Source: an uncultured Phycisphaeraceae bacterium
GTDB taxonomy: Bacteria; Planctomycetota; Phycisphaerae; Phycisphaerales; UBA1924
Direction of reading: 5' to 3'
DNA length: 64,000 bases
Assembly: GCA_964435785.1 (NCBI GenBank)
Contig: CAYTAH010000002.1
Location: 11,438-75,437 of the forward strand
Shown here: one piece after another, positions 1 through 64,000 of the stretch
How the letters are laid out: every line of letters starts with the position of its first letter
Position numbering within the stretch: position 1 is the first letter of the stretch
Made by a program: the position numbers and the translations under genes
Notes under the pieces: generated by a model
What the model saw: the letters and a program-made list of their open reading frames with translations, nothing else
Databases searched by the model: none
Told to the model about the DNA's origin: nothing

Positions 1-55
1 ACGGCGGCAGCACACACGAACGCCCAGGCGGTAGGGCGCCGGACGTACAGTCTCT

Positions 56-1009
56 GTGCGCTTGGCCGGGCATCTCCATCTCATCCCCGTGTTCAGCCTC
101 GCCGCCGAGACGGCCCCGGTCGGGGCGACGTGGCTCGCGCCGGCCATGATCGGCTTCGGCATCGGGATGCTCGTCGCCTCCGCGGCGGCGGCGGCGCTCG
201 CGCGGCGGCACACGCGGCGCTTGCGCGCGGCGGCGGCTCGCGCCAGGCGGGCGGAGCGGCTGGCGGAGCTGGGGTCGATGACTCGCGGGCTCGCGCACGA
301 GATCAAGAACCCGCTCTCGACGATCGGGCTCAACGTGCAGCTTCTCACGGAGGCCGTCGAGGACTCGTCGCTGCCCGAGGAGGAGCGGGCACCGCTCCTG
401 CGGCGGCTGGGGGCGCTGGGGCGCGAGGCCGAGCGGCTGCGGGGCATCCTGACCGACTTCCTCGAGTATGCCGGCGAGCTGCGCCTCGAGCCGCGCGAGG
501 CGGATCTCAACGCCACGATCGACGAGCTGATCGACTTCTTCCTGCCGCAGGCCGAGCAGCAGGGGGTGCGCCTGCGGGCCGACCTGGCGCCGACGGCCGT
601 GCGTGCGTGGTTCGACCCCTCCCACGTGAAGCAGGCGGTGCTGAACCTGATGCTCAACGCGGTGCAGGCGATGGCGCGCCATGACGGGCGGGCGCGCGAG
701 CTGATTCTGCGGACGGGCACCGGGCTTGACGAGGACCGGCGACCGACGGCGGTCCTGCACGTGATCGACACGGGTCCCGGGGTATCCGAAGAGGCGCGCC
801 CCCGGATCTTCGACCCGTACTTTACGACGAAGGCGGGCGGGTCGGGGCTGGGGCTGCCGACCGCGCGGCGCATCATCGAGGCGCACGGCGGGCGCATCGA
901 TCTGCACAGCGAGCCCGGGCGCGGGACCGACTTCATCGTGACGCTCCCGGGCGAGCCCCGCGAAGGCGAACGAGGTCGCGACGGAGCGCGCATTCCTCCC
1001 ACCGACTGA
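56..1009 (+). CDS. sensor histidine kinase (HisKA + HATPase_c)
   Basis: H-box 'LAHEIKNPLSTIGLN'. ATPase boxes 'LNLMLNAVQA', 'DTGPGV' and 'GGSGLGLPTARRIIEAHGG'. Hydrophobic N-terminal segment. The exact start is uncertain. Confidence 0.85.
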   Translation: MRLAGHLHLIPVFSLAAETAPVGATWLAPAMIGFGIGMLVASAAAAALARRHTRRLRAAAARARRAERLAELGSMTRGLAHEIKNPLSTIGLNVQLLTEAVEDSSLPEEERAPLLRRLGALGREAERLRGILTDFLEYAGELRLEPREADLNATIDELIDFFLPQAEQQGVRLRADLAPTAVRAWFDPSHVKQAVLNLMLNAVQAMARHDGRARELILRTGTGLDEDRRPTAVLHVIDTGPGVSEEARPRIFDPYFTTKAGGSGLGLPTARRIIEAHGGRIDLHSEPGRGTDFIVTLPGEPREGERGRDGARIPPTD

Positions 1010-1237
1010 GGCCGAGCACCGCCGCGAGCCTCGCTCTCAAGGGGACGTGCGGTGTGCTCCGCATGGGTCGGGGCGGGTGCGGCTGCTGTGCAGCAAGGCG
1101 GGAAGCGTCGCCGGGGCGGGCGGCGCAGCGGGGCGGCGCGGGGCGCCGGCTCGCGCACGACTCCGGCGCGGGTCCGCTCGCCGATTCGAGCGGCGGCCGC
1201 GCTGGCACCGCGGCGAGGCTCAGACTTTCGCGCGGGC

Positions 1238-2554
1238 CTACATGCGCTCGAACGCGGCGGCGATGCGGGCGGCGGCCTCGGCGAGCTCGGCGCGGGTGTT
1301 GAGGATGTCGGGGCACAGGCGGAGGTAGCCCGGTCGGGCCGGGGCGGGCGTCGAGGCCAGGCGCGTCGGGCCCGCCGCCGCGGCCTGGGGATGGACGAGG
1401 GCGGGACGGGCGTCCACGTTCACGCCCTGCTCGAGGACGCGGGCGCAGAAGCCCTGGAAGTCGTCCGTGGGGACGAGCAGGAATGCGCCGTGCGGCTCGA
1501 TGTCGAGCACGGGCACGCCGCGGGCGGAGAGCTGGTCCTCGAGGAAGGCCTGCTGGGCGAGGCTGTACTCGCGGAGTCGCTCGACGCGTAGGGCGAGGGT
1601 GAGCTCGAGGCCGGCGAGGGCCTGGTAGCTCGTGAGGACCGCGGGCGTCGCTTCGAGCCATGCGTCGCCGCCGGGGGCGAGGTCGGGCTCGTCGGGGCGC
1701 TGGAACTCGAAGACGCCTCGCTTGGCGAACCAGCCGGTGTCGAGGGTGAAGAGCGCGGGCCGCGCGGAGTCGGCCAGATGACGGGCGTGGATGGCGAGCC
1801 ATCCGGCGCCGGGGCCGCCGCGGGTGTACTTGTAGTTGCCGCCGATGGCGAAGTCGGCGTCCAGCGCGTCGAAGTCGAAGGGGATCGCTCCTGCGGCGTG
1901 GTAGGCGTCGAGGACGACGAGCGCGCCGGCGTCGTGCGTCCGCCGGATGATGCGCTCGAGGCCACCGAGCGCCTGGCCGGTGACGAAGTAGACGACGCTG
2001 ATGACCACGAGATCGACGTGCTCGTCGATGGCGTCGCAGACGGCGTCTGGGCTGAAGAGGCCGCGGGTGTCGGGCTCGATCCAGCGCAGCTCGGCGCGCC
2101 CCTTGGCGGCGTACGTCTTGAGGATGTGGTCCACGGAGTCGAATTCGGCGCGTGTGGCGACCACGCGAGGGCGGGGGCCTGGGAGGGCGTTGAGCACGGC
2201 GCGCAGCCCCTGGCCGGCGGAGACGCGCGGGACGACGGCGTCGGGACGGGAGCATCCGATGAGGGCCGCCTGGAGCGCGCGGAAGCGGCGCATGGCGTCC
2301 ATCCACTCGCGCCACGCGTGGTCCATCTGCGAGTACCAGAGGTCCATCGCGTGGCGCACGTCCTCGGCGGCGAGGTCGAGCGGGCGGCCGAGCGAGTGGT
2401 TGGCGAGGTAGATCTCGGATCGCGCGAGCACGCGGGAGAAGAGCGGGTGGACGTGGCGGGCCAGCGCCTCCTCGGTCAGCGGGCCGTCGCCCATCGCGCG
2501 GACCGCTTCGGCGATCCTCGGGCGCACGATCGCTGTCGCGGCGCGGGCCGTCAT
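1238..2554 (-). CDS. kynU: kynureninase
   Basis: The C-terminal 438 aa of ORF 1238..3127 read as a PLP-dependent kynureninase ('[10 protein letters not shown]', '[16 protein letters not shown]'). The ATG at 2554 overlaps the kynA stop (ATGA). Confidence 0.9.
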
Positions 2555-3411
2555 GCGGGGGCTCCGGTTTCGTGGGGCCCGCGGAGCTCGGTGCGCACCT
2601 GCCAGAGCTCCGGGAAGAACTCGAACTCGATGGCGCGGCGGAGGTAGGGCACGCCGGGCGTGCCGCCGGTGCCGGTCTTGAATCCGATGATGCGCTCGAC
2701 GACCTTCATGTGGCGGAAGCGGAAGAGGCCGTACTGCTCGTCGATGTCCACGAGCTTCTCGCACATCTCGTAGGCGTCCCAGTGGTCGCGGGGGTGCTCG
2801 TAGATGCGCTGGAAGACGGCCACCACGCCCGGGTGCGGCTCGCGGGGCTCGGAGAAGTCTCGATCGAGCACCTCGGGCGGGACGGGGAGCCCGCGGCGGG
2901 CGAGGTGCGCCAGGAACTCGTCGTAGAGGCTGGGCGATTCGAGCGCGCGCTCGAGCTCCTCGTGCACCCCCGGCATGTGCCGAAAGACGGCGAGCATCCG
3001 ACGGTCCTTGTTGCCCAGGAGGAACTCGATCATGCGGTACTGGTGCGATTGCAGCCCGCTCGCCGGGCCGAGGACGTGGCGGAACTCGATGTACTCGCTG
3101 GGCGTGAGCGTCGCGAGCACGTCCCACTGGCGCAGGAGCTGGGCCTGGATGTGCTTGACGCGGGCCAGGATCTTGAAGGTGGGCTCGAGCTGGTCCTCGC
3201 GCACCAGGCGCATCGCCGCGCGGAGCTCGTGGATCGCGAGCTTGAACCAGAGCTCGCTGGTCTGGTGCTGGATGATGAAGAGCAACTCGTCGTGGTGGGG
3301 CGGGTCGGAGAGCGGCTGCTGGGCGCTGAGCAGCGTGTCGAGGCGGAGGTATCGCGCGTAGTCGAGGCGCCCGGTGAAGTCGGTCTGGTAGGGTTCTGCG
3401 TGCCGCGTCAT
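2551..3411 (-). CDS. kynA: tryptophan 2,3-dioxygenase
   Basis: '[16 protein letters not shown]...[19 protein letters not shown]' and 'SGLQSHQYR..' are typical of bacterial TDO. The length of 286 aa also fits. Confidence 0.92.
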
Positions 3412-3472
3412 GGGCGCTCCTGTCGGGGTCTCCCTCTCAGGGTACCCGACCCGGGTGCGCCACGCGCCTGCC

Positions 3473-3727
3473 TCAGCGGTTGTCGGCGAGATCGCCCGGG
3501 CCGGAGAGCGGCACGAAGGTCAGCGAGGTCTGCCACGCGGCGTTTTCGGAGCCGGGGCCCACGGCGATGATCGAGCCGTCTCCCGTCGAGGCGATATGGG
3601 TGATGCTCCGCGAGGCGTAGTAGTCGGCCCGCGCCGAGCCGGTCGTGCACCCGCCGGCGGCCATCCCGCAGATGCCGGCGAGGAGCAGCCCCCAGCCGGC
3701 GGGTTTTGAGAGTCGAGCGGTCGCCAT
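3473..3727 (-). CDS. small putative lipoprotein (84 aa)
   Basis: An internal ATG gives '[27 protein letters not shown]', a signal peptide plus a lipobox-like Cys. No family recognised. Confidence 0.45.
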
Positions 3728-4013
3728 TCGGAGGATCCTGGGTCCCCGGGGGTTGCGAGCGTGGTCCTGCGTACCACCACGATCGAATACGCGCATGGGA
3801 AAGGCGTCCCTTCCGGGCGGGGCCCGTCTCGCGAGGGCCCGCGCCGGGCCGCTCTGTGTCGATGGGCGCGGTTGTGCCGAGCCCGGCTCGTGTTATGGGA
3901 GTCGCCCGACGGGCGAGGGGTCAGGCCCCGTCCGGCGCGGCGACTTCCCTACCATGCCGCGAGCGGCTCCGGCTGTCGTCGCCGCCCCTGCGATCCAGTG
4001 CCGAGAACGAACC

Positions 4014-4877
4014 ATGAAAGTCGCCTTCAGCACCGTTGCTTGCCCCGATTGGACGCTCGACCGGGTCATGAGTTTCGCCGACGAGGTGGAATATGACGGC
4101 GTCGAGCTGCGCACGTTCGGCTGGGGCAGCACGGGACTTGCCTGCGATCCGGCGCTGACCGACGGCGAGAAGGTGCGGCGGTTGGCGCTCGAGTCCGGCA
4201 CGCACGTGATGTGCCTGGGCACGAGCGTGAAGTTCGACGATCCGATCCGGCCGCCGGTGCTGGGCCGGGCGCTTCGCGCCGGGGAGCCCTCCCTGGAGGC
4301 CGGGAAGCGGTTCCTGCAGCTCGCCGACGAGCTCGAGTGCCCGTGCATCCGCGTGTTCGGGTTCGAGGGGCCGGGCGGCGAGAGCCGGGCGCGCACGCAC
4401 GACCGCGTGGTCGTGCGGCTGAGGTCGCTCCTGGACGCGGCGCGGTCGCGCCGCATCCGGGTGGTGCTCGAGAACGGCGGCTCTTTCGGGCGCGCGTCGG
4501 ACCTCGCGGAGGTTATCCGCGAATGCGGGAGCCAGTGGCTCGGCGCGGCGTACAACATCGCCGTGGGCGTTTCGGCGGGGGATCGCGTGGAGGACGCGAT
4601 CGATCTCCTGGGGGACCGGCTGTGGACGGTCAAGCTCAAGGACCTGCGCGGGACGAAGCCCGTCGAGATCGGGCAAGGGGAGACGCCGCTGCGCCCCGCC
4701 GTGGAGCACCTCGAGCGCAACGCGTACGAGGGGTGGCTGGTCGTCGAGTGGATGAAGTACTGGGTGCCCGAGATCGCCGAGCCGGAGGGGGTTCTGCGGC
4801 GTGCGGTGGGCACGCTCCAGGAGTGGATCGTCGGCTCCCGCGGGCGTGCCGGCGCGCGGACGGCCGGCTCGGTCTAG
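4014..4877 (+). CDS. sugar phosphate isomerase/epimerase (xylose-isomerase-like TIM barrel)
   Basis: 'MKVAFSTVACPDW..', 'YDGVELR' and 'VVLENGG' follow the AP-endonuclease-2/TIM barrel pattern. The N-terminal 123 codons of ORF 3645..4877 are Arg/Pro-rich junk. Confidence 0.75.
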   Translation: MKVAFSTVACPDWTLDRVMSFADEVEYDGVELRTFGWGSTGLACDPALTDGEKVRRLALESGTHVMCLGTSVKFDDPIRPPVLGRALRAGEPSLEAGKRFLQLADELECPCIRVFGFEGPGGESRARTHDRVVVRLRSLLDAARSRRIRVVLENGGSFGRASDLAEVIRECGSQWLGAAYNIAVGVSAGDRVEDAIDLLGDRLWTVKLKDLRGTKPVEIGQGETPLRPAVEHLERNAYEGWLVVEWMKYWVPEIAEPEGVLRRAVGTLQEWIVGSRGRAGARTAGSV

Positions 4878-4898
4878 CGGCAGCGTCGGGAGCATCGC

Positions 4899-6041
4899 GT
4901 GGGTGAGACGGCGGCCGAGCGAGCCTCCGAGATCGTCGGCATGTGCGAGGGAGCGGGTTTCGCGCTGGCCGGGGCGGCGAGGCTGGAACCGAGCGCCCAC
5001 GCGCGCGAGCTGCGGGAGTGGCTGGGCGGCGGCAAGCACGGCGAGATGGGGTGGCTCGCCGAAACTGTCGAGGAACGGCTCGATCCGACGCGCCTGCTCT
5101 CGGGCGCCGCGTCGGTCGTGATGGTGGCGGACTTCTACGCGCCGCGCGGCGCGCCCTCGGACGCGGTTCGGCCGGACGGCGGGCGGATCGCGCGCTACGC
5201 GCGCGGGCGCGACTACCACGACGTGCTCAAGCGGCGCATCCAGCGTGTCTGCGACCGGGTCCGCACCCGGTGGCCGGGCGCCGCGACCCGTGCCTTCACC
5301 GACACCGCACCGGTCCTCGAGCGCGAGCTGGCGGCTCTCTGCGGGCTGGGGTGGATCGGCAAGCACACACTGCTCATCAGCCCGGTGCACGGGAGCTGGA
5401 TGCTGCTCGGCGGCTTTCTGACGACGCTGGACCTCGAGGCGCCACCGACGCAGGGCGCGGTCTCCGATCACTGCGGCACCTGCACCAGATGCATCGAAGC
5501 CTGTCCGACTGCCGCGATCACGCCCTACAGCGTGGACGCGCGCCGCTGCATCAGTTATCTCACGATCGAGCACCAGGGGCCGATCGAGCCGTCGCTCGGT
5601 GCGAGCCTCGGCGGCTGGCTGGTTGGGTGCGACATCTGCCAGGAGGTCTGCCCGCACAACTCGCCCCGTTCCGGAGGCGCCGGGGGCGTGGCGGTACGGG
5701 ATGAGTACGCCGCGCGGCGCAGCGGCTTCGACCTGCTCGAGGTGCTGGGATGGGACGAGGCGACCAGGCGTGGGAGGTTCGCCACCAGCGCGATGAAGCG
5801 CGTGACGCTCGCGCAGGCGAAGCGGAACGCGGTTCTGCTGGCCGGCCGGATGCTCCACGACGCGGGCGCGTCGGCGGAGCCAGCGCGCGGGGTTGGGAAC
5901 TCCTGGGATTCGCTCCGACATGCTCTGGCGCACAGGCTGATTGACGTGGCCTGGGACGCCAACGAGCCCGAGCCGGTGCGTGAGGCCGCGCGCGGCGTGC
6001 TTGCGGGTCTCACCCCCTCCGCACCGCGAGCCGCGCCGTGA
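4899..6041 (+). CDS. queG: epoxyqueuosine reductase
   Basis: Two 4Fe-4S motifs, 'CGTCTRCIEACP' and 'CDICQEVCPHN', plus 'CISYLTIE'. HEAT-like C-terminal part. Confidence 0.9.
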   Translation: MGETAAERASEIVGMCEGAGFALAGAARLEPSAHARELREWLGGGKHGEMGWLAETVEERLDPTRLLSGAASVVMVADFYAPRGAPSDAVRPDGGRIARYARGRDYHDVLKRRIQRVCDRVRTRWPGAATRAFTDTAPVLERELAALCGLGWIGKHTLLISPVHGSWMLLGGFLTTLDLEAPPTQGAVSDHCGTCTRCIEACPTAAITPYSVDARRCISYLTIEHQGPIEPSLGASLGGWLVGCDICQEVCPHNSPRSGGAGGVAVRDEYAARRSGFDLLEVLGWDEATRRGRFATSAMKRVTLAQAKRNAVLLAGRMLHDAGASAEPARGVGNSWDSLRHALAHRLIDVAWDANEPEPVREAARGVLAGLTPSAPRAAP

Positions 6042-7185
6042 GCACGATGAGCAGCCCGGGCGCCAGGTACAGCTCCTCGAGGTAGACGAATCCCATCAGG
6101 AAGAGCGGCGCCGCGATCCCGATCGCGGCGCACCAGACGAGGAGCTTGCGCCGGCCGCGCTCGCCCGCCAGGCCCGAGTGTCCGTCGGGCGTGGGGATCA
6201 TGCACAGCCAGACGTAGGCGGGGAACACCAGGCCGTAGAAGGCCATGAAGAGGCGGTAGTAGAGCTCGGGCTCCAGCGGGTGGGGGAGGAAGCTCGCCAG
6301 CTCGGGCCAGTCGAGAAAGAAGGGGACGATGAGGAGAACGACGGCCCCGATCGCCGTCGCGAAGAGGACGGGCCGGCTGCGTGGGCGCGTGCGAAGCAGC
6401 TCGCGCGAGTGGACGAGGATCGTGAAGGCGAGCTGCCCGCCGATATGGAAGAAGACGACGCCGCGGGCCGTGCCGCGGTGCTCGATGCCGGCGCTCTCCC
6501 TCAAGACGCGGATGTCGCCCCCGTAGCCGAGGGTGAAGAGGATCATGACGAGGAAGAATGCGCCGAAGCCGATGGTGAAGGCCGCCCGCCGTCCCGAGTC
6601 GTGGAGCGACTCGGCGGCGCGGAGGAACGTGGGGTCGAGGTAGGGGCAGAGCGCGAAGCCGAAGGCGCAGACCGGGGCGAGCCAGAGGAGGTCGATGGGC
6701 GGCTCGCGCTGCGTGGGCGGCGCGATCGAGCCCGCGCTCCAGGCGACGACGATGCAGATCGCCGAGAGCGCCCAGGCCGTCAGCGCCAGCCACCGCGCCC
6801 GGCCGGCCACGGGGATCAGCACGGCCGCGATCGCGATGACGAGTAGCGCGCCCAGGCCGGCCTGAAAGTACCCCGTCCAGCTCAGGACGATCCCGAGGAA
6901 GTACGCCTGGAACAGGATGGTCACCACGGCGAACGCCCGGACGGCCGCGCCGTGCCGCTCGAGCAGGGCCCGCGGCTCGTGGCGTCCGGTGAGCACCCAG
7001 CCCATGGCCGCGGCGCCGACGACGTTGGGGATCGCGAAGACCGCGAACCCCCACGGCCCGTAGTCCCTGACGAGGAGCGCCGGCAGGAACATGCCGATGC
7101 ACCACGTCCACGAGCAGGCCAGGTAGAAGGCCCAGCCGAGGACGGTCCACGCCGAGGCCGGCTTCTCGCGGGGAGGGTGGCTCAT
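6010..7185 (-). CDS. polytopic membrane protein, unknown family
   Basis: About 10-12 hydrophobic helices across 391 aa. High GC3 in this frame. Converges on and overlaps the queG 3' end by 32 nt. Confidence 0.6.
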   Translation of the reverse strand: MSHPPREKPASAWTVLGWAFYLACSWTWCIGMFLPALLVRDYGPWGFAVFAIPNVVGAAAMGWVLTGRHEPRALLERHGAAVRAFAVVTILFQAYFLGIVLSWTGYFQAGLGALLVIAIAAVLIPVAGRARWLALTAWALSAICIVVAWSAGSIAPPTQREPPIDLLWLAPVCAFGFALCPYLDPTFLRAAESLHDSGRRAAFTIGFGAFFLVMILFTLGYGGDIRVLRESAGIEHRGTARGVVFFHIGGQLAFTILVHSRELLRTRPRSRPVLFATAIGAVVLLIVPFFLDWPELASFLPHPLEPELYYRLFMAFYGLVFPAYVWLCMIPTPDGHSGLAGERGRRKLLVWCAAIGIAAPLFLMGFVYLEELYLAPGLLIVLTARLAVRRG

Positions 7186-7321
7186 GAGCCCGTCACTCTA
7201 GGAAAACGCGGCGTCTGCCGCGAATCGGCTTGCTGGGTGCGCCCCGGCGTGTCATCCTCACGGGAGGCCGCGGGACTGTTGCCCGGCAGTGGCGTTGAAG
7301 GACGGGGTGGAGTTGCGGATC

Positions 7322-8179
7322 ATGCGGATCATCATCGCGGGTGGGCTGGCGGTCGCCGTGGTCGGGCCGGCGCCGGAGGCCCGCGCCGACTACACCCACA
7401 ACATCATGCTCACCGGCTACTGGCCGCCGACGGCGAGCATGGTCGAGCGTTTCAGCACCGACCCCGATCTCAACCCCGGGGGCTGGGTCGGCGGCAACTG
7501 GGAAGGGCGGGGGTACGACATCTACTCGTTCTTCCCCGCGTTCGTGGACGACGGCGACAACGACTGGGGGCAGGGATCGGGCGACTTCGAGGTGGATTAT
7601 CAGGACACGTCCGCGGACTGGGCGCGGATCACGCAGGAGATCCGTCCCGCGGCGATCATCACGTTCAGCCGCGGCGGGCGGGGGAGCAATTGGGAGATCG
7701 AGAGCCACCACCGGCTGCGTGCGCCGGAGCAGTGGGCGCCGGACTACACCGATCCGTTCCAGCCGAGCCTCGACATGCCCATCTACCAGTCGCTCGAGAT
7801 CGGCGCGGAGCTGTACAGCACGCTGCCGATGGAGGAGATCCGCGACGCCGTCGCCGACGCGGGGGTGGTGAACAACGCGTACATCGATTGGAACGGCACC
7901 GGGGGGAACTACCTCTCCGAGTTCATCGGGCTGCACGGGGTGTGGTACAACTCGCTCAACGACTCCCAGGGCGCTGATTGGCGGAACTTCGCGGCCGGGC
8001 ACATCCACGTCGGGATGCAGACGCCGCTGGACGGCGCGATCGCCGCGACGGAGATCACGCTGCGCGAACTGACGGCGTATCTCGACACGGTAATCCCGGC
8101 GCCGGGGGCACTGGCGCTGAGCGGTCCCGTGATGGCTCTGCTGGCGGCACGACGGCGACGCGGACCGGGAAGCCGATAG
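7322..8179 (+). CDS. peptidase C15 (pyroglutamyl-peptidase)-like fold protein with PEP-CTERM tail
   Basis: Signal peptide 'MRIIIAGGLAVAVVGPAPEARA'. 'MLTGYWPP', 'ITFSRGG..WEIE' and 'AGHIHVG' resemble the Pcp layout. The C-terminal 'VIPAPGALALSGPVMALLAARRRR' reads as a PEP-CTERM sorting signal. Confidence 0.55.
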   Translation: MRIIIAGGLAVAVVGPAPEARADYTHNIMLTGYWPPTASMVERFSTDPDLNPGGWVGGNWEGRGYDIYSFFPAFVDDGDNDWGQGSGDFEVDYQDTSADWARITQEIRPAAIITFSRGGRGSNWEIESHHRLRAPEQWAPDYTDPFQPSLDMPIYQSLEIGAELYSTLPMEEIRDAVADAGVVNNAYIDWNGTGGNYLSEFIGLHGVWYNSLNDSQGADWRNFAAGHIHVGMQTPLDGAIAATEITLRELTAYLDTVIPAPGALALSGPVMALLAARRRRGPGSR

Positions 8180-8358
8180 TCTCGGAGCCAGTTCGCATTG
8201 ACCTTGGTGCACGAGGACCACACGTGTGCTGCGTCGGTGCTCATGCTGTGCATCCGCACCGCGATGGACCCGTATAAGAGAGAGACGTGTCCGATGGCTC
8301 GCCCGAGCCGTCGAGGCCGATGGCGTCGGCAGAGGCGCCCGGGAGTCCCCGCGCGGCC

Positions 8359-10401
8359 ATGCGCTGCGTGCACGGGCTCCGACTTCACCAGACGGAGAAG
8401 GAGAACCCCCATGAAGCCCCGGTACACCCGCCGCGTGCGTGGGCTGGTGGGACGGCGCTCGCCGCAGTGATGACGTGGTCAGCGCCGCCCTGCGCTGCGC
8501 AGGAGTGCGTTTGGCGAGCATCCAACCCGGACGCCTCCTGGGGGCGCGTCATGGCCACCGATGAGGTCCGCCGGGAGACCGTGCTCTATTGGGCTCGCGT
8601 CATGTATCCATTCCCGTGCGAGACATGGACGTGGGATGGTGACCGGTGGACGCTCCGCGGCACGGAGGGTCCTCCGGCCCGTGACCAGGCGGCCATGGTC
8701 TTCGACGCGGCGCGTGGCGAGACGCTGCTCTTCGGCGGGCTGGGCGGTGTCCGGTACGGCGACACGTGGACCTGGGACGGGGCGAGGTGGACGCTCGAGA
8801 CGACCGATGGGCCGTCGCCGCGTCGGGCGCACGCGATGGCGTACGACCCCGCACGCGGTGAGGTGGTGCTGTTCGGAGGGCGCGCGGCCGAGCTCAGTGG
8901 CGAGACATGGATCTGGAATGGTGAGGCGTGGCGCCTTGCATCCACCACCGGGCCCGCTGCGCGGGCGCGTCACGGCATGGCCTATGACCCGATCAGCGGC
9001 GAGGTGCTGCTCTGCTGCGGTGCGAACGACACCCAGTTCTTGAGCGATACCTGGAGCTGGGATGGCGGCGCGTGGACGCTGCGTTCGCCGGGAAACTCAC
9101 TGTTCCGGGCGGCGGGAGCCGCCATGGCGTTGGACGATTCGTCTGGGAGCGTCATCCGCTTCGGGGGGGATGTCCCCGACGACGGCTTGAACAACGGGGT
9201 CACCGATGAGACGTACGCGTGGGATGGAACCGCGTGGCACCGGGTGCATAGCGCCGAGCCTGGCGCAAGGTCCTCTTGCGGGATGGCGCCCGATCCGGTG
9301 CGGCCGGGGCTCATCCTCTTCGGCGGCTACGACGGGCTCGTCAGCCACTACAGCGACATGTGGCGCTGGAGTTCGGGTGATTGGGAGCTGATGGGATTGA
9401 CCTCGCTGGAGATCCCTTACCCGGTCGGTCCTCTCGTGTTTGATTCCGTTCGTGCGCATGCGCTGTTTGTTCCGCAGGGTGAAGCCCGAGATTCGTGGCC
9501 CTGGGTCTGGGACGGATCGCTCTGGCGAGCTTCCGACATGCCGCGCCGGCGGCTCTCGAGCGGGGGCGCCGCGGCGTTCGACGAGGCGCGAGGCCAACTG
9601 GTCCTGCTGTCCGGGGCGTCGACCTGGCTGTGGGATGGCGAGCAGTGGCACGAGCGGGTAGTCCCCGGTCCCGGAGAGCGTCTGCATCACGCGATGGCCT
9701 TCGACCGCGCCGGCGGCCACGTCCTTCTCTTCGGGGGATCGACGGGAGGGAACGCGGCCGGCGACACGTGGCTGTGGGACGGTGACGCGTGGACGCACGC
9801 GGCGGCGCAGGGTCCCTCACCGCGCTGGGGAGCGGCTCTGGCCTTCGATGAGGCCGGAGGGAGGCTCGTTCTCTTCGGCGGCACGGACGGGACAGAACTC
9901 TCCGGCCAGACGTGGGGGTGGACAGGATTCGGCTGGGAGCTCCTCTCGGAGGATGGGCCCTCGCCCCGATTCGCGGGCGCGATGGCGTACGCCCCGCAGG
10001 TCGGCGGCCTGCTCCTGACCGGGGGGACGACCGGCGAGTACGAGCAGCCGCTCGCCGACTCTTGGCTATGGCGTGGCGGAGCGTGGAGCGAGATCTCCCT
10101 GGACGGCCTGTCCGGGCGGGCGCACCACTCCATGCGGCTCGACACGGCGGACGAGGAGCTCATGGCCTTCGGCGGGAAGGATGGGCCCAACCACCTCGCC
10201 GACCTGCGCGTGTTCGTGTTGGATTGTGGCGATGCGTGCCGCGTCGACTGGAACGGAGATTCGAGCGTGGACACGCGCGACGTCGTCGGGTTCCTGCTCG
10301 CCTGGGCGAACGGTGAGCCGGGGGCCGACTGGGATGGTGACGGCACGATCGGCGCCCAAGACGTCATCGCCTTCCTGAGCGACTGGGGCGCCGGCTGCTG
10401 A
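8359..10401 (+). CDS. Kelch/galactose-oxidase-type beta-propeller repeat protein with C-terminal dockerin-like module ending AGC
   Basis: 11 repeats of 'TW.WDG..W' spaced about 50 aa apart. The C-terminus has two 'DW[ND]GD...D' EF-hand-like loops and ends '..FLSDWGAGC'. The start is ambiguous (see finding). Confidence 0.75.
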   Translation: MRCVHGLRLHQTEKENPHEAPVHPPRAWAGGTALAAVMTWSAPPCAAQECVWRASNPDASWGRVMATDEVRRETVLYWARVMYPFPCETWTWDGDRWTLRGTEGPPARDQAAMVFDAARGETLLFGGLGGVRYGDTWTWDGARWTLETTDGPSPRRAHAMAYDPARGEVVLFGGRAAELSGETWIWNGEAWRLASTTGPAARARHGMAYDPISGEVLLCCGANDTQFLSDTWSWDGGAWTLRSPGNSLFRAAGAAMALDDSSGSVIRFGGDVPDDGLNNGVTDETYAWDGTAWHRVHSAEPGARSSCGMAPDPVRPGLILFGGYDGLVSHYSDMWRWSSGDWELMGLTSLEIPYPVGPLVFDSVRAHALFVPQGEARDSWPWVWDGSLWRASDMPRRRLSSGGAAAFDEARGQLVLLSGASTWLWDGEQWHERVVPGPGERLHHAMAFDRAGGHVLLFGGSTGGNAAGDTWLWDGDAWTHAAAQGPSPRWGAALAFDEAGGRLVLFGGTDGTELSGQTWGWTGFGWELLSEDGPSPRFAGAMAYAPQVGGLLLTGGTTGEYEQPLADSWLWRGGAWSEISLDGLSGRAHHSMRLDTADEELMAFGGKDGPNHLADLRVFVLDCGDACRVDWNGDSSVDTRDVVGFLLAWANGEPGADWDGDGTIGAQDVIAFLSDWGAGC

Positions 10402-10408
10402 GGCGTCG

Positions 10409-11086
10409 CTACTTCAGCCGTCCCTTGCTGCGCTGCTGCTTCTTGGGCGTGACGTGGAAGGTGGCCGCGCACTGACCCACGCGGCGCTCCTTCGAGCCGG
10501 GCTTGGTGATCGCCTGCACGATCTCCATGTCGATGGTCGTGTTGAACTCGACGCCCGACGCGGCGAGGGCGTGGATGTCGTCGCGGGGCGTGATGCGGTA
10601 GATCGCCGGGCCGAGGCAGGGGCGGAGGAACTTGTACTCAAGGTGCTTGCAGACGACGGTGAAGTCCCCGCCGCAGATGCCGAAGACGTACGTGCCGCCG
10701 GCGATCTCGGAGTTGCCCAGGAGGGCCGCGCCGGCCATGGCGTTGTACCAGTTGCGGTTGAATCGCCGGAAGGGGAGGATCGCCTGGAAGGTCTTGGCGT
10801 CCAAGCGCTTCATGCGGATGCCGGAGTGGAAGGCGTAGGGCAGCCAGATCAGCGAGCAGACCCGGTGCCAGAAGTTGTTGCGGGTGCTCAGGCGGCTGAC
10901 GAAGGCCTCCATGCGCTCGAAGAGCGTTCGCTTCTGCCGCCTGCCGGGCGTGATGGGGGCGGCCGGGCTGTCCACCGGCTGGCCCGCGGGCTCGGAGCGC
11001 GCCGCGGCACTCTCCACGGGGGGCGGTGGAGCAGAGGCCGCCGGGGTCTGCGGCCGCCCGGGGATGCTCGTGTGCGTGGGGCTCAA
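10409..11086 (-). CDS. hotdog-fold thioesterase-like protein (DUF4442/PaaI-like), Pro-rich N-terminal extension
   Basis: 'FNRNWYNAMAGAALLGNSEIAGG' resembles the PaaI-like active-site helix region. An alternative start exists at ATG 10912. Confidence 0.45.
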   Translation of the reverse strand: MSPTHTSIPGRPQTPAASAPPPPVESAAARSEPAGQPVDSPAAPITPGRRQKRTLFERMEAFVSRLSTRNNFWHRVCSLIWLPYAFHSGIRMKRLDAKTFQAILPFRRFNRNWYNAMAGAALLGNSEIAGGTYVFGICGGDFTVVCKHLEYKFLRPCLGPAIYRITPRDDIHALAASGVEFNTTIDMEIVQAITKPGSKERRVGQCAATFHVTPKKQQRSKGRLK

Positions 11087-11143
11087 GGGGCTTGCCTCGG
11101 TCCATGATATGCCCCCGCCCCGACCCTGCCGGGCGTGGGCGGA

Positions 11144-12133
11144 TCAGAAGGCCGGCAGGGGCGCGGGCGCGAGGCTGTACCAGCCCTTCTCGTTGCGGCT
11201 GACCGTCACCAGCGGCGTGGCGGGATCGTGATCGAGGGCGAGGGTCCAGCCAAGACTCACGGCCGCGTCGAGGTACCAGCGCCGGCTCACCATGCTGGTG
11301 TAGGGCTCGACGTCGTAGGCGAGGCTGTAGGCGGCCCCGAGGTGCCAGGTGGTGGGCATGACATCGGGCGTGAAGACGATGGTCCGGCCCTGCACGTCGG
11401 TGAATCCAACGGCCTGCTGCCCCCAGGTGTGGCCGGGGGTGAGCAGGACCCAGATCCCCGGCTCGGTCTCGGTCCGGCGCATCTGGGCGGGGACCCGCGG
11501 GAGCTCGTCGCGCTGGGGGACGTAGCCGGGAGGGAATGCCCGGGGCGAATCGACGAGCGAGAGCTTCGGCTCGATGGGGAGCAGGTGATCGCGGTAGTAC
11601 GTCCGCGTCATGACCGAGCTGTTGGCGAGGGCGTCGCGCCACTCACGGGCCTGGGCCCAGATGCGGGCGTTGGGGAACGTGAGCTTGACCTCCCGGGCAT
11701 CACCGGAGGCCTCCCCCGGTCCGGCGACCCAGTCGGGAGTCTCACCGGCGCGGGAGCGGCGGGTCAGCCCGCCGGCGTGATCGAAGTGGAGGTGCGTGAC
11801 GATCACGGCGTCGATCTGCGCGGGGTCGAGCCCGGCCTCGGTCACGGCCGTCTCGACCGTTCGGTCCTCGAGGCCGAAGATGTCGCGCATTTTGGGGTCG
11901 AGCTTGTCGCCGGTGCCGGTCTCGATCACGATGCGCCGGGCGCGTCCGAGCTGGGGATCGGGCTTCTCGCTCTCGAGGAGCAGGCAGTTGTGGGCGAGGG
12001 CGATGCGGTTGCGATCGTCCGGCTGGACGTCGCGCGTCCAGACCACGCGGGGGATGATGCCGAACATGGAGCCGCCGTCGAGCAGCAGCCGCCCGGCGCT
12101 CAGATGCCTCCAGTGATAGCGGACGTCCTTCAT
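11144..12133 (-). CDS. MBL-fold metallo-hydrolase
   Basis: HxHxDH motif 'VTHLHFDHAGG'. Later His/Asp ligands, including 'TPGHTWG'. Confidence 0.85.
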   Translation of the reverse strand: MKDVRYHWRHLSAGRLLLDGGSMFGIIPRVVWTRDVQPDDRNRIALAHNCLLLESEKPDPQLGRARRIVIETGTGDKLDPKMRDIFGLEDRTVETAVTEAGLDPAQIDAVIVTHLHFDHAGGLTRRSRAGETPDWVAGPGEASGDAREVKLTFPNARIWAQAREWRDALANSSVMTRTYYRDHLLPIEPKLSLVDSPRAFPPGYVPQRDELPRVPAQMRRTETEPGIWVLLTPGHTWGQQAVGFTDVQGRTIVFTPDVMPTTWHLGAAYSLAYDVEPYTSMVSRRWYLDAAVSLGWTLALDHDPATPLVTVSRNEKGWYSLAPAPLPAF

Positions 12134-12158
12134 GCCGCGATGGTATCGCCGGGGCCGC

Positions 12159-13790
12159 CTACGGGCGCGGCGCCGAGGGCGATCCGAGGCGCGGCCCCTG
12201 GGCGGGCGTCGGGCCGGTCACGCGGAAGAAGTCGAAGGCGGCCTCGGCGCTGCGCGAGCCACCCGGGCAGGCGGCGCCGATGCCGATCTTCACCTCGGTG
12301 AAATCGGCGAACTGGGGCGGGCCGATCGTGTACCACTCGCGCCCGTCGTAGCTGACCGAGCCCGTGTACGTGCGCCCGCGCCGGCTGATCCGCATCCAGA
12401 CGGCGTCGCCGATCGTGTTGGGCACCATCGAGCTCGCCGGCTCGCCGCCGAGCTCGCGCACGAGCTGCCATCGCCGGCCATCGTCGAACACGTTCCCGAG
12501 GCGGATGTAGTTGGCGTGGTCCTGCCAGACGATGATGAACGCCTGCTCGTTGGGGCGCTGCGCCTTGAAGTCGGTCCAGGTGACGGCGTCGAAGTCTCCT
12601 TGGGGCGCGTGCTGGAGGAAGAGGTTCGTCAGGTCGAAGCGGGGGCCCCACACGTCGCCGTCGCGCGTGCTCAGGATGAGGCGGCCCCGATCGAGCCGCC
12701 AGAGCGACGGGTCTTCGTTGACGACGATCCAGCGGGAGCGGTCGGGTTGGCGTGCGTCGAACTCGTCGCTCGATCCGACGAGCGCGCCCCTGGCGCCGGA
12801 GGGGAGGGGCTGGGGCAGGTGCGTGGGGCCGTCGACTTCCAGGCGCAGGCCGGTCTGCGCATCGGGCACGGCGCGGAAGCGATCGATCGCGAGCTGTCGC
12901 GGCGCGCCGCCGGCGAGCGACTGGTGCGAGTGGTAGACGATGAAGCGCTCGCGACCGTCGGGCGATTCGACCAGCGCGCAGTGACCCGGCCCTGAGACGT
13001 GCGGCGTGCGCGCCACGATCGGGACCGGCTGGCCCCTTGTCCACGGGCCCGTGGGCGAGGGCGCCGTCGCGTAGCCGATCGAGTAGCCCGGGCTCGAGTA
13101 CACGGTGCCGGAGTAGAGGAGCACGTAGGTCGGGCCGTGCTTGAAGACGTGGGGGGCTTCGGTCCAGCTGCCCTCCCACCCCAGTTGCGGCCCGATGCAC
13201 ATCGTGGGCTCGCTCGTCACACCGGCCAGGAATGGCCCGAGACGTACGACCCAGATCTCGCTGACGGGGTTCTGCGAGATGTCCTTGGAGTAGAAGAGGT
13301 AGGCGCGCCCGTCGGTGTCGCGGAAGACGTCGGCGTCGATCACGGCGTAGCCGGGGTCCCAGAGCGGGGCGCGGATATCGGTGAAGGGGCCGAGCGGCGA
13401 GGAGGCCTGGGCGACGCAGATGCGGTGCCCCTCGGCGTCGTTGTTGACCGCGTTGTAGTAGAGCAGGTAGCGGTCGCCGTCGCGGATGACGCAGGGGGCC
13501 CAGAAGCGGGCCTGCGCCCAGGTCTGGTCCGTTTTCTCGTAGCAGAACCCTCGGGCCTGCCAGTTGACGAGGTCCTGCGAGGACCAGACGCGGAAGCCGC
13601 GGTTGACGTTGGTTGTGCCGTAGAGGTAGTACGTGCCACCGTCGAGCAGGACGTGTGGGTCCGCGATGGCGACGTCGAGTGGGTTTGCGAACGAGTCGAC
13701 ACGAGCCTGCGGCCCGAGCTGCGCGGAGGCGAGGGCGGCCGGCCACGACAACACGGACAGCAGGCACACGAACTGCAGGCTCGTCTTCAT
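12159..13790 (-). CDS. glycoside hydrolase family 43 with C-terminal ConA-like/LamG domain
   Basis: Signal peptide 'MKTSLQFVCLLSVLSWPAALASA'. 'ADPHVLLDGGTYYLYGT', 'FWAPCV' and 'WTEAPHVFKH' are GH43 blades. An AGGAG RBS precedes the ATG at 13790. Confidence 0.85.
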   Translation of the reverse strand: MKTSLQFVCLLSVLSWPAALASAQLGPQARVDSFANPLDVAIADPHVLLDGGTYYLYGTTNVNRGFRVWSSQDLVNWQARGFCYEKTDQTWAQARFWAPCVIRDGDRYLLYYNAVNNDAEGHRICVAQASSPLGPFTDIRAPLWDPGYAVIDADVFRDTDGRAYLFYSKDISQNPVSEIWVVRLGPFLAGVTSEPTMCIGPQLGWEGSWTEAPHVFKHGPTYVLLYSGTVYSSPGYSIGYATAPSPTGPWTRGQPVPIVARTPHVSGPGHCALVESPDGRERFIVYHSHQSLAGGAPRQLAIDRFRAVPDAQTGLRLEVDGPTHLPQPLPSGARGALVGSSDEFDARQPDRSRWIVVNEDPSLWRLDRGRLILSTRDGDVWGPRFDLTNLFLQHAPQGDFDAVTWTDFKAQRPNEQAFIIVWQDHANYIRLGNVFDDGRRWQLVRELGGEPASSMVPNTIGDAVWMRISRRGRTYTGSVSYDGREWYTIGPPQFADFTEVKIGIGAACPGGSRSAEAAFDFFRVTGPTPAQGPRLGSPSAPRP

Positions 13791-13841
13791 TGCGGCATCT
13801 CCTGGCGGAGTGTACGATCGGACTTCGGAACGGAGGGAGCG

Positions 13842-14696
13842 ATGGCCGGGATCGACTGGGTCGGCGTGGGGCGTCTGAATGAGCTGCGTCACTGCACGCT
13901 CTTGCGCGGGCTCGGGGCGGAGGTCGTCGAGCTCGGCGACGGGGTGATGGCCTATTCGCCCGGGGTGCGATGGGTGAACCAGGCGTCGGGCCTGGGGCTG
14001 AGCTGCTTCGGTGAGACGCCGCCTCTCGGCAGGGCGACCGAGGATGAAGCGGGGCGGTACGTGCCCGTGGTCGACCGCGCGGTCGAGTTCTATCGCGAGC
14101 GCGGCGTCACGCCCCGGGTCGAGACCTGCTCGCTCGCGCCCGAGTCCCTGCTGGGCGCCCTGGCCGCGCGGGGATTCACGACGCTCCATTATGAGAACGT
14201 GCTGGCGGCGGAGCTCACCGACGGGGGCGAGGAGCGCAGGCTGCCGCCGAGCATCCGGATCGTCCAGGTCGACAAGACCGACGAGGCGATGGTGCGCACG
14301 CAGGCGGAGGTGATGACCCGCCTGTTCGCGACGCCCGCCGAGCCGGCGACGGAGGAGATGGTGCTGATGGCCGCGAAGGCGATCCGCGAGCCGTGCTCGA
14401 TCGGCCTGCTGGCGATGGAGGGGGATCGGCCGGTGGGCGCGTGCGGGATGGAGACGCGCGAGGTCGACGGCGTGCGCCTGGCGGCGCTCTGGGGGGCCGT
14501 CGTGGAGCCGGACCGCCGCCGCCAGGGCATCCAGCTTGCGATGCTCGCGCACCGGATGCGGGTGGCGCGCGAGCTGGGGTGCGCGCTGGCGATCATCGAG
14601 AGCAAGCCGGGCGTGGCCACCGAGCGGAACGCGGCGAGGGTGGGGTTCGCTCTCGCGTACGTGCGAACGGTGATGGAGCAGCGCGGCGCCGGCTGA
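13842..14696 (+). CDS. GNAT family N-acetyltransferase
   Basis: The C-terminal 'VEPDRRRQGIQLAMLAHRMRVARELG' is an acetyl-CoA binding Q/RxxGxG/A-type motif. A GGAGGGA RBS lies 4 nt upstream of the ATG. Confidence 0.7.
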   Translation: MAGIDWVGVGRLNELRHCTLLRGLGAEVVELGDGVMAYSPGVRWVNQASGLGLSCFGETPPLGRATEDEAGRYVPVVDRAVEFYRERGVTPRVETCSLAPESLLGALAARGFTTLHYENVLAAELTDGGEERRLPPSIRIVQVDKTDEAMVRTQAEVMTRLFATPAEPATEEMVLMAAKAIREPCSIGLLAMEGDRPVGACGMETREVDGVRLAALWGAVVEPDRRRQGIQLAMLAHRMRVARELGCALAIIESKPGVATERNAARVGFALAYVRTVMEQRGAG

Positions 14697-14751
14697 CCGG
14701 CTCGGGGGGCGCGAGCCGGCGAGCGGCCGGGGCGAAGGGGCGCCGGAGCGG

Positions 14752-15219
14752 TCAGTACGGCCGACCCCCGGCGCGGAGCCACTCCCGGAACAGCAGGGCG
14801 CACTCGGTGCGCATCACGTCGGCGTGGACACGCACGCGGCTGCCGCCGCGCGAGTACATCTCCTCGATCGGGATCGCCAGCTCGCGGAAGCCCGCGCCCG
14901 CGGCGTCGGCGATGCGCGCGCCGAAGTGGACCGCGTCCAGGTTCGCCCAGTGGATGGCGGCGGCGCACATGGGGCAGGGCTCGCAGGTGGTGTACATCTC
15001 GCACCCGGAGAGGTCGATGGTGCGCAGAGCGGCGCCGGCCGTGCGGATGCAGACAATCTCGGCATGGGCAGAGGGGTCGGACTGTTCCCACACAAGGTTG
15101 TGACCGCGCGCGATCACATCTCGACCGCGGACAATCACCGCTCCGAAGGGCGACTGACCCGCCCAGATGCCACTGCGGGCCTGCTCGATCGCGAGCACCA
15201 TGAACGCGTCGATTCCCAC
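14752..15219 (-). CDS. CMP/dCMP-type zinc deaminase (nucleoside/guanine/tRNA-adenosine deaminase family)
   Basis: Zinc ligands 'HAE' and 'PCPMC'. 155 aa. Starts 6 nt after the E2 stop. Confidence 0.85.
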   Translation of the reverse strand: MGIDAFMVLAIEQARSGIWAGQSPFGAVIVRGRDVIARGHNLVWEQSDPSAHAEIVCIRTAGAALRTIDLSGCEMYTTCEPCPMCAAAIHWANLDAVHFGARIADAAGAGFRELAIPIEEMYSRGGSRVRVHADVMRTECALLFREWLRAGGRPY

Positions 15220-15225
15220 GGCGTG

Positions 15226-16632
15226 CTAGCCCCTCGCCGGCCCCAGCAACTGCTCCGGCTCCTGCAGCAGCTCGACGATCCGCGCCAAACACAGCGCGCC
15301 CGTCGCCCCGTCCACGACGCGGTGGTCGCACGCGAGGCTGAGGGGGAGGAGCTTGCCGACGCGGAACCAGCCCCCCTTGCCGACGACCATCCCCTCGCGC
15401 ACGCGCCCGGCGGCGAGGATGCCCACCTCCGGGTAGTTGATCACGGGCGTGGCGAAGCGTCCGGCGTAGCTGCCCACGTTGCTGATCGTGAATGTCGAGC
15501 CCATGAGCTGCTCGCGGGGGATGCTGCGATCACGTGCGGCCGCGGCGATGGCCGCGATGTGCCGCCCGATTTCGAGGACGCCGAGGCGGTCGGCGTCGCG
15601 GATCACCGGCACCATCAGCCCGCTCTCGGTGTCGGTCGCGATGCCGAGGTGCACCGCGCGGTGCTGGGTGATCTCCTCCGCCGCGTCGTCCACGGTGGCG
15701 TTGAGCACGCCGAACTGCTCGGTGAGCGCGCGGCACACGGCCGCGCAGACGAACGGGAGGAAGCTCACCTTCTCGCCGCTCGCGGCGCCGAGGCGCTTGC
15801 GGAGCGAGTCCAGCTCGGAGACGTCGACCTCGTCCATCACCGTGAAGTGCACGGCGGTGTCGACGCTCTGGCGGAGCCGGCCGGCGATCGTGCGGCGCAC
15901 GCCGCGGAAGGGCACCTTGGCCGTGTCCGCGCCCTGCGCCAGCGCGACCTGCTGGTTGGGCGTGGGCACGCCGGTGCCAGGGGCCCGCGCCGGGGCGGGG
16001 AAGTCGAACGTCGGGGCCTCCCGGGTCGCGCGCGGGGCCGGGACGGCCTCGCGCGGGCGTGGCCGGGCCTGCGGGGCCCCGCGGGTCGGAGCCGGGCCGC
16101 CCTGGAGGGCGGCCCGCACGTCCTTCTCGGTCACGCGTCCGCCGATGCCGCTCCCGCGGACCGTGTTGATGTCGACGCCCAGGTCGCGGGCGAGCCGCCG
16201 CACGGCGGGCGTGGCGAGCGCCTTGCCGTCGGCCGCGCTGATGCCCTCGAGCGCGCCGCCGACCTGGCCGACCACGGTGCCGGCGTCCTCGCGCTGCGGC
16301 TCGGCCTCGATGGCCTTGGCGGCCTCCGCGGAGCCCCTGGCGCGAGGCTGCGAGGCGGTGGCCGGCTCCTCGGCGTCGCCCTCGTACTCGACGAGCACGT
16401 CGCCCACCTTGAGGATCTGCCCCTCCTCGCCGTGGAGCGCCTTGATCACGCCGGCGCGGGGGCTGGGCACCTCGACGAGCGCCTTGTCGGTCTCCATCTC
16501 GGCGAGGATGTCATGCTCGGCGACCGCGTCGCCGACGGCGACGCGCCACTTGATCAGCTCCGCCTCGTGCACGCCCTCGCCGAGGTCGGGCAGGATGAAC
16601 TCATTGGGATTGGTTGACTTTGCGTGCGCCAT
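15226..16632 (-). CDS. 2-oxoacid dehydrogenase E2 (dihydrolipoamide acyltransferase), branched-chain type by context
   Basis: Lipoyl site 'EMETDKALVEVPSP'. E3-binding 'ATPAVRRLARDLGVDI'. Catalytic 'LACDHRVVDGA'. Confidence 0.92.
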   Translation of the reverse strand: MAHAKSTNPNEFILPDLGEGVHEAELIKWRVAVGDAVAEHDILAEMETDKALVEVPSPRAGVIKALHGEEGQILKVGDVLVEYEGDAEEPATASQPRARGSAEAAKAIEAEPQREDAGTVVGQVGGALEGISAADGKALATPAVRRLARDLGVDINTVRGSGIGGRVTEKDVRAALQGGPAPTRGAPQARPRPREAVPAPRATREAPTFDFPAPARAPGTGVPTPNQQVALAQGADTAKVPFRGVRRTIAGRLRQSVDTAVHFTVMDEVDVSELDSLRKRLGAASGEKVSFLPFVCAAVCRALTEQFGVLNATVDDAAEEITQHRAVHLGIATDTESGLMVPVIRDADRLGVLEIGRHIAAIAAAARDRSIPREQLMGSTFTISNVGSYAGRFATPVINYPEVGILAAGRVREGMVVGKGGWFRVGKLLPLSLACDHRVVDGATGALCLARIVELLQEPEQLLGPARG

Positions 16633-16639
16633 GGTCGGT

Positions 16640-16822
16640 TCAGTCCTTGTCCATCTTCATCTTGACGAGCAGCGCGAGAACGCCGACGAGCAGGAGCCCG
16701 CCGACGATCCAGACGAGCGCCAGCTTCTCGGGGTTGTCCGCCCACTCGGCGATCTCGGCTCCGGTCCGGCTCGGGAGCGTGCCCGTGGACGATTGCGCGA
16801 GCGTCGGCGGGATCGCGATCAT
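16640..16822 (-). CDS. 60-aa single-pass membrane protein inside the BCKDH operon
   Basis: A GGAGGAGGAGG RBS lies just upstream of the ATG at 16822. High GC3. One TM helix, 'LALVWIVGGLLLVGVLALLV'. The stop is 7 nt before the E2 ATG. Confidence 0.55.
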   Translation of the reverse strand: MIAIPPTLAQSSTGTLPSRTGAEIAEWADNPEKLALVWIVGGLLLVGVLALLVKMKMDKD

Positions 16823-16874
16823 GGGCCTCCTCCTCCCGCGTGCGGGGCGACGCTCCCCGCGCCCCCGGCTCGAA

Positions 16875-17849
16875 TCAGTACGCGAGACATTCCTCGATCG
16901 ACTTCTGGATCCGCGGCGCCTCCGGGAGGTAGTCGAGCTCCAGCTTGTAGTAGGGCATGATCGTGTCGAAGCCCGCGCACCGCTGCACCGGCGCCTCGAG
17001 GTGCAGGAAGCAGTGCTCCTGGATGAGGGCGCTGATCTCCGCGCCCATGCCCGCGGTCTTGGGCGCCTCGTGCACGACGACGCAGCGGCCCGTATTCCGC
17101 ACGCTCTCGACGACAGCGTCGATGTCGATCGGGTAGATCGTGCGGAGGTCGATCAGCTCGACGCTCACGTCCTCGGGCAGCTTGTCCATCGCGGCCAAGC
17201 ACTGGAAGACCGGCGCGCCCCACGTCACGACGGTGATGTCCGACCCCTCGCTCACGACCTTCGCCTGCCCCAGGGGAATGGTGTAGTCCTCGTCGGGCAC
17301 CTCCTCGCGGAAGCTGCGGTAGACGCGCTTGGGCTCGAAGTAGACGACGGGGTCGGGGTCGCGGATCGCCGAGAGGAGCAGCCCCTTGGCGTCGTAGGGG
17401 GTGCTCGGCATGACCACCTTGATCCCGGGCGAGTGGGCGTAGATGGCCTCGGGCGAGTCGGAGTGCAGCTCCGGGGCGTGGATGCCGCCGCCGACCGGCA
17501 CGCGGACGGTCATGGGGATGGTGATCGCCCCGCGCGTGCGCGTTCGCATGCGCCCCGCGTGGTTGACGAGCTGGTCGTAGGCCGGGCCGAGGAAGCCCTC
17601 GAACTGGATCTCGGGGATGGGGCGCATCCCCGCGATCGCCAGCCCGATGGCGCTGCCCATGATCCCCGACTCGTCGAGCGGCGTGTCCACCACGCGGTCG
17701 GCGCCGAACCGCGCCTGCAGCCCCTCGGTGACGCGGAAGACGCCGCCGTTGAGCCCGACGTCCTCGCCGAGGAGGATGACGCGGTCGTCGCGCTCCATCT
17801 CCTGGGCCAGCGCCGAGTTGATCGCCTGCACGAGCGTGAGCTGAGCCAT
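16875..17849 (-). CDS. 2-oxoacid dehydrogenase E1 beta subunit
   Basis: 'LLGEDVG..GGVF..T.GL' and the transketolase-like pyrimidine-binding and C-terminal domains. 324 aa. Confidence 0.93.
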   Translation of the reverse strand: MAQLTLVQAINSALAQEMERDDRVILLGEDVGLNGGVFRVTEGLQARFGADRVVDTPLDESGIMGSAIGLAIAGMRPIPEIQFEGFLGPAYDQLVNHAGRMRTRTRGAITIPMTVRVPVGGGIHAPELHSDSPEAIYAHSPGIKVVMPSTPYDAKGLLLSAIRDPDPVVYFEPKRVYRSFREEVPDEDYTIPLGQAKVVSEGSDITVVTWGAPVFQCLAAMDKLPEDVSVELIDLRTIYPIDIDAVVESVRNTGRCVVVHEAPKTAGMGAEISALIQEHCFLHLEAPVQRCAGFDTIMPYYKLELDYLPEAPRIQKSIEECLAY

Positions 17850-17865
17850 GCTGCCGAGAACCTCC

Positions 17866-18069
17866 CTAGAGCTTGTGCTGGCGGCGATACTCGTTGATCG
17901 CCGATTCCAGCTTCACCTTCAGATCGCGGAACGCCTCGTTCACGTGGAACTCGCTCCCGTCGGTCGTCTCGATCGCGGTGACGTCCGCCTCGCGCTCGAC
18001 GATCACCGCGATCGCCAGCGGGTTGACGGCGACGTTCTTGCCGTCCGTGGTCACCAGGTTCACGAACAT
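17866..18069 (-). CDS. 67-aa soluble protein between E1alpha and E1beta (FlbD-like layout?)
   Basis: A GAGGGAG RBS lies upstream of the ATG at 18069. High GC3. 'VNLVTTDGKNVAVNPLAIAVIVE..VTAIETTDGSEFHVNE' recalls the small FlbD/SwrD family. That resemblance is from memory only. Confidence 0.5.
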   Translation of the reverse strand: MFVNLVTTDGKNVAVNPLAIAVIVEREADVTAIETTDGSEFHVNEAFRDLKVKLESAINEYRRQHKL

Positions 18070-18109
18070 GTCGCGTCTCCCTCGGGCGATGCGCCCGCTG
18101 CCGGAACGC

Positions 18110-19234
18110 TCAAACGTTCTGGGCCTGCGAGCGCAGTCCCAGCTGATCGGGGTCGAGCCCCAGGCTGCTCGTGCGGAGGGTGTCGCGCTGGCGGACGAGG
18201 TCCGGCGGCAGCTCCGCGTACATGTCGTTGAAGAAGTCGGCGGCGCCCGGGGGCTCGATCTCCAGCGCCGTCTTGACGACCTCGTCCACGATGCGTCTGG
18301 CCCGCTCCTCGAGCTCGTGCTGGCGCTTGTCGTCCCAGAGCGACTTGCTCTCCATGTACTTGCGCGTGCGGATGAGCGGGTCCTTGGCGAGCCATGCGTC
18401 GACCTCGGCCTTGTCGCGATACCGGCGGGCGTCGTCGGCCGTCGTGTGGTCGCCGAGCCGGTACGTCACGGCCTCGATGAAGCTGGGGCCGCCGCCCTGG
18501 CGCGCCCGCTCGGCGGCGTCCCTGGTGGCCTTGAAGGTCGCGAAGATGTCGTTCCCGTCCACCTGGATCGTCGGCATGTCGTACGCCAGCGCCTTCTGCG
18601 CCACCGTCGCCGAGTTCATCTGCTGCTCGCGCGGGACGCTGATCGCCCACTGGTTGTTCTGGCAGTAGAAGATGACCGGGGCCTGCATCACGCTCGCGAA
18701 GTTCATCGCCCCGTGGAAGTCGCCCTCGCTCGTGGCCCCGTCGCCGAAGAAGGTCGCGACGACGCCGTCCTCCTTCCGCTGCTTGATGGCCCAGCCGATC
18801 CCCGCGGCGTGGAGCATGTGCGTCCCGATCGGGATCGAGATCGGTGTCATGAGACAGTTCCGGGGGATCTGGTTCCCGCGCTCGTCGCCCATCCAGTGGA
18901 GCAGGATGTAGTGCATCGGGAGTCCGTGCATGAAGAGCGCCGCGTTCTCGCGGTAGCAGGGGATGAGCCAGTCCTTGCCCTTCCGCAGGGCCAGGCCCGC
19001 CCCGACGGCGTTGGCCTCCTGCCCCTTGTTCTGGGGGTAGGTGCCCATGCGCCCGGAACGCTGCAGCTTGAAGGCGATCTCGTCGAACTGGCGGCAGATG
19101 GTCATCTGCTCGTAGAGGTACACCACCTGCTCGTCGGTGAGCGTGTCCTTGGCCAGCTTGACGTCGAGCCGCCCGTCCTCGTCGAGGATCTGCAGGTGCT
19201 CGATGGTCGCCTCGTACACCACCTTCTTGGGCAT
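18110..19234 (-). CDS. 2-oxoacid dehydrogenase E1 alpha subunit (TPP-dependent)
   Basis: TPP motif 'GDGATSEGDFHGAMNFA' and 'YR.G.HTT.DD'. 374 aa. Confidence 0.93.
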   Translation of the reverse strand: MPKKVVYEATIEHLQILDEDGRLDVKLAKDTLTDEQVVYLYEQMTICRQFDEIAFKLQRSGRMGTYPQNKGQEANAVGAGLALRKGKDWLIPCYRENAALFMHGLPMHYILLHWMGDERGNQIPRNCLMTPISIPIGTHMLHAAGIGWAIKQRKEDGVVATFFGDGATSEGDFHGAMNFASVMQAPVIFYCQNNQWAISVPREQQMNSATVAQKALAYDMPTIQVDGNDIFATFKATRDAAERARQGGGPSFIEAVTYRLGDHTTADDARRYRDKAEVDAWLAKDPLIRTRKYMESKSLWDDKRQHELEERARRIVDEVVKTALEIEPPGAADFFNDMYAELPPDLVRQRDTLRTSSLGLDPDQLGLRSQAQNV

Positions 19235-19344
19235 GCTCGCTCCCTTTGAAACGCTTCCGACTCCAGCCCGATCGCTGTCGACACCGATACCTCCCCCGGG
19301 GCGGGGCGCGGCGATACAGCATACACCGCGGTCGCGGGGGACGG

Positions 19345-21273
19345 TTATCCCGCGGCCGAGCCCTGGCGGCTCTTGCCCGGGAACTGCTTGATGGCGGTCT
19401 GATCGGGCCTGCGCCCCTTGCCGCGGAACTCGGTCGGCGAGGCCTCCGGGATGACGAAATCGGACGCCGGCTGCGTGTCGCTGAAGGCCATCGCCGCCTC
19501 CGCCGCCTTGAGCATCGTGTCGTCCGCGTTGTAGTACAGCTCTCGGATGAACCTCTGGATCTCGAGCTCGGCGAGGTCGAAGAAGTGCATCGCCGCGGCC
19601 CGGTCACGGGCGAACTCGGCGCCGCCGTTGGAGCCGTGCGTGCGGATGTCGCGGTCGAGCTTGCTGAGCACGCAGGTCCACGCGTGCAGATAGATGGCGA
19701 TCCACGCGAGGCGGGCCTGCACGGCCTGCCTGTTCATCAGGGCCGCGTCGTAGCGTTTGCTGGCCTGCTTGAACTGGTAGCTGAACTCGCTGACGAGCTT
19801 GGACAGGCGGTCCGCCGGTCCGCGGAGCGACGCGTCCACCCTGGCGATCTGGGGCGACCTGCGCCGGATGCCGAGGAACACCTCGGCCGCCAGGGGCATG
19901 ATCTGGCCGATCATGGAGAGCTTCCTGCCCATCGGGGCCTCGCGCACGCCGAGCATCCACTCGCCGAGCTGCTTGCCGCCGTAGGCGAAGATGAAGGACC
20001 ACATCAGATCGTTGGATCCCTCGACGATCAGGTTGATGCGAGAGTCGCGGAAGATGCGCTCGACCTCGTTCTCGGTCATGTAGCCCTCGCCGCCCATGAT
20101 CTGCATCGCGTCGTTCACGACGCGCCAGCCCATCTCGGAGACGAAGCACTTGCAGAGGGCGGTCTCGACCATGATGTCCTTATCGTGGCGGTCGAGCATG
20201 CCGGTGGTCATGTAGAGCACCGCGTCGCACGCGTACACCATCGCCGCCATGTGGGCGATGCGCTGCTTGACCAGCTCCTTGTCGCTCAGCGGGTCGTCGA
20301 ACTGGTAGCGGGTCTGGCCCCACTTGACGGCCTGGTCCATCGCCCGCCGGGCGCCCCCGAGCATGCCGGCGCTGAGCGTGCACCGGCCGTAGTTGAGGCA
20401 GGAGAGCGCGACGTTGATCCCGCGCCCCTCCTTGTGGAGCAGGTTGAACTTCGGCACCCTGACGTTGTGGAAGCGGAGACGCCCCTGCCACGTGCCGCGG
20501 ATGCCGCACTTGGAGCGGTTCTCCTCGAAGATGTCGATCCCCTCCATGTCCGGCGTGCAGACGAGGGCGGTGATCTTGCTCTGGCCGTCGGGCATCTGCT
20601 GCCGCGCCATCACGGTGAAGATCTTCGCGAGCGGGGCGCTGGTCGCCCACTTCTTCTCGCCCTTGATGATGGTGAAGTACTCTCCGTCCGCGCTCTTCTC
20701 GCAGATGGTCTGCTGCCCGCTCGCGTCGCACCCGACGGCCGGCTCGCTGAGGCAGAAGGCGCTGAGCCAGTCGCTGGCCAGGTGCGGCAGCCAGAGCTTC
20801 TTCTGCTCCTCGGTGCCGAAGAGCATGATCGCCTTGCACCCGATCGACTGGTGGGCGCTGACCATCACCGCGGTCGAGCCGCAGTACTTGCCGATCAGCT
20901 CGAGCGAGCGGTTGTAGCTGGTGATCCCGAACCCGCCGCCCCCGTACTCCTTGGGGATCGTCATCCCCATCACGCCCATCTTGAAGAGCCGCTTGATCAC
21001 CCACTCGGGGATCTCCTGCTCCTGGTCGATCTGGATCGAGGGGTGCTCGCTCTTCAAGTACGCCTCGAGCTCCGCGAGGAGCTGGTCGCACCGCGCGGTC
21101 TCCTCGGCCGACACCTCCGGGTACGGCAGAACCATCTTCTCCTGGAAGCGCCCCCAGAAGAGGTTCTTCACGAATCCCATCGAATCGGGCTCGGGACCCA
21201 GCAGCGCCTCCGCCTCGGCGATCAGCTTGCGGTCCTTCTCGCTCACGCCCTTCATCGTCTTCAGGTCGGCCAT
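19345..21273 (-). CDS. acyl-CoA dehydrogenase, long (VLCAD/ACAD9-like) form
   Basis: 'FCLSEP..G.DA' plus the ACAD N, M and C domains. 'GGEGYM.E..VER..RD.R' followed by a C-terminal extension of about 180 aa. Confidence 0.9.
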   Translation of the reverse strand: MADLKTMKGVSEKDRKLIAEAEALLGPEPDSMGFVKNLFWGRFQEKMVLPYPEVSAEETARCDQLLAELEAYLKSEHPSIQIDQEQEIPEWVIKRLFKMGVMGMTIPKEYGGGGFGITSYNRSLELIGKYCGSTAVMVSAHQSIGCKAIMLFGTEEQKKLWLPHLASDWLSAFCLSEPAVGCDASGQQTICEKSADGEYFTIIKGEKKWATSAPLAKIFTVMARQQMPDGQSKITALVCTPDMEGIDIFEENRSKCGIRGTWQGRLRFHNVRVPKFNLLHKEGRGINVALSCLNYGRCTLSAGMLGGARRAMDQAVKWGQTRYQFDDPLSDKELVKQRIAHMAAMVYACDAVLYMTTGMLDRHDKDIMVETALCKCFVSEMGWRVVNDAMQIMGGEGYMTENEVERIFRDSRINLIVEGSNDLMWSFIFAYGGKQLGEWMLGVREAPMGRKLSMIGQIMPLAAEVFLGIRRRSPQIARVDASLRGPADRLSKLVSEFSYQFKQASKRYDAALMNRQAVQARLAWIAIYLHAWTCVLSKLDRDIRTHGSNGGAEFARDRAAAMHFFDLAELEIQRFIRELYYNADDTMLKAAEAAMAFSDTQPASDFVIPEASPTEFRGKGRRPDQTAIKQFPGKSRQGSAAG

Positions 21274-21366
21274 CTCGGGATCTCCTCGCCGGCGCGGGGC
21301 CGGGCGATTGCGTCTGTCTCATCGTCGCCGCCGATGCCAGCGCCGGCGGGGGGTGCGTCGCGCCCG

Positions 21367-22272
21367 CTACGGCTTCGCGGCCGAGCGCTCGAAGAATGCC
21401 TGGATCGCGGCCCTGCCCTCGGGGCTCCCCCGAAGCTCGATCAGGCGCCGCCTCTCGCAGTCCAGAGCCGCCTGCCATCCCCGGGTCAGGCCCTGCTCGA
21501 TCGCGTCGAGCACCGCGCCCGCCGAGCCGGTCGGCGCGAGCTCTCCCCGGAAGGCGTCGAGCGCCCGCAGGCACGCGCCCGCCGAGCGCGGCCTGCCGAT
21601 CCACCGGCTCGGGGCGCCGTCGCGCTCGACGCGCCCCTCTCTCGCGCGGTCGACGACCCAGCGCTTCGCCGTGGGGAGAAGCTCCTCGGGTGCGGCGGCG
21701 AAGGCGTCGAACACCCCCGCGTCGCGCGCCTCGTCGACGAGCATGGTCTTCCCGCTCGCCGTGCGCCGGATCGCCTCCGCCGGGTCCATGCGCGCGGGGA
21801 GCAGGTTGGTCCCGCCCCAGCCGGGGCAGATCGAGAGCCCCGCCTCCGGGAGCCCTACCGGGTACGGCTTCCCGCTCCTCGAGGGGCAGGCGATCAGCCC
21901 GTCGCAGTGCATCGCCAGCTCGAGCCCGCCGCCGAGGGCCGCGCCGTTGATCGCCGCGGCCGTTGGGTAGGGAAGCTGCGACAGCATGCCGAAGACACGC
22001 TGTCCGTAGGCCAGGTAGCGGTCGAGCCGCGTGTCGTCGGTGTCGGCGATCGCCCGCAGATCGGCGCCGGCGACGAAGACGCGCTCGCTCGCGGACGCGA
22101 CAACCAGGCCGGCGCACGCCGCGGGCAGCGCCCTGAGTGACGCCTCGAGCCTGCGGATCAGGTCCTCGTCGAGGACGATGACCGGCCGTCCCGCCTGCTC
22201 GAGCCGGACGACGAACACCCCCGCAAGCGGGCCTGCGTCGTCACACTCGAGAGTGAAGGGGGTCGGTGTCAT
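21367..22272 (-). CDS. enoyl-CoA hydratase/isomerase family protein with C-terminal extension
   Basis: 'VFVAGADL' and 'AAINGAALGGGLELAM' are crotonase oxyanion motifs. Start at ATG 22272. Confidence 0.8.
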   Translation of the reverse strand: MTPTPFTLECDDAGPLAGVFVVRLEQAGRPVIVLDEDLIRRLEASLRALPAACAGLVVASASERVFVAGADLRAIADTDDTRLDRYLAYGQRVFGMLSQLPYPTAAAINGAALGGGLELAMHCDGLIACPSRSGKPYPVGLPEAGLSICPGWGGTNLLPARMDPAEAIRRTASGKTMLVDEARDAGVFDAFAAAPEELLPTAKRWVVDRAREGRVERDGAPSRWIGRPRSAGACLRALDAFRGELAPTGSAGAVLDAIEQGLTRGWQAALDCERRRLIELRGSPEGRAAIQAFFERSAAKP

Positions 22273-22390
22273 GGGCGCTCCGCTCCCACGACCGAGGGCG
22301 TCACGGACCTCCGCCGCACCCCCGGGTTCGGGACGCACTATAGGGCCAAAAACAGCGCTCCGGCCAACGCAGAAGCTGATCCCGCGCGCC

Positions 22391-23146
22391 TCACGCGGAA
22401 CCGAAGCGTGCTCTGAGCGCCGCCTGCGCCTCGGGCGACGCCACGACCTCCGCCGAGAGGCGGGCCCCATCCCGGACCAGCGCGGCATCTCCGGAGCCGT
22501 CGAGCCGGTTCAGCAGATCCTTGGTCGCGGCCAACGCCAGCCTCCCGCCCGCCGCGACGCGGGCCGCGAGCGCGTTCACCGCGTCGTCGAGGTCCGCCAC
22601 GGTGGGGAGAGAGCGGTCCATCAGGCCGGTCGCGGCGGCCTCCGCTCCGGACATCAGGCCGCCGCGCAAGAGGATCTGCCGGGCTCTTCCCGCCCCGGCC
22701 TTGCGGACGACCCAGGGCGCGACGACCGCCGGGCAGACCGCCAGGTCCACCTCGGGGAACCCGACCTTCGCCTCGTCGTGGGTCAGCGAGAGGTCGCACA
22801 CGCACGTGAGCCCGCACCCGCCCCCGATCGCCGCCCCGTGCACGCGGGCGATGACGACCGCCGGGAGCGAGCGCAGCTCGAGCGTCAGCTCGGCGAGGCC
22901 CGACAGGAGCCGCTCGGCGCCCGCGGGATCCCCCAGCACGGCCTTGAGGTCCATCCCCGCGCAGAAGGCCTTCCCGGCCCCGGTCAGCACCACGACCCGG
23001 GGGGCGCGGTCCCCGAGCCGCGCGAGCTCCGCGACGCGTTCCCTCAGCGCACCGATCAGCTCGATCGAGAGCGCGTTGCGCTGATCGGGACGGTCGAGCG
23101 TGAGGCGCGCGGTCGGGCCCTGCACCTCGAGCGAAGCGAGACTCAT
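22391..23146 (-). CDS. enoyl-CoA hydratase (crotonase)
   Basis: 'LDRPDQRNAL', 'GAGKAFCAGMDL' and 'HGAAIGGG'. Confidence 0.88.
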   Translation of the reverse strand: MSLASLEVQGPTARLTLDRPDQRNALSIELIGALRERVAELARLGDRAPRVVVLTGAGKAFCAGMDLKAVLGDPAGAERLLSGLAELTLELRSLPAVVIARVHGAAIGGGCGLTCVCDLSLTHDEAKVGFPEVDLAVCPAVVAPWVVRKAGAGRARQILLRGGLMSGAEAAATGLMDRSLPTVADLDDAVNALAARVAAGGRLALAATKDLLNRLDGSGDAALVRDGARLSAEVVASPEAQAALRARFGSA

Positions 23147-23157
23147 GCCCTCTTTAT

Positions 23158-23188
23158 AGCAAACGACCTCCCCCGCCGGGGGAGGTCG
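23158..23188 (-). terminator. rho-independent terminator after the protease gene
   Basis: On the minus strand: CGACCTCCCC-loop-GGGGAGGTCG followed by TTTGCT. Confidence 0.5.
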
Positions 23189-23212
23189 GTGCGATCGGGG
23201 GTCGGGTGGAGG

Positions 23213-26200
23213 TCAGATCGATCCGGTCTCGCCCAGGGGCACGCCGAGGGTCCCGAACGCGCCGGGGAAGAAGGCGTCGTAGCGGCCGAGGTACGCGACG
23301 ATCGGCGAGGCGGCCTTCACGGTGATGCCGTAGAAGACGTCCTGGTTGCGCCGGTCTCCGGTGACGAACTCGTGGACGTCGAATTCCGACACGCGGCGCG
23401 GATCGAGCACGCGCCGGAACGTCTCCTGGCCCAGCGGCGTGTTCGTGCCCTTGAAGTTCCCGTCGAAGCGGATGGTGATCTCCACCACGATCGGCGTGTT
23501 CTCCGGGTTGAACAGGCGCAGGTACTCCGTCACGTGCTGGTCGTAGCCGTTCTGCGGCCGGAAGCCGGCGCCGAACGCCCAGAGCGTGTACGCCTCGTCG
23601 GCGAACATCGTGGAGGCGCCGTCGCTGAAGATGAGCGTGGGCAGCGACATCGCCACCGGGAGCGGCGACTCGTAGACGATCGAGTAGGCCTGGCCACGCG
23701 GGAAGTTGGGCAGGGCCGTGACATCCAGCTCGGCGCGCCCGCGCGCCGGCACCTCGAGCTGCGTGCGGTAGGCGCTCCCGTTCTCGAACAGGAAGGCGAA
23801 CACGACCGTCGTGGAGCTCTCGTTGGCGTTGGTGACGCCGATGACCTCCTCGGTGGCGTTGAGCCCGACCTCGCCCTCGGGCGTGGCGCCCGTGGTCGAG
23901 CCGAGGTTGGGCAGCCCGATCTCGCCCGCGGCCGAGATCGTCCCCGACGCGGCGCCCGAGTCGTACGCCTGGTGCGACGCGACGATCTCGCCCTGGGCCT
24001 CGATGACCATGCCGTAGGTGCCGTCGGGCAGCTCGGGCACGGCGGAGAGGTTCCATCCGCCGCGCCGGTAGGGCCCGAGCTCCTGGGTGAGCACGATCTC
24101 CTCGCCGCCGCCGGTGGGGAGCAGGGTGGTCGTGACCTTGATCGTCCGGTCGGTCGTGTTCATGTAGACGGGGAAGTCGAACCGGCCCTCGCCCTTGCCC
24201 ACCGAGCTGAACGTCCAGGTGTCGCTCGTGGTCGCGGTGAAGGACTCGCCGACGGCGGCGCGCTCGCCCTCGAGGAGGAAGGTGTCGAAGTAGCTGAACG
24301 TCGCCGCGATGGGGCGCTCCGCGCGGATCTCGAGGGCGTAGGGCTCGTCGGGGCGGACCAGCGAGCCGCCCGGGTTGCCGAAGCCGGTCTCGTAGAGGTC
24401 CGGCGTGTTGGTGGTGATGCCGCCGCGGGCCTGGGGCTCGATCACGAAGTCGGCGATGACGTCGTCGCGCGACCCCGACTCGTACCGGGCGATGACGACG
24501 ACGCGGGTCGCCTGGTCGTGCGGGTTGATCATGGGGACGAAGCTGTAGATGAAGGGGCTCGAGAACCCGGCCGGGTAGTAGTACCGGTAGGCGAGGGTCG
24601 GCGCCGTCTCGCCGTTGGACAGCGTCTCGCTCGAGGGGTTCGCGGGATCGCCGCTCAGGTGCCCCTCGCCCGTTCCGGTGTTGACCTCGTCGTACATCGC
24701 CTGGGCTTCGGCGGCCGACTCGCCGAAGAAGATGAAGTAGCGGATCGTCGCCGACCCGCCCGGGGCGATCGTGCCCACGTCGAAGGCCAGCGCCATGAGC
24801 AGGTCGTCCGTGGCGCCGTCGGGGTCGTTGACGCCGCCCTCGAGGATCTGGCTCGGATCGCGTATGACCACGGCGTCGGTGTCCACGAACGTCGCCATGG
24901 CGCGGGTGTCGGACGCCGGCGCCCCCATCGCGATGGTGAGCCCCTGCGGGTAGGCGTTGGTCACGACGCTGGAGCGGGCGTACTTCGCGGCCCCGTCCAC
25001 GTCGTTGGCCGTGCTCAGGCCCGCGTCGAGGTTGAGCCCCTGGTTGGGGTCGAACGCCTCGAGCCAAGCCACGTTGAAGGCGTCCTGGGTCGAGGTGTTG
25101 GTCAGCACGACGTCGAAGACCATGAACCGGTCGGAGTTCCCCAGCGTGATCGTCCGCTCGACCTTCATCGTGCGGAAGAGCCCCGAGGCGCCGATGCGGC
25201 TGTTGAAGGGGTCGCTCTGGTTGGTGAGCGAGACGGGCAGCGAGGTCGGCCCGCGCTCGCCGTCATTCATGAAGTCGTAGCCGGAGGCGGTCAGGCCGTA
25301 CATGGAGGTCAGCCCGTCGCCGTCGTCGGAGTCGAGGAGGAAGTCGATCCCGTCGAACTCAAGGCCGAGCGGGTTGCCGTTGGTGTCGTCGGCGCCGAAG
25401 GTGCCGTCGCTGGCGACACCCGCCTCGATGATCGACGCCCCGTCGAGGATCGTCGCCCCGTCGGAGATCCCCGGCGAGACCGTGACCGTGAGGCGGTATG
25501 ACCCGGTCGTCTCCGCCGGGTCGCCGCTCGTGACGTCGAAGGGGTCGTAGTCCGTGTTCGCCCCCTCGCTCACGCCGATGTAGTACACGCCGCCGGCCGG
25601 GAAGACGAACCCGGTGAGCGTCGCGTTGCGGGTGCCGTCCGGGCTCGCGGCCTTGAGCTCGTTGCCCTCCGCGTCGAACAGGCGCAGCGCCGTGTCCAGC
25701 GAGCCGCCGGTGGAGGCGGCCGAGGCGTTCAGCGTGGCGCCCGCGTCCACGGTGAACCTGAAGAGGTCGCGGTCGAGCATGCCGAATCCGCCGTCGCCGA
25801 TCTCGGCGTCGCGGGTCGCGGTGCCGGTGCCGTCGATCTCGTCGAGCTCGCGCGCCGTCGGGAGCGTGTCGTTCGACTCGAACGGGCCGAAGATGTCGTT
25901 CTCGAGCGTGAAGTCGAGCGACCAGCTGTTGAGCTGGCCGCTGTTGAGCGCCGAGAGATCGCGGATCAGCAGCGTCCAGGTCCCCAGCGCCGAGATGCCG
26001 TCGAACTTGTTCAGGCCGTTCGTCGGGCGAAGCGACCCGGAGTAGGGGGGTGTCGCGTCGGCGATGTTCCCCGCCGCCTCGTCGTCGAGCAGCACGTTGT
26101 TGAAGTCGTCGCCGTCGGCCCCGTGGCGGTCGAAGATCACCTGCTGCGTGCCGTTGGGCGCGATCAGCGTGATCTCCAGGTCGCCCACGAACGAGTGGTC

Positions 26201-28693
26201 CATGTCCAGGCGCAGGTTCAGATCCTTGACCGCCCGGGCGTCGGACACGAAGAGCCCCACGCTCTGGGTGCCCTGCGTGCCCACCGCCGGCACGGGGATC
26301 GGCTCGCTGAAGTCGCTCGCGACCGTCAGGCGGTCGTCGGCGATCCGCTGGTACCCCAGGCGCAGGTTGTACACGCCCGTGGACTGGGTGCGCCCGCTCC
26401 CCGCGACCGCGGGGTCGTAATCGGAGTTCGGGAAGCCCGAGACGCCGACGTAGTACGTCCCGCCCGTGGTCACGAAGTAGTCGAGGAACGAGTCGCGCCC
26501 GTAGAACTGGTCGTTGGCCGCCAGCTCGACGCCGTTGGCGTCGAACAGGCGCAGGTACGAGTCCAGGTCCGAGGGGATGTCCAGATTGGCCGCGATGACC
26601 TCCGCCGTGATCAGCCCGCCGCGGGGCAGCGTGATCTTGTAGAGGTCCACGTCCAGCCCGGCCGAGAGGCCGTCGCCGAGGGTGACGCTGCTGTAGGTCG
26701 CGTCGCCGCTCCCGCCGAAGACCACCGGTGTCGCGGAGGCCATCGTGTCGTTGGGCTCGAGGTTGCCGCCCACGCCGACCACTTCGAAGTCGTACTCGGC
26801 GTCGTCCCCGCCCGAGCTGTCGCCGTTGAGCAGGTTGCCGTCGAGGTCCTGGAACTTGGGGTCGCCCGGCGTGCCCGCGAACAGGGTGAGCTGGTAGTGC
26901 CCCAGCGGGAGCCGCTGCTGCGGCACGCCCGTCAGGTCGAGATGGATGTCCACCACGCGTGTCTCGCCGGCGCGGAGCTCCACGTCTGTCACCGGCACGA
27001 GGCCGGAGTCGTCGTCGCCCGTCCCCATGATGCCGTCGGGACCGGCGAACGTCAGCAGCGCGGCGGAGGCGTCCAGCGTGCTCCCGTCGATGTCCTTGTT
27101 GAAGGTCACGGTGATCGTGTCGATCGGCAGCCCCGTGTCCGGGTCGATGCGAGGCGTGACCGGGCCCGGGTCGAACCCGATCGCGACCGGCCCGTCGGTG
27201 CCGATGATCTGCAGGCTCCGGGCGAGGTTGATCCGGCCGCCCGCCACGACGCGCCCCTGGAGGCTCGGGAGCACGTCCGAGCCGTCGATCAGCGCCTGAC
27301 GGATCTCCGTCGCCGAGGCGTTGGGGCGGAACGACTTCAGGAGCGCCACGGCGCCCGTCACGATGGGCGCCGAGTAGGAGGTTCCGGAGCCGAAGCCGTA
27401 GGAGCTGCCGAGCACGGTCGAGTACACCAGCTGCCCCGGCGCGGCGAAGTCGACGCGCTTGGCGCCCCAGTTGCTGAAGCCGGCCAGCGTGTCGCGGTTG
27501 TCGGTCGCGGCGACGGAGATGAGGCCGGGGATGTTGTACGAGGCGGGGAACGCGGTGAAGTCGGGGTTGTCCAGATCGAAGCTGTCGTTGCCCGCCGCAG
27601 CGACGAACGCCGCGCCGGTCGCCACGAACCGGGCGATGGCGTCACGCTCCGCGTCGAAGCCCTCCGGTGCGTCCTCGTAGAACGTGTCGTTGATGCCGCG
27701 GTAGCTCGCGTTCGAGGCGACGATGTTGTGGCCGTAGTCCTCGATCATCATCGTCAGGTAGTCGTGCGAGCTGACGAGAGACTCGAGCGTGAAGAACCCG
27801 CCCGAGGAGGCCTTCACCGGGAGGATCGAGACATTCCAGGCGGTGCCGGTGATCCCGATGCCGTTGTTGCCCGCGGCGCCGATGAGGCCGGAAACGAACG
27901 TCCCGTGGCCCTCGGTGTCCTGCGCGCTGTTGTCGCCGCTCGAGAAGTCCCACCCGCTGACGTCGTCGATGAAGCCGTTGCCGTCGTCGTCGATCCCGTT
28001 GCCGGCGATCTCGCCGGGGTTCCGCCAGATGTTGGGCGCCAGGTCGGGGTGGTTGAAATCGATGCCCGAGTCGATGACGCCCACGATCACGTCGTGCGAG
28101 CCGATCGTGATGTCCCACGCCTCCAGCGCGCTCACGTCCGCCCCGATGATCCCCGACTGCCCGCCGACGGTCTGTCCCGTGTTGTCGAACTGCCACTGGT
28201 TGGCGAAGCCGGGGTCGTCCGGGAGCCGCTGCTCCTGGCTCAGCACGTTCGGCTCGAAGGCCTTCACCCAGCGGAAGGAGGCCGTCGCGTTCCGGATCGC
28301 CCAGTCGCTGGGGGAGGTCTCGAACGTGATCGACGCCCAGCGGCCGCGGCCGAGAGACTGCACCGAGGCCACCGGCTGGCCGGTCGCGCCAGCCAGCTGC
28401 CGCGCGAGGTCCTTGGCCCGATCCCACCCGTAGGCGTCGTCGAAGGTGACGACCCAGGAATTCTTCACGGCCAGCACGCCGGCGCCCTTCCAGGCCACCC
28501 GCTCCACCGCGCTCCCGGGACGCTCCTCGGCGCCGAAGGCCAGGTCGGGCGTCGCCGCCCCGCTCCAGTCCGCCGCCAGGAGCACCCGCGGCTCCAGTGT
28601 CTCGATCAGCGACACGTCGCGACCGGCCGCGCGAAACACCTGGGAAGCATCAGCGTCGACGGCCCGATCACGGACAGAACGGCTCAGCGGCAT
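23213..28693 (-). CDS. 1826-aa subtilisin-like (S8) serine protease with P-domain, PPC-type domains and a large uncharacterised C-terminal region
   Basis: Catalytic D208 'VGVIDSGID', H263 'GHGTFVSG', N369 'AAAGND' and S438 'GSGTSYSAP'. 'LRLDMDHSFVGDLEITLIAPNG' is a proprotein-convertase P-domain. 'EPNDT' and 'ESNDT' are pre-peptidase C-terminal domains. Confidence 0.9.
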   Translation of the reverse strand: MPLSRSVRDRAVDADASQVFRAAGRDVSLIETLEPRVLLAADWSGAATPDLAFGAEERPGSAVERVAWKGAGVLAVKNSWVVTFDDAYGWDRAKDLARQLAGATGQPVASVQSLGRGRWASITFETSPSDWAIRNATASFRWVKAFEPNVLSQEQRLPDDPGFANQWQFDNTGQTVGGQSGIIGADVSALEAWDITIGSHDVIVGVIDSGIDFNHPDLAPNIWRNPGEIAGNGIDDDGNGFIDDVSGWDFSSGDNSAQDTEGHGTFVSGLIGAAGNNGIGITGTAWNVSILPVKASSGGFFTLESLVSSHDYLTMMIEDYGHNIVASNASYRGINDTFYEDAPEGFDAERDAIARFVATGAAFVAAAGNDSFDLDNPDFTAFPASYNIPGLISVAATDNRDTLAGFSNWGAKRVDFAAPGQLVYSTVLGSSYGFGSGTSYSAPIVTGAVALLKSFRPNASATEIRQALIDGSDVLPSLQGRVVAGGRINLARSLQIIGTDGPVAIGFDPGPVTPRIDPDTGLPIDTITVTFNKDIDGSTLDASAALLTFAGPDGIMGTGDDDSGLVPVTDVELRAGETRVVDIHLDLTGVPQQRLPLGHYQLTLFAGTPGDPKFQDLDGNLLNGDSSGGDDAEYDFEVVGVGGNLEPNDTMASATPVVFGGSGDATYSSVTLGDGLSAGLDVDLYKITLPRGGLITAEVIAANLDIPSDLDSYLRLFDANGVELAANDQFYGRDSFLDYFVTTGGTYYVGVSGFPNSDYDPAVAGSGRTQSTGVYNLRLGYQRIADDRLTVASDFSEPIPVPAVGTQGTQSVGLFVSDARAVKDLNLRLDMDHSFVGDLEITLIAPNGTQQVIFDRHGADGDDFNNVLLDDEAAGNIADATPPYSGSLRPTNGLNKFDGISALGTWTLLIRDLSALNSGQLNSWSLDFTLENDIFGPFESNDTLPTARELDEIDGTGTATRDAEIGDGGFGMLDRDLFRFTVDAGATLNASAASTGGSLDTALRLFDAEGNELKAASPDGTRNATLTGFVFPAGGVYYIGVSEGANTDYDPFDVTSGDPAETTGSYRLTVTVSPGISDGATILDGASIIEAGVASDGTFGADDTNGNPLGLEFDGIDFLLDSDDGDGLTSMYGLTASGYDFMNDGERGPTSLPVSLTNQSDPFNSRIGASGLFRTMKVERTITLGNSDRFMVFDVVLTNTSTQDAFNVAWLEAFDPNQGLNLDAGLSTANDVDGAAKYARSSVVTNAYPQGLTIAMGAPASDTRAMATFVDTDAVVIRDPSQILEGGVNDPDGATDDLLMALAFDVGTIAPGGSATIRYFIFFGESAAEAQAMYDEVNTGTGEGHLSGDPANPSSETLSNGETAPTLAYRYYYPAGFSSPFIYSFVPMINPHDQATRVVVIARYESGSRDDVIADFVIEPQARGGITTNTPDLYETGFGNPGGSLVRPDEPYALEIRAERPIAATFSYFDTFLLEGERAAVGESFTATTSDTWTFSSVGKGEGRFDFPVYMNTTDRTIKVTTTLLPTGGGEEIVLTQELGPYRRGGWNLSAVPELPDGTYGMVIEAQGEIVASHQAYDSGAASGTISAAGEIGLPNLGSTTGATPEGEVGLNATEEVIGVTNANESSTTVVFAFLFENGSAYRTQLEVPARGRAELDVTALPNFPRGQAYSIVYESPLPVAMSLPTLIFSDGASTMFADEAYTLWAFGAGFRPQNGYDQHVTEYLRLFNPENTPIVVEITIRFDGNFKGTNTPLGQETFRRVLDPRRVSEFDVHEFVTGDRRNQDVFYGITVKAASPIVAYLGRYDAFFPGAFGTLGVPLGETGSI

Positions 28694-28943
28694 GACATCG
28701 TCTCCCGGTACAGCGTGGACCCTGCACCATATTCCTGCATGGCAGAGTACCGCCCGGCGTCGCTGCCCGCTTGGGGCACGCCAGGCGCTGGGCTCCTGGC
28801 GTCGCGGCCGGTTCGGCCTCGCCGGGCCCGCACTTTGGGTACAGAATATCCGATCGCGCCGGGGTCGTGGTTGCGAATCTTCCCAATCCCCTCAGATTCC
28901 TCGTCGTGCGCTCGTTGAGCCGGGGTTTGCTCGGGGAGCTGGG

Positions 28944-29687
28944 CTACCGCCCCCGTGCACTCCAGAAGGACCGGAGGAGTTCGCGCTCCTCCTCGCCGCC
29001 CGTCAGGCTCAGCGAGGCCTCCACCGCCGACGGCACGATCGAGTCCGTGCCGTCCAGCCGGTTCAGCCACGCCTTGGTCGCGCGCACCGCGCCGCGCGGC
29101 TTGGCGGCCAGCTCCAAGGCCAGCCGCCGGGCCGCACCCTCGACCTCGTGCGGAGATTCCACCAGCGACGTCACCAGCCCGAGCGCGAGGGCCTCGTCGC
29201 CATCGATGAGCTCGGGATCCAGCATCCTGGACCTCGCTGCTCCGGTCCCGATCCGGGGCATGAGCGTCGGCCCGGAGACCGCCGGCGAGACGCCCAGGAG
29301 CACCACCGGATAGCCGAGCCGGGCTCCCCGGTGGGCGACGGCGAAGTCCGATGCCGCGACGAGCGCGCACCCCCCGGCGATGGCCGCCCCTTGGCAGGCG
29401 ACGACCACCGGCACGGGGCACTCCCGGATCGAACGCACCGCCCCGTCGAGCCCGCGGATCAGCAGACGCATCGCCGACCCATCGGGCGCGTCCCGGCAGG
29501 CGGAGAGATCGAAGCCGGCGCAGAACGCCTTCCCTTCGCCCCGCACCAGCACGCTCCCGCACCCGGGGCCGAGCCTCTCGACGGCCTCGCGGAGGCCGTC
29601 GAGCATCGACGGCGTGAGGGCGTTGCGCTGCGCGGGGCGGTCGAGGGTGATGATGCCGACGTCCCCGTCGGTCGAAACCCGGATCAC
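28944..29687 (-). CDS. enoyl-CoA hydratase family (methylglutaconyl-CoA hydratase candidate by context)
   Basis: 'LDRPAQRNAL', 'GEGKAFCAGFDL' and 'QGAAIAGG'. The GTG start at 29687 overlaps the HMG-CoA lyase stop (GTGA). Confidence 0.82.
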   Translation of the reverse strand: MIRVSTDGDVGIITLDRPAQRNALTPSMLDGLREAVERLGPGCGSVLVRGEGKAFCAGFDLSACRDAPDGSAMRLLIRGLDGAVRSIRECPVPVVVACQGAAIAGGCALVAASDFAVAHRGARLGYPVVLLGVSPAVSGPTLMPRIGTGAARSRMLDPELIDGDEALALGLVTSLVESPHEVEGAARRLALELAAKPRGAVRATKAWLNRLDGTDSIVPSAVEASLSLTGGEEERELLRSFWSARGR

Positions 29688-30622
29688 GGCGTGGGCTCCG
29701 GCGAAGGGGCCTTGCCGGCCAGGCTCGAGGCCAGGGCCGACGCCCGGCCGAGCAGCCCGCGGTTCACACCGTGGCGGAGGCCGGCCCGCTCGATCACATC
29801 CAGGAGCGTCGCCGTGGGGATGTTCCCCGGGGCGCGCCGGTCGGGCGTGCCCGCGTACGGGCAGCCGCCCAGGCCCCCGGCCGCGCCGTCGAACGAGCGC
29901 ACCCCCAGCTCGAGCGCGACCCGGGCGCAGTCGGCGGCGCGTCGGTGGGTGTCGTGCAGGTGGAGGGTGATGCGCGAGGCGTTGGTCCACCCGTGCGCCT
30001 CGTCGAGATAGCCCATCGTCGTCGAGAGGACGCGCCCCACAGTCTCGGGGGTGCCCGCTCCGATCGTGTCGCCCAGGTCGATCTCCTCCGCGCCGAGGTC
30101 GACGAGCCGGCCCGCCACCGACGCTACCGCCCACGGGTCGACCTCACCCTCGAACGGGCACGCCACGATGCACGAGACATAGGCCCGCACCATGAGCCCC
30201 TCGGCGTGGGCCGCGGCGATCACGGGGCGGAACCGCGCCATTGACTCCGCGATGCTCGCGTTGGTGTTCCTCTGGCTGAAGGTCTCGCTCGCCGCGGTGA
30301 AGACGCTGACTTTGCCGATGAGCCTGCGGCCGGCACGGGCGTTGGCCGCGAGCACCGCCTCCATTCCACGCTCGTTGGGCACCAGCGCCGAATAGAGCGG
30401 GCCGGGCGGGGGGTCTTGCGCGAGGAGGTCGCACAGCTCCGAGGCGTCGCCCAGCTGCGGCACCCACCGGCGGCTGACGAAGCTCGTCACCTCGACCTCG
30501 TCCACGCCGGAGGCCGCGATCGCGCGAACGAGCGCCGCTTTGTCCGAGGTCGCGACGAGCCCCGGCTCGTTCTGGAGCCCGTCCCGGGGCGCGACGTCCG
30601 TGATGCGCACGCGGTCGCCCAT
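29684..30622 (-). CDS. hydroxymethylglutaryl-CoA lyase
   Basis: 'ITDVAPRDGLQNE', 'EVTSFVS..WVPQ', 'LHLHDTH' and 'GLGGCPYA'. Confidence 0.92.
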   Translation of the reverse strand: MGDRVRITDVAPRDGLQNEPGLVATSDKAALVRAIAASGVDEVEVTSFVSRRWVPQLGDASELCDLLAQDPPPGPLYSALVPNERGMEAVLAANARAGRRLIGKVSVFTAASETFSQRNTNASIAESMARFRPVIAAAHAEGLMVRAYVSCIVACPFEGEVDPWAVASVAGRLVDLGAEEIDLGDTIGAGTPETVGRVLSTTMGYLDEAHGWTNASRITLHLHDTHRRAADCARVALELGVRSFDGAAGGLGGCPYAGTPDRRAPGNIPTATLLDVIERAGLRHGVNRGLLGRASALASSLAGKAPSPEPTP

Positions 30623-30653
30623 GGGGGCATGGTAGCGGGAGACGGAGCCCCGC

Positions 30654-30974
30654 TCAGCCGCGGAGGATCACGACGAGCGAGCCGGCGAAGAGCAGCGAGC
30701 CGCCGATGAGCAGGCCCACCACCAGATTGCGCCGGCGGGTGTATGCGCGGACGTTCACGAAGTAGCGCCCGTCGCCGACGGGCACCAGCACGCCCGTTCT
30801 CACGCCGCTCTTGACGAGCCCCAGCGTGCGGGGGATGCCGAGGCTGTCGGGGTTGCGGGCCGTCTCCGGCGACACCGCGCCGGCGGCGAGGAATCTGCTC
30901 GCCGCGGAGCTCTTCTGGCGCGCCGTGAGGAGAAGGAAGAGGGGGTACGCGACCAGACCGATCCGGAACGGCAT
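30654..30974 (-). CDS. small two-TM membrane protein, unknown
   Basis: 'MPFRIGLVAYPLFLLLTA' and the C-terminal 'LVVGLLIGGSLLFAGSLVVIL'. Weak call. Confidence 0.4.
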   Translation of the reverse strand: MPFRIGLVAYPLFLLLTARQKSSAASRFLAAGAVSPETARNPDSLGIPRTLGLVKSGVRTGVLVPVGDGRYFVNVRAYTRRRNLVVGLLIGGSLLFAGSLVVILRG

Positions 30975-31068
30975 GTGTTGAACTCCGGCGCATCGCGCCC
31001 ACGGCGGCGGGCCGGGGCGTCGAGCGCAGGCGCCAGCGGGCATAGTTCGGGCTTCGCCGGCCCGGCTT

Positions 31069-32838
31069 TCAGGACTGCCCCGCCGCGAGATGGTCGCGCG
31101 CGACCTCCAGGGCGTGCCTGGTGTCGCCGCAGAGGTTGTGCTCGCCGATCTTGTCGAGCAGCCCCGACTGGGTCATCGCGAAGAGGGGCTGGGCGTGCAA
31201 CCCGGCCAGCAGCAGGCGCGTGCCCGAGCGCGCGCACTTGTCGTGGAACTCCTCCAGCGCGTGCATCCCCGTCGCGTCGATCGCGGGGACGTTCTTGAGG
31301 CGAAGGACGAAGACCTTCGGCGGACGTTCGAACTGGGCGAGCGTGTCCTTGAGCCGGTCGGCGACGCCGAAGAAGAAGGGCCCGTTGATCTCGTACATCT
31401 CGACGGCGGGCGGCACCGCCCGGTGCTTCTCCTCCTCGGCCTGAAGGCCGGCGCGCTCCGCCTCGTCCTTTCCGTTCGCGAGCTCGTCGCGGAGCGTGCC
31501 GATCGCCGAGACCTCCGACATCCGCTTCATGAAGAGCATCGAGGCGAGGACCATGCCGACGGCCACCGCCACCGTCAGATCGGTCAGCACCGTGAGCCCG
31601 AAGGTGGTCAGCAGCACGACGATGTCGCTCTTGGGCGCCCGCAGGATGGCGCGGAAGTGACCGATCTCCGAGATGTTCCACGCGACCAGGATCAGCACCG
31701 CCGCGAGCGATGCCAGCGGGATCAGCTTCGCCAGATCCGCCGCGAGCAGCATGAACACGAGGATGAAGGCGGCGTGGAGCACCCCGGCGATGGGCGTCGA
31801 GCCGCCGCTCTTGATGTTCGCCACGGTGCGCGCGATGGCGCCGGTCGCGGGGATCCCGAAGAAGAGGGCCGAGCCGATGTTCGCCACCCCCTGGGCCGCC
31901 AGCTCGCAGTCCGACTTGTGGCGGTAGCCCGTCATGCCGTCGGCGACGACCGCCGAGAGGAGCGATTCGATCGCCGCCAGCACCGCGATCGTCGTCGCGG
32001 CCGGGAACAGCTCGCGGATCAGCTCCCAGCTCAGCGAGGGCAGGCGGGGCGCCGGAAGGGAGTGGGGGATGCCCCCGAAGCGCGACCCGATGGTCTCGAC
32101 CGGCCCGCCGGCCGCAGCGTCCCAGCCCAGCGCCGCCACCGCCGCGGCGCTCAGGCCCACGGCCACGATCGCCCCGGGCACCCTGGGCACGACACGGCGC
32201 ATCGCGACCAGCAGGGCCAGCGATCCGGCGCCGATGACGACCGTCTGCCAGCTCGTGCTCTCGGCGTGCTGCGCGAGCATCTGGAGCTTGGGCACGAACT
32301 CGGCGGGCACCGACAGCCGCTCCCCGCCATCGCCGACGAGACGGAGCCCGAGGAAGTCCTTCAGCTGGCTGGCGACGATCGTGACCGCGATCCCCGCGGT
32401 GAACCCGGTCGTCACCGGGTAGGGGATGAACTTGATCACCGCGCCCAGCCGGAACACGCCCATGAGGATCAGGATGACGCCGGCCATCAGCGTCGCCAGC
32501 GCCAGGCCGGCGTACCCGTGCTCGAACGCGATCGAGAAGACGATCGGGACGAACGCCGCGGTGGGCCCGCCGATCTGCACGCGCGAGCCGCCGAGGAACG
32601 AGATCAGCGCCCCCGCGATGATCGCCGTGTAGAGCCCCATGGCCGGGGGGCTCAGCCACGGGTGCTCACCCTGCAGCGAGCCCGCCACCGACGCGGGGAT
32701 GGAGGCGATGCCCAGCGCCATCGCCAGCGGCAGGGCGATCACCGCGACCGTCAGACCGGCGCCCAGGTCCCCGAGAAACCGGCGTCTCGAGTAGCCCTCA
32801 CGCAAACAGACGACCAGCTTCGGAACGAAGCGAGGCAT
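31069..32838 (-). CDS. SulP family anion permease with C-terminal STAS domain
   Basis: 'DLGAGLTVAVIALPLAMALG.ASI' is the SulP signature. STAS region 'VFVLRLKNVPAIDATGMHAL'. Confidence 0.9.
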   Translation of the reverse strand: MPRFVPKLVVCLREGYSRRRFLGDLGAGLTVAVIALPLAMALGIASIPASVAGSLQGEHPWLSPPAMGLYTAIIAGALISFLGGSRVQIGGPTAAFVPIVFSIAFEHGYAGLALATLMAGVILILMGVFRLGAVIKFIPYPVTTGFTAGIAVTIVASQLKDFLGLRLVGDGGERLSVPAEFVPKLQMLAQHAESTSWQTVVIGAGSLALLVAMRRVVPRVPGAIVAVGLSAAAVAALGWDAAAGGPVETIGSRFGGIPHSLPAPRLPSLSWELIRELFPAATTIAVLAAIESLLSAVVADGMTGYRHKSDCELAAQGVANIGSALFFGIPATGAIARTVANIKSGGSTPIAGVLHAAFILVFMLLAADLAKLIPLASLAAVLILVAWNISEIGHFRAILRAPKSDIVVLLTTFGLTVLTDLTVAVAVGMVLASMLFMKRMSEVSAIGTLRDELANGKDEAERAGLQAEEEKHRAVPPAVEMYEINGPFFFGVADRLKDTLAQFERPPKVFVLRLKNVPAIDATGMHALEEFHDKCARSGTRLLLAGLHAQPLFAMTQSGLLDKIGEHNLCGDTRHALEVARDHLAAGQS

Positions 32839-32912
32839 CGGCGACATCTCCCGCGGGTGAGGCCCGAACGATACGCACAGGTCCACAAATGTCTACGGCG
32901 CGTCTGGGGTGC

Positions 32913-32948
32913 AATCAGCAAGCAGCCCGGCCGCGAGGGCCGGGCTGC
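32913..32948 (-). terminator. rho-independent terminator after the Trp/Asn-rich gene
   Basis: On the minus strand: GCAGCCCGGCC-CTCGC-GGCCGGGCTGC (11-bp perfect stem) followed by TTGCTGATT. Confidence 0.6.
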
Positions 32949-32982
32949 CGAGGAGTCACCATGCAGTCGTGCTATCCCGGGC

Positions 32983-33771
32983 TCAGGCGGCCTCGCGCCC
33001 CGTGCAGCCCGCCGTGGCGGGCACGCAGTTGCCGAAGGGGGTCGGGAAGCCGTTGGCGGTATACCCGAACGTCGTGCCCGTGTTGCTCACCGGCACGGTG
33101 TTGGCGGGCGTGTAGTTGGCGGTCGCGGGGTTCCACGGCGTGTTCCACACGGGGGTGGTGTTCCAGGAGGAGTTGATCGGCGCAAAGCCGCTGGTGTTGA
33201 CGGGATAGCCGGCGTTGGTCGGGAAGAACTGGCCGAACCCCGTGGGGGTGAGCCAGGGGTTGGTCGCGAAGGGGCTGTACGTCGGGACGGAGTTGGTCGC
33301 GATCGGAAGCCCGTAGGTGTTCCCGATCGAGGGGTAGCCGGCGCCGTTCCACTGCCCGACCGGCGTCCCCCAGCTGGTGCCGTGCTGCGGGAAGAAGGCG
33401 CCGGCATTCCACCCGACCACGCTGTTCCACGGGGTGGTATTCCAGGAATTGGTGTTCCAGGGGTTGGTGTTCCAGTGGGCGGCGGGGCTCCACCAGCCGC
33501 TGCCGTTAAAGATCGAGGGAACATTCCAGCCGAAGTTGCCGGTGGGCACGTTCCATCCCTGATTGAAGCCGACGCCCGGGACGAAGCTCTGGCCGGTCGT
33601 GTTGCCGAACCACCAGCCGTTGGGGCCGTAGCCGTAGCCGCCGACCGGCGTGCCGTTCCACGGGTTGAAGAAGGAGACAGGGTGCCCGAACCAGGGGCTC
33701 TGGTACGCGTTCCAGGAGGGGAAGCCGCCTGTGGGGATGGTGCTGGTGGGCGTGCAGAAGCTCGTGTTCAT
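32983..33771 (-). CDS. 262-aa charge-free Trp/Asn/Gly/Pro/Thr-rich low-complexity protein, unknown family
   Basis: ATG at 33771 with an AAGGA RBS about 8 nt upstream. Strong GC3 bias in this frame (AAC, TGG, GGC, CCC, ACC, TTC codons). It has its own terminator. The upstream 312 codons of ORF 32983..34707 are non-coding-looking. Confidence 0.6.
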   Translation of the reverse strand: MNTSFCTPTSTIPTGGFPSWNAYQSPWFGHPVSFFNPWNGTPVGGYGYGPNGWWFGNTTGQSFVPGVGFNQGWNVPTGNFGWNVPSIFNGSGWWSPAAHWNTNPWNTNSWNTTPWNSVVGWNAGAFFPQHGTSWGTPVGQWNGAGYPSIGNTYGLPIATNSVPTYSPFATNPWLTPTGFGQFFPTNAGYPVNTSGFAPINSSWNTTPVWNTPWNPATANYTPANTVPVSNTGTTFGYTANGFPTPFGNCVPATAGCTGREAA

Positions 33772-34276
33772 CCGGGTGTCCTTTCTCGAAAGGTGTCGCT
33801 GACCGACCGTGGTCGCGCGCCCCCACGGGCGCGTGCTGCGCTGGGAGGCCCGCCGGTGCGCCGGCGGGCCGGAAGCTTGGTTATCGGCGGCCCGTCGAGG
33901 CGGACTTGCGAACGACCTGGTCGTGCGCTGGTCCCGCCGGGCGGCGCCGGTCCGGCAAAATCTGCATCGGCGCGGGCGCGGGCCGGTATGAGTCAAGGTG
34001 TGCGGATTGTGCGGGAATGCGGCGAGTGAGAACCGGGCGGGTGCATCCCGAGCGTCCCGCGCCCGTAGAACGTGGCGAGCGCCGTGGGGGACCGGGGCGT
34101 CGGCCGGTGACCGGGACATGCCGCCCAGATGCCGAACGGGCTCCGGTCGGGGCGGCCCACGATGGAACTTCCCGCGTCCGAAGGCGTCGGGTAAAGTAGC
34201 GAGAGAGGAGTGGTTGGAGCGCTCATCGGCCTCGGTCCGATGAGACGAGCCGGGGTATGACCCCGGGAGGCCTCTG

Positions 34277-35200
34277 ATGAAGGTCCGGACGTATGTTGTC
34301 GGCGCCGCCGCTCTCGCGGCATTGGGCTGCACGCTCTCGACGCCGGTCCTGGCGCAGGAGACCGTGTACAACGCGGCCGTCGCCCCCTCGCCCACGCAGC
34401 TCAAGCGCGAGACGCTCACCCGCATGATGCGCCAGGTCCCCGACGTGAGCTTCAAGGACCACCGGCTCGAGGACGTGGTCCGGTTCATCTCCGACATCAC
34501 GGGCGCCTCTCTCGAGCCGCTCTGGATCGACGATCGCACGGTGGACGGGCTGGACCGCGACACGCTGGTCACGCTCGAGGTCAAGCGAGTCTCGGCGCTC
34601 AAGCTTCTCGAGATGGTCTTGGAGAAGTCCGAGGGGGACACCACGGCGTACACCGGCGGCAACGGCTGGCAGATGACCGACTGGGGCACCATGGAGATCG
34701 GGCCCAAGTCCGTCCTGGCGAGGAACTCGCGCCTCGAGGTCTATCCGATCAACGATCTGCTCTGGGAGATCCCCAACTTCGATGAGGCGCCCGAGATCGA
34801 CCTCCAGAGCGTGCTCCAGAGCTCGCAGGGCGGCGGCGGGCAGAGCCCGTTCACCAATACCCAGGTCCAGGACATCGAGCGGCGGACCATCGAGGAGCGC
34901 GCCGAGGACATCATCGATATCGTCGAGGCGCTCGTCGAGCCCGAGCAGTGGCTCTCCGGCGGAGGGAACGCCTCCATCCGCTACTTCCAGGGCAACCTGC
35001 TCGTCAAGGCGCCCGACTTCGTGCACCGCCAGCTCGGTGGCTACCCCTGGTGGCCCAGCGCCCAGACCAACGTCAGCGTCGTCAACGGGCGCCGGTACGT
35101 CAGCATCGGCGTGGACACCGGCATATCGACGGTGGACGATGTCGTCAACCAGCCGGTGACGGGCGTCGTGGGCGGCGGGCCTCCCGGTGGCGGCGGGTGA
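34277..35200 (+). CDS. secreted protein with secretin-N/STN-like domain and Gly-rich linker
   Basis: Signal peptide 'MKVRTYVVGAAALAALGCTLSTPVLAQ'. 'VSFKDHRLEDVVRFISDITGASL' resembles the N0/STN domain of the secretin at 59080. 'LEVYPINDLLWEIPNFDEAPE...GGGG' is a layout I recall from planctomycetal hypothetical proteins. Confidence 0.7.
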   Translation: MKVRTYVVGAAALAALGCTLSTPVLAQETVYNAAVAPSPTQLKRETLTRMMRQVPDVSFKDHRLEDVVRFISDITGASLEPLWIDDRTVDGLDRDTLVTLEVKRVSALKLLEMVLEKSEGDTTAYTGGNGWQMTDWGTMEIGPKSVLARNSRLEVYPINDLLWEIPNFDEAPEIDLQSVLQSSQGGGGQSPFTNTQVQDIERRTIEERAEDIIDIVEALVEPEQWLSGGGNASIRYFQGNLLVKAPDFVHRQLGGYPWWPSAQTNVSVVNGRRYVSIGVDTGISTVDDVVNQPVTGVVGGGPPGGGG

Positions 35201-35991
35201 CACGCTCGGAGAGACTGCGCCCGAAGGACATCAGGTCGAGCTTCCACGTCGTTAACGAATGCAGGGAGCTCGGGGCGGACCTTGTTGACTGGCAGGACCG
35301 GCTCCTGGCCGGCCTGTGCCACCTCCTCCATGCTCAGGTCGGCATCAGCGGCAACATGCGGAAGTTCGGCACGGGAGAGGCCGAGTCGCTCGGCTCCGTC
35401 CGGCGCGGCTGGCCCGACGAGCAGGCCGAGCGTCTCTGGCTGGACTACGCCCTCAACGTCCCCGTGGAGCGGACCCCCGAGTACCCCGCCCTGATCGGCA
35501 AGCACGACCGCCTCGTAACCCGGACCCGCGACCAGCTCTGGGGGCGCGAGGCGTGGTACCGCTCGCGCACGTTCAACGAGCGGCACCGGCGGGTCGGGAT
35601 CGACGACTACGTCATCTCGATCCAGCGCCTGCCGTTCGGCGACATGTGGCACTCGCTCTGGGTGCACCGGGCCATCGGCGAGCCCGGGTTCTCGCGCCGG
35701 GAGTGGTGGATCGTCCGCTGTGTTCACGAGGAGATAGGCAAGCTCATCGGCAACGCCCTGGCCTCCGCCGCCGAGCCCCGCGTCCGTGACCTCACCCCGC
35801 GCCAGCGGGACGCCCTCGACGGCCTGCTCGAGGGCCTGAGCGAGAAGGACCTGGCCGCACGCCTGGGCGTCAGCCGCGCCACCGCCCACGAGCACGTCCT
35901 GGCGATCTACCGCCACTTCGGCGTGGCGGGGAGGGCCGAGTTGCTGGCCCTCTTTGTCGGGCGGGAGGCCCCCCGATCTCGGGAGCCGTAA
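35197..35991 (+). CDS. LuxR/GerE-type HTH transcriptional regulator
   Basis: C-terminal 'LTPRQRDALDGLLEGLSEKDLAARLGVSRATAHEHVLAIYRHFGV'. The GTG start overlaps the upstream stop (GTGA). An alternative internal ATG lies at about 35357. Confidence 0.78.
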   Translation: MTRSERLRPKDIRSSFHVVNECRELGADLVDWQDRLLAGLCHLLHAQVGISGNMRKFGTGEAESLGSVRRGWPDEQAERLWLDYALNVPVERTPEYPALIGKHDRLVTRTRDQLWGREAWYRSRTFNERHRRVGIDDYVISIQRLPFGDMWHSLWVHRAIGEPGFSRREWWIVRCVHEEIGKLIGNALASAAEPRVRDLTPRQRDALDGLLEGLSEKDLAARLGVSRATAHEHVLAIYRHFGVAGRAELLALFVGREAPRSREP

Positions 35992-36132
35992 ACCGGTCGT
36001 CCGGGTCGTGCCATCGTCGGCGCACCCACCATTCGGTGGGGCGGCCTTCTCTCGGGTGTGGCGGATCATGTCTGCGGGACCGGCGGGAGGCCGGCGCTCG
36101 AGACACGCACACACGCCCAGGGAGGCTCACCG

Positions 36133-37080
36133 ATGACACGCAACCGCACGAACACACTCTGCCTGACACTGCTCGCCCTCGCCGGCGTCGCCGGCACCGC
36201 AGAGGCCGGCGATCTGTACTTCGCGGCCGACGCCGGCATCATCTGGCACTTCGACACCGACACCGGGACGGTCGGCCAGGGCGTCTCCTGCGGGGGGGCC
36301 GTCGAGGGCCTCGCCCTGCAGGGACGCGACGTGCTCGCGGCCTCGGCCGACGGGAACATCTACCGCGTCGATCTGGACACCGGGGCCTTCAAGGACGTGA
36401 TCCCGGTGAGCGGATCGCCCCTCTCGCTCACCCGCTGGGGCAACACCCTCTACCTGACCACCAGCAACGGCGACATGCAGTGGCTGGACGCCGATGACGG
36501 GTCGGTGATCGACACGTACTACGTCCACGACCCTCTCCAGGCCACGATGCTCTTCGGGAACCGGATCTTCACCGGCAGCCACAGCACGGCCGTCTACGTC
36601 TCCCCGATCGGCGAGATGGACTTCCAGTTCTTCACCGCATGCGGCGGGAGCGTGAACTCCATCACCACCAACGGGGTCGACGTCGTGATCGGGGCCCTCC
36701 AGGGCACAGTCTACATCTACGACGCGACCAACGGCAACTACAAGGGCACCTTCGCCGTCCAGTCCGACTGCGTCGGCGTCGCCTTCGTGGACGACAGGCT
36801 CTTCATCGCCGGCAGCGACGGGAAGATCCACAAGATGAACCTGGCCAATGGGGCCGTCGAGCAGACGTACGACACGGGCCGGACCATCACCGCAATGGCC
36901 TCCGCCGAGCCGTGCGCCGCCGACTTCAACGCCGACGGCGTCGTGAACACGCTTGACTTCCTTGATTTCTTCAACGCGTGGACCTCCAGGGACCAGTCGG
37001 CCGACTTCGACGGCAACGGGGTCGTCAACACCCAGGACGTGCTGGTGTTCCTCAACGCCTTCACGGCCGGGTGTGCCTGA
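36133..37080 (+). CDS. secreted beta-propeller (PQQ/WD-like) protein with dockerin-like module ending AGCA
   Basis: GGAGG RBS 7 nt upstream of the ATG. Signal peptide 'LCLTLLALAGVAGTAEA'. Repeated 'DG.I....D..TG' blades. C-terminal 'DFNADGVVNTLDFLDFFNAW...DFDGNGVVNTQDVLVFLNAFTAGCA'. Confidence 0.75.
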   Translation: MTRNRTNTLCLTLLALAGVAGTAEAGDLYFAADAGIIWHFDTDTGTVGQGVSCGGAVEGLALQGRDVLAASADGNIYRVDLDTGAFKDVIPVSGSPLSLTRWGNTLYLTTSNGDMQWLDADDGSVIDTYYVHDPLQATMLFGNRIFTGSHSTAVYVSPIGEMDFQFFTACGGSVNSITTNGVDVVIGALQGTVYIYDATNGNYKGTFAVQSDCVGVAFVDDRLFIAGSDGKIHKMNLANGAVEQTYDTGRTITAMASAEPCAADFNADGVVNTLDFLDFFNAWTSRDQSADFDGNGVVNTQDVLVFLNAFTAGCA

Positions 37081-37115
37081 GCGGCGGCGAGTCAGACCGG
37101 AACGTTCCTCGCGCA

Positions 37116-37158
37116 GACGCCCCGCCGCGCCACGACGGCGGGGCGTCGCCTTTTCTGT
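37116..37158 (+). terminator. rho-independent terminator
   Basis: GACGCCCCGCCG-8 nt-CGGCGGGGCGTC (12-bp perfect stem) followed by GCCTTTTCTGT. Confidence 0.65.
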
Positions 37159-37199
37159 CCGGTATTGTCGCGGTCGGCGGGCTCCTGTACGCTGAGCAC

Positions 37200-38036
37200 A
37201 TGAGATCCCCCCGCCAGGCAGCCGTGCCCGCGACCGGCGGCGCCTTCACGCTCATCGAGCTCCTGGTCGTCATCGCGATCATCGCCCTCCTGCTCGGCAT
37301 CCTGCTCCCCGTGCTCGGCCACGCACGCGAGGCGGGCAAGACCACCGTGTGCCTCGCGGGCCAGAAGAATCTCGCCGCGGCGTTCGTCATGTACGCCAAC
37401 GACAACGACGACGGCATCGTCTCCTCCTGGACGGACAGGCGCGATTACGACCACAGCTGGGTCGACTGGCCGATGTTCCCGACGGGGCAGTACATGGGCA
37501 CGGTCGCCCTCCGCAACGCGACCGACACGGAGGGGCACAAGCGGGGGATCCGCAACGGCAAGCTCTGGCCCTACCTCGAGGACGTCGAGATCTACCACTG
37601 CCCGTCCGACATCCGCGCCAAGGACCGCGGCATGGCGGGCGGCATCGCCTGGCGCACGTACTCCATGCCGAACTGGGTGAGCGGCGACAACGGCTGGGAG
37701 GAGTGGGTCGGCTCGTGGCGCGTCACCGCGAGGCTCACCGCCGTCCCCTTCCCCACCAAGAACATCGTGTTCCTCGAGGAGTCGGACCCCCGCGGCGTGA
37801 ACATGGACTCCTGGGTCATGCGCCTCTTCGAGGAGCGGTGGGTCGACCCGCTCACCGTCTGGCACAAGGACGCGGGCACCCTCGGCTTCGCCGACGGCCA
37901 CGCCGAGCTTCACAAGTGGGTCGAGCGCCAGACGATCGAGATGACCAAGAACCAGCAGTTCGACACGCCCTGCCCCGGGAGCCAGGACTGGGCCTACCTC
38001 GCCGACGCCTGGGTCAACACGAAGAAGACCCCGTGA
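37200..38036 (+). CDS. prepilin-type N-terminal cleavage/methylation domain protein (DUF1559-like)
   Basis: 'GGAFTLIELLVVIAIIALLLGILLP' is a class III signal. There is no adjacent pilus machinery. Confidence 0.85.
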   Translation: MRSPRQAAVPATGGAFTLIELLVVIAIIALLLGILLPVLGHAREAGKTTVCLAGQKNLAAAFVMYANDNDDGIVSSWTDRRDYDHSWVDWPMFPTGQYMGTVALRNATDTEGHKRGIRNGKLWPYLEDVEIYHCPSDIRAKDRGMAGGIAWRTYSMPNWVSGDNGWEEWVGSWRVTARLTAVPFPTKNIVFLEESDPRGVNMDSWVMRLFEERWVDPLTVWHKDAGTLGFADGHAELHKWVERQTIEMTKNQQFDTPCPGSQDWAYLADAWVNTKKTP

Positions 38037-38068
38037 GCGGGCGGTTCCGGTCGATGCGCCGGCCCGCG

Positions 38069-39070
38069 TTACTCCGCGCGCCTGAAGAGATCCAGGAATC
38101 GGTCCTCGTACTCGGGGAAGACGCCCAGCCTGTCCAGCTCGGTCTTGAGCTGGAACGCCACGTGGCGGTCGTTCTTGGCCTCCTTGAAGAGCTGCTCGAG
38201 CCTCGCCCTCGTCGCGGGGTCGAGGCGGCTGGCACGCCCGGTGTCCCGCGGCCCGGGGGCGCCGGCCCGGGAGGGCGGCTCCTCGGCATCGTCCGCCGCC
38301 TCATCCGGCGCAGCGAACTCCGCCTCCTCGTCCTCGGCCTGCGCGTGCGCCTGCTGGAGCTGCTCGAGCATCCGCACCAGGGCCTGCTCCGCGGCGTGCG
38401 AGAGGCCGTCGAGCTCCTCGAAGTCCACGTCGCACCCGACGATCTCGCAGAACGCGCCGAGCACCGCCCGCGCCGCCTTGTAGTTCGGGATGTTCATCGC
38501 GTAGAACGGGATCTCGGCGAGGAGGCACGCCCCGTCGATCTCACGCTCCGCGGCCGCGCCGAGCATCAGCCCGTTCATCCCGCCGATCTGGCCGTCGGTG
38601 GTGGGGCCGACGCCGTGGGCGGCGAGCTCGTCGAGGAGGTTTTTCGAGCTCACCGCCGCGTAGACCGTCGAGGGCTCCGTCGGATGCACCTGCGAGGCGA
38701 GCGACGCGAACGTGAAGACGCGCTCCACGCTGTGCTCGCGCACCCGGTCGAGCAGGCTGTGCACGAACGCGTACCCCTGGCGCGAGGGTTGCGCCTCGCC
38801 CAGAAAGACGATCAGCGGCCGCCCCTCGTGCTCGGCGGGCGTGCGGAAGAGCAGGCCGCGGGGCAGGTGCGGGCGCTCCACCACGCCCGAGCTGACGTCC
38901 ACGTGGTTCAGGTCGAACGTCTCGATGAGCGGGATCGTGCCCAGAGGCTCCATGCCCAGCTTGCGGGCGAGGTATCCGGCGGCGATCACCGCGACATTGC
39001 CCATGCCGGGCCACGCCGCGAGGAGATACGGCCGTAATGGCTTGTGCGACTGTGCCATGGCCAGATACAT
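38069..39070 (-). CDS. PAC2 (proteasome-assembly-chaperone-2-like) family protein with acidic/helical C-terminal extension
   Basis: 'LLAAWPGMGNVAVIAAGYL' and 'GMNGLMLGAA' fit the PAC2 layout from memory. The extension is about 100 aa. An alternative start exists at 39058. Confidence 0.6.
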   Translation of the reverse strand: MYLAMAQSHKPLRPYLLAAWPGMGNVAVIAAGYLARKLGMEPLGTIPLIETFDLNHVDVSSGVVERPHLPRGLLFRTPAEHEGRPLIVFLGEAQPSRQGYAFVHSLLDRVREHSVERVFTFASLASQVHPTEPSTVYAAVSSKNLLDELAAHGVGPTTDGQIGGMNGLMLGAAAEREIDGACLLAEIPFYAMNIPNYKAARAVLGAFCEIVGCDVDFEELDGLSHAAEQALVRMLEQLQQAHAQAEDEEAEFAAPDEAADDAEEPPSRAGAPGPRDTGRASRLDPATRARLEQLFKEAKNDRHVAFQLKTELDRLGVFPEYEDRFLDLFRRAE

Positions 39071-39201
39071 GCGATCGGCGTGCCAGCCCTACGTGGAAGG
39101 ATAGGTGTGTTCTCGGCGTTGCCGGCGTCCCCCGCGCCCCGGGTCTGCCGGAATGACAGTCGCGTCGTCGAACGCAACCGTCCGGGCGTCGGAGCGGCAT
39201 C

Positions 39202-40308
39202 TCATCGGTCGGAGGACGCGAGCGGCCGCGCCCGCACGCCGCTGCGGGTGATCTGGACTGGCTGGATCGTGCCGTCGCCGTTGAACCGCATCTCGTCGAT
39301 GCACACCTGGCGGTGATGGGGGTCGTCGTCCCCGAGCGGGCGGCGGTGGTAGACGATGTACCAGGTGTCGGCATCGGGCACGGGAATGACGGAGTGGTGC
39401 CCGGCGCCGGTGGCGACGTCGGGGTCCTGCTGGAGGATCTTGCCGATGCGCTCGAAGGGGCCGAGGGGCGAGTCGCCGATGGCGTAGGCGACGGAGTAGT
39501 TCGGCCCGCCCCAGCCGCCCTCGGACCACATGAGGTAGTAGCGGTCGCGCCCGTCGACCGGGCGCTTGAAGACGAACGGGCCCTCGACGTAGTGCTCGGG
39601 CGTGATCTCCTTGAACATCTCGTCGTCGTCGAAGGGCTCGAGGCTGAGCAGGTCGGGGGCGAGCTTCACGACGTTGCAGTGCCTCCAGCCGCCGTAGTAC
39701 ATGTAGTGCTGGCCGTCGTCGTCGCGGAAGACGAACTGGTCGATGGGCTGGGCGCCGTTGTGGAACTTGTCGATCAGGGGCTTGCCGAGGGCGTCGCGGT
39801 AGGGCCCCTCGGGCGAGTCCGCGACGGCGACGCCGATGCCGCCGACCTCCTCGTCGGACTGGATGTCGTTGGCGGCGAAGAAGAGGTAGTAGCGGTCGTT
39901 GGCGTGGATCACCGAGGGCGCCCAGAGGGCGTAGTGGCCCCAGGAGATGTCGGCGAGGTCGAGCACGCGCGGGTGCTTGGTCCAGTTGACGAGGTCGGGC
40001 GAGCTGAAGGCGTCGAGGAAGGTTTGCTTGGAGTACTGTGGGTTGATCGGGCGCTGGCTCGCGGCGTCGCCGCCGGATGCCTCCTGCGGGGGCGGCTCGG
40101 AGACGCTGTCGCCCCAGTCGTCGCTCCAGGTCGGGAAGATCCAGTAGCGATCGCCGTAGACGATCGCCTCGGGGTCGGCGTACCAGCCGGGGAGGACGGG
40201 GTTGCCAGACAAGCCGTCGGCTTTGAAAGCAGAGGGCGCGGGCTGCGCCGGCGAGGATGTCGCGAGCGCCGCAAGCACCACGGGGATCATTGATCGGCAA
40301 TAGTGCAT
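39202..40308 (-). CDS. glycoside hydrolase family 43
   Basis: 'NPVLPGWYADPEAIVYGDRYWIFPT', 'WAPSVI', 'IDQFVFRDDDG' and 'YVEGPFVFK'. The ATG at 40308 shares one nt with the HepT stop. Alternative starts at 40317 (GTG) and 40290. Confidence 0.85.
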   Translation of the reverse strand: MHYCRSMIPVVLAALATSSPAQPAPSAFKADGLSGNPVLPGWYADPEAIVYGDRYWIFPTWSDDWGDSVSEPPPQEASGGDAASQRPINPQYSKQTFLDAFSSPDLVNWTKHPRVLDLADISWGHYALWAPSVIHANDRYYLFFAANDIQSDEEVGGIGVAVADSPEGPYRDALGKPLIDKFHNGAQPIDQFVFRDDDGQHYMYYGGWRHCNVVKLAPDLLSLEPFDDDEMFKEITPEHYVEGPFVFKRPVDGRDRYYLMWSEGGWGGPNYSVAYAIGDSPLGPFERIGKILQQDPDVATGAGHHSVIPVPDADTWYIVYHRRPLGDDDPHHRQVCIDEMRFNGDGTIQPVQITRSGVRARPLASSDR

Positions 40309-40682
40309 CAAGGGCACTCCGACCAGTGTTGTTTCAGGGCGTCCTCAACGCTCTCGACAAGTTTCGGCAGATCCTGTTGAACCACCTTCCAGATCGAGTC
40401 GTTGTCAAGGTCGTGGTACGCATGCACCAGGATGTGACGCATCCCCACCATCTTCGGCCAAGGGAGCTCGGGAACGCGGGCTCGACCCACATCGGTCACC
40501 CGCGCGGCCGCCTCGCCGATCTCCAGTACGCAGTCTTTGAGCGCGCGGCGGAGCATGTGGTCGGTATCTAGATCGGCGCGGGTGCGACCGGGAACGAACG
40601 ACAGTGCCTGACGGGCCGCGTCGAGCATGTGCTGCAGTCGCGTGCGGTCCGTGAGCTGGTCGTCCTCGCCCTTACGCGGCAT
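40308..40682 (-). CDS. hepT: HepT-like (DUF86) RNase toxin, type VII TA
   Basis: Rx4HxY motif 'RHILVHAY'. 124 aa. Overlaps the upstream nucleotidyltransferase gene by 11 nt. Confidence 0.85.
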   Translation of the reverse strand: MPRKGEDDQLTDRTRLQHMLDAARQALSFVPGRTRADLDTDHMLRRALKDCVLEIGEAAARVTDVGRARVPELPWPKMVGMRHILVHAYHDLDNDSIWKVVQQDLPKLVESVEDALKQHWSECP

Positions 40683-41034
40683 AGAGCGTCCGCGCCTCCT
40701 TGACGACATCCTCCCGAAAGTATCTCGAGAGGAATCCAGGCGTCTTGAGGTCCACCTCGCGTCCAAGAAGCTCGCGGAGTTCCATGAGCATCCCACCGAG
40801 GTCCAGCAGGCTGGGCGTCTGACCGGGTGGGAACTCGACGAGCACATCTATATCGCTGTCCGGGCCGAAATCATCGCGGAGGATCGAGCCGAACAGAGCC
40901 AAGCGGGCGACACCGTGCCGCCGGCAGAACTCAGCGATCTTGTCGTCGGGTATGTTCACACCGTGGAGTTGCACCTGCCGTCTCCTCGCGTCCTTCCAGT
41001 ATACCTCTGAATGGCCGGGGCGGATCCGTTTCAT
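40672..41034 (-). CDS. mntA: MntA-like minimal nucleotidyltransferase antitoxin
   Basis: 'LFGSILRDDFGPDSDIDVLVEF' is the GSx(n)DxD NTase motif. The ATG overlaps the TPR gene stop (ATGA). Confidence 0.85.
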   Translation of the reverse strand: MKRIRPGHSEVYWKDARRRQVQLHGVNIPDDKIAEFCRRHGVARLALFGSILRDDFGPDSDIDVLVEFPPGQTPSLLDLGGMLMELRELLGREVDLKTPGFLSRYFREDVVKEARTLYAA

Positions 41035-41849
41035 CGGCCGTCAGACCCATGATGCCGGCGGGCCCGCGAGCGCAGTCGGGCGAGGTCGTCTCGGGCTCTC
41101 TGGTAGTCGGGGTTCGCCGCGAGTGACTTCTCGTAAAAGGAGATCGCCTGACGCCTCGTCCCTCGACACTCCGCGATGTACCCCAGGTTTGCGAGCGCGA
41201 CGTAATCGCCGGGGTCTCGCTCCAGCGCGTTCATCGCAGCGTGCTCGGCTTGATCATGCTCGTGCAGAGCCGTGAGCGTGCCCGCAAGGTCGGCCCAGGC
41301 CATTGCGTCATCGGGGGCCAGTGCGACCGCTGACTCGAGAAGCGCTCGCGAGAGGTCGAATGACCCAACCTGCCCGGCTGATGCGCCCACGTTCCTCAGG
41401 AACTCTGGATCGTTGCTGAACCCGGTGCGCAACCGCTCCGTCTCAGCCAGGAACTCTTTGGCACCCAGCACGCGCCTCACTGCGTCGAGGTAACCCCACG
41501 CGAGTGCCGCATTCGCGGGCGCCAACTCGAGCGCGCGACGACGTTCGCGGAGCTCGGCATCGGGTCGGTCGAGTCGTTGCAGCACGATTGCGCGGTTCGC
41601 CGCGACCAACGCATCGTCCGAAAACTCCTCCGCCAGTTGATCCAAGATCCCGAGCGCTTCCTGCAATCCACCGGCATCCGAGAGGAGGTTGGCAAGGGTG
41701 CCTCGATACCGTGGGCTCGACGGCTCTGGGTCGTGTGCTCCGGCAAGGAGGTCAATCGCCGCGCCCAACCGTCCCGCCCCCGCCAGCGCGAGCGCGCGAT
41801 CGACGCAGTCCTCACGGGGCGACCCGGGACTCTCCGCCGGCTCGTTCAT
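41031..41849 (-). CDS. TPR repeat protein
   Basis: Several 34-aa TPR-like units ('AMAWADLAGTLTALHEHDQAEHAAMNALERDP', 'ALANLGYIAECRGTRRQAISFYEKSLAANP'). The ATG overlaps the MCC beta stop (ATGA). Confidence 0.75.
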   Translation of the reverse strand: MNEPAESPGSPREDCVDRALALAGAGRLGAAIDLLAGAHDPEPSSPRYRGTLANLLSDAGGLQEALGILDQLAEEFSDDALVAANRAIVLQRLDRPDAELRERRRALELAPANAALAWGYLDAVRRVLGAKEFLAETERLRTGFSNDPEFLRNVGASAGQVGSFDLSRALLESAVALAPDDAMAWADLAGTLTALHEHDQAEHAAMNALERDPGDYVALANLGYIAECRGTRRQAISFYEKSLAANPDYQRARDDLARLRSRARRHHGSDGR

Positions 41850-43663
41850 GTCTGCAGCACCCCCGTCCGAAACTCCCTCGAATAGTCCCAGTTCGCCGTG
41901 GCGCCCAGCGCCGCGATCAGTTCCTCCCGCGTCCGGTGCGGCTCGATGATCCGGTCCACCCAGCCGCGGGCGGCCCCATGACGGATGTCCTGCTGCTCGT
42001 TGTAGCTCGCCCGCACCGCGTCCATGATCGCCTTGTGCGTCTCGGGGTCGATCTTCTCGCCCTTGCGCTCGCGGCTCTTCTCCTCGATCATCGCCAGCGT
42101 CCCCGTCGCCTGGGCCGCGCCCATCACGGCGCACTTGGCGCTGGGCCAGGCGAAGCTGATCGTCTGCTCGAACGCGCGCCCGCACATCGCGTAATTGCCC
42201 GCCCCGTAGCTGCTCCCCATGATGACGACGAGCTTGGGCACCACGCAGTTGCTCATCGCGTTGACCAGCTTGGCCCCGGCGCGGATGATCCCGCCCTGCT
42301 CGCTGTCGCGCCCCACCATGAAGCCGGTCGTGTCGTGCAGGAACACCAGCGGGATCTTCCGCTGGTTGCAGTCCATGATGAAGCGGGCCGCCTTGTCCGC
42401 CGAGTCGTCGTAGATCACGCGCGGCATGTTCGTCGCCTTGTGCGGCCCGGCCCGGCCGCCGGGCATGACCCGGGTCGTGAGCTTGCCCTGGTTGGCGACG
42501 ATCCCGACCGGCCGGCCCCCGATCCGGGCGTAGCCGCAGACGAGCGACTGCCCGTACTCGGCCTTGTACTCGTCGAAGTCGGGGGCGAGGGACTCGTGCC
42601 CGTCGGTGTTCGGCACCGCCCGCGCATCGACGATGCAGGCGATGATCTCCTCGACGTCGTACTGCTGGCCCGGCTTGTCGGTGAAGAGGGTGTAGATGTC
42701 CGAGGACGATCGGAAGGCTGAAGCGGCGACCGAGTGACGGAGTGACGAAGCGACGAAGGGCTCTGCATCGAAGCCGGCAGCATCGCTCGGCCGCCCCTCC
42801 GTCGCTTCGTCGCTGCGTCGCTTCGTCGCTCCGTACTTTCCCACCAGCTCCCGCACCCGCCGGATGCACGCCTTGTCATCCGGCTCCCGGAAGTCGATCG
42901 TCCCCGAGATCTGCGCGTGCATCTCCGCCCCGCCCAGCTCCTCGTCGCTGACCTCCTGCCCGATCGCCGCTCGCACGAGCGCCGGCCCTGCGAGGTAGAG
43001 CCCCGAGCCCTCGGTCATGAGCAGCGTGTCGCACAGCACCGGCAGGTACCCGCCCCCCGCCACGCAATACCCCATGATCGCCGCGATCTGCGGCACGCCC
43101 TCCGCCGAGAGCACGCTGTTGAGGTAGAAGATTCGCCCGAAGTCGTCGGTATCCGGGAAGACGTCCTCCTGCATCGGCAGGAACACCCCCGCCGAGTCCA
43201 CCAGGTAGATCAGCGGCAGCCGGCACTGGCGGGCGATGTGCTGCGCCCGGATGATCTTCTTGCACGTCATCGGGAAGAAGGCGCCCGCCTTCACCGTCGC
43301 GTCGTTGGCGATGATCATGTGCGGGCGGCCGTGGATGACGCCGACGCCGGTGACCACGCCCGCGGCGGGGGCTCCGCCCTGCTCGGCGTACATGTTGAAC
43401 GCCGCCCACAGGCCCAGTTCGAGGAAGCCGGGGATCTCGGCGGCGTGGGGATCGGTGGTTGACGCGCCACTCCCGAGCTTGCGCTCGGGGCCCGTGGACG
43501 CGTCCGGAGGATCCACCAGCCGCGCGATGCGCTCGCGGGCCGTGAGACGACCCTTCTCGTGCTGACGCTCAATCGCCTTCGCGCCGCCGCCCTGGCGGAT
43601 CTTCGCCTCGGACGAGAGAAACTGGGCTGTGATTTCGCGGAGGCCGTTGGTCGGTTCGGGCAA
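41846..43663 (-). CDS. methylcrotonyl-CoA carboxylase carboxyltransferase (beta) subunit / acyl-CoA carboxylase beta
   Basis: 'GGGAKAIERQHEKGRLTARERI', 'GGAFFPMT.KK..RAQ.IA' and 'GSSYGAGNYAMCGRAF'. At 605 aa it is about 70 aa longer than typical, owing to two insertions. Confidence 0.92.
   Translation of the reverse strand: MPEPTNGLREITAQFLSSEAKIRQGGGAKAIERQHEKGRLTARERIARLVDPPDASTGPERKLGSGASTTDPHAAEIPGFLELGLWAAFNMYAEQGGAPAAGVVTGVGVIHGRPHMIIANDATVKAGAFFPMTCKKIIRAQHIARQCRLPLIYLVDSAGVFLPMQEDVFPDTDDFGRIFYLNSVLSAEGVPQIAAIMGYCVAGGGYLPVLCDTLLMTEGSGLYLAGPALVRAAIGQEVSDEELGGAEMHAQISGTIDFREPDDKACIRRVRELVGKYGATKRRSDEATEGRPSDAAGFDAEPFVASSLRHSVAASAFRSSSDIYTLFTDKPGQQYDVEEIIACIVDARAVPNTDGHESLAPDFDEYKAEYGQSLVCGYARIGGRPVGIVANQGKLTTRVMPGGRAGPHKATNMPRVIYDDSADKAARFIMDCNQRKIPLVFLHDTTGFMVGRDSEQGGIIRAGAKLVNAMSNCVVPKLVVIMGSSYGAGNYAMCGRAFEQTISFAWPSAKCAVMGAAQATGTLAMIEEKSRERKGEKIDPETHKAIMDAVRASYNEQQDIRHGAARGWVDRIIEPHRTREELIAALGATANWDYSREFRTGVLQT
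42726..42833. repeat. imperfect inverted repeat built from tandem octamers, in-frame inside the MCC beta gene
   Basis: The left arm (42726-42760) has three GNAGYGAC-type octamers. The right arm (42795-42833) has four CGTCGCTN octamers. The arms are about 29/37 complementary around a 34-nt loop. Confidence 0.7.
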
Positions 43664-44345
43664 GGTCGGGTCTCCCGGTCGCGGTGAGCCAAGGCTATCA
43701 CGGCCGACCCGTCGCGGGCACTTGGCCGAGCGACTGCGCGCCGCTCAGCGCCTCGCCGTCCCCGCCCGGGCTCCCCGGACCTCGTCTGCACGCTCTCGAC
43801 CGCGCGGAACCAACCTGCCTCGTCCGCGCCGGGGGGCGCCCGTCGTCCCGCACCAAATCTCCGGGACGGAGCACCGCCCGCGCTCGACACGGAACATGAG
43901 CCCGGGTAAGCGCCGCGTTGCAGGGGTTCGGCGCGAGGCTGTCGGCGGGCAGCGTCAACGTCAGGCTTCGTCCGGCGCAGCGGCCTCGGCGAAGACGGGG
44001 CGTGTGACGGTCCACTCGATGTCGCGAAGGGTCGGCGCTCGAGGCACCGCGGTCGGTACCCGAGCTGCTGCTCCGAGAAGGGCTCGTGCACGGCCACCCG
44101 GACCAAGGCTTCGCGCAGGGGCTCGGGCCACCGGGGGATCCTGGGTTCGGGTACCGGCCGGCGTTCATCTGGGCGATCTGGGGAGGTCGGGCAATGGGCC
44201 GGGCGACGGAAACGAGGGCGGTCTGGCATTTCGGACGTGAATCCTGCGCAGAACCCTTGCAGGCCGCAAAGCCTGCGTCATACTGCGTAGAAGAGCCAAC
44301 CGTAGAGAGAGTGCGCTCGCAGAGCGCTTTGAGAGAGGACCTTCC

Positions 44346-44882
44346 ATGAGCACTCGTGCTATCGCCATGACGGCCGGCCTGATCGCCCTGACCGCCGCGA
44401 CGGCCCAGGCGGATTTCATTCGTGAGGTCGCCACGGGGACATTCGAGGTCACGTCCGACGACGGCGTGACCCGCACGATGAGCCACGACCTGACGGTGAT
44501 CAGCGAGATCGGCGGCTGGGGGATTCTGACCATCGACGCCGACACCGAGCAGACGTTCCAGGCCGGGCCCGACCCGCTGACCGGCACCGCGACCTTCTAC
44601 GGCGCCACGCCGGACGACTTCATCGTGGTTTCTATGACCGGCGTGCTCGACAGCCAGGACGGACAGCCGAACTTCTCCTTCTCCGGCTTGTGGGAGACCA
44701 CAAGCACCGGCGGCGACTATGCCGGCCTGACCGGGAGCGGCGATTTCTCGGGATCCGGCTATTTCACCGACGCCGATTCGGGCATCATGGACATGATCTT
44801 CCAGGGTGACCTGGTCCCGACGCCCGCCACCGCGTCGCTGCTCGCGCTCGGCGGCCTCTTCGCCTCGCGCCGGCGCCGCTGA
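44346..44882 (+). CDS. PEP-CTERM sorting domain secreted protein
   Basis: Signal peptide 'MSTRAIAMTAGLIALTAATAQA'. C-terminal 'VPTPATASLLALGGLFASRRRR'. Confidence 0.75.
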   Translation: MSTRAIAMTAGLIALTAATAQADFIREVATGTFEVTSDDGVTRTMSHDLTVISEIGGWGILTIDADTEQTFQAGPDPLTGTATFYGATPDDFIVVSMTGVLDSQDGQPNFSFSGLWETTSTGGDYAGLTGSGDFSGSGYFTDADSGIMDMIFQGDLVPTPATASLLALGGLFASRRRR

Positions 44883-44912
44883 CGGACCCCGATGCAACCA
44901 GACATGTGCACC

Positions 44913-44936
44913 GGGCCGGATCCAGGGATCCGGCCC
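44913..44936. terminator. hairpin between convergent genes (bidirectional terminator candidate)
   Basis: GGGCCGGATC-CAGG-GATCCGGCCC, a 10-bp perfect stem. Confidence 0.5.
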
Positions 44937-44967
44937 GTTCTCGTTCGGCCCCGACCCGTCCGCCCGC

Positions 44968-45714
44968 TCATCGGCCGGGCACGAGCAGCGTGCGCAGCAT
45001 CGCCGCCATCCACCGGCGGCGCACGGGTGTGAGCATCGTCCCGAACGACACGCTCCGCTCGCCCTCGAGCACGATGTGGCGATCGGGCTTTCCGTTCGTC
45101 GTCGAGCCCGCGCGCTCGATGGAGACCGACCGGACCGCGCCGGCGTCGAAGCGGCGGGTCCAGCGCAGCGGGCCCACGCCGGTGCGCACGCGCCCCTCCG
45201 CGCCGCGGATTTCGACCTCGCACCTGCCGGCGATGCCCATCAGCGCGAGCGCCAGCGTGAGCAGGCCGATGAGCACGAAGGGCGTCATGAAGAGGAGCAT
45301 GAAGATCGACATGCCCAGCCCCATGCCGCTGGGGCCGGACATCGGGGGCGCCGGCCACCAGGGCGGCAGGCTCACGTTCAGCGCGCCGAGCAGGCCGGTG
45401 ATCGCGATCGCCACGAAGACCCAGGTGATCGAGTTCCAGAACGCCGTGAAGAAGAGCATGAAGCCGGCGAGCGCGGCGCTGCGGGTCGTGGCGCAGGCGA
45501 TGTAGCGGTCGCCGAGGTCGCGGAAGGACGCCCCGCTCGGGGGCTCGGTCGTCTCCAGGGGGGCGAGGGGCGTCTCGACGCCGTGCACCAGGGAGGCGTA
45601 GGTGTGCATCGTCCCGCACGCCCGGCAGAGGGCGGTGTCCTTCTCGACGCTGATGTCCTCGAGGGGGATCGGGGCGGAGCAGTCCGGGCAGATGGGCCTC
45701 ATGAGGCTTCCCAT
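44968..45714 (-). CDS. zinc-ribbon membrane protein, unknown
   Basis: 'CPDC...CRAC' N-terminal ribbon, then 3-4 TM helices, then a soluble tail. Start at 45714 or 45702. The ORF portion further upstream is AT-rich promoter DNA. Confidence 0.55.
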   Translation of the reverse strand: MGSLMRPICPDCSAPIPLEDISVEKDTALCRACGTMHTYASLVHGVETPLAPLETTEPPSGASFRDLGDRYIACATTRSAALAGFMLFFTAFWNSITWVFVAIAITGLLGALNVSLPPWWPAPPMSGPSGMGLGMSIFMLLFMTPFVLIGLLTLALALMGIAGRCEVEIRGAEGRVRTGVGPLRWTRRFDAGAVRSVSIERAGSTTNGKPDRHIVLEGERSVSFGTMLTPVRRRWMAAMLRTLLVPGR

Positions 45715-45758
45715 GCTACTGGCGTCCAGATTTGGATATTTTTCGTCACCTGGCGTCT

Positions 45759-45796
45759 CCCGAACGCTTGACATGCTGTTCGGGGTCTGATATCTT
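45759..45796 (+). promoter_or_regulatory. recA promoter (TTGACA-17-TATCTT) embedded in the CCCGAAC-N12-GTTCGGG palindrome
   Basis: -35 at 45768-45773 and -10 at 45791-45796. The 7-bp perfect inverted repeat sits at 45759-45765 and 45778-45784. Confidence 0.5.
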
Positions 45797-45937
45797 GCTT
45801 CCGCCGGGCACGCGACCAGCACCGCCCCCGGCCGGACCAGCCACAAGGGGTGGGGGTTCCGTCCTGTGCTGGGACCGGCGTCAGCGTCGGCCGGCTCGCT
45901 CCCGGCGTCCTGGCGCAGCACAGAAAGGATGGGCTTC

Positions 45938-47068
<1,131 letters not shown>

Positions 47069-47198
47069 TCCTCTGAGCCGGCGACTTCGGTCGCCTCTGG
47101 TGAGCCGTCGCGACAGCGCGAAGACCACCGGACGCGCGGGGGTCCACCAACCCGGGCTGGAAGCCGGGCTCTGAATCGGCTTGCTGCCGACGACCCGG

Positions 47199-47226
47199 TT
47201 GTCCCGGGCCCTTGCCGGGGGATAAT
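47199..47226 (+). promoter_or_regulatory. candidate tRNA promoter TTGTCC-16-GATAAT
   Basis: The -10 ends 14 nt before the tRNA 5' end. Confidence 0.3.
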
Positions 47227-47240
47227 CTGTCTCCCCCGCT

Positions 47241-47326
47241 GCGGACGTGGCGGAATTGGCAGACGCGCTAGGTTCAGGTCCTAGTGGGAGTAAAATCCCG
47301 TGGAGGTTCGACTCCTCTCGTCCGCA
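47241..47326 (+). tRNA. tRNA-Leu (anticodon CAG)
   Basis: Acceptor stem GCGGACG/CGTCCGC plus discriminator A. Anticodon stem CTAGG/CCTAG with loop TTCAGGT. Long variable arm. T-loop GGTTCGACTCC. Confidence 0.93.
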
Positions 47327-47335
47327 CTTTGACCC

Positions 47336-47373
47336 GCCGGCCCGGGCTCTCCCGGGCCGGCCGCGTTTTTCTT
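47336..47373 (+). terminator. rho-independent terminator after tRNA-Leu
   Basis: GCCGGCCCGGG-CTCT-CCCGGGCCGGC (11-bp perfect stem) followed by CGCGTTTTTCTT. Confidence 0.7.
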
Positions 47374-47421
47374 CATCCCCTATCCCTCCGCCCTCATCCC
47401 TTCCCACTATCCTCGCCCCCC

Positions 47422-48471
47422 ATGGGCCTGATCTACTGCGGCATCGACGAGGCGGGGTACGGGCCGTTGCTCGGGCCGCTGTGCGTCGGATTCGCCGCGT
47501 TCCGGGTGGCCGAATGGGACGCGAGGGCCGGAGCCCCGGACCTGTGGAAACTGCTCAACCGGGCCGTCTGCCGCGATGGTGGCGATAAGCGCCGGCGGAT
47601 CGCCGTGGCCGACTCGAAGAAGCTCAAGCTCTCCAACCAGCTCAAGACCAAGCACCCGCTGACGCACCTGGAGCGGGGGGTCCTGTCTTTTGCTGGCCTC
47701 GTGCGATCGATCGCGGAGGAGGGGGAGAAAGGCGATTCAAACCAGGAAGATGGCATCGAGGCATCGAGGCACCAAGGCATCGAGTCGTTGGAGAGCGACG
47801 CGAGCCTCTTCGCGGCGCTCGGCGTGAGGCTCGAGCCGCACGGGTGGTACGGGGGAGAGGCGGTGGGCCTTCCCCACGGGTGCACGGCGAAGCAGATCGC
47901 GATCGCGCGGAACAAGCTCGCGCTGGCGTGCGAGGCGGCCGGCGTCGAGCCGGCGGCGCTCGCGTGCATCGCGGTGGGGGAACGGGAGTTCAACGAGGTC
48001 GTGCGCACGGGCGGAAGCAAGGGGCACGTGACAGGCTACTGCTTCGCACGCTACCTGCGACGCGTGATCGAGCGGTGGGGGAGCGGCCCCGACGAGGTGC
48101 GCGTCGTGTGCGACAGCCACGGCGGGCGCACGTGCTACACCGGCATGATCGAGGCCGCGCTCCGCGGCACGGGCCTGGCTATCGAGACGCTCGAGGAGAG
48201 CGATCGCTGCAGCCGCTACCGCGTGGGCGAGCGCGTCGGCCTGCTCTTCCGGCCGGAGGCCGAGGACGCCCACCTGCCGGTGGCCCTCGCCTCGATGACC
48301 GCCAAGCTCGTCCGCGAGCTGGCCATGGCCCGCTTCAACCGCTACTGGTGCACGCGCATGCCGGAGTTGAAGCCGACTGCGGGTTACACGCTCGACGCCC
48401 GCCGCTGGCTCAACGACGCGAACGCTATCGTGCACGAAGACGAGCGCGAGGTGATGGTGCGGATGGCGTGA
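47422..48471 (+). CDS. divergent RNase HII-family (type 2 RNase H-like) protein
   Basis: N-terminal 'YCGIDEAGYGPLLGPL' matches the RNase HII DEAG.G active-site motif. C-terminal 'VALASMTAK..RE..M..F'. The rest is divergent and carries an insertion. Confidence 0.65.
   Translation: MGLIYCGIDEAGYGPLLGPLCVGFAAFRVAEWDARAGAPDLWKLLNRAVCRDGGDKRRRIAVADSKKLKLSNQLKTKHPLTHLERGVLSFAGLVRSIAEEGEKGDSNQEDGIEASRHQGIESLESDASLFAALGVRLEPHGWYGGEAVGLPHGCTAKQIAIARNKLALACEAAGVEPAALACIAVGEREFNEVVRTGGSKGHVTGYCFARYLRRVIERWGSGPDEVRVVCDSHGGRTCYTGMIEAALRGTGLAIETLEESDRCSRYRVGERVGLLFRPEAEDAHLPVALASMTAKLVRELAMARFNRYWCTRMPELKPTAGYTLDARRWLNDANAIVHEDEREVMVRMA
47753..47784 (+). repeat. four tandem octamers GCATCGAG / GCATCGAG / GCACCAAG / GCATCGAG inside a CDS
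   Basis: Read directly from the sequence. It lies in a locally lower-GC insertion encoding 'EDGIEASRHQGIES'. Confidence 0.7.
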
Positions 48472-48521
48472 TCCCGCGCCGTCCTTGCCCTGCGACGATC
48501 GCTCTACGCTTCACTCGCTCG

Positions 48522-49634
48522 ATGCATGAAGCCCAGAACATCCTCGATCTTGCGGCGAGATCCGCCCTCCGAGCCGCCGGCGACGTCGAGCCCAACCCCC
48601 TCGTCGGGGCCGCGATCGTGCGCGACGGCGTCGTCATCGGCCTCGGCCACCACCGCCGCTTCGGCGGCCTCCACGCCGAGCGCGAGGCCCTCGCCGACTG
48701 CCGCCGTCGCGGGCAGGATCCGCGCGGGGCGACTGTCTACGTCACCCTCGAGCCCTGCTCCCACTACGGCAAGCAGCCCCCCTGCACCGACGCGCTCATC
48801 GAGGCGGGCGTCGCCCGCGTCACCTACGCCCGGCGGGATCCGCACGAGGTCTCCTGCGGCGGGGCGGAAGTCCTCCGGCGGGCCGGCATCCCCTGCGACC
48901 TCTCGACCGATTCGCCCCTCGCCACGCACCTGAGCGACCCATTCGTCAAGAGGGTCACCACCGGCCTGCCCTGGGTGATCGCCAAGTGGGCCCAGACCTG
49001 CGATGGGCGGATGACCACCGGCTCCGACGAGCCCCGCTGGATCTCCAACGAGCTGTCACGTCTGCGGGTGCACCGGCTGCGGGCCCGCGTGGACGCGATC
49101 GTGACGGGCATTGGGACCCTTCTCGCGGACGATCCCCTCCTCACCGCCCGGGGTGTGCGGCGCGTACGCCGGCTCGCCCGCAGAGTGGTGCTCGACCCGC
49201 GGGGCGAGATGCCCGCGCCCTGCCGGATGGTCTGGAGCCCGGGCGGCGGGCCGGTCGTCGTGGTGCGGGCGGACGGCGCCCCCGCGCCCCCCCTGCCCGC
49301 CGACCTCTCCCCGGCCGGGGCGGCGAGGGTGGAGGCCGTGAGCGCCCCCGGAACGGGTGACCGGCTTGATCTGGAGGCCGTCCTCCGCCTGCTGGCGGCC
49401 CGTTTCGACGCGACCAACGCCATGCTCGAGTGCGGGCCCCGCCTGCTCGGGGCGTTCTTCGACGCCGGCCTCGTGGACGAGGCGCTGGTGTACGTCGGGC
49501 CCGGGGCTCGGTCCCGCTCGGCCGCATCGGACGCGCCGGGATCTGACGCGTTGCGGGGGCTGGCGCTCGTCCGCAAGAAGCCCCTGCGGGGCGACGCCGA
49601 GCTGTGGTACCGGCGGGCCCAAGTGCGGCGATGA
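48522..49634 (+). CDS. ribD: bifunctional riboflavin biosynthesis deaminase/reductase
   Basis: Deaminase 'HAEREAL' and 'LEPCSHYGKQPPC'. Reductase 'KWAQTCDGR' and 'D.LL..RG'. Confidence 0.9.
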   Translation: MHEAQNILDLAARSALRAAGDVEPNPLVGAAIVRDGVVIGLGHHRRFGGLHAEREALADCRRRGQDPRGATVYVTLEPCSHYGKQPPCTDALIEAGVARVTYARRDPHEVSCGGAEVLRRAGIPCDLSTDSPLATHLSDPFVKRVTTGLPWVIAKWAQTCDGRMTTGSDEPRWISNELSRLRVHRLRARVDAIVTGIGTLLADDPLLTARGVRRVRRLARRVVLDPRGEMPAPCRMVWSPGGGPVVVVRADGAPAPPLPADLSPAGAARVEAVSAPGTGDRLDLEAVLRLLAARFDATNAMLECGPRLLGAFFDAGLVDEALVYVGPGARSRSAASDAPGSDALRGLALVRKKPLRGDAELWYRRAQVRR

Positions 49635-49674
49635 GCCCGCCGCTCTACCCTCATGCGTCCCCGCGCGAGGGACC

Positions 49675-50949
49675 ATGAAGGGGAGGCGCTCCATGCGACG
49701 CATCGCTACCGCGGCTCTGTCCGTGACCATTGCAGCGGCGGCCGCCGCGCAACCGGTTGACGAGGTGCTCCGCAGGTCGTTCGCGGCGGAGATCGGGGAT
49801 GGGACGCTGCTGGCCACGGAGCGGGCGCTCGAGGGCGTGCTCGCCGACTCGCCCCAGAGCGACGAGGCGCTTGCGGCGATCGGGGTCGTGCGTTTCCTCC
49901 GCTCCGGCGAGCGGATCCTCCAACGGATGTACCGGCACGGCGCCTTCAACCTCCCTGTCCAGGCCTCGATGATCGCGGGCGTGGGCGGTGGGGGCGGCCA
50001 GACGATCGCGTACAACAGCGATCCGCAGCCCATCACCTACGAGGAGTTCAGGTCGGCGTTCGAGGAGTGGATCGAGGACGTCGCCCGCGCCGACGCGGCC
50101 CTCGCGCAGGTCCGCGACCAGGAGCTCAAGGTCCGCATCCCGGTCGGGCTCGCCCGCCTCGACCTCAACGCCGACGGCCGGGCCGACGAGCGGGAGCAGC
50201 TCTGGCGGCTCTTCACCGCGGTGCAGCAGCGGTTCAATCCCACGCAGGAGAGCGCGGAGGCGTTCGAGATCGCGTTCGACCGGGGCGACGTCGCGTGGCT
50301 CCGGGGCTACTGCCACCTGTGCATGGCCGCGGGGGAGATCGTGCTCGCGCACGACACTCGCGACCTCTTTGAACGGGCCGGCCACCTGTTCTTCGCGCGC
50401 AACGAAACCCCGTACGAGTTTCTGAAGGGCTCGCGCAGGGTCTTCGACGCCTCCGGTCTCGACGGCGCGGACATCGTCGCCTTTCTCCACCTGCTGAGCT
50501 TCGACGTCGTCGAGCCCGAGAGGCTGGGCCAGGCCCGCGTGCATCTGCTCACCACGATCGACCTGGCCAAGGACATGTGGCGCTGGTATGACGCCGAGAC
50601 CGACGACGACCGTGAGTGGATCCCGAGCCCCGCGCAGCGGGACGCCGCGATCCCCGGCGCCGAGATCACCCCCGAGATGCGCGAGGCGTGGCTCCGTGCT
50701 CTCGACGAGGGCAGGGCGCTCCTGCTCGGCGAGAAGCTCTTGAGATTCTGGCGCGGCGAGGGCGAGCGCGGCGTGAATATCCGGCGGGTCCTCCAGGAAC
50801 CCCGGCGCCTGGATCTCGTGCTCTGGGTGCAGGGATCCGCGGCGGCCCCATACCTCGAGGAGGGCGAGTTCACCTCCGACGGCCTCTGGGCCGACCTCGA
50901 CGAGGCGTTCGACCACGGCGTGTTCCGCTACATGTGGTGGATGAACTGA
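49675..50949 (+). CDS. secreted hypothetical protein
   Basis: Signal peptide 'MKGRRSMRRIATAALSVTIAAAAAAQP'. High GC3. No family recognised. An alternative start exists at 49693. Confidence 0.55.
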   Translation: MKGRRSMRRIATAALSVTIAAAAAAQPVDEVLRRSFAAEIGDGTLLATERALEGVLADSPQSDEALAAIGVVRFLRSGERILQRMYRHGAFNLPVQASMIAGVGGGGGQTIAYNSDPQPITYEEFRSAFEEWIEDVARADAALAQVRDQELKVRIPVGLARLDLNADGRADEREQLWRLFTAVQQRFNPTQESAEAFEIAFDRGDVAWLRGYCHLCMAAGEIVLAHDTRDLFERAGHLFFARNETPYEFLKGSRRVFDASGLDGADIVAFLHLLSFDVVEPERLGQARVHLLTTIDLAKDMWRWYDAETDDDREWIPSPAQRDAAIPGAEITPEMREAWLRALDEGRALLLGEKLLRFWRGEGERGVNIRRVLQEPRRLDLVLWVQGSAAAPYLEEGEFTSDGLWADLDEAFDHGVFRYMWWMN

Positions 50950-50957
50950 GCGGGCCG

Positions 50958-52160
50958 TCAGCCCGCCCCCGACGGTCGCCGGTAGAAGGCGAGACCCTCC
51001 TGCACCGTCGCCGCGATCTCCACGCCCTCCGCGGCGACGGACAGGCGCGTCCCGGGTGCGCTCTGCGCGAACCGCACCATCGCGAAGCAGATCGGCGCCG
51101 AGCCCAGCATTGGGCTGATGGTCGATGAGGTCACGCGCCCGCAGGACTTGCCCGAACCGGGCGCGTCGAAGACCTCCGCCCCGGAGATCGGCTGCGGGAG
51201 GTTGGGGTCGGAGTCCCCCTCGAATCGGAGCGCCACCAGCCGCTGCTTGGGGTGCCCCAGCGACTCCATTCGGGCCACGATCTCCTGCCCGAGATAGCAC
51301 CCCTTCTTGAAGGAGACGCGGTCGCGCAGCACACCGGTCTCGTGGGGCAGGTTCTCCTCGCTGAAGTCGATGTTGTAGAGCGGCGTCCCAGCCTCGATGC
51401 GGGCGATGTTGTACGCGTGCCAGCCCGCGGGGCGCAGGCGCCCGCGTGCGCCCGGGCCCGCGGGCTCGCCGTCCTGCCTCTCCGCGCCGGCCTCCAGCAG
51501 CGCGCCGTAGATGTCGCCCACGGCTTCCGCCGCGCAGGTGAGCTCGAGGCCGACCTCGGCGCAGGCGTCGTCGCGCTCCACGAGCGCGGCGTGGCCGCCG
51601 AGCCGGACGAGGCACGCCTGGCCGTGCGCAAGGCCGGCGAGGGGCGGCCCGTCGGCGGGCTCGCAGATGGAGGAGGCCAGCGGCAGCGTCGCGGGCCCGT
51701 GCAACGCGATGCGGTGCAGCGGCTCCGAGGCGTCCTCGAGGGAGATGTCCTCCGAGAAGACGTAGCTCCGGAGCGACTCGATCGTGCGGGCGGCTGCGTG
51801 GACATCGAGGTCGAATCGCAGGTGGTCCTCGAGCAGGGTGACGCGGAGGTCGGCCTCGATCCGTCCCTTGCGGTTGAGCCAGAAGCCGTGGCGCGACCGC
51901 CACGGGACGAGGTCCTTGAGCTCCTGGGTGATCATGCGGTTGAGGAAGCTCACGCGATCTTCGCCGCGCACGACGATCGTGCCTCGCTGGGGGAGGTCGA
52001 GCAGCGCGCAGCCCTTGCGGATCGCGGCGTACTCGAGCTCGAGGGCCCCGAAGGAGGCGACGACCTCCGCGGCCCGCCCGGTGCCGCCGGGATCGGCGTA
52101 GGGGAGCGTCGAAGCGCCCCGCCCGAGATGGGCCTCGAGGAGCGGGCTGCGGAGGGTCAT
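50958..52160 (-). CDS. ygfZ: folate-binding GcvT-like protein (YgfZ/CAF17 family)
   Basis: 'KGCYLGQEIVARM' signature and an aminomethyltransferase-like N-terminal fold. Confidence 0.82.
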   Translation of the reverse strand: MTLRSPLLEAHLGRGASTLPYADPGGTGRAAEVVASFGALELEYAAIRKGCALLDLPQRGTIVVRGEDRVSFLNRMITQELKDLVPWRSRHGFWLNRKGRIEADLRVTLLEDHLRFDLDVHAAARTIESLRSYVFSEDISLEDASEPLHRIALHGPATLPLASSICEPADGPPLAGLAHGQACLVRLGGHAALVERDDACAEVGLELTCAAEAVGDIYGALLEAGAERQDGEPAGPGARGRLRPAGWHAYNIARIEAGTPLYNIDFSEENLPHETGVLRDRVSFKKGCYLGQEIVARMESLGHPKQRLVALRFEGDSDPNLPQPISGAEVFDAPGSGKSCGRVTSSTISPMLGSAPICFAMVRFAQSAPGTRLSVAAEGVEIAATVQEGLAFYRRPSGAG

Positions 52161-52258
52161 GGGGCATCCTATGGAGGCCCCGTCGCGTCGGTCGGGCTAG
52201 GCTCGTGTTCCCCCGCCGAGCGGGCGGGTCTCGACGTAGTCAGAAAGGACGAGGGAAG

Positions 52259-53344
52259 ATGGCCAAGAAGAGCGGCAAGGGGGCGGCGGACGGGGTCAAC
52301 ATCGAACTTCTCAAACGTCTGTGCGAGACACCGGGCGTGCCCGGCCGGGAGGAGCGGGTGCGCGCTCTCATCGAGAAGGAGGTCAAGGGCCTCTTCGACG
52401 AGGTCGAGACCGACCCCATGGGCTCCCTGATCTGCACGCGGGGCTCGCGGAACGGCAAGAAGGGCGCCACGCGCGTCATGCTCCTGTGCCACATGGATGA
52501 AATCGGCTTCTACGTCTCGCATATCAACGACAAGGGGTTCATCTTCGTGGACCCCGCCGGCGGGTTCGACCCGCGCAACCTTTTCTCCCGGCGTGTGCTC
52601 GTCTGCACCGCCAACGGGGACTACCCCGGCGTGATGAACCCCGGCGGCCGGCCCATCCACATCTCCTCGCAGGAGGAGCGGACGAAGGTGCCCGAGGTGA
52701 AGGAGTTCTTCGTCGACATCGGGATGACGGCGGACGATGTCAAGAAGAAGGTGCGCGTCGGCGACTTTGTCGTGATGAACGAGCCTGCGATCGAGATGGG
52801 CGAGAAGTTCGTCAGCAAGGCGCTGGACAACCGCGTGGCCTGCTGGCTCGGCATCGAGTCGGTCCGCGCCCTGGCAGATCTCAACGAGGACCACGCGTGC
52901 GAGGTCGTGGTGGCTTTCACGACGCAGGAGGAGGTGGGCCTGCGCGGGGCGAGGACGGCCAGCTACAAGGTGCGTCCCGACATCGGCCTCGGCATCGACG
53001 TGACCCTGAGCTGCGACACGCCGGGCGTGCCGGAGCAGGAGGCGGTGACGCGCCAGGGCGAGGGCTTCGGTCTGCACGTCAAGGACAGCTCCTTCATCGC
53101 CGACCACAGGCTTGTGGACGAGATCGAGGAGGTGGCGAAGAAGCACAAGATCGCCTACCAGCGGACCATCCTCCGCGCCGGCGGGCAGGACGGGGCCGCC
53201 GCCCAGCAGGCCGCCGCGGGCGCACGCGCCGTCGGCATCACCGTGGGCACGCGCTACATCCACACCGTGACGGAGATGATCGACAAGCGGGACCTCGCCG
53301 CGGCCCGCGACGTCCTCGCCCGGTATCTCGCCGAGGTGAAGTAG
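52259..53344 (+). CDS. M42 family metallopeptidase (glutamyl aminopeptidase/CelM-like)
   Basis: 'LLKRLCETPGVPGREERV', 'HMDEIGF', 'ALDNRV', 'QEEVGLRGA' and 'R.IHT..E'. Confidence 0.88.
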   Translation: MAKKSGKGAADGVNIELLKRLCETPGVPGREERVRALIEKEVKGLFDEVETDPMGSLICTRGSRNGKKGATRVMLLCHMDEIGFYVSHINDKGFIFVDPAGGFDPRNLFSRRVLVCTANGDYPGVMNPGGRPIHISSQEERTKVPEVKEFFVDIGMTADDVKKKVRVGDFVVMNEPAIEMGEKFVSKALDNRVACWLGIESVRALADLNEDHACEVVVAFTTQEEVGLRGARTASYKVRPDIGLGIDVTLSCDTPGVPEQEAVTRQGEGFGLHVKDSSFIADHRLVDEIEEVAKKHKIAYQRTILRAGGQDGAAAQQAAAGARAVGITVGTRYIHTVTEMIDKRDLAAARDVLARYLAEVK

Positions 53345-53392
53345 CCCGCGCCCCGGTGCAGAAGTGAGGCCGGCGCATCCGCCAGAAACAGG

Positions 53393-53430
53393 AGCCCCGG
53401 GGCGGGCGCGCCCCGGGGCTTTCTCTCTCT
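53393..53430. terminator. bidirectional terminator between convergent genes
   Basis: AGCCCCGGGGCG-GGCG-CGCCCCGGGGCT (12-bp perfect stem) followed by TTCTCTCTCT. Confidence 0.6.
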
Positions 53431-53452
53431 GCTGCGTCCGGATTCCCTCTCC

Positions 53453-54031
53453 CTAGTGGACGAGATTCGTCGCCGCCTCGATAGCCTCGACAACCTGCCG
53501 GACCTGGAAGGGCTTGCGCAGGAACCCCTCGAAGCCGGAGGAGCGGAGGGTGTGCGCCTGGGCGTCGTTGAGCTTGGCGCTCATCGCGATGATGCGGGTC
53601 ATCTGCAGCGACTCGCTCCCGTGGACGACCTGGGCCACCTTCCGGGCGTCATCGTCCCCCAGGTGCACGTCGAGCAGAAGGACGTGCGGCTTGAATCGCT
53701 CGCACTCCAGCCCCGCCTCGAACGCGGACGTCGCCGAGGAGACCTCGTAGTTCGTCTGCTCGGTCAGCACCCGGCGGAGCACGTCGACCACCTCGGTGTC
53801 ATCGTCCACGATGAGCACCCGGGTCCGCCCGGTGTTCAGCCCGTCGAGCGGGATGCCGTGGACCTTCATGAACTTGAGGAGCTCGCCCAGGGGGATCCTC
53901 CGGTCTTTGGAGCCGGGGATCCGATACCCCTTCAGGGAGCCCGAGTCGAACCACTTGGACACCGTGCGCGGGGCGACGTTGCAGATCTTCGCCACTTCGC
54001 CGGTCGTAAGCACGTCCTTCTCGATGGGCAT
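53453..54031 (-). CDS. response regulator with N-terminal excisionase/MerR-type HTH and C-terminal receiver
   Basis: 'LTTGEVAKICNVAPRTVSKWFDSG' HTH. Receiver 'RVLIVDDD', 'LLLDVHL' and 'MSAK'. Confidence 0.85.
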   Translation of the reverse strand: MPIEKDVLTTGEVAKICNVAPRTVSKWFDSGSLKGYRIPGSKDRRIPLGELLKFMKVHGIPLDGLNTGRTRVLIVDDDTEVVDVLRRVLTEQTNYEVSSATSAFEAGLECERFKPHVLLLDVHLGDDDARKVAQVVHGSESLQMTRIIAMSAKLNDAQAHTLRSSGFEGFLRKPFQVRQVVEAIEAATNLVH

Positions 54032-54228
54032 CGTCGCACCTCTTGGAACGTCGCTGAAGGTGGGCGTGCCGAGCACCGCCTCCGCACAGGGAGCGAATCG
54101 GCCGAAGCCGGGCGTTTCTTGACGACCGCGTCGGTTGTGCGGCGGAATTCCCCGTTCTGGGACCGGGGGCGGGCGGCCTCGAGGGATCACCGCCGGCCGA
54201 CGGGGGGAGGCCCCCGGCCCGGGGCGGA

Positions 54229-54258
54229 TTGACACTGGCGCTCCGCGCCGTGTAGATT
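54229..54258 (+). promoter_or_regulatory. candidate sigma70-like promoter TTGACA-18-TAGATT
   Basis: Lies in the 400-bp divergent region, about 170 nt upstream of the HEAT-protein GTG. Confidence 0.35.
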
Positions 54259-54431
54259 GGCCCGCCTGTCTTTGCGGAAGGGGCGGCATCTCCGCCGGGC
54301 CTGCGGGCGTACCGTTGGTCGGCGTGCGGGGCGGCGGGTTGCCATCCCGCGGCTGGAAGGGCCGCGCTCGCCAAGCAGGAGCCAACCAACCGGGGCGTCG
54401 CGGTGTCCCGGTCTGCATTGAGGAGTGAACC

Positions 54432-56606
54432 GTGCGTCGAGCGCCGACCGGTCGTGTTCTTTGTGTCTTGGCCTCCTCGATCATGCTGTGGGCGTCGGCG
54501 GCGGTCTTGCGGGCCCAGCCCGCGGACGAGGCCTCGCCGCAGCAGATGCTCAAGGACTTCATCCACTACGTGCTCATCGCACGCTACGACGCCGCGGACC
54601 TCATGGGCCAGCAGCTCCTCTCGCTGGACATGCCCGCCCAGGCGTTCACGGACCTTCTCGACACCAGCGGCGAGTACAACCGCTTCAAGTCCGCCGTCGG
54701 CGAGGCGATGCGGCGCGACCCGGGGGGGCAGCTCGAGGCGACCGCCGCGGCTCTCGAGCGGCTCTACGAGACGGGCCGTCTCGAGCGGGCGCGTTCCCCC
54801 GACGAGATCGCGCGGAACGTCAGCCTGCTCACCGGGCAGCTCCAGGCGCGGTACCTGGCCACGCGCCGGCTGCTGACGGCGGGCGAGTACGGGATGCCGC
54901 AGCTCGTCGAGGCGCTGCTCGACCAGCAGCACCCCGAGCTGCAGGCCACGGTGCAGGACATCCTGGTCGAGCTGGGCTCTCAGTCGGTGATGCCGCTCTG
55001 TGTCACGCTCCTCAACGTCCGCGGCGGCCAGCAGGAGCTGGTGGCCAACGTCCTCGGCATCAAGGGCTACCGCACCGCCCTCCCCTTCCTGGCCGATGTC
55101 GCCGAATCCACGAGCGAGTCGTTCGTGCGCGAGGCGTGCAACCGGGCCATCGACCGATTGGGCGGCACGGGCGGGGCCTCGGTCGCCGACCTCTACCTTC
55201 AGCTCGGCGAGATCTACTACGCGGAGCGCCCCGAGGTGACCAGCTTCCCCGGGGAGGAGCACCAGCTGCTCTGGTCCTACCTCGCCGGCGCTCCGGGCGT
55301 CTCGCTCGTCATGACCCCGATCAGGACCGAGGTCTTCCACGAGGCCATGGCCATGCGGATGGCCGAGGCCACGCTCCGCGAGAACGCCCAGAGCGTCGAG
55401 GGGGCGGCCCTGTGGGTGGCCTCGAACATCAAGCGGGGCGTCGAGCAGCCCGCCGACTACGAGAACCCCGCGTACGGGAGCGACCGGCGCGACCCCATGT
55501 ACTTCGCCGTGGCCGCCGGGATGCCCGTCGATCACCGCGTCCTCGCCCGCGGCCTCGACACCCGCAACACTCCGCTGGCGCGCGAGGCGATCGCGGCGAT
55601 CGAGCGGATCGCCGGCGGCGCCCAGCTGTGGTCCGGCGCCTCCGATCGCCGGCCGCTGGTCGAGGCGCTCGGGTACCCCAACCGGCGGGTCCAGTATGAG
55701 GCGGCCCTGGCCTTCGGCGCCGCGCAGCCCTCCTCGCCCTTCACCGAATCGGACCGCGTCGTTCCGCTGCTGGCCAGCGCCGTGCGCGACGCCTCGGCCC
55801 GCTACGCCATCATCCTCACCGACGAGGTCGAGAAGTACCAGGCCCTCCGTCGGATCCTCGAGGCCGAGGGGTACCAGGTCCTGCCGCGGGGCTCGACCAT
55901 CGAGGAGCTGAACCAGGACATCGCCGACGCGCCGGGGATCGACGTGCTCGTGACCGCGCTCTCGGCCGATGCCTCTCTCCAGGTCATCGAGCAGGCCAGG
56001 TACGGGGCCAAGCTCGCCGCCACGCCGCTCCTGGCGCTCGTGGACCCCCTCGAGGCCGCCACCCTCACCCCGCGCTTCGAGCGTGACCCGATGGTGATGG
56101 TCCGGCGCGCCGGGCTGCCCGAGGAGGCCATCGCCGGCGCCGTCGGCCAGCTCGTCGAGCAGGCCTCGGGCGGACCGATCTCGCCGGAGGAGGCCCGGGC
56201 GTACTCCGAGCGGGCGATCACCGTTCTGCGCGATCTGGCCGTCAGCGGCAACGAGGTGCTCCACGTGAGCGACGCGACGGGTCCGCTGGTCGGGGCGCTC
56301 GGCGACTCCACGGGCGAGCGCCGCATGGCGATCGCCGAGGTCCTTGCCTACATCGCCGACCCGCGGGCGCAGAAGGCCATCGCCGACGTCGCCCTCGCCG
56401 CGCAGGGGCCCGAGCAGGCGGCCCTGCTCGGCAAGGTCGCCGACTCGGCCAAGCGATTCGGCAACCAGCTGGACGAGCGCCAGGTCGCGAGAGTCGTGGC
56501 GATCGCGAAGGACACCTCCCCGGAGGAGTCGCTCGCGGCCGCTGCGCTGCTCGGCGCGCTCGGCGTGCCCAACTCGGACCTGCTCCCGCAGATCCTCGGC
56601 CAATAG
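54432..56606 (+). CDS. secreted HEAT/ARM-like repeat protein
   Basis: GAGGAG RBS 7 nt before the GTG. Signal peptide 'VLCVLASSIMLWASAAVLRA'. Alpha-helical repeats ('R..A..ALG..G') throughout. Confidence 0.65.
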   Translation: MRRAPTGRVLCVLASSIMLWASAAVLRAQPADEASPQQMLKDFIHYVLIARYDAADLMGQQLLSLDMPAQAFTDLLDTSGEYNRFKSAVGEAMRRDPGGQLEATAAALERLYETGRLERARSPDEIARNVSLLTGQLQARYLATRRLLTAGEYGMPQLVEALLDQQHPELQATVQDILVELGSQSVMPLCVTLLNVRGGQQELVANVLGIKGYRTALPFLADVAESTSESFVREACNRAIDRLGGTGGASVADLYLQLGEIYYAERPEVTSFPGEEHQLLWSYLAGAPGVSLVMTPIRTEVFHEAMAMRMAEATLRENAQSVEGAALWVASNIKRGVEQPADYENPAYGSDRRDPMYFAVAAGMPVDHRVLARGLDTRNTPLAREAIAAIERIAGGAQLWSGASDRRPLVEALGYPNRRVQYEAALAFGAAQPSSPFTESDRVVPLLASAVRDASARYAIILTDEVEKYQALRRILEAEGYQVLPRGSTIEELNQDIADAPGIDVLVTALSADASLQVIEQARYGAKLAATPLLALVDPLEAATLTPRFERDPMVMVRRAGLPEEAIAGAVGQLVEQASGGPISPEEARAYSERAITVLRDLAVSGNEVLHVSDATGPLVGALGDSTGERRMAIAEVLAYIADPRAQKAIADVALAAQGPEQAALLGKVADSAKRFGNQLDERQVARVVAIAKDTSPEESLAAAALLGALGVPNSDLLPQILGQ

Positions 56607-56635
56607 GCCGCGCCGCAGCGCAAGCCACCTCCTGG

Positions 56636-56672
56636 GACGCCCCCGCCACCGGCGGGGGCGTCGACCTTCTTG
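56636..56672 (+). terminator. rho-independent terminator
   Basis: GACGCCCCCGCC-ACC-GGCGGGGGCGTC (12-bp stem) followed by GACCTTCTTGG. Confidence 0.55.
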
Positions 56673-57006
56673 GCCCCGGATTCCCGTGGGTTTGCGCCGC
56701 GCGTTCCCGGACGTTGCGTGATGCGTGAGTCTGCGCAGGGCGCGTGCGCCCGGGGCTGCCCGAGGGCCACAGACGCGGCGCAAACGTCAGAGACGGAACG
56801 GGATGGGGCCCTGCCGGGCGGTTTGCAGCAAAGGCCCTCGCCGGGCGCGCCGATGCCCGCATGGTGAGGGCGGACGCCGGGCGTCGGGAGGAGGACGCCT
56901 GGGCCCGCCCCTGCGGCTGCGGTGGTCGCCGCCGCGGAACAGAGTGCACCGGCCGCCACGGAGGCGACCGCTCGCGGGTGTCCAAGTGTGTGAAGGAGTG
57001 CGCAGC

Positions 57007-57477
57007 ATGCATGTTCGCAACCGTGGTCGTAATCGTGCGTTTACGCTTGTCGAAATCCTGATCGTCGTCGTGATCCTCGGCATCCTTGCCGCGATCGTGG
57101 TTCCCCAGTTCACGAACGCCGCGAACGACGCTCGCGGCGGCAACATCGTGACGCAGCTCCAGACGCTCAACAGCCAGATCGAGCTGTTCGCCGCCCGCAA
57201 CAACGGCAACTACCCCGACCTGGCCGCGGACCAGTGGGGCTCCAACAACGGCGACTCGAGCACCATGATCGGTGGCGCGTACCTCAAGACGGCCCCCTCG
57301 AATCCCGCCTGGAACCCGGACGACAACGGCGGCGTGGCGGCGACGGTGGTCGAGGTCGGCGCGGGCGCGTTCGGCTCGGCGACGGCCGCCTGGGTGTTCA
57401 ACACCGACGACAACACGCTCTACGCCTCGTACTTCGACGAGGTGAACGGCGTCATCACGACCGTGGCGACCGACTGA
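57007..57477 (+). CDS. type IV pilin / T2SS major pseudopilin-like protein
   Basis: 'RAFTLVEILIVVVILGILAAIVVPQF' is a prepilin cleavage/methylation motif with E+5. GAAGGAG RBS. Confidence 0.85.
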   Translation: MHVRNRGRNRAFTLVEILIVVVILGILAAIVVPQFTNAANDARGGNIVTQLQTLNSQIELFAARNNGNYPDLAADQWGSNNGDSSTMIGGAYLKTAPSNPAWNPDDNGGVAATVVEVGAGAFGSATAAWVFNTDDNTLYASYFDEVNGVITTVATD

Positions 57478-57507
57478 ACGGCAACGGTCTCGTGAGCAGC
57501 TGAAGAC

Positions 57508-57543
57508 CGGCCCGACGCCCGAGAGGGCGCCGGGCCGTTTCGT
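57508..57543 (+). terminator. hairpin/attenuator after the first pilin gene
   Basis: CGGCCCGACGCCC-GAGA-GGGCGCCGGGCCG (13-bp stem with 1 mismatch) followed by TTTCGT. Confidence 0.45.
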
Positions 57544-57590
57544 GGTGGGGGCGGCGCGGCGGCGCGTCGTCGGATGGGAGGAGGCACTCG

Positions 57591-58022
57591 ATGCGACGCG
57601 TGCAGAGGGCGTTCACGCTGGTCGAAATCCTGATCGTGGTCATCATACTCGGGATCCTCGCGGCGCTCGTCGTCCCGAGCTTCGTCGGTGCGACGGAGGA
57701 GGCCTCCGAGAACGCGGCGATCCACGAGGTGCAGAAGCTCCGGCGCGCGATCGAGGTCTACCAGGTCAGGAACAAGAACATCCTCCCGGACGTGAGCGAG
57801 GGGTCCGGGACCTGGGGCGGCCTCGTGCTCAACGCCGGTGAGTACCTCAAGAGCCCGCCGGTGAACCCCTACGTGGGCTCCACGAACGACGACGTGATCG
57901 TCTTCGGGGCTGGGCCCGACGGCGGGTACCAGACCGCCCACGCGTGGATCTACAACCCCGCGACGGGGGAGGTGTGGGCGGGCGGCTTCGACGCCAACGA
58001 CAACCCGTACCCGAAGCCCTAG
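57591..58022 (+). CDS. GspG-like pseudopilin
   Basis: 'RAFTLVEILIVVIILGILAALVVPSF' and 'A..EV..LR.AIE.Y'. Confidence 0.85.
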   Translation: MRRVQRAFTLVEILIVVIILGILAALVVPSFVGATEEASENAAIHEVQKLRRAIEVYQVRNKNILPDVSEGSGTWGGLVLNAGEYLKSPPVNPYVGSTNDDVIVFGAGPDGGYQTAHAWIYNPATGEVWAGGFDANDNPYPKP

Positions 58023-58047
58023 GCGGGCGTTCGGGGGGAGGCATGCG

Positions 58048-58620
58048 ATGCGGAAGGTCGGCGGACATGCACGGTGGGCGGTTCTCGGGCGGGGGTACAC
58101 CCTCGCCGAGATGCTGGTCGTGATCGCCATCCTCGGCATCGCCAGCGCGATGGTCATCCCCTCGATGGGCGATGCCGGCGTTCTGCGGATCCAGAGCGCC
58201 GTGCGCACGCTCGTCGCCGACATCACCTTCGCCCAGACGGACGCCCTGGCGTACCAGCAGCGCCGCGCCGTGATCTTCGACGAGGACGCCAACACCTACA
58301 CCATCGCGGAGGTCGTGGTCAGCAGCGGCGGGGAAGTCACCTACATCCCGCTCTTTCTCGCCGGGGGCCCGGGAGGCCAGTACACCGTTGACTTCGACAT
58401 CGACGGCTTCGACGGCGCGCGCCTCCGCCTCCCCAGCTTCGACGGCGACGCCATCCTCATCTTCGACGAGATCGGGGCGCCCGTCGCCGACGCGTCGTCC
58501 GACGCCGCGGCGACCCTGGGAACGATCTACATCGACAGCGATCGTGCGACCTTCCGCGTGGATGTGGCCCCCTACACGGGCCAGGTCCGCGTCGAGAAGG
58601 TCGCCGGCCTGCCCGGCTGA
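58048..58620 (+). CDS. GspH/FimT-like minor pseudopilin
   Basis: 'RGYTLAEMLVVIAILGIASAMVIPS'. 190 aa. Confidence 0.75.
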   Translation: MRKVGGHARWAVLGRGYTLAEMLVVIAILGIASAMVIPSMGDAGVLRIQSAVRTLVADITFAQTDALAYQQRRAVIFDEDANTYTIAEVVVSSGGEVTYIPLFLAGGPGGQYTVDFDIDGFDGARLRLPSFDGDAILIFDEIGAPVADASSDAAATLGTIYIDSDRATFRVDVAPYTGQVRVEKVAGLPG

Positions 58621-58648
58621 TCGCCGGGCGCGGGAGGGGAGGCTGGAC

Positions 58649-58885
58649 ATGGGCGAGCGTGGCAGGCGTGAGAGCGTCCGTGGACGCGCGGCGAGGGTGG
58701 TCGTCCTCTCGACGGTGGCAGCCCTCGGGCTCCTGCTCTGGGCGCGTCTCAAGCTCGTGACCGAGACTCCCCGCATGGTGTACGCCGACCCGCCGGCCTC
58801 CGCCGGGGTTGAGGGAGATTCCTCACCGGCCCCGAGCGCGCCCGCGCGTCCGGCCGATAAGGCCGGTGATCGCGGCCCGCGCTGA
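58649..58885 (+). CDS. 78-aa membrane-anchored Pro/Ala-rich protein
   Basis: GGGAGGGGAGG RBS. One TM helix, 'VVVLSTVAALGLLLWA'. Weak call. Confidence 0.45.
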   Translation: MGERGRRESVRGRAARVVVLSTVAALGLLLWARLKLVTETPRMVYADPPASAGVEGDSSPAPSAPARPADKAGDRGPR

Positions 58886-59079
58886 GGCCCGCGCCGGGCG
58901 AACGGAATCTGGGCTTCACGATGTGCCGGTTGTGCGGCCTCCCCAGGCTCGCAAGCGGGAGAGAGTCCCCAAGTCCCCGCCGGTGACGGACGACAAAGTC
59001 ATGGCATTCCTCGCGCTCGGACCGACGTGTGGTCGGTTGGCAGTTCCGGACGCGACCAAAACGGCGGGGATGAGAAGCC

Positions 59080-61776
59080 ATGACGCACCACAACGATCGT
59101 TCGAGTCAGCGTAGCGCGAGGGCGACCAAGGCCCCCTCGCAGTCGGCCTTCGGCCTCACCGCGGCGATGGTGGCCTTGGTCGCCGGGGCGCCCGCGGGCT
59201 TCGCCCAGAGCAGCGTGGATGACGGCGCGCCGGGCGAGGGTCTGGGCTCTCTGATGAACCTCCTGGGCGGGAAGGGCGACCAGGCCCAGCCCGAGGCGGG
59301 CGCCCCCGGGGGCGACCAGGACTCGTTCCGCACCGACGGCGTTTACTACGACGAGAACGCGACCGTCGAGCTGCACGTCCAGGACGAGGACCTCACCGCG
59401 GTCCTGCAGATGCTCTCGATCCAGAGCGAGCGGAACATCGTCGCCAGCAAGGATGTCTCCGCCCGGGTCACCGCCAACCTCTACGGCGTCACCTTCCACG
59501 AGGCGCTCGACGCCATCCTGCACGTCAACGGATACGGGTACATCGAGCGCGGCAACTTCATCTACGTGTACCCGATCGATGTCCTCGTCGAGATCGAGCA
59601 GGCCGCCCGGCAGCGCACCAGCCGCGTGATCCGTCTCAACTTCCTCAACGCGGTGGACGCCGCGAGCTTCGTGAGCCCGATGCTCAGCGAGGAAGGCGAG
59701 ATCAAGAGCAACGGCAAGATCGGGGCGTGGACCGACCCGACGACGCCGACGGGCAACGAGGAGTTCGCCAACGAGTCGACCCTCGTGGTCTACGACTACC
59801 CGGAGAACATCGACGCCATCGAGAGCCTGCTCCGCGAGCTGGACACCCGGCCGGCACAGATCCTCGTCGAGGCGACGATCGTCCAGACCTCGCTGAACGA
59901 GCAGAACGCCTTCGGCGTCGACTTCAGCATCATCGGCGACCTCGACTTCGTCGAGTTCCTCAACCCGCTCGGCGCCGTGGAGAGCCTGATCGACGGCGGC
60001 ACCGCCAGCAGCCCCGTCCCCGCCGACGGCGAGGGGCGCGCCATCGTCTCCAACCCGGGCAACACCTCCGGCCCGGCCACCTTCAAGGCCGGCATCGTCG
60101 ACGAGGACGTCGCCGTCTTCGTCCGCCTGCTCGACCAGGTCACGGACACGACCATCATCTCCAACCCCAAGGTCGTGACGCTCAACCGCCAGCCCGGTCG
60201 CGTGCTCGTCGGTCGTAAGGTCGGCTACCTGCAGACCACCGCCACCGACACGGCGACGACCCAGACGGTCGAGTTCCTCGACACCGGCACCCAGCTGAAC
60301 TTCCGCCCGTTCGTCACCAGCGACGGCGTGATCCGCATGGAGCTCAAGCCCCAGGTCTCGGAGGCGTCGCTGCGCAGCGCCACCGACGCCAGCGGCGTCG
60401 CGGTGACCATCCCCGACGAGATCACCAACGAGCTTGCGGCCAACGTCCTGGTGCCGGACGGGCACACGATCGTCCTCGGCGGCCTGTTCCGCGAGTCCAC
60501 CACGGCGACCCGCCGTCAGGTCCCGGTGCTCGGCGACATCCCGATCCTCGGCGCCGCCTTCCGCGGGCACGACGACGACGTGCAGCGCCAGGAGATCATC
60601 TTCCTGATCACGCCCTCGATCGTCAGCGACCAGGTGCTCGTGGACCAGGGGATGCGCGGCGAGGACGCGGTCCGGCGCGTCCGGGCCGGAGCCCGCGAGG
60701 GCACGCTGCCCTTCTCCCGCTCCCGCCAGGCGGCGCAGCTCCTCGTCGAGGCCGAGCACCTCGAGGCCGAGGGCAAGACCAACCAGGCCCTCCACAAGGT
60801 CCGGCGCGCCCTGCGCCTGGCGCCGGCCCAGCCCGACGCCATCGAGGTCCGGGAGCGGCTGGTCAACGAGAAGGACGTCTGGCCCAGCGGCAGCGTCCTC
60901 AACGACATCATCCAGAGCGACGCGGAGCGCTCGCTCCAGCACAACATCCTCCAGCACGGCTGGTGGGGCGCCCGCGACAGCCTGAGCAAGGTTTCGCACG
61001 AGGAGCCGTCGACGATCGCATCGAAGACTCCCTCGGCCAAGAGCCGGTCCCCGCAGCAGACCAGCACCGCCTCCGTCTCGTCCATGGCGAGCCATCGCGA
61101 GGCGCGCATCGCCGCCCGGGCGCAGGCGGGCAGCACGCAGCCGCAGTTCAGCCCCGAGGTCGTCAGCGAGGTCGAGACCTACGACTCCACGGCCGTGGTC
61201 GCGGAGGAGCCGGCGAACGGAGAGTGGTGGACCACCGCCTCGTTCCAGGAGTTCATGAAGACCTGGGACGCGGAGGTGGCCAAGGAGCAGGGGCGCAGCC
61301 CCGCGGCCTCCGAGCAGTGGTGGACGAGCCGGGACTTCATCCAGTTCCTCAAGGCCTACGAGGCCAGCGCGATGGCCGACGCCGCCGCGGGAGAGGGTGT
61401 GAGCACCGCCCCGATCACCACGACGCCCACCGACGCCACCGGGACGAGCGCCGACGAGTTCGCCTCCGAGCCTGAGATGGGCTTCGACGGGCTCACGACC
61501 GGCGTCGAGACCGGCGCCGAGACCGGCGTCGAGCCGATCGTCTCGGAGAGCGATCGCGTGCCGCTCTACGAGGACAACCCCTATGTCTACTACCCCGCGG
61601 ACGAGGTCCCCAGCGGCTTCGAGCAGGAGTCCTTCGAGGAGGCCGTGGCGGAGATGAACTCCCGCAACGGCGGGGACAGCGACGTCGACGAGTACGTCCA
61701 GTACCTCGAAGACGCCGAGTCCACCCCCAGTTATACGGAGGTGGACGATGAGGATCCCGAGGATCCCCGGCACTGA
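59080..61776 (+). CDS. secretin (GspD/PilQ family) with a C-terminal extension of about 370 aa
   Basis: N0/STN domain 'VELHVQDEDLTAVLQMLSIQSERNIV'. Secretin core 'ILVEATIVQTSL', 'PKVVTLNRQP', 'VPVLGDIPILGAAFR' and 'EIIFLITPSIV'. Confidence 0.9.
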   Translation: MTHHNDRSSQRSARATKAPSQSAFGLTAAMVALVAGAPAGFAQSSVDDGAPGEGLGSLMNLLGGKGDQAQPEAGAPGGDQDSFRTDGVYYDENATVELHVQDEDLTAVLQMLSIQSERNIVASKDVSARVTANLYGVTFHEALDAILHVNGYGYIERGNFIYVYPIDVLVEIEQAARQRTSRVIRLNFLNAVDAASFVSPMLSEEGEIKSNGKIGAWTDPTTPTGNEEFANESTLVVYDYPENIDAIESLLRELDTRPAQILVEATIVQTSLNEQNAFGVDFSIIGDLDFVEFLNPLGAVESLIDGGTASSPVPADGEGRAIVSNPGNTSGPATFKAGIVDEDVAVFVRLLDQVTDTTIISNPKVVTLNRQPGRVLVGRKVGYLQTTATDTATTQTVEFLDTGTQLNFRPFVTSDGVIRMELKPQVSEASLRSATDASGVAVTIPDEITNELAANVLVPDGHTIVLGGLFRESTTATRRQVPVLGDIPILGAAFRGHDDDVQRQEIIFLITPSIVSDQVLVDQGMRGEDAVRRVRAGAREGTLPFSRSRQAAQLLVEAEHLEAEGKTNQALHKVRRALRLAPAQPDAIEVRERLVNEKDVWPSGSVLNDIIQSDAERSLQHNILQHGWWGARDSLSKVSHEEPSTIASKTPSAKSRSPQQTSTASVSSMASHREARIAARAQAGSTQPQFSPEVVSEVETYDSTAVVAEEPANGEWWTTASFQEFMKTWDAEVAKEQGRSPAASEQWWTSRDFIQFLKAYEASAMADAAAGEGVSTAPITTTPTDATGTSADEFASEPEMGFDGLTTGVETGAETGVEPIVSESDRVPLYEDNPYVYYPADEVPSGFEQESFEEAVAEMNSRNGGDSDVDEYVQYLEDAESTPSYTEVDDEDPEDPRH

Positions 61777-61852
61777 CTCAACTGACGGGATGGATCGCCG
61801 ATAAGGGCTGCAGGGCCCGCCCACACCGGGCGGGCCCTTCTTCATTTCAGAC

Positions 61853-63091
61853 ATGGAGAAAGACATGAGCTCGACGCGTCGCCATGGGATGGGCCTGCTC
61901 TGCCTCGCCGCCGGCCTTGCCGGCTCGATCCTCGCCGGGTGCGGGAGCCACGGCAGCTACACCCGCGAGGGGATCTCGCTCGCCGAGCAGAAGGCCGCCG
62001 CCATCAAGAGCGCCACGGAGTACGACATGGCCCGCCAGGCGTACTTCGCGGGCGATCTGCACAAGGCGCTCGAGAAGATCGACCGCTCGCTGGCTATCAA
62101 CCCCGACGTGGCCAAGAGCCACGTGCTCCGGGGGCGGATCCAGCTGGAGCTGGGCGAGATGGACGCCGCGCTCGACTCGCTCCACCGCGCCGAGGCGCTG
62201 GCCCCCGACAACGTGGACGCGCAGTACTTCCTGGGCGTGACCTACGAGCGGCTCGTGGAGCGTGAGCGGGCGCTGGAGCACTACCAGAAGGCGGCGGACC
62301 TCGACCAGGAGGACGCCCAGTACGTCGTCGCGGCGGCCGAGGTGATGGTCGATCTCGGGCGTGTGGACGAGGCCGAGGCGTTCATCCAGAGCCGGCGCGC
62401 CCGCTTCGACCACAACGCGGGCGTGCGTCAGACGCTGGGGCACATCGCGCTGATCAAGGGCGACGACGAGACGGCCCTGGCGATGTTCAGCGAGGCGCGC
62501 CTCCTCGCGCCCGACGACACCGACATCCTCGAGGACCTCGCCCGCACGCAGATCGCCGTGGAGCGGTACGGCGAGGCGGTGACGAGCCTGTCCAAGCTTC
62601 TCTCCGACAAGGAGGTGAAGGCCACGCGCCGCGACCTGCGCCACATGCTCGCCCGCTGCTACGTCGAGGTCTCCCGCATGGTCGAGGCCCGCAACGAGTA
62701 CCTGGCGCTCACCGAGGGTGAGGAGGGCGCCGGCGACGTCGAGGCCTGGATCGGGCTCGGCAACGTCGCGTGCGTGATCAAGGATCCCTACCGCCACCGC
62801 AACGCCGCGAACCGCGTCATGGCCCTCGCGCCCGGACGCGAGGAGGGCTACCTCCTGCGCGCGATCTGGCACCGCCGGCGCGGCGAGAACGAGGAGGCCC
62901 TCAAGTGGCTCGACCTCGCCACGCAGCGGGCCCTCCAGGTCAGCTCGGCCTACACGCTCAAGGGGGTCATCCTGACCGAGCTCGGACGCGCGGACGAGGC
63001 CCGCGAGGCCTACGCCGAGGCGCTGCGCCAGAACCCCGGCGACCAGACCATCGCCGGCCTGCTCGACAGCGTGGAAGTGAGCGACAACTAG
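61853..63091 (+). CDS. TPR repeat lipoprotein (PilF/PilW-like pilotin candidate)
   Basis: Lipobox 'GSILAGC'. At least 8 TPR units. Confidence 0.78.
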   Translation: MEKDMSSTRRHGMGLLCLAAGLAGSILAGCGSHGSYTREGISLAEQKAAAIKSATEYDMARQAYFAGDLHKALEKIDRSLAINPDVAKSHVLRGRIQLELGEMDAALDSLHRAEALAPDNVDAQYFLGVTYERLVERERALEHYQKAADLDQEDAQYVVAAAEVMVDLGRVDEAEAFIQSRRARFDHNAGVRQTLGHIALIKGDDETALAMFSEARLLAPDDTDILEDLARTQIAVERYGEAVTSLSKLLSDKEVKATRRDLRHMLARCYVEVSRMVEARNEYLALTEGEEGAGDVEAWIGLGNVACVIKDPYRHRNAANRVMALAPGREEGYLLRAIWHRRRGENEEALKWLDLATQRALQVSSAYTLKGVILTELGRADEAREAYAEALRQNPGDQTIAGLLDSVEVSDN

Positions 63092-63170
63092 GCGTCAAGC
63101 CCGCGCCCGCAAGCAGGCCCGGGGAATGGTGCACGCTCGGCGTCGGCGTCGCCGGAGTTCGGCAGTGGTC

Positions 63171-63827
63171 TCAGCGCCGTCGGCGGCCCATCAGCCCCGC
63201 GAGCGCCAGCACCGAGAGCGACGCGGGCGCGGGGATCGCCGTGTACAGATCGTCGATGCCCCACGAATCGGTGGATGTGTTCGACCCGATCACCGCCCGC
63301 GTGATGAGCACGTCGGACACCACGCCGAAGAACGAGTCCGGCAGCGTCTTCGGGGCCGCGGAGCTGAACGAGCCGATCAGCCCCGATGCGCCGTAGATCG
63401 TGATGTTGAACGTGTCCAGCGGCGCCCCGTCGGCGACATAAAACCCGACCGCCTGGCTCGCGGTGCCGAAGACGAACTCGATCGTGCCGGTCGCGAAGAA
63501 CGGGCTCGCCAGATCGTTGCTCAGGAAGTTCGCGCCGCTGGGCAGCGTGCCCGGCGTGAACATGCCGAAGGGCAGGTCCGCCTCCGCCGTCACGTTCACG
63601 TCGACGGCGACGCCGGTGCGATCGGTGCCGACGACCGCGCTGATCCCGCTCGCCGGGAGGCTCGTAATCGTGGTCCCCGACCCGAACCCCTCGAAGTTCT
63701 CCAGAGTCGGCCCGAACGTCATGTCCGGGTCCGCCAGGAACGACGCCAGATCCTCGTGCGACTGGATGTCGGCCTGCGCCACGCCGGCCCCGAGCGCGAC
63801 CACGAGCAAGCACGTGTACCTCGACAT
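63171..63827 (-). CDS. PEP-CTERM sorting domain secreted protein
   Basis: Signal peptide 'MSRYTCLLVVALGAGVAQA'. C-terminal 'IPAPASLSVLALAGLMGRRRR'. AAGGAG RBS. Confidence 0.75.
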   Translation of the reverse strand: MSRYTCLLVVALGAGVAQADIQSHEDLASFLADPDMTFGPTLENFEGFGSGTTITSLPASGISAVVGTDRTGVAVDVNVTAEADLPFGMFTPGTLPSGANFLSNDLASPFFATGTIEFVFGTASQAVGFYVADGAPLDTFNITIYGASGLIGSFSSAAPKTLPDSFFGVVSDVLITRAVIGSNTSTDSWGIDDLYTAIPAPASLSVLALAGLMGRRRR

Positions 63828-64000
63828 GTCTCTCTCTCCTTCAGCCCCGAGGGCGGGGCGACTCTCTCCGGGCCACCCCCGTGTGGCCACCAGGTCCGAG
63901 AATACCAGGTGCCGCCCCAGCGCTCAACCCCTTGTGTCCCCCGGGCGCGGCGGGCGCTTCAGTCCCGGAGCCCCGCCCGGAGAGTCACCCGCGCCCGGGC

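Follow-up and report, generated by a model that had tools for sequence, protein, structure and literature searches.

Nup98-type nucleoporins (Nup98, Nup100/116, MacNup98A) carry cohesive FG-repeat domains of 500–700 residues with about one FG (mostly GLFG) motif per 12 residues; these domains have a median of only 2.5% charged residues, are as hydrophobic as globular proteins, have spacers made of G, T, S, A, N, Q and P (PMC4283134), and conserve composition rather than sequence. They are selected against W, Y, C and H, are attached to GLEBS/autoproteolytic anchor domains, and shorter spacers lower their saturation concentration (PMC9918544). The prion-like low-complexity domains of the hnRNPA1, FUS and TDP-43 class, with their kinked aromatic segments, are likewise polar, uncharged and G/N/S-rich, and have evenly spaced aromatic residues, a pattern argued to oppose aggregation (PMC8638251). 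Bacterial functional amyloids such as curli CsgA, Fap and the chaplins are exported structural proteins of Asn/Gly-rich low complexity; those of the curli/Fap type have a Sec signal peptide, family repeat units and a dedicated secretion operon. Here we describe a gene in an uncultured Phycisphaeraceae bacterium (contig CAYTAH010000002.1 of GCA_964435785.1) whose product has the chemistry of the first two of these classes; the window analysed is the 64,000-nucleotide stretch from 11,438 to 75,437 of that contig, and all coordinates below refer to it.

The ORF at 32983–33771 on the minus strand (stop codon 32983–32985) encodes a 262-residue protein with no Asp and no Lys, whose single Arg (259) and single Glu (260) lie in the terminal GREAA. 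It contains 20 Trp (7.6%), 13 of them in WN dipeptides, where 1000 shuffles of the sequence give 2.5 ± 1.4 with a maximum of 7. The 43 other plausible proteins of the window average 22.6% charged residues (minimum 13%), 2.1% Asn and 1.6% Trp, against 0.8%, 12.6% and 7.6% in this protein. A 15-nt tandem repeat at 33435–33475 (minus strand; Tandem Repeats Finder, 2.7 copies, 88% matches) encodes the run WNTNP-WNTNS-WNTTP. There are no K or R in the first 258 residues, the maximum 19-residue Kyte-Doolittle window is 0.27 and the N-terminus has no hydrophobic core, indicating that there is no signal peptide or transmembrane helix. The initial annotation, made from the sequence alone, had recorded these features, and its sequence observations hold apart from one proposed C-terminal link (below).

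The GC content by codon position, 0.44/0.64/0.94, resembles that of an antisense shadow ORF in a 70% GC genome, like those present elsewhere in the window, and a 979-residue ORF (31090–34029) is open on the plus strand. However, the plus-strand frame that shares third positions with the minus-strand ORF, the only antisense frame with high GC3, is broken by seven stops here and by 4–23 in most relatives (1 in locus L019; loci compared here carry L numbers), and the long plus-strand ORF has its third positions on the sense first positions (GC 0.44), so it is the shadow. A Shine-Dalgarno sequence, AAGGA (33779–33783, minus strand), lies 7 nt before the ATG, and an equivalent AAGGA or GGAG lies 6–10 nt upstream in 17 of 18 relatives examined. 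A GC-rich terminator-type hairpin lies 34 nt after the stop codon, with a perfect 11-bp stem at 32922–32948 that becomes 12 pairs with a G-U (32921–32949, minus strand, 5-nt loop); it has no canonical U-tract and was not called by a terminator scan, but a comparable strong hairpin, often followed by a T-tract, lies 25–60 nt after the stop in all 18 relatives. An Rfam search of 32700–34400 gave only a sub-threshold hit on this hairpin. The 505-bp divergent intergenic region at 33772–34276, which holds the promoters and leaders of both flanking genes, shares conserved sequence blocks with loci L090, L091 and L092, and the corresponding distance in relatives is 370–620 bp.

No described family was found for this protein. 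Scans of Pfam, NCBIfam, PHROGs and PADLOC (E up to 1–10) and a PDB profile search gave no match, the only PDB rows being HA70 at E of about 0.1, which is compositional noise. An exhaustive search of 1.84 billion proteins returned only five relatives, and a second profile search with a 22-member alignment of divergent members recovered only the close clade, because low-complexity words saturated the candidate list. Literature searches on Phycisphaerae or Planctomycetes with low-complexity, disordered or FG-repeat proteins found no description of such a family, the only item being a Gemmata beta-barrel protein with 5 FG. Full-length homologues share an N-terminal MNT.F, the GYGYGPNGWWFG motif and a C-terminal C.GREAA.

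Synteny reveals a larger family, several times the number found by sequence search. In Phycisphaerales, ORFs of 224–464 residues often lie divergently upstream of one conserved gene, represented here at 34277–35200 (plus strand). Such ORFs occur at this position in L001, L003, L004, L006, L008 and L090–L092 and in about 14 of 57 metagenome loci, and none was found elsewhere in the 673 kb examined. The conserved neighbour encodes a periplasmic protein with an evident Sec signal peptide, predicted to be built of secretin N0/N1-like domains; its AlphaFold2 model has a pLDDT of 70 and its best Foldseek hits are PilQ (3jc8_Qa, E=4e-4) and GspD (3oss/3ezj). More than 360 homologues of it were found, none with a precomputed Pfam domain, and every source-named hit is Phycisphaerales/Phycisphaera or unclassified Planctomycetota. 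Its stop codon is overlapped by a LuxR/GerE-type HTH gene (35197–35991, plus strand; PF00196, E=3.7e-8), a candidate regulator of the divergent pair that is in the same position in L006, L008, L090, L091 and L092. We note, however, that about three quarters of loci carrying the neighbour gene lack the ORF beside it, so any functional link between the two is at present only a suggestion.

Across 23 members there are 0–5 charged residues outside the last 20 amino acids (charged fraction 0.7–2.2%), 14–23% aromatic residues, 12.6–22% Asn, which runs against the 70% GC bias of the genome, and 7–15% Pro. Some members are W/N-rich and others FG-rich. Cys micro-motifs (CFPGCCPP, CCTP[FW], CP[VI][TI]) link clades that cannot otherwise be aligned. 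About 22% of possible nonsynonymous single-base changes would create D, E, K or R, and the chance of none among the roughly 135 replacements between two members is about 3e-15. The protein is only 41% identical between the window and L090, whereas the adjacent neighbour protein is 79% identical. dN/dS is 0.37–0.56 in the closest pairs of the family, which are in other clades; in the window's own clade the value (0.9) is uninformative because both site classes are near saturation at 41% identity with 94% GC3, and other contigs carrying the exact protein are identical at the DNA level across the coding sequence and so give no population-level estimate. Samples that carry the exact gene are JGI 3300009868, SRR10580903, SRR35045362 and SRR18243712. 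Together with indels in multiples of three and the conservation of start, Shine-Dalgarno site, stop and terminator in more than 20 divergent loci, these data show that the ORF is a real gene, and a chance or shadow ORF is effectively refuted.

The family signature, R-[ED]-[AV]-A, is formed by the last four residues of the C-terminal tail, here C-T-G-R-E-A-A (32986–33006, minus strand). Arg259 and Ala262 are invariant across 22 aligned members, and 21 of 23 members end in R[ED][AV]A; of 625 distinct high-GC3 ORFs in the 673 kb, 18 end this way and all 18 are family members. The initial annotation had proposed that an "AGC" element near this tail is shared with the ends of two dockerin-like proteins of the window (WGAGC and FTAGCA), hinting at a common processing or anchoring signal. 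This link does not hold: in those proteins it is the terminal GC of the GC-type dockerin domain (NF041540, E=1.2e-12 for the protein at 36133–37080; the second copy ends SDWGAGC at 10401), the Trp/Asn protein has no NCBIfam hit at E≤10, and its Cys, 6 residues from the end, is absent in several clades. Nor is the tail, AGCTGREAA, a sortase or exosortase (LPXTG, PEP-CTERM and relatives) sorting signal, as it lacks the hydrophobic helix and basic cluster; true PEP-CTERM-like tails occur elsewhere in the window. The terminal Ala-Ala recalls the ssrA-like degrons read by ClpXP, as in ssrA tags and Caulobacter CtrA, and 20 of 23 members end in AA, two in VA and one in GA. However, the antepenultimate residue is E or D in 21 of 23 members and is preceded by the invariant Arg, whereas the ssrA-type motif has a non-polar L-A-A, and no protease or adaptor gene is linked. 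No tmRNA gene, from which a native tag might be read, lies in the window or in any of the loci examined. A resemblance of a G-F-G-[LMI]-x-R tail to encapsulin cargo-loading peptides was also considered, but no encapsulin gene is among the adjacent genes scanned against Pfam (28.9–39 kb).

Comparison with the Nup98-type domains shows agreement in bulk chemistry. The window's protein, with 0.8% charged residues, has a mean Fauchere-Pliska (octanol-scale) hydrophobicity of 0.54 (0.40–0.56 in the family), against 0.39 for the window's other proteins, and its spacers are of similar composition. This is the combination reported as diagnostic of Nup98 FG domains (PMC4283134). The FG-rich member at L045 has 41 FG in 458 residues, about one per 11, and that at L040 has 23 FG, so some members are true FG-repeat proteins. 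On the other hand, there is no sequence homology to nucleoporins and no anchor domain, and the window's protein has only 6 FG and no GLFG, uses W, F and Y equally at one aromatic per ~5 residues, and contains the W (7.6%), Y (3.4%), Cys (3) and His (3) against which Nup98 domains are selected. The family's proteins are also shorter (224–464 residues against 500–700) and carry the conserved free C-terminal R[ED]AA tail. As in prion-like domains, aromatic residues are more evenly spaced than chance: the coefficient of variation of aromatic gaps is 0.59 against 0.87 in shuffles (0 of 1000 as low), and 17 of 23 members have p<0.05. Unlike those domains it is a stand-alone protein rather than a tail on an RNA-binding domain, has roughly double the aromatic content, is rich in Trp and Pro, and has virtually no Arg to act as co-stickers. 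AlphaFold2 predicts disorder (mean pLDDT 36) except for a beta-hairpin around a P-N-G turn in the GYGYGPNGWWFG motif (residues 45–56; 33604–33639, minus strand), with strands at 42–49 and 52–57, the only blocks above 50; this motif is invariant in the close clade and present in 10 members. The low pLDDT may partly reflect a five-sequence alignment, so a repetitive beta fold is not excluded.

Our preferred, though still tentative, reading is that the product is a cohesive sticker-and-spacer protein in which aromatic stickers are separated by short uncharged polar or flexible spacers (N, T, G, P, S), and that selection in this Phycisphaerales-specific family acts on composition and on the R-[E/D]-A-A tail rather than on the sequence in between. 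By analogy with Nup98-type FG and prion-like domains, the chain would find water a poor solvent and self-associate through multivalent aromatic contacts into a condensed phase, gel or solid-like deposit; in the window's clade the GYGYGPNGWWFG hairpin would give one fixed interaction or nucleation element; and the free C-terminus would be read by a partner, most plausibly a ClpX-type protease or adaptor or else a PDZ-like docking site, controlling the amount or placement of the material. With no Sec or Tat signal the default location is the cytoplasm. The reality of the gene, the family, its compositional constraint, its tail, the aromatic spacing and the prediction of disorder are established by the analysis, whereas expression as a monocistronic, translated unit, self-assembly, phase separation, the reader of the tail and the cellular location are inferred from sequence alone. 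The aromatic density and Trp content are far above those of FG or prion-like domains, and the material could therefore be an insoluble solid rather than a reversible phase. The interpretation in the initial annotation is thus partly supported: a real gene in its own transcription unit, frame-conserving homologues and the absence of a described family are upheld, and of its analogies the FG-type/prion-like one fits best, while the sugar-binding, amyloid and phase-separation ideas stand only as hypotheses.

The main alternative, less likely but possible, is that the protein is an exported matrix, adhesive or glycan-binding mesh that leaves the cytoplasm by a non-classical route and acts in the periplasm or on the surface, its Trp, Asn and Thr side chains stacking on and hydrogen-bonding to polysaccharides, possibly together with the secretin-N-like neighbour. 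The envelope-related neighbours (the periplasmic secretin-N-like protein, a GC-type dockerin beta-propeller and a pseudopilin) and the conserved Cys motifs (up to 9 Cys), more typical of oxidising compartments, fit an extracytoplasmic role better than a cytoplasmic one, and the Thr/Pro/Asn-rich composition resembles extracellular linkers. The N-terminus, M-N/T-T, is also conserved, although A/T-rich start regions in a high-GC genome can explain this. However, none of the 23 members has a Sec, Tat or lipoprotein signal (no K/R and no hydrophobic core in the first 30 residues) or a transmembrane segment, N-glycosylation sequons are not enriched (9 observed against 6.1 ± 2.1 expected), and the association with the neighbour is absent in about 75% of loci. 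A functional amyloid or prion-like scaffold or heritable switch built of stable cross-beta fibrils is improbable. The Asn- and aromatic-rich, nearly charge-free composition is compatible with it, and segments such as GYGYGPNG, GNFGWN and GFNPGFTGFNPGF resemble low-complexity aromatic-rich kinked and steric-zipper segments, but Pro spread throughout disfavours long beta-sheet cores, the aromatics are evenly spaced rather than clustered, AlphaFold2 predicts no beta-solenoid, and there is no signal peptide, no curli/Fap-type repeat (regular 18–23-residue imperfect repeats), no Pfam hit and no csg or fap gene among the neighbours.

A processed RiPP-like or signalling precursor, with the tail as product and the body as carrier, is very unlikely; the two termini are the most conserved parts and the window's clade has a Cys near the end, but no modifying enzyme, protease or transporter gene is conserved alongside (the conserved neighbours are the secretin-N-like protein and GerE, and the others are SulP and HMG-CoA lyase), and strong compositional selection over 220–460 residues is not expected of a leader. 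A more speculative and also very unlikely possibility is a bacterial counterpart of the nuclear-pore FG phase, convergent with nucleoporins, in which a charge-free W/N- or FG-type meshwork would be held by its R[E/D]AA tail at a ring of the secretin-N-like protein and act as a selective permeability barrier or "greasy" uptake phase for glycans or other macromolecules at the envelope. It is not excluded, since FG-rich members exist, the locus linkage spans the whole divergence range of the neighbour (41–100% identity) and ring-building N0/N1-like domains are predicted, but the lack of an export signal in any member and of the gene at about 75% of neighbour loci weigh against it.

With no Lys and only one Arg the protein would be missed by tryptic proteomics, so its absence from existing proteomes says nothing. 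The family shows that position, composition and a four-residue tail can define a family that sequence search cannot see. If the inferred behaviour holds, it would be a natural and independently arisen bacterial example of the most extreme class of cohesive low-complexity proteins, otherwise known from eukaryotic nuclear pores and prion-like domains. Its related sequences, ranging from W/N to FG stickers with the same exclusion of charge, form a compact natural experiment that could test sticker-and-spacer rules such as W versus F versus Y, spacer length and Pro content. For planctomycete cell biology, the locus gives a conserved but uncharacterised trio: a predicted disordered protein, a secretin-N-like periplasmic protein and a LuxR-type regulator.

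The minus strand ORF at 32983–33771 encodes a 262 amino acid protein that begins MNTSFCTPTSTIPTGG and ends NCVPATAGCTGREAA. It contains no Asp and no Lys, its only Arg and Glu are residues 259 and 260, and 13 of its 20 Trp residues (7.6%) precede Asn; shuffled versions of the protein give 2.5 ± 1.4 WN dipeptides and never more than 7 in 1000 shuffles. Gly, Thr, Asn and Pro each make up 12.6–14.1% of the residues and aromatic residues total 18.7%, whereas 43 plausible proteins of the same window average 22.6% charged residues (minimum 13%), 2.1% Asn and 1.6% Trp. The 15 nt tandem repeat (33435–33475), the AAGGA site 7 nt before the ATG, the 505 bp upstream region and the perfect 11 bp hairpin (32922–32948) are all present, although the hairpin lacks a canonical U-tract. 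The composition and the gene signals reported in the initial annotation thus hold.

The GC content by codon position (0.44/0.64/0.94) is exactly that of antisense shadow ORFs in this 70% GC window, and the opposite strand carries an open 979 codon reading frame at 31090–34029 (+) that is antisense to the Trp/Asn gene and to its SulP neighbor. The only antisense frame that shares the high-GC third positions, however, contains 7 stop codons here and 4–23 in most relatives (1 in L019), and the long plus strand ORF (Arg/Gly/Ala/Pro-rich) places its third positions on the sense first positions (GC 0.44); it is a GC-rich shadow ORF and not a gene, but it could mislead gene callers. The low first-position GC of the Trp/Asn gene follows from its amino acid composition, since Asn, Thr, Trp, Phe, Tyr and Ser codons all start with A or T. 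In relatives the start codon, Shine-Dalgarno site, reading frame, stop codon and a strong downstream hairpin (often with a T-tract) are all conserved, and the gene is therefore real and monocistronic.

Searches of Pfam, NCBIfam, PHROGs, PADLOC and the PDB gave no match. A search of 5.8 billion clustered proteins found the protein itself (on at least 15 contigs) and four homologues that are 39–41% identical, and an exhaustive HMMER profile search of 1.84 billion representatives found five proteins in all. All have similar length and share MNTxFxTPTHTIPTG, FGYGYGPNGWWFG and VPAxAGCTGREAA. The genome hits are all Phycisphaerales or Planctomycetota MAGs, and the database names the proteins "hypothetical protein".

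The gene is divergently transcribed from a gene (34277–35200 (+)) that encodes a 307 amino acid protein with a signal peptide, which is followed by a LuxR/GerE regulator gene (35197–35991 (+)) whose start overlaps the stop codon of the former; the regulator follows it in all six loci whose gene tables were inspected. The secreted neighbor has more than 360 well-conserved homologues, of which those with a source name are labeled Phycisphaerales, Phycisphaera or unclassified Planctomycetota; none has a precomputed Pfam domain, and the neighbor itself matches no Pfam or NCBIfam family. Its structural model (pLDDT 70) best matches secretin N0/N1 domains (PilQ 3jc8_Qa at E = 4e-4, then GspD 3oss and 3ezj), it has no secretin pore domain, and it contains Gly-rich stretches (GGGGQSPF and a C-terminal GGGPPGGGG).

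We collected 80 metagenome loci and several genome loci that carry the neighbor (identified here by L numbers), and scanned all six frames for ORFs poor in charge and rich in aromatic residues. Such an ORF lies in the same place (divergent, 370–620 bp away and with high GC3) in every close genome locus and in about 14 of 57 metagenome loci with enough upstream DNA, and no such ORF occurs anywhere else in the 673 kb examined. In many loci that lack it (L016–L018, L020, L021, L031, L033–L035, L042 and L043) the position upstream of the secretin-N-like gene is held instead by a conserved ~244 amino acid protein (MGCKLTAYEVSST.GW...HRKAFRLK.F) of no known function. The charge-poor proteins are 224–464 amino acids long, with larger truncated examples, and most cannot be aligned with the window's protein. 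They have 0–5 charged residues outside the last 20 residues, 14–23% aromatics and 7–15% Pro, and their composition drifts between clades from W/N-rich to F/G/S-rich; the L045 member, with 41 FG dipeptides in 458 residues, reads like an FG nucleoporin. Short Cys motifs, CFPGCCPP, CCTP[FW] and CP[VI][TI], link the clades. Such Cys- and His-containing micro-motifs recur in the members from L006/L011/L014, L066/L072, L073 and L001/L008, including three copies of GHTCP[VI]TG in L066, and they may be metal-binding or disulphide sites.

Across 22 aligned members the only invariant positions are the initiator Met, an Arg at position -4 and the terminal Ala, and 21 of 23 members end in R-[ED]-[AV]-A. 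Among 625 distinct high-GC3 ORFs in all of the DNA examined, 18 end this way, and all 18 are family members. What few charges the proteins have cluster just before this tail. The initial annotation had proposed that an "AGC" element near the C-terminus is shared with two dockerin-like proteins of the window, but this is not the conserved feature. In those two proteins, encoded at 36133–37080 (+), which also has a BamB/PQQ-like beta-propeller, and by the ORF ending at 10401 (+), it is the end of a GC-type dockerin domain (NF041540), which the Trp/Asn protein lacks; they end ...NAFTAGCA and ...SDWGAGC, respectively, and similar endings appear in L053 and L073. The interpretation offered in the initial annotation is only partly supported.

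In the closest pairs of the family dN/dS is 0.37–0.56. The body of the protein is weakly constrained in sequence. Between the window and the related locus L090 the protein is 41% identical while the adjacent neighbor is 79% identical. About 22% of all possible nonsynonymous single-base changes would create a charged residue, and the probability of seeing none among roughly 135 replacements is near 3e-15 per pair. Asn at 12–22% also runs against the GC pressure of the genome. Composition is the selected trait, not sequence.

AlphaFold2, run on the five-sequence alignment, gives a mean pLDDT of 36 and predicts a single beta-hairpin at GYGYGPNGWWFG around the P-N-G turn. No member has a TM segment or a Sec or Tat-type N-terminus. 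Mean Fauchere-Pliska hydrophobicity (0.40–0.56) equals or exceeds that of the window's ordinary proteins (0.39), at about 1% charge. Schmidt and Gorlich describe this same combination as setting Nup98 FG domains apart from both typical disordered regions (28% charged) and globular proteins (24%), and report a median of 2.5% charged residues, spacers of G/T/S/A/N/Q/P and one FG per 12.5 residues (PMC4283134). Shorter spacers make such domains more cohesive (PMC9918544), and here the spacing is about 5 residues. In 17 of 23 members the aromatic residues are spaced more evenly than in shuffled sequences, the pattern discussed for prion-like domains (PMC8638251).

The divergent intergenic region (33772–34276) contains sequence blocks that are conserved among close relatives (L090, L091 and L092), including a palindromic CCGACGCCTTCGGACG(T)CGG element about 110 nt from the neighbor's start, CGCAATCCGCACACCTTCACTCATACCG, and GTTCGCAAGTCC...CCGCCGATAAC, and the leader before the Trp/Asn gene contains two perfect GC hairpins. 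These may be regulator sites or a structured 5' UTR; no Rfam family matches the region. Downstream of the Trp/Asn gene, a SulP/STAS sulfate permease gene (31069–32886 (-)) sits between it and the genes for a 129 amino acid membrane protein and HMG-CoA lyase. The permease gene is present in L090–L092 but absent in L001, L004 and L008, so it is a lineage-specific insertion into the syntenic block, and this supports the Trp/Asn gene being an independent unit; a sigma-70-like promoter match (32895–32868) lies just after the terminator hairpin. Beyond the regulator gene lie genes for the GC-dockerin beta-propeller protein, a pseudopilin and a PAC2-family protein. Elsewhere in the window, three proteins with signal peptides, encoded at 7289–8179 (+), 44346–44882 (+) and 63171–63890 (-), have PEP-CTERM-like C-terminal tails (...P.PA..(S)LLALGGL....RRRR), and L005 has two more, which implies an exosortase system in these organisms. 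We note also a very large ORF (about 1808 amino acids, GC3 of 0.97) at 23213–28639 (-).

The reality of the gene and the existence of its family are firmly established by these analyses, whereas self-assembly, the role of the tail and any cellular function are inferred. The most likely mechanism, which we put forward only tentatively, is multivalent aromatic self-association into a condensed phase, gel or solid, in which the tail would be a recognition handle that depends on a free C-terminus, either a degron or a docking site. The main alternative, which we consider less likely, is that the same material acts outside the cytoplasm, in the envelope; the Cys motifs and the neighbors suggest this, but the complete lack of export signals argues against it. 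That the protein is an amyloid is improbable, that it is a precursor peptide is very unlikely, and a spurious ORF is all but ruled out.

The protein differs from FG nucleoporins in FG density, in its lack of GLFG motifs and of an anchor domain, and in not avoiding W, Y, C and H. It likewise does not meet the criteria for curli-type amyloids, for dockerin_GC proteins, for sorting-signal proteins or for RiPP precursors. It does resemble Nup98-type FG domains and prion-like domains in its physical chemistry. No description of such a family was found in the literature searched, and it has no known bacterial counterpart. The observation is solid and unusual although the function remains inferred: this is a real gene of an undescribed, lineage-restricted family that is defined by its position, by a composition free of charge and dense in aromatic residues, and by a C-terminal R[E/D]AA tail.

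Follow-up and report, generated by a model that had tools for sequence, protein, structure and literature searches.

Among the systems closest to the element described here, the Rickettsia palindromic elements (RPEs) were reportedly described by Ogata et al. in 2000, and the cyanobacterial STRR sequences are said to have been described by Mazel et al. in 1990. To our knowledge, in-frame selfish repeats in essential genes have so far been a Rickettsia curiosity. Foldback elements end in inverted repeats that consist of short tandem repeats and enclose a variable centre. The PF05635 protein family is found in rRNA intervening sequences (IVSs) and inside cas operons. RPE-4 and RPE-6 are treated in PMC3733652, where the RPE/CGTC unit has an 8-9-bp stem opening with AT pairs, a 4-5-nt loop, a terminal CGTC tag and a CCA tail. 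G-rich heptamer families are represented by GGGAATC in Xanthomonas and GGGGAYT in Nostoc (Rehm et al., 2015; PMC4692102), while 23S rRNA IVSs with a PF05635, four-helix-bundle (Avd-like) ORF are attributed to Ralph and McClelland (1993) in PMC3936711. The DNA motif reported below and the peptides that it encodes appeared in no paper that we found, and the papers found on repeats of Planctomycetes and on PF05635 describe neither the octamer family nor arrays flanking PF05635.

In the 64-kb stretch of Phycisphaeraceae DNA analysed here (the window), the top inverted repeat lies within a carboxyltransferase gene (Table 1). The insert comprises 109 bases, in frame, with two facing blocks of four 8-base repeats. 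The sequence-only reading had proposed an in-frame palindrome built from tandem octamers within this gene, and the inverted-repeat search, TRF and the 605-aa ORF containing the quoted peptide all agree with it, except that three octamers had been counted in the left arm and four in the right; read in register, each arm has four units. The ORF matches PF01039 (Carboxyl_trans) over residues 92-591 (E = 4.8e-126) and is thus a member of the carboxyltransferases. Its best PDB matches are M. tuberculosis AccD1 (4q0g, 4.4e-113) and P. aeruginosa MCC beta (3u9r, 5.5e-109), and its Phycisphaerales orthologues are annotated as acyl-CoA carboxylase beta or methylcrotonoyl-CoA carboxylase. Residues ~279-314, which form the linker between the N and C domains, are unmatched in both structures, and the low-confidence segment of an AlphaFold model (residues 279-313; mean pLDDT 66, with the model used for the disorder call alone) coincides with the insert, in keeping with the earlier placement in a variable linker of MCC/PCC beta. 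The 5' arm encodes (G)ATKRRSDEATEG (residues ~278-290), the loop roughly RPSDAAGFDAE, and the second module, which is the 3' arm on the coding strand, PFVASSLRHSVA(A) (residues ~302-314). A GTGACG variant in the second module contains a TGA if read sense, and is antisense here.

Table 1. Features of the carboxyltransferase gene and its insert, in window positions.
Feature	Position	Strand	Basis
Acyl-CoA carboxylase carboxyltransferase (beta) subunit, MCC-beta/AccD1-like, 605 aa	41846..43663	-	ORF list, PF01039, PDB matches
Top inverted repeat of the window	42726..42832		inverted-repeat search
Arms, 35 nt each, 83% complementary, 34 nt between	42726..42760 and 42795..42829		inverted-repeat search
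5' arm, coding strand: GGA + GCGACGAA GCGACGCA GCGACGAA GCGACGGA + GGGG	42794..42832	-	TRF, unit parsing
Units of the 5' arm, then GGGG	42829..42798	-	
Period-8 array, 4.4 copies of CGTCGCTT	42800..42834		TRF
Loop/spacer, 33 nt between GGG and CCCC ends, 40 nt between arrays	42761..42793	-	
Second module, purine-rich on + strand: GCGACCGA GTGACGGA GTGACGAA GCGACGAA + GGG	42726..42760	+	
Units of the second module, then GGG	42726..42757	+	
Period-8 array, about 3.5 copies	42728..42758		TRF

Folding had been suggested as a check on the palindrome, and both folds far exceed those of shuffled sequences: the predicted RNA fold has -68.6 kcal/mol (z = -3.7, with 0 of 200 shuffles as good) and the predicted DNA fold z = -4.2. 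An Rfam E-value scan of the insert gave only plant miRNA-precursor hairpin noise, far under the gathering scores, and a known RNA family was thus rejected, as were a terminator and a promoter, neither of which was detected. Base composition at the insert is not foreign. A motif scan and nhmmer found no further copy of the octamer motif beyond chance elsewhere in the window, so family membership of this single copy depends on other genomes. A different octamer, GGCATCGA, also occurs as a four-unit array in the window, at 47752.

Outside the window, an exact 22-nt pattern matched at least 119 genome stretches, and 104 of the 119 listed are from Planctomycetota, where single MAGs hold several. 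Arrays entered the survey through a pattern needing three intact cores. The module consists of four tandem GCGACGRA octamers, with a G-rich stretch ending in RA before them and GGG(G) after them, and the family consensus is GGGGGGGGGGAA(GCGACGGA)2(GCGACGAA)2GGGG. Against the family model, the 5' arm of the insert scores E = 2.8e-11 and the second module E = 2.1e-7 (nhmmer). The matches listed contain 190 arrays, with a peak at four units (121 arrays, against 24 with three and 22 with five) and with conserved flanks (A at -1 in 162 of 190, GGG downstream). These arrays are either single or in convergent pairs (17 pairs at 11 distinct loci, and no divergent pair). The loops of 13 pairs measure 28-133 nt and are unrelated in sequence, and no direct repeat indicating a target-site duplication surrounds any of the 13. 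About half of the copies are in frame, and idealised arrays are stop-free in all six frames; hosts of in-frame copies confirmed by Pfam are LepA, UvrB, a radical-SAM/LipA-like protein, DnaE, MutS, DNA polymerase III alpha, Mfd/TRCF, ValRS, ClpB, PurL and aconitase. The pattern is also present in 4 stretches of 3 IMG/VR viral contigs, mostly directly behind the stop or ahead of the start of neighbouring ORFs; a viral source was among the ideas rejected. The sequence-only reading had called for a search for further copies and had named their absence as telling against it; indeed, related genomes hold many, including in-frame copies in unrelated housekeeping genes, the trait for which RPEs became notable. 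No candidate mobilising enzyme was found for the octamer arrays, an unsystematic look at the loci retrieved noticed no transposase, and no recent pair of filled and empty sites was recovered, so mobility is deduced from distribution only.

Like an RPE, the element is a palindromic repeat of ~100 nt that lies in frame in unrelated genes, including housekeeping genes, is translated as a surface-loop peptide and has many copies per genome with no transposase identified. In-frame, stop-free occurrence in several unrelated protein genes is thus common to both, but the likeness is functional only, as there is no sequence relation and the elements belong to different phyla. An RPE/CGTC unit is one single stem-loop, whereas the octamer arms are direct tandem arrays without self-complementarity around an unconserved loop, and membership of the RPE/CGTC-REP group was rejected on this unit structure (GCGACGRA direct repeats with no internal stem). 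The likeness to RPEs or MITEs that had been drawn from the sequence is supported by the dispersed in-frame copies in unrelated genes, as one of behaviour and not of family membership; inverted arrays are present as in MITEs, but the 13 pairs lack target-site duplications and the internal sequence is unconserved. With the Xanthomonas and Nostoc heptamers and the STRR sequences, the family shares dispersed arrays of a short unit with a length not divisible by 3, a four-unit preference, frequent convergent pairs, one array per strand, and a liking for sites directly following a stop codon in the sense orientation. The Planctomycetota unit, however, has 8 nt and no G-tracts, which sets it apart from G-quadruplex heptamers, and a G-quadruplex account of the four-unit bias is therefore inapplicable here. 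The heptamers are, moreover, mostly intergenic, whereas 77 of the 143 octamer arrays classified among the matches listed are genic. As in 23S rRNA IVSs, complementary ends make a long stem around a loop, and the Azospirillum IVS and plasmid PF05635 genes likewise end in about four 7-8-nt units; in contrast to them, the window element has a 33-nt loop with no ORF and sits in an mRNA coding region through which translation must proceed, while RNase III excises rRNA IVSs. REP/REPIN elements are similar in their convergent doublets (here 17 against 0 divergent), their capacity to form hairpins, their small size and their singletons, which are likely remnants, and foldback elements in their terminal arms of short tandem repeats and variable centre.

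The palindrome is probably a convergent-pair copy of this dispersed, mainly Planctomycetota repeat family, and a translated passenger rather than a part of the enzyme. Two modules with their GGG ends facing would have entered the inter-domain linker in the ancestry of a single Phycisphaerales clade, where the insert would survive because its length keeps the frame, because the arrays are stop-free in six frames, and because the encoded peptide (ATKRRSDE.../...FVASSLRR) would lie in a disordered surface linker. The arms may be kept recognisable by nucleic-acid processes, namely homogenisation of adjacent units and, possibly, octamer recognition, rather than by selection for the peptide or for a paired hairpin. 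In the mRNA, RNase III could potentially act on the ~35-bp stem.

The orthologues allow parts of this history to be followed. Arms are present in only 10 of 98 close orthologues of the carboxyltransferase and missing from the other 88, as would be expected for the lineage-specific insertion that had been suspected. In the orthologue tree, the window gene, P0001, P0002, P0004, P0005 and the degenerate P0003 make up one clade, and judged from these sequences the insert has been passed down vertically in one Phycisphaerales clade, each intact member of which has a deviant unit 2 in the 5' arm. At least four or five distinct branches (P0026, P0006/7, P0024, P0043) have arms at this linker, and therefore either insertion was recurrent or an ancient insertion was followed by many losses. 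Between orthologues the arms have an identity of 0.78-0.97, whereas four-fold synonymous sites, which are near saturation, reach 0.48-0.67, and arm mismatches are not commoner at third codon positions; the constraint is therefore not on the peptide. The loops (28-40 nt) are unrelated between species except at their ends, with a global identity of 0.54-0.68 that we assumed, without a shuffled control, to be about background for short GC-rich sequence. The arm of P0003 is of the GAGACGGA type throughout, and the 3' arm in LepA reads (GCGACGGA)x4 in L095 and (GTGGCGRA)x4 in the orthologue L172, beside a conserved loop, pointing to arrays that evolve in concert. A metagenome scan by flank pattern gave 37 stretches, none of them the carboxylase gene.

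Conservation of the octamer also bears on an alternative that we consider unlikely, namely that the arrays are binding sites or footprints of a host DNA or RNA transaction and not selfish elements, be it recognition of the four sites by a dedicated protein, a signal of strand polarity, or templated extension of both 3' ends when a double-strand break is repaired. GCGACG is conserved position by position across arrays while the seventh position is free, and such strong conservation of the core, which weighs against the preferred passenger reading, could point to a function of its own. Four units are the mode outside genes also, with three-unit arrays rarer there (among the matches listed), and exclusively convergent pairs would follow from extension of both 3' ends at a break. 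The purine strand is the strand of positive local GC skew in 61 of 85 cases (p = 7e-5), and the sense strand is preferred 59 to 29 among the matches listed. The skew result is, however, confounded with gene orientation, no candidate for the protein or the template was found, the concerted drift of octamers at orthologous sites is hard to square with strict sequence recognition, and PF05635 cassettes (see below) would be a simpler source of convergent pairs.

A role of the hairpin as a cis-acting RNA or DNA structure under selection, benefiting carboxylase expression through a translational pause at the domain boundary, mRNA stability or RNase III processing, is quite improbable. The very stable predicted fold, arm conservation well over that of synonymous sites and the location of the insert exactly between the two domains are all consistent with it. 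Yet cognate arms show no co-variation: they are complementary at 27.2 of 32 positions compared with 27.6 for random cross-locus partners (p = 0.93), and R positions agree between cognate arms in only 11 of 36 cases, arguing against selection for pairing. P0006 and P0007, moreover, have the 5' arm only, the arms of P0003 and P0024 are decayed, most orthologues do without arms altogether, the module is also found singly and in unrelated genes, and no Rfam family matches.

We regard as very improbable a local microsatellite that grew by slippage from one 8-nt seed per side, its inverted arrangement being incidental. Arrays do homogenise internally, and other octamers, such as the one at 47752, form four-unit arrays too. 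Growth from 1 to 4 units adds 24 nt and is neutral to the frame, which could explain why 60 of the 77 genic arrays among the matches listed have four units; frame neutrality alone as the cause was partly rejected, as four is the mode outside genes too. Against slippage stand an identical octamer with identical flanks at more than 100 loci across orders, three-unit arrays rarer than four-unit arrays even outside genes, and pairs that are always convergent. Next to no probability attaches to a contingency locus that would turn the carboxylase on and off. A unit length not divisible by three speaks for it, and the earlier remark that gain or loss of a unit would shift the frame is arithmetically true, but phase variation is unsupported: unit number does not vary among six orthologues (4+4 in all that have both arms), an independent near-identical assembly (98% protein identity) has the same number as the window, and other hosts are essential genes, e.g. 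dnaE.

For the preferred reading, a passenger copy of a dispersed repeat family, a larger relative may exist. In two Planctomycetota MAGs (L042 and L050), GCGACGRA arrays flank both sides of a PF05635 ORF (E = 5.7e-35), and both cassettes are in frame within the DNA polymerase III alpha gene; as they are orthologous to each other, the Planctomycetota link to PF05635 is effectively one event. Reverse-complementary arrays of 7-8-nt units, mostly about four, stand on both sides of 8 of 14 plasmid-borne PF05635 genes, and at least one flank of 5 others has an array. One array-flanked gene of this plasmid-borne set is a genuine 23S rRNA IVS, from Azospirillum, and convergent arrays of about four 7-8-nt units also flank PF05635 genes of cyanobacteria and Gemmatirosa. 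No PF05635 relatives were found in viral contigs. The insert is not itself a cassette: jackhmmer found no PF05635 ORF in the 64-kb window, and the loop is ORF-less. Tentatively, and with the balance in our judgement somewhat against it, the octamer pair may represent a miniature, lacking the ORF, of an undescribed and widespread class of PF05635 cassette that is bracketed by convergent 7-8-nt arrays of about four units; the pair would share these arrays with the cassette, in an architecture like that of 23S rRNA IVSs.

In-frame repeat behaviour is now found in a free-living, high-GC phylum and with a structurally different element, in hosts that include DNA polymerase III alpha, Mfd, UvrB, MutS, LepA, ClpB and tRNA synthetases. 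This has consequences for annotation, for orthology calls, for the use of indels as phylogenetic signatures of Planctomycetota and for structure prediction of the host proteins, and is relevant to the many peptides of the ATKRRSDE/FVASSLRR type called 'hypothetical'. The heptamers, too, prefer four units and pair convergently, yet here a G-quadruplex is impossible, which casts doubt on the G-quadruplex explanation. The PF05635 link provides a concrete, testable candidate for two long-standing questions, how short tandemly repeated dispersed sequences arose and what PF05635 does. If the miniature reading is true, cassettes and their miniatures would colonise 23S rRNA, operon spacers and, in Planctomycetota, ORFs in frame; cyanobacterial STRR sequences, Xanthomonas and Nostoc heptamers, rRNA IVSs and in-frame hairpins would be one phenomenon, and the PF05635 protein would be a candidate mobility or maintenance factor.

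An inverted-repeat search shows that the imperfect palindrome at window positions 42726-42832 is real and ranks it first among the inverted repeats of the whole 64 kb, and both of its arms contain period-8 arrays according to Tandem Repeats Finder. Together with the frame of the host ORF, these results bear out the sequence-only reading, which had described an in-frame palindrome of tandem octamers. The octamer arms stand, but the earlier count of three plus four units does not: read in register, each arm holds four octamers and then a G run, and the two G runs face each other. Folding agrees with the palindrome, as the predicted RNA fold (-68.6 kcal/mol, z = -3.7) and the predicted DNA fold (z = -4.2) were each better than 200/200 shuffles. 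In a scan with an HMM of the octamer family, the two arms were the window's only matches (E = 2.8e-11 and 2.1e-7), and comparison of the palindrome with Rfam families and with terminator and promoter patterns gave no fit.

Features of the window element, its host gene and related repeat loci
Feature	Window position	Strand	Description
Inverted-repeat arms	42726-42760 and 42795-42829		35 nt, 83% complementary, 34 nt apart
Arm units		+	GCGACCGA GTGACGGA GTGACGAA GCGACGAA then GGG
Arm units		-	GCGACGAA GCGACGCA GCGACGAA GCGACGGA then GGGG
Host ORF	41846..43663	-	605 aa, palindrome in frame
Second in-frame x4 array	47752-47784	+	(GGCATCGA)x4, one variant unit, ORF 47284..48471
Nostoc PF05635 locus			AGTAGGG x7.9 and TCCCTAC x4.9
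Calothrix PF05635 locus			AGGGTGT x4.3 and complement x4.3
Picosynechococcus PF05635 locus			octamers x4.0 and x3.4
Gemmatirosa PF05635 locus			GAGGGCAG x4.4 and CTCCTGCC x4.2

The host ORF encodes a carboxyltransferase (PF01039, E = 4.8e-126) whose nearest solved relatives are M. tuberculosis AccD1 and P. aeruginosa MCC beta. Residues ~279-314, between the N- and C-terminal domains, are unpaired in HMMER alignments, and an AlphaFold2 model of moderate quality (mean pLDDT 66) has pLDDT < 50 at exactly residues 279-313. Elsewhere in the protein, an N-terminal variable stretch (residues 53-78, ...ASTGPERKLGS...) is duplicated in the related protein P0002 (ASTSPERELGGIPASTSPERKLGS; L001 gene 10001-11857) and missing in P0067, P0069 and P0081, and may be a further insert of repeat origin. 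Two small overlapping ORFs downstream of the carboxylase gene (40308-41034, - strand) probably form an MNT/HEPN toxin-antitoxin pair, an assignment made from the position of their counterparts in locus L004, which match NTP_transf_2/Polbeta and HepT-like in Pfam.

The closest proteins to the host come from Phycisphaerales MAGs, and the orthologues range from 548 to 695 aa, a spread mostly due to the inter-domain linker. Several of them (75-85% identity) have the peptides T(K/E)RRSDEATEG ... PFVA(S/P)SLRRSVA in common, with an unrelated middle. The insert is lineage-specific, with arms or a remnant in only 10 of the 98 classifiable orthologues (both arms in 5, the sense arm only in 4, a remnant in 1 and none in 88). 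We compared the DNA of ten orthologous carboxylase loci. On the coding strand, L001-L005 have (GCGACGRA)x4 + GGG, a 28-40-nt loop, then CCC + (TYCGTCGC)x4; L006 has the 5' arm only, and L007 has three arrays with octamers of other types. In protein P0003 the 5' arm is GAGACGGA-type throughout and the 3' arm is missing, the arms of P0024 are decayed, and P0014 is without arms. A neighbour-joining tree without support values places the window's own protein (WIN) in one clade with P0001, P0003, P0002, P0005 and P0004, and P0026, P0006/7, P0024 and P0043 outside it. Within the WIN clade the insert is inherited; the tree-wide pattern of arms calls either for several separate insertions into this one short linker or for an ancient insertion that was lost many times. 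Nothing was found in support of phase variation of the carboxylase insert.

Quite different inserts occupy this linker in P0016, P0017, P0021, P0008, P0083 and P0089 (alignment A1 columns ~370-560), one of them a ~50-aa helical module (RFSPDQLAERMADP...) and others up to ~100 aa long; the linkers of the tree neighbours P0014 and P0017 are completely different. At another variable site of the carboxyltransferase gene in L007 (11063-11154, aa ~346-360) lies an in-frame inverted repeat whose 23-nt arms match perfectly around a 46-nt loop (GTAGATCGGCTCTCCGAGCCGAT ... ATCGGCTCGGAGAGCCGATCTAC), to which the peptides VARLSEP...GSESRAT in P0030 and P0057 are related. It is a second in-frame palindrome family, unrelated to the octamer arrays.

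The arms are conserved beyond synonymous sites and without arm-arm covariation, and their units evolve in concert. Between members of the WIN clade the arms are 0.78-0.97 identical, and the loops align at 0.54-0.68, which we took by judgement as roughly background. Four-fold synonymous sites are 0.48-0.67 identical, which we judge to be near saturation at a GC3 of ~0.9, the chance level of ~0.4 being our own estimate. In genic copies, mismatches to GCGACGRA are not more frequent at third than at first or second codon positions, for arrays in which each unit was allowed one mismatch at most. Since the 8-nt unit runs through all three codon phases with no third-position excess, constraint would act on the nucleic acid, and the comparison points to this, not the encoded peptide, as the conserved entity. 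Nor is it the hairpin that is preserved: cognate arms match at 27.2/32 positions vs 27.6/32 for arms of unrelated loci (permutation p = 0.93), and at the variable seventh position only 11/36 unit pairs of cognate arms agree. Concerted change is seen in the LepA 3' arm, which is (GCGACGGA)x4 in L095 and (GTGGCGRA)x4 in the orthologous arm of L172, with the adjoining loop almost unchanged, and in the GTGACG variant that neighbouring units in the window have in common.

The window element belongs to a Planctomycetota-wide family of four-octamer modules. A scan for the exact GCGACGRAGCGACGRAGCGACG pattern, with one genome per species, found it in at least 119 genome stretches. Among the matches listed, 104/119 are from Planctomycetota (Phycisphaerales, Tepidisphaerales, 'Planctomycetales' MAGs and one Isosphaeraceae), with up to nine loci from a single MAG. 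The listed loci and the window hold 190 arrays, and among the matches listed 24 arrays have three units, 121 four and 22 five. Position -1 is A in 162/190 arrays, and G stands at positions +1 to +3 in 141-170/190; the units are GCGACGAA (340), GCGACGGA (290) and GCGACGCA (33), and the A/G pattern at position 7 varies from copy to copy. Modules pair convergently only: arrays no more than 250 nt apart gave 17 convergent, 0 divergent and 24 same-strand pairs, the convergent ones representing 11 separate loci, whose gaps measure 28-133 nt and which show no target-site duplication. A crude gene call from GC3 puts 77 arrays inside genes and 6 strictly between genes and leaves 60 ambiguous, and 60/77 genic arrays have four units vs 31/66 others. 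In 59/88 genic copies the sense strand is the purine-rich one, a co-oriented gene precedes 25/34 isolated intergenic copies, and the purine strand has positive local GC skew in 61/85 (p = 7e-5), which is confounded with gene direction.

Other octamers, including GGCACGAA, GGCATCGA and GTGACGAA, are common as x4 arrays in family loci. The second in-frame array of the window is translated as GIEASRHQGIE. Its host is a conserved 395-aa protein, for which no Pfam match passed the thresholds, and the array falls in a hypervariable loop; the near-identical L004 has the array too, and the syntenic orthologues in L001, L002, L003 and L006 lack it. Arrays of GCGACGRA, GTGACGRA and GGCACGWA, 3-16 units long, occur in viral contigs (L127-L130, IMG/VR, GC 0.66-0.69); several stand directly after stop codons or before start codons, and one forms a convergent pair.

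Family copies lie in frame in housekeeping genes. Open frames that show a coding GC3 signal to either side cross 46 arrays, and Pfam confirmed LepA, UvrB, a radical-SAM LipA-like protein and Mfd/TRCF as hosts of paired arrays, and DnaE (two singles), MutS, DNA polymerase III alpha, ValRS, ClpB, PurL and aconitase as further hosts. Sense copies translate to ATKRRSDE / ATERRSDG and antisense copies to FVASSLRR / SVAPSLRR, and the arrays have no stop codon in any of six frames. The LepA insert sits in a beta-turn between RGITIK and LNxIDTPGH that has 16 residues in 73/118 relatives and 18 in the nearest array-free ones (82% identity). This turn (P0121-P0240) is a hot spot for insertions. P0121 and P0125 each have an octamer pair there, of different types (GGCACWGA in P0125), and at least nine proteins have a conserved 48-aa acidic insert. 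L172 also carries a duplicated small palindrome, CACCGGCTTCCAGCCGGTCGG.

Membership in the CGTC/GTAG REPs, which include RPE-4 and RPE-6 and are single short stem-loops (Di Nocera et al., 2013, PMC3733652), was rejected because the arms of the window element are direct arrays; its in-frame behaviour is the same as that of RPEs. The GGGAATC arrays of Xanthomonas and GGGGAYT arrays of Nostoc, whose four-unit form was ascribed to G-quadruplex formation (Rehm et al., 2015, PMC4692102), have an architecture in common with the Planctomycetota family, which, however, lacks G-tracts, has an 8-nt unit and often lies within genes. Our literature search found no paper with the octamer motif, the encoded peptides or a PF05635-array association.

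The PF05635 link came from a search for inverted arrays further apart. In Planctomycetota, PF05635 bracketing occurs at one orthologous site: in L042 (Tepidisphaerales) and L050 (Phycisphaeraceae), convergent GCGACGRA arrays surround ~425 nt encoding a 130-aa protein of PF05635, the '23S rRNA-intervening sequence protein' family (E = 5.7e-35; weak match to bAvd), and these are the only PF05635 ORFs in the ~1.1 Mb of DNA compared. Both cassettes lie at the same site of the DNA polymerase III alpha gene (L042, 2886-7262; L050, 1-1200), between the NTPase and finger domains, and the polymerase frame is open through the entire cassette in both MAGs, which are of different orders. The PF05635 gene is read in another frame than the polymerase, and the L042 polymerase gene has several further array clusters.

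PF05635 genes are also bracketed by such arrays in Cyanobacteriota, Gemmatimonadota and Pseudomonadota. A tblastn search of PLSDB with the L042/L050-type ORF found 34 plasmid records, mostly of heterocystous cyanobacteria, and we inspected 14 of these loci (L173-L186) for flanking arrays. Mutually reverse-complementary tandem arrays of 7- or 8-nt units stand on both sides in 8/14 (exact complements at consensus level in 5, near complements in 3), among them the Nostoc, Calothrix, Picosynechococcus and Gemmatirosa loci of the table; the others have an upstream array with a one- to two-unit downstream complement in 3/14, a downstream array only in 2/14, one adjoining an ISL3 transposase gene, and none in 1/14; the arrays are mostly ~four units long. 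The locus of an Azospirillum lipoferum plasmid (L186) is a classical 23S IVS, since it falls within LSU rRNA (Rfam 564 bits, model positions 829-1664), and its stem is built of ~four heptamers. Plasmid PF05635 genes sit tight between co-oriented neighbours (cas6-ORF-cas4, cas10-ORF-cmr3, ribonucleotide reductase subunits); the cas-operon context was noted previously, with the repeats unmentioned (Zhang et al., 2014).

From what is known of rRNA IVS processing, the stem of the window element could be a putative RNase III substrate. We infer that the element descends from a PF05635-type cassette and does not belong to the enzyme, being a neutral or selfish passenger.
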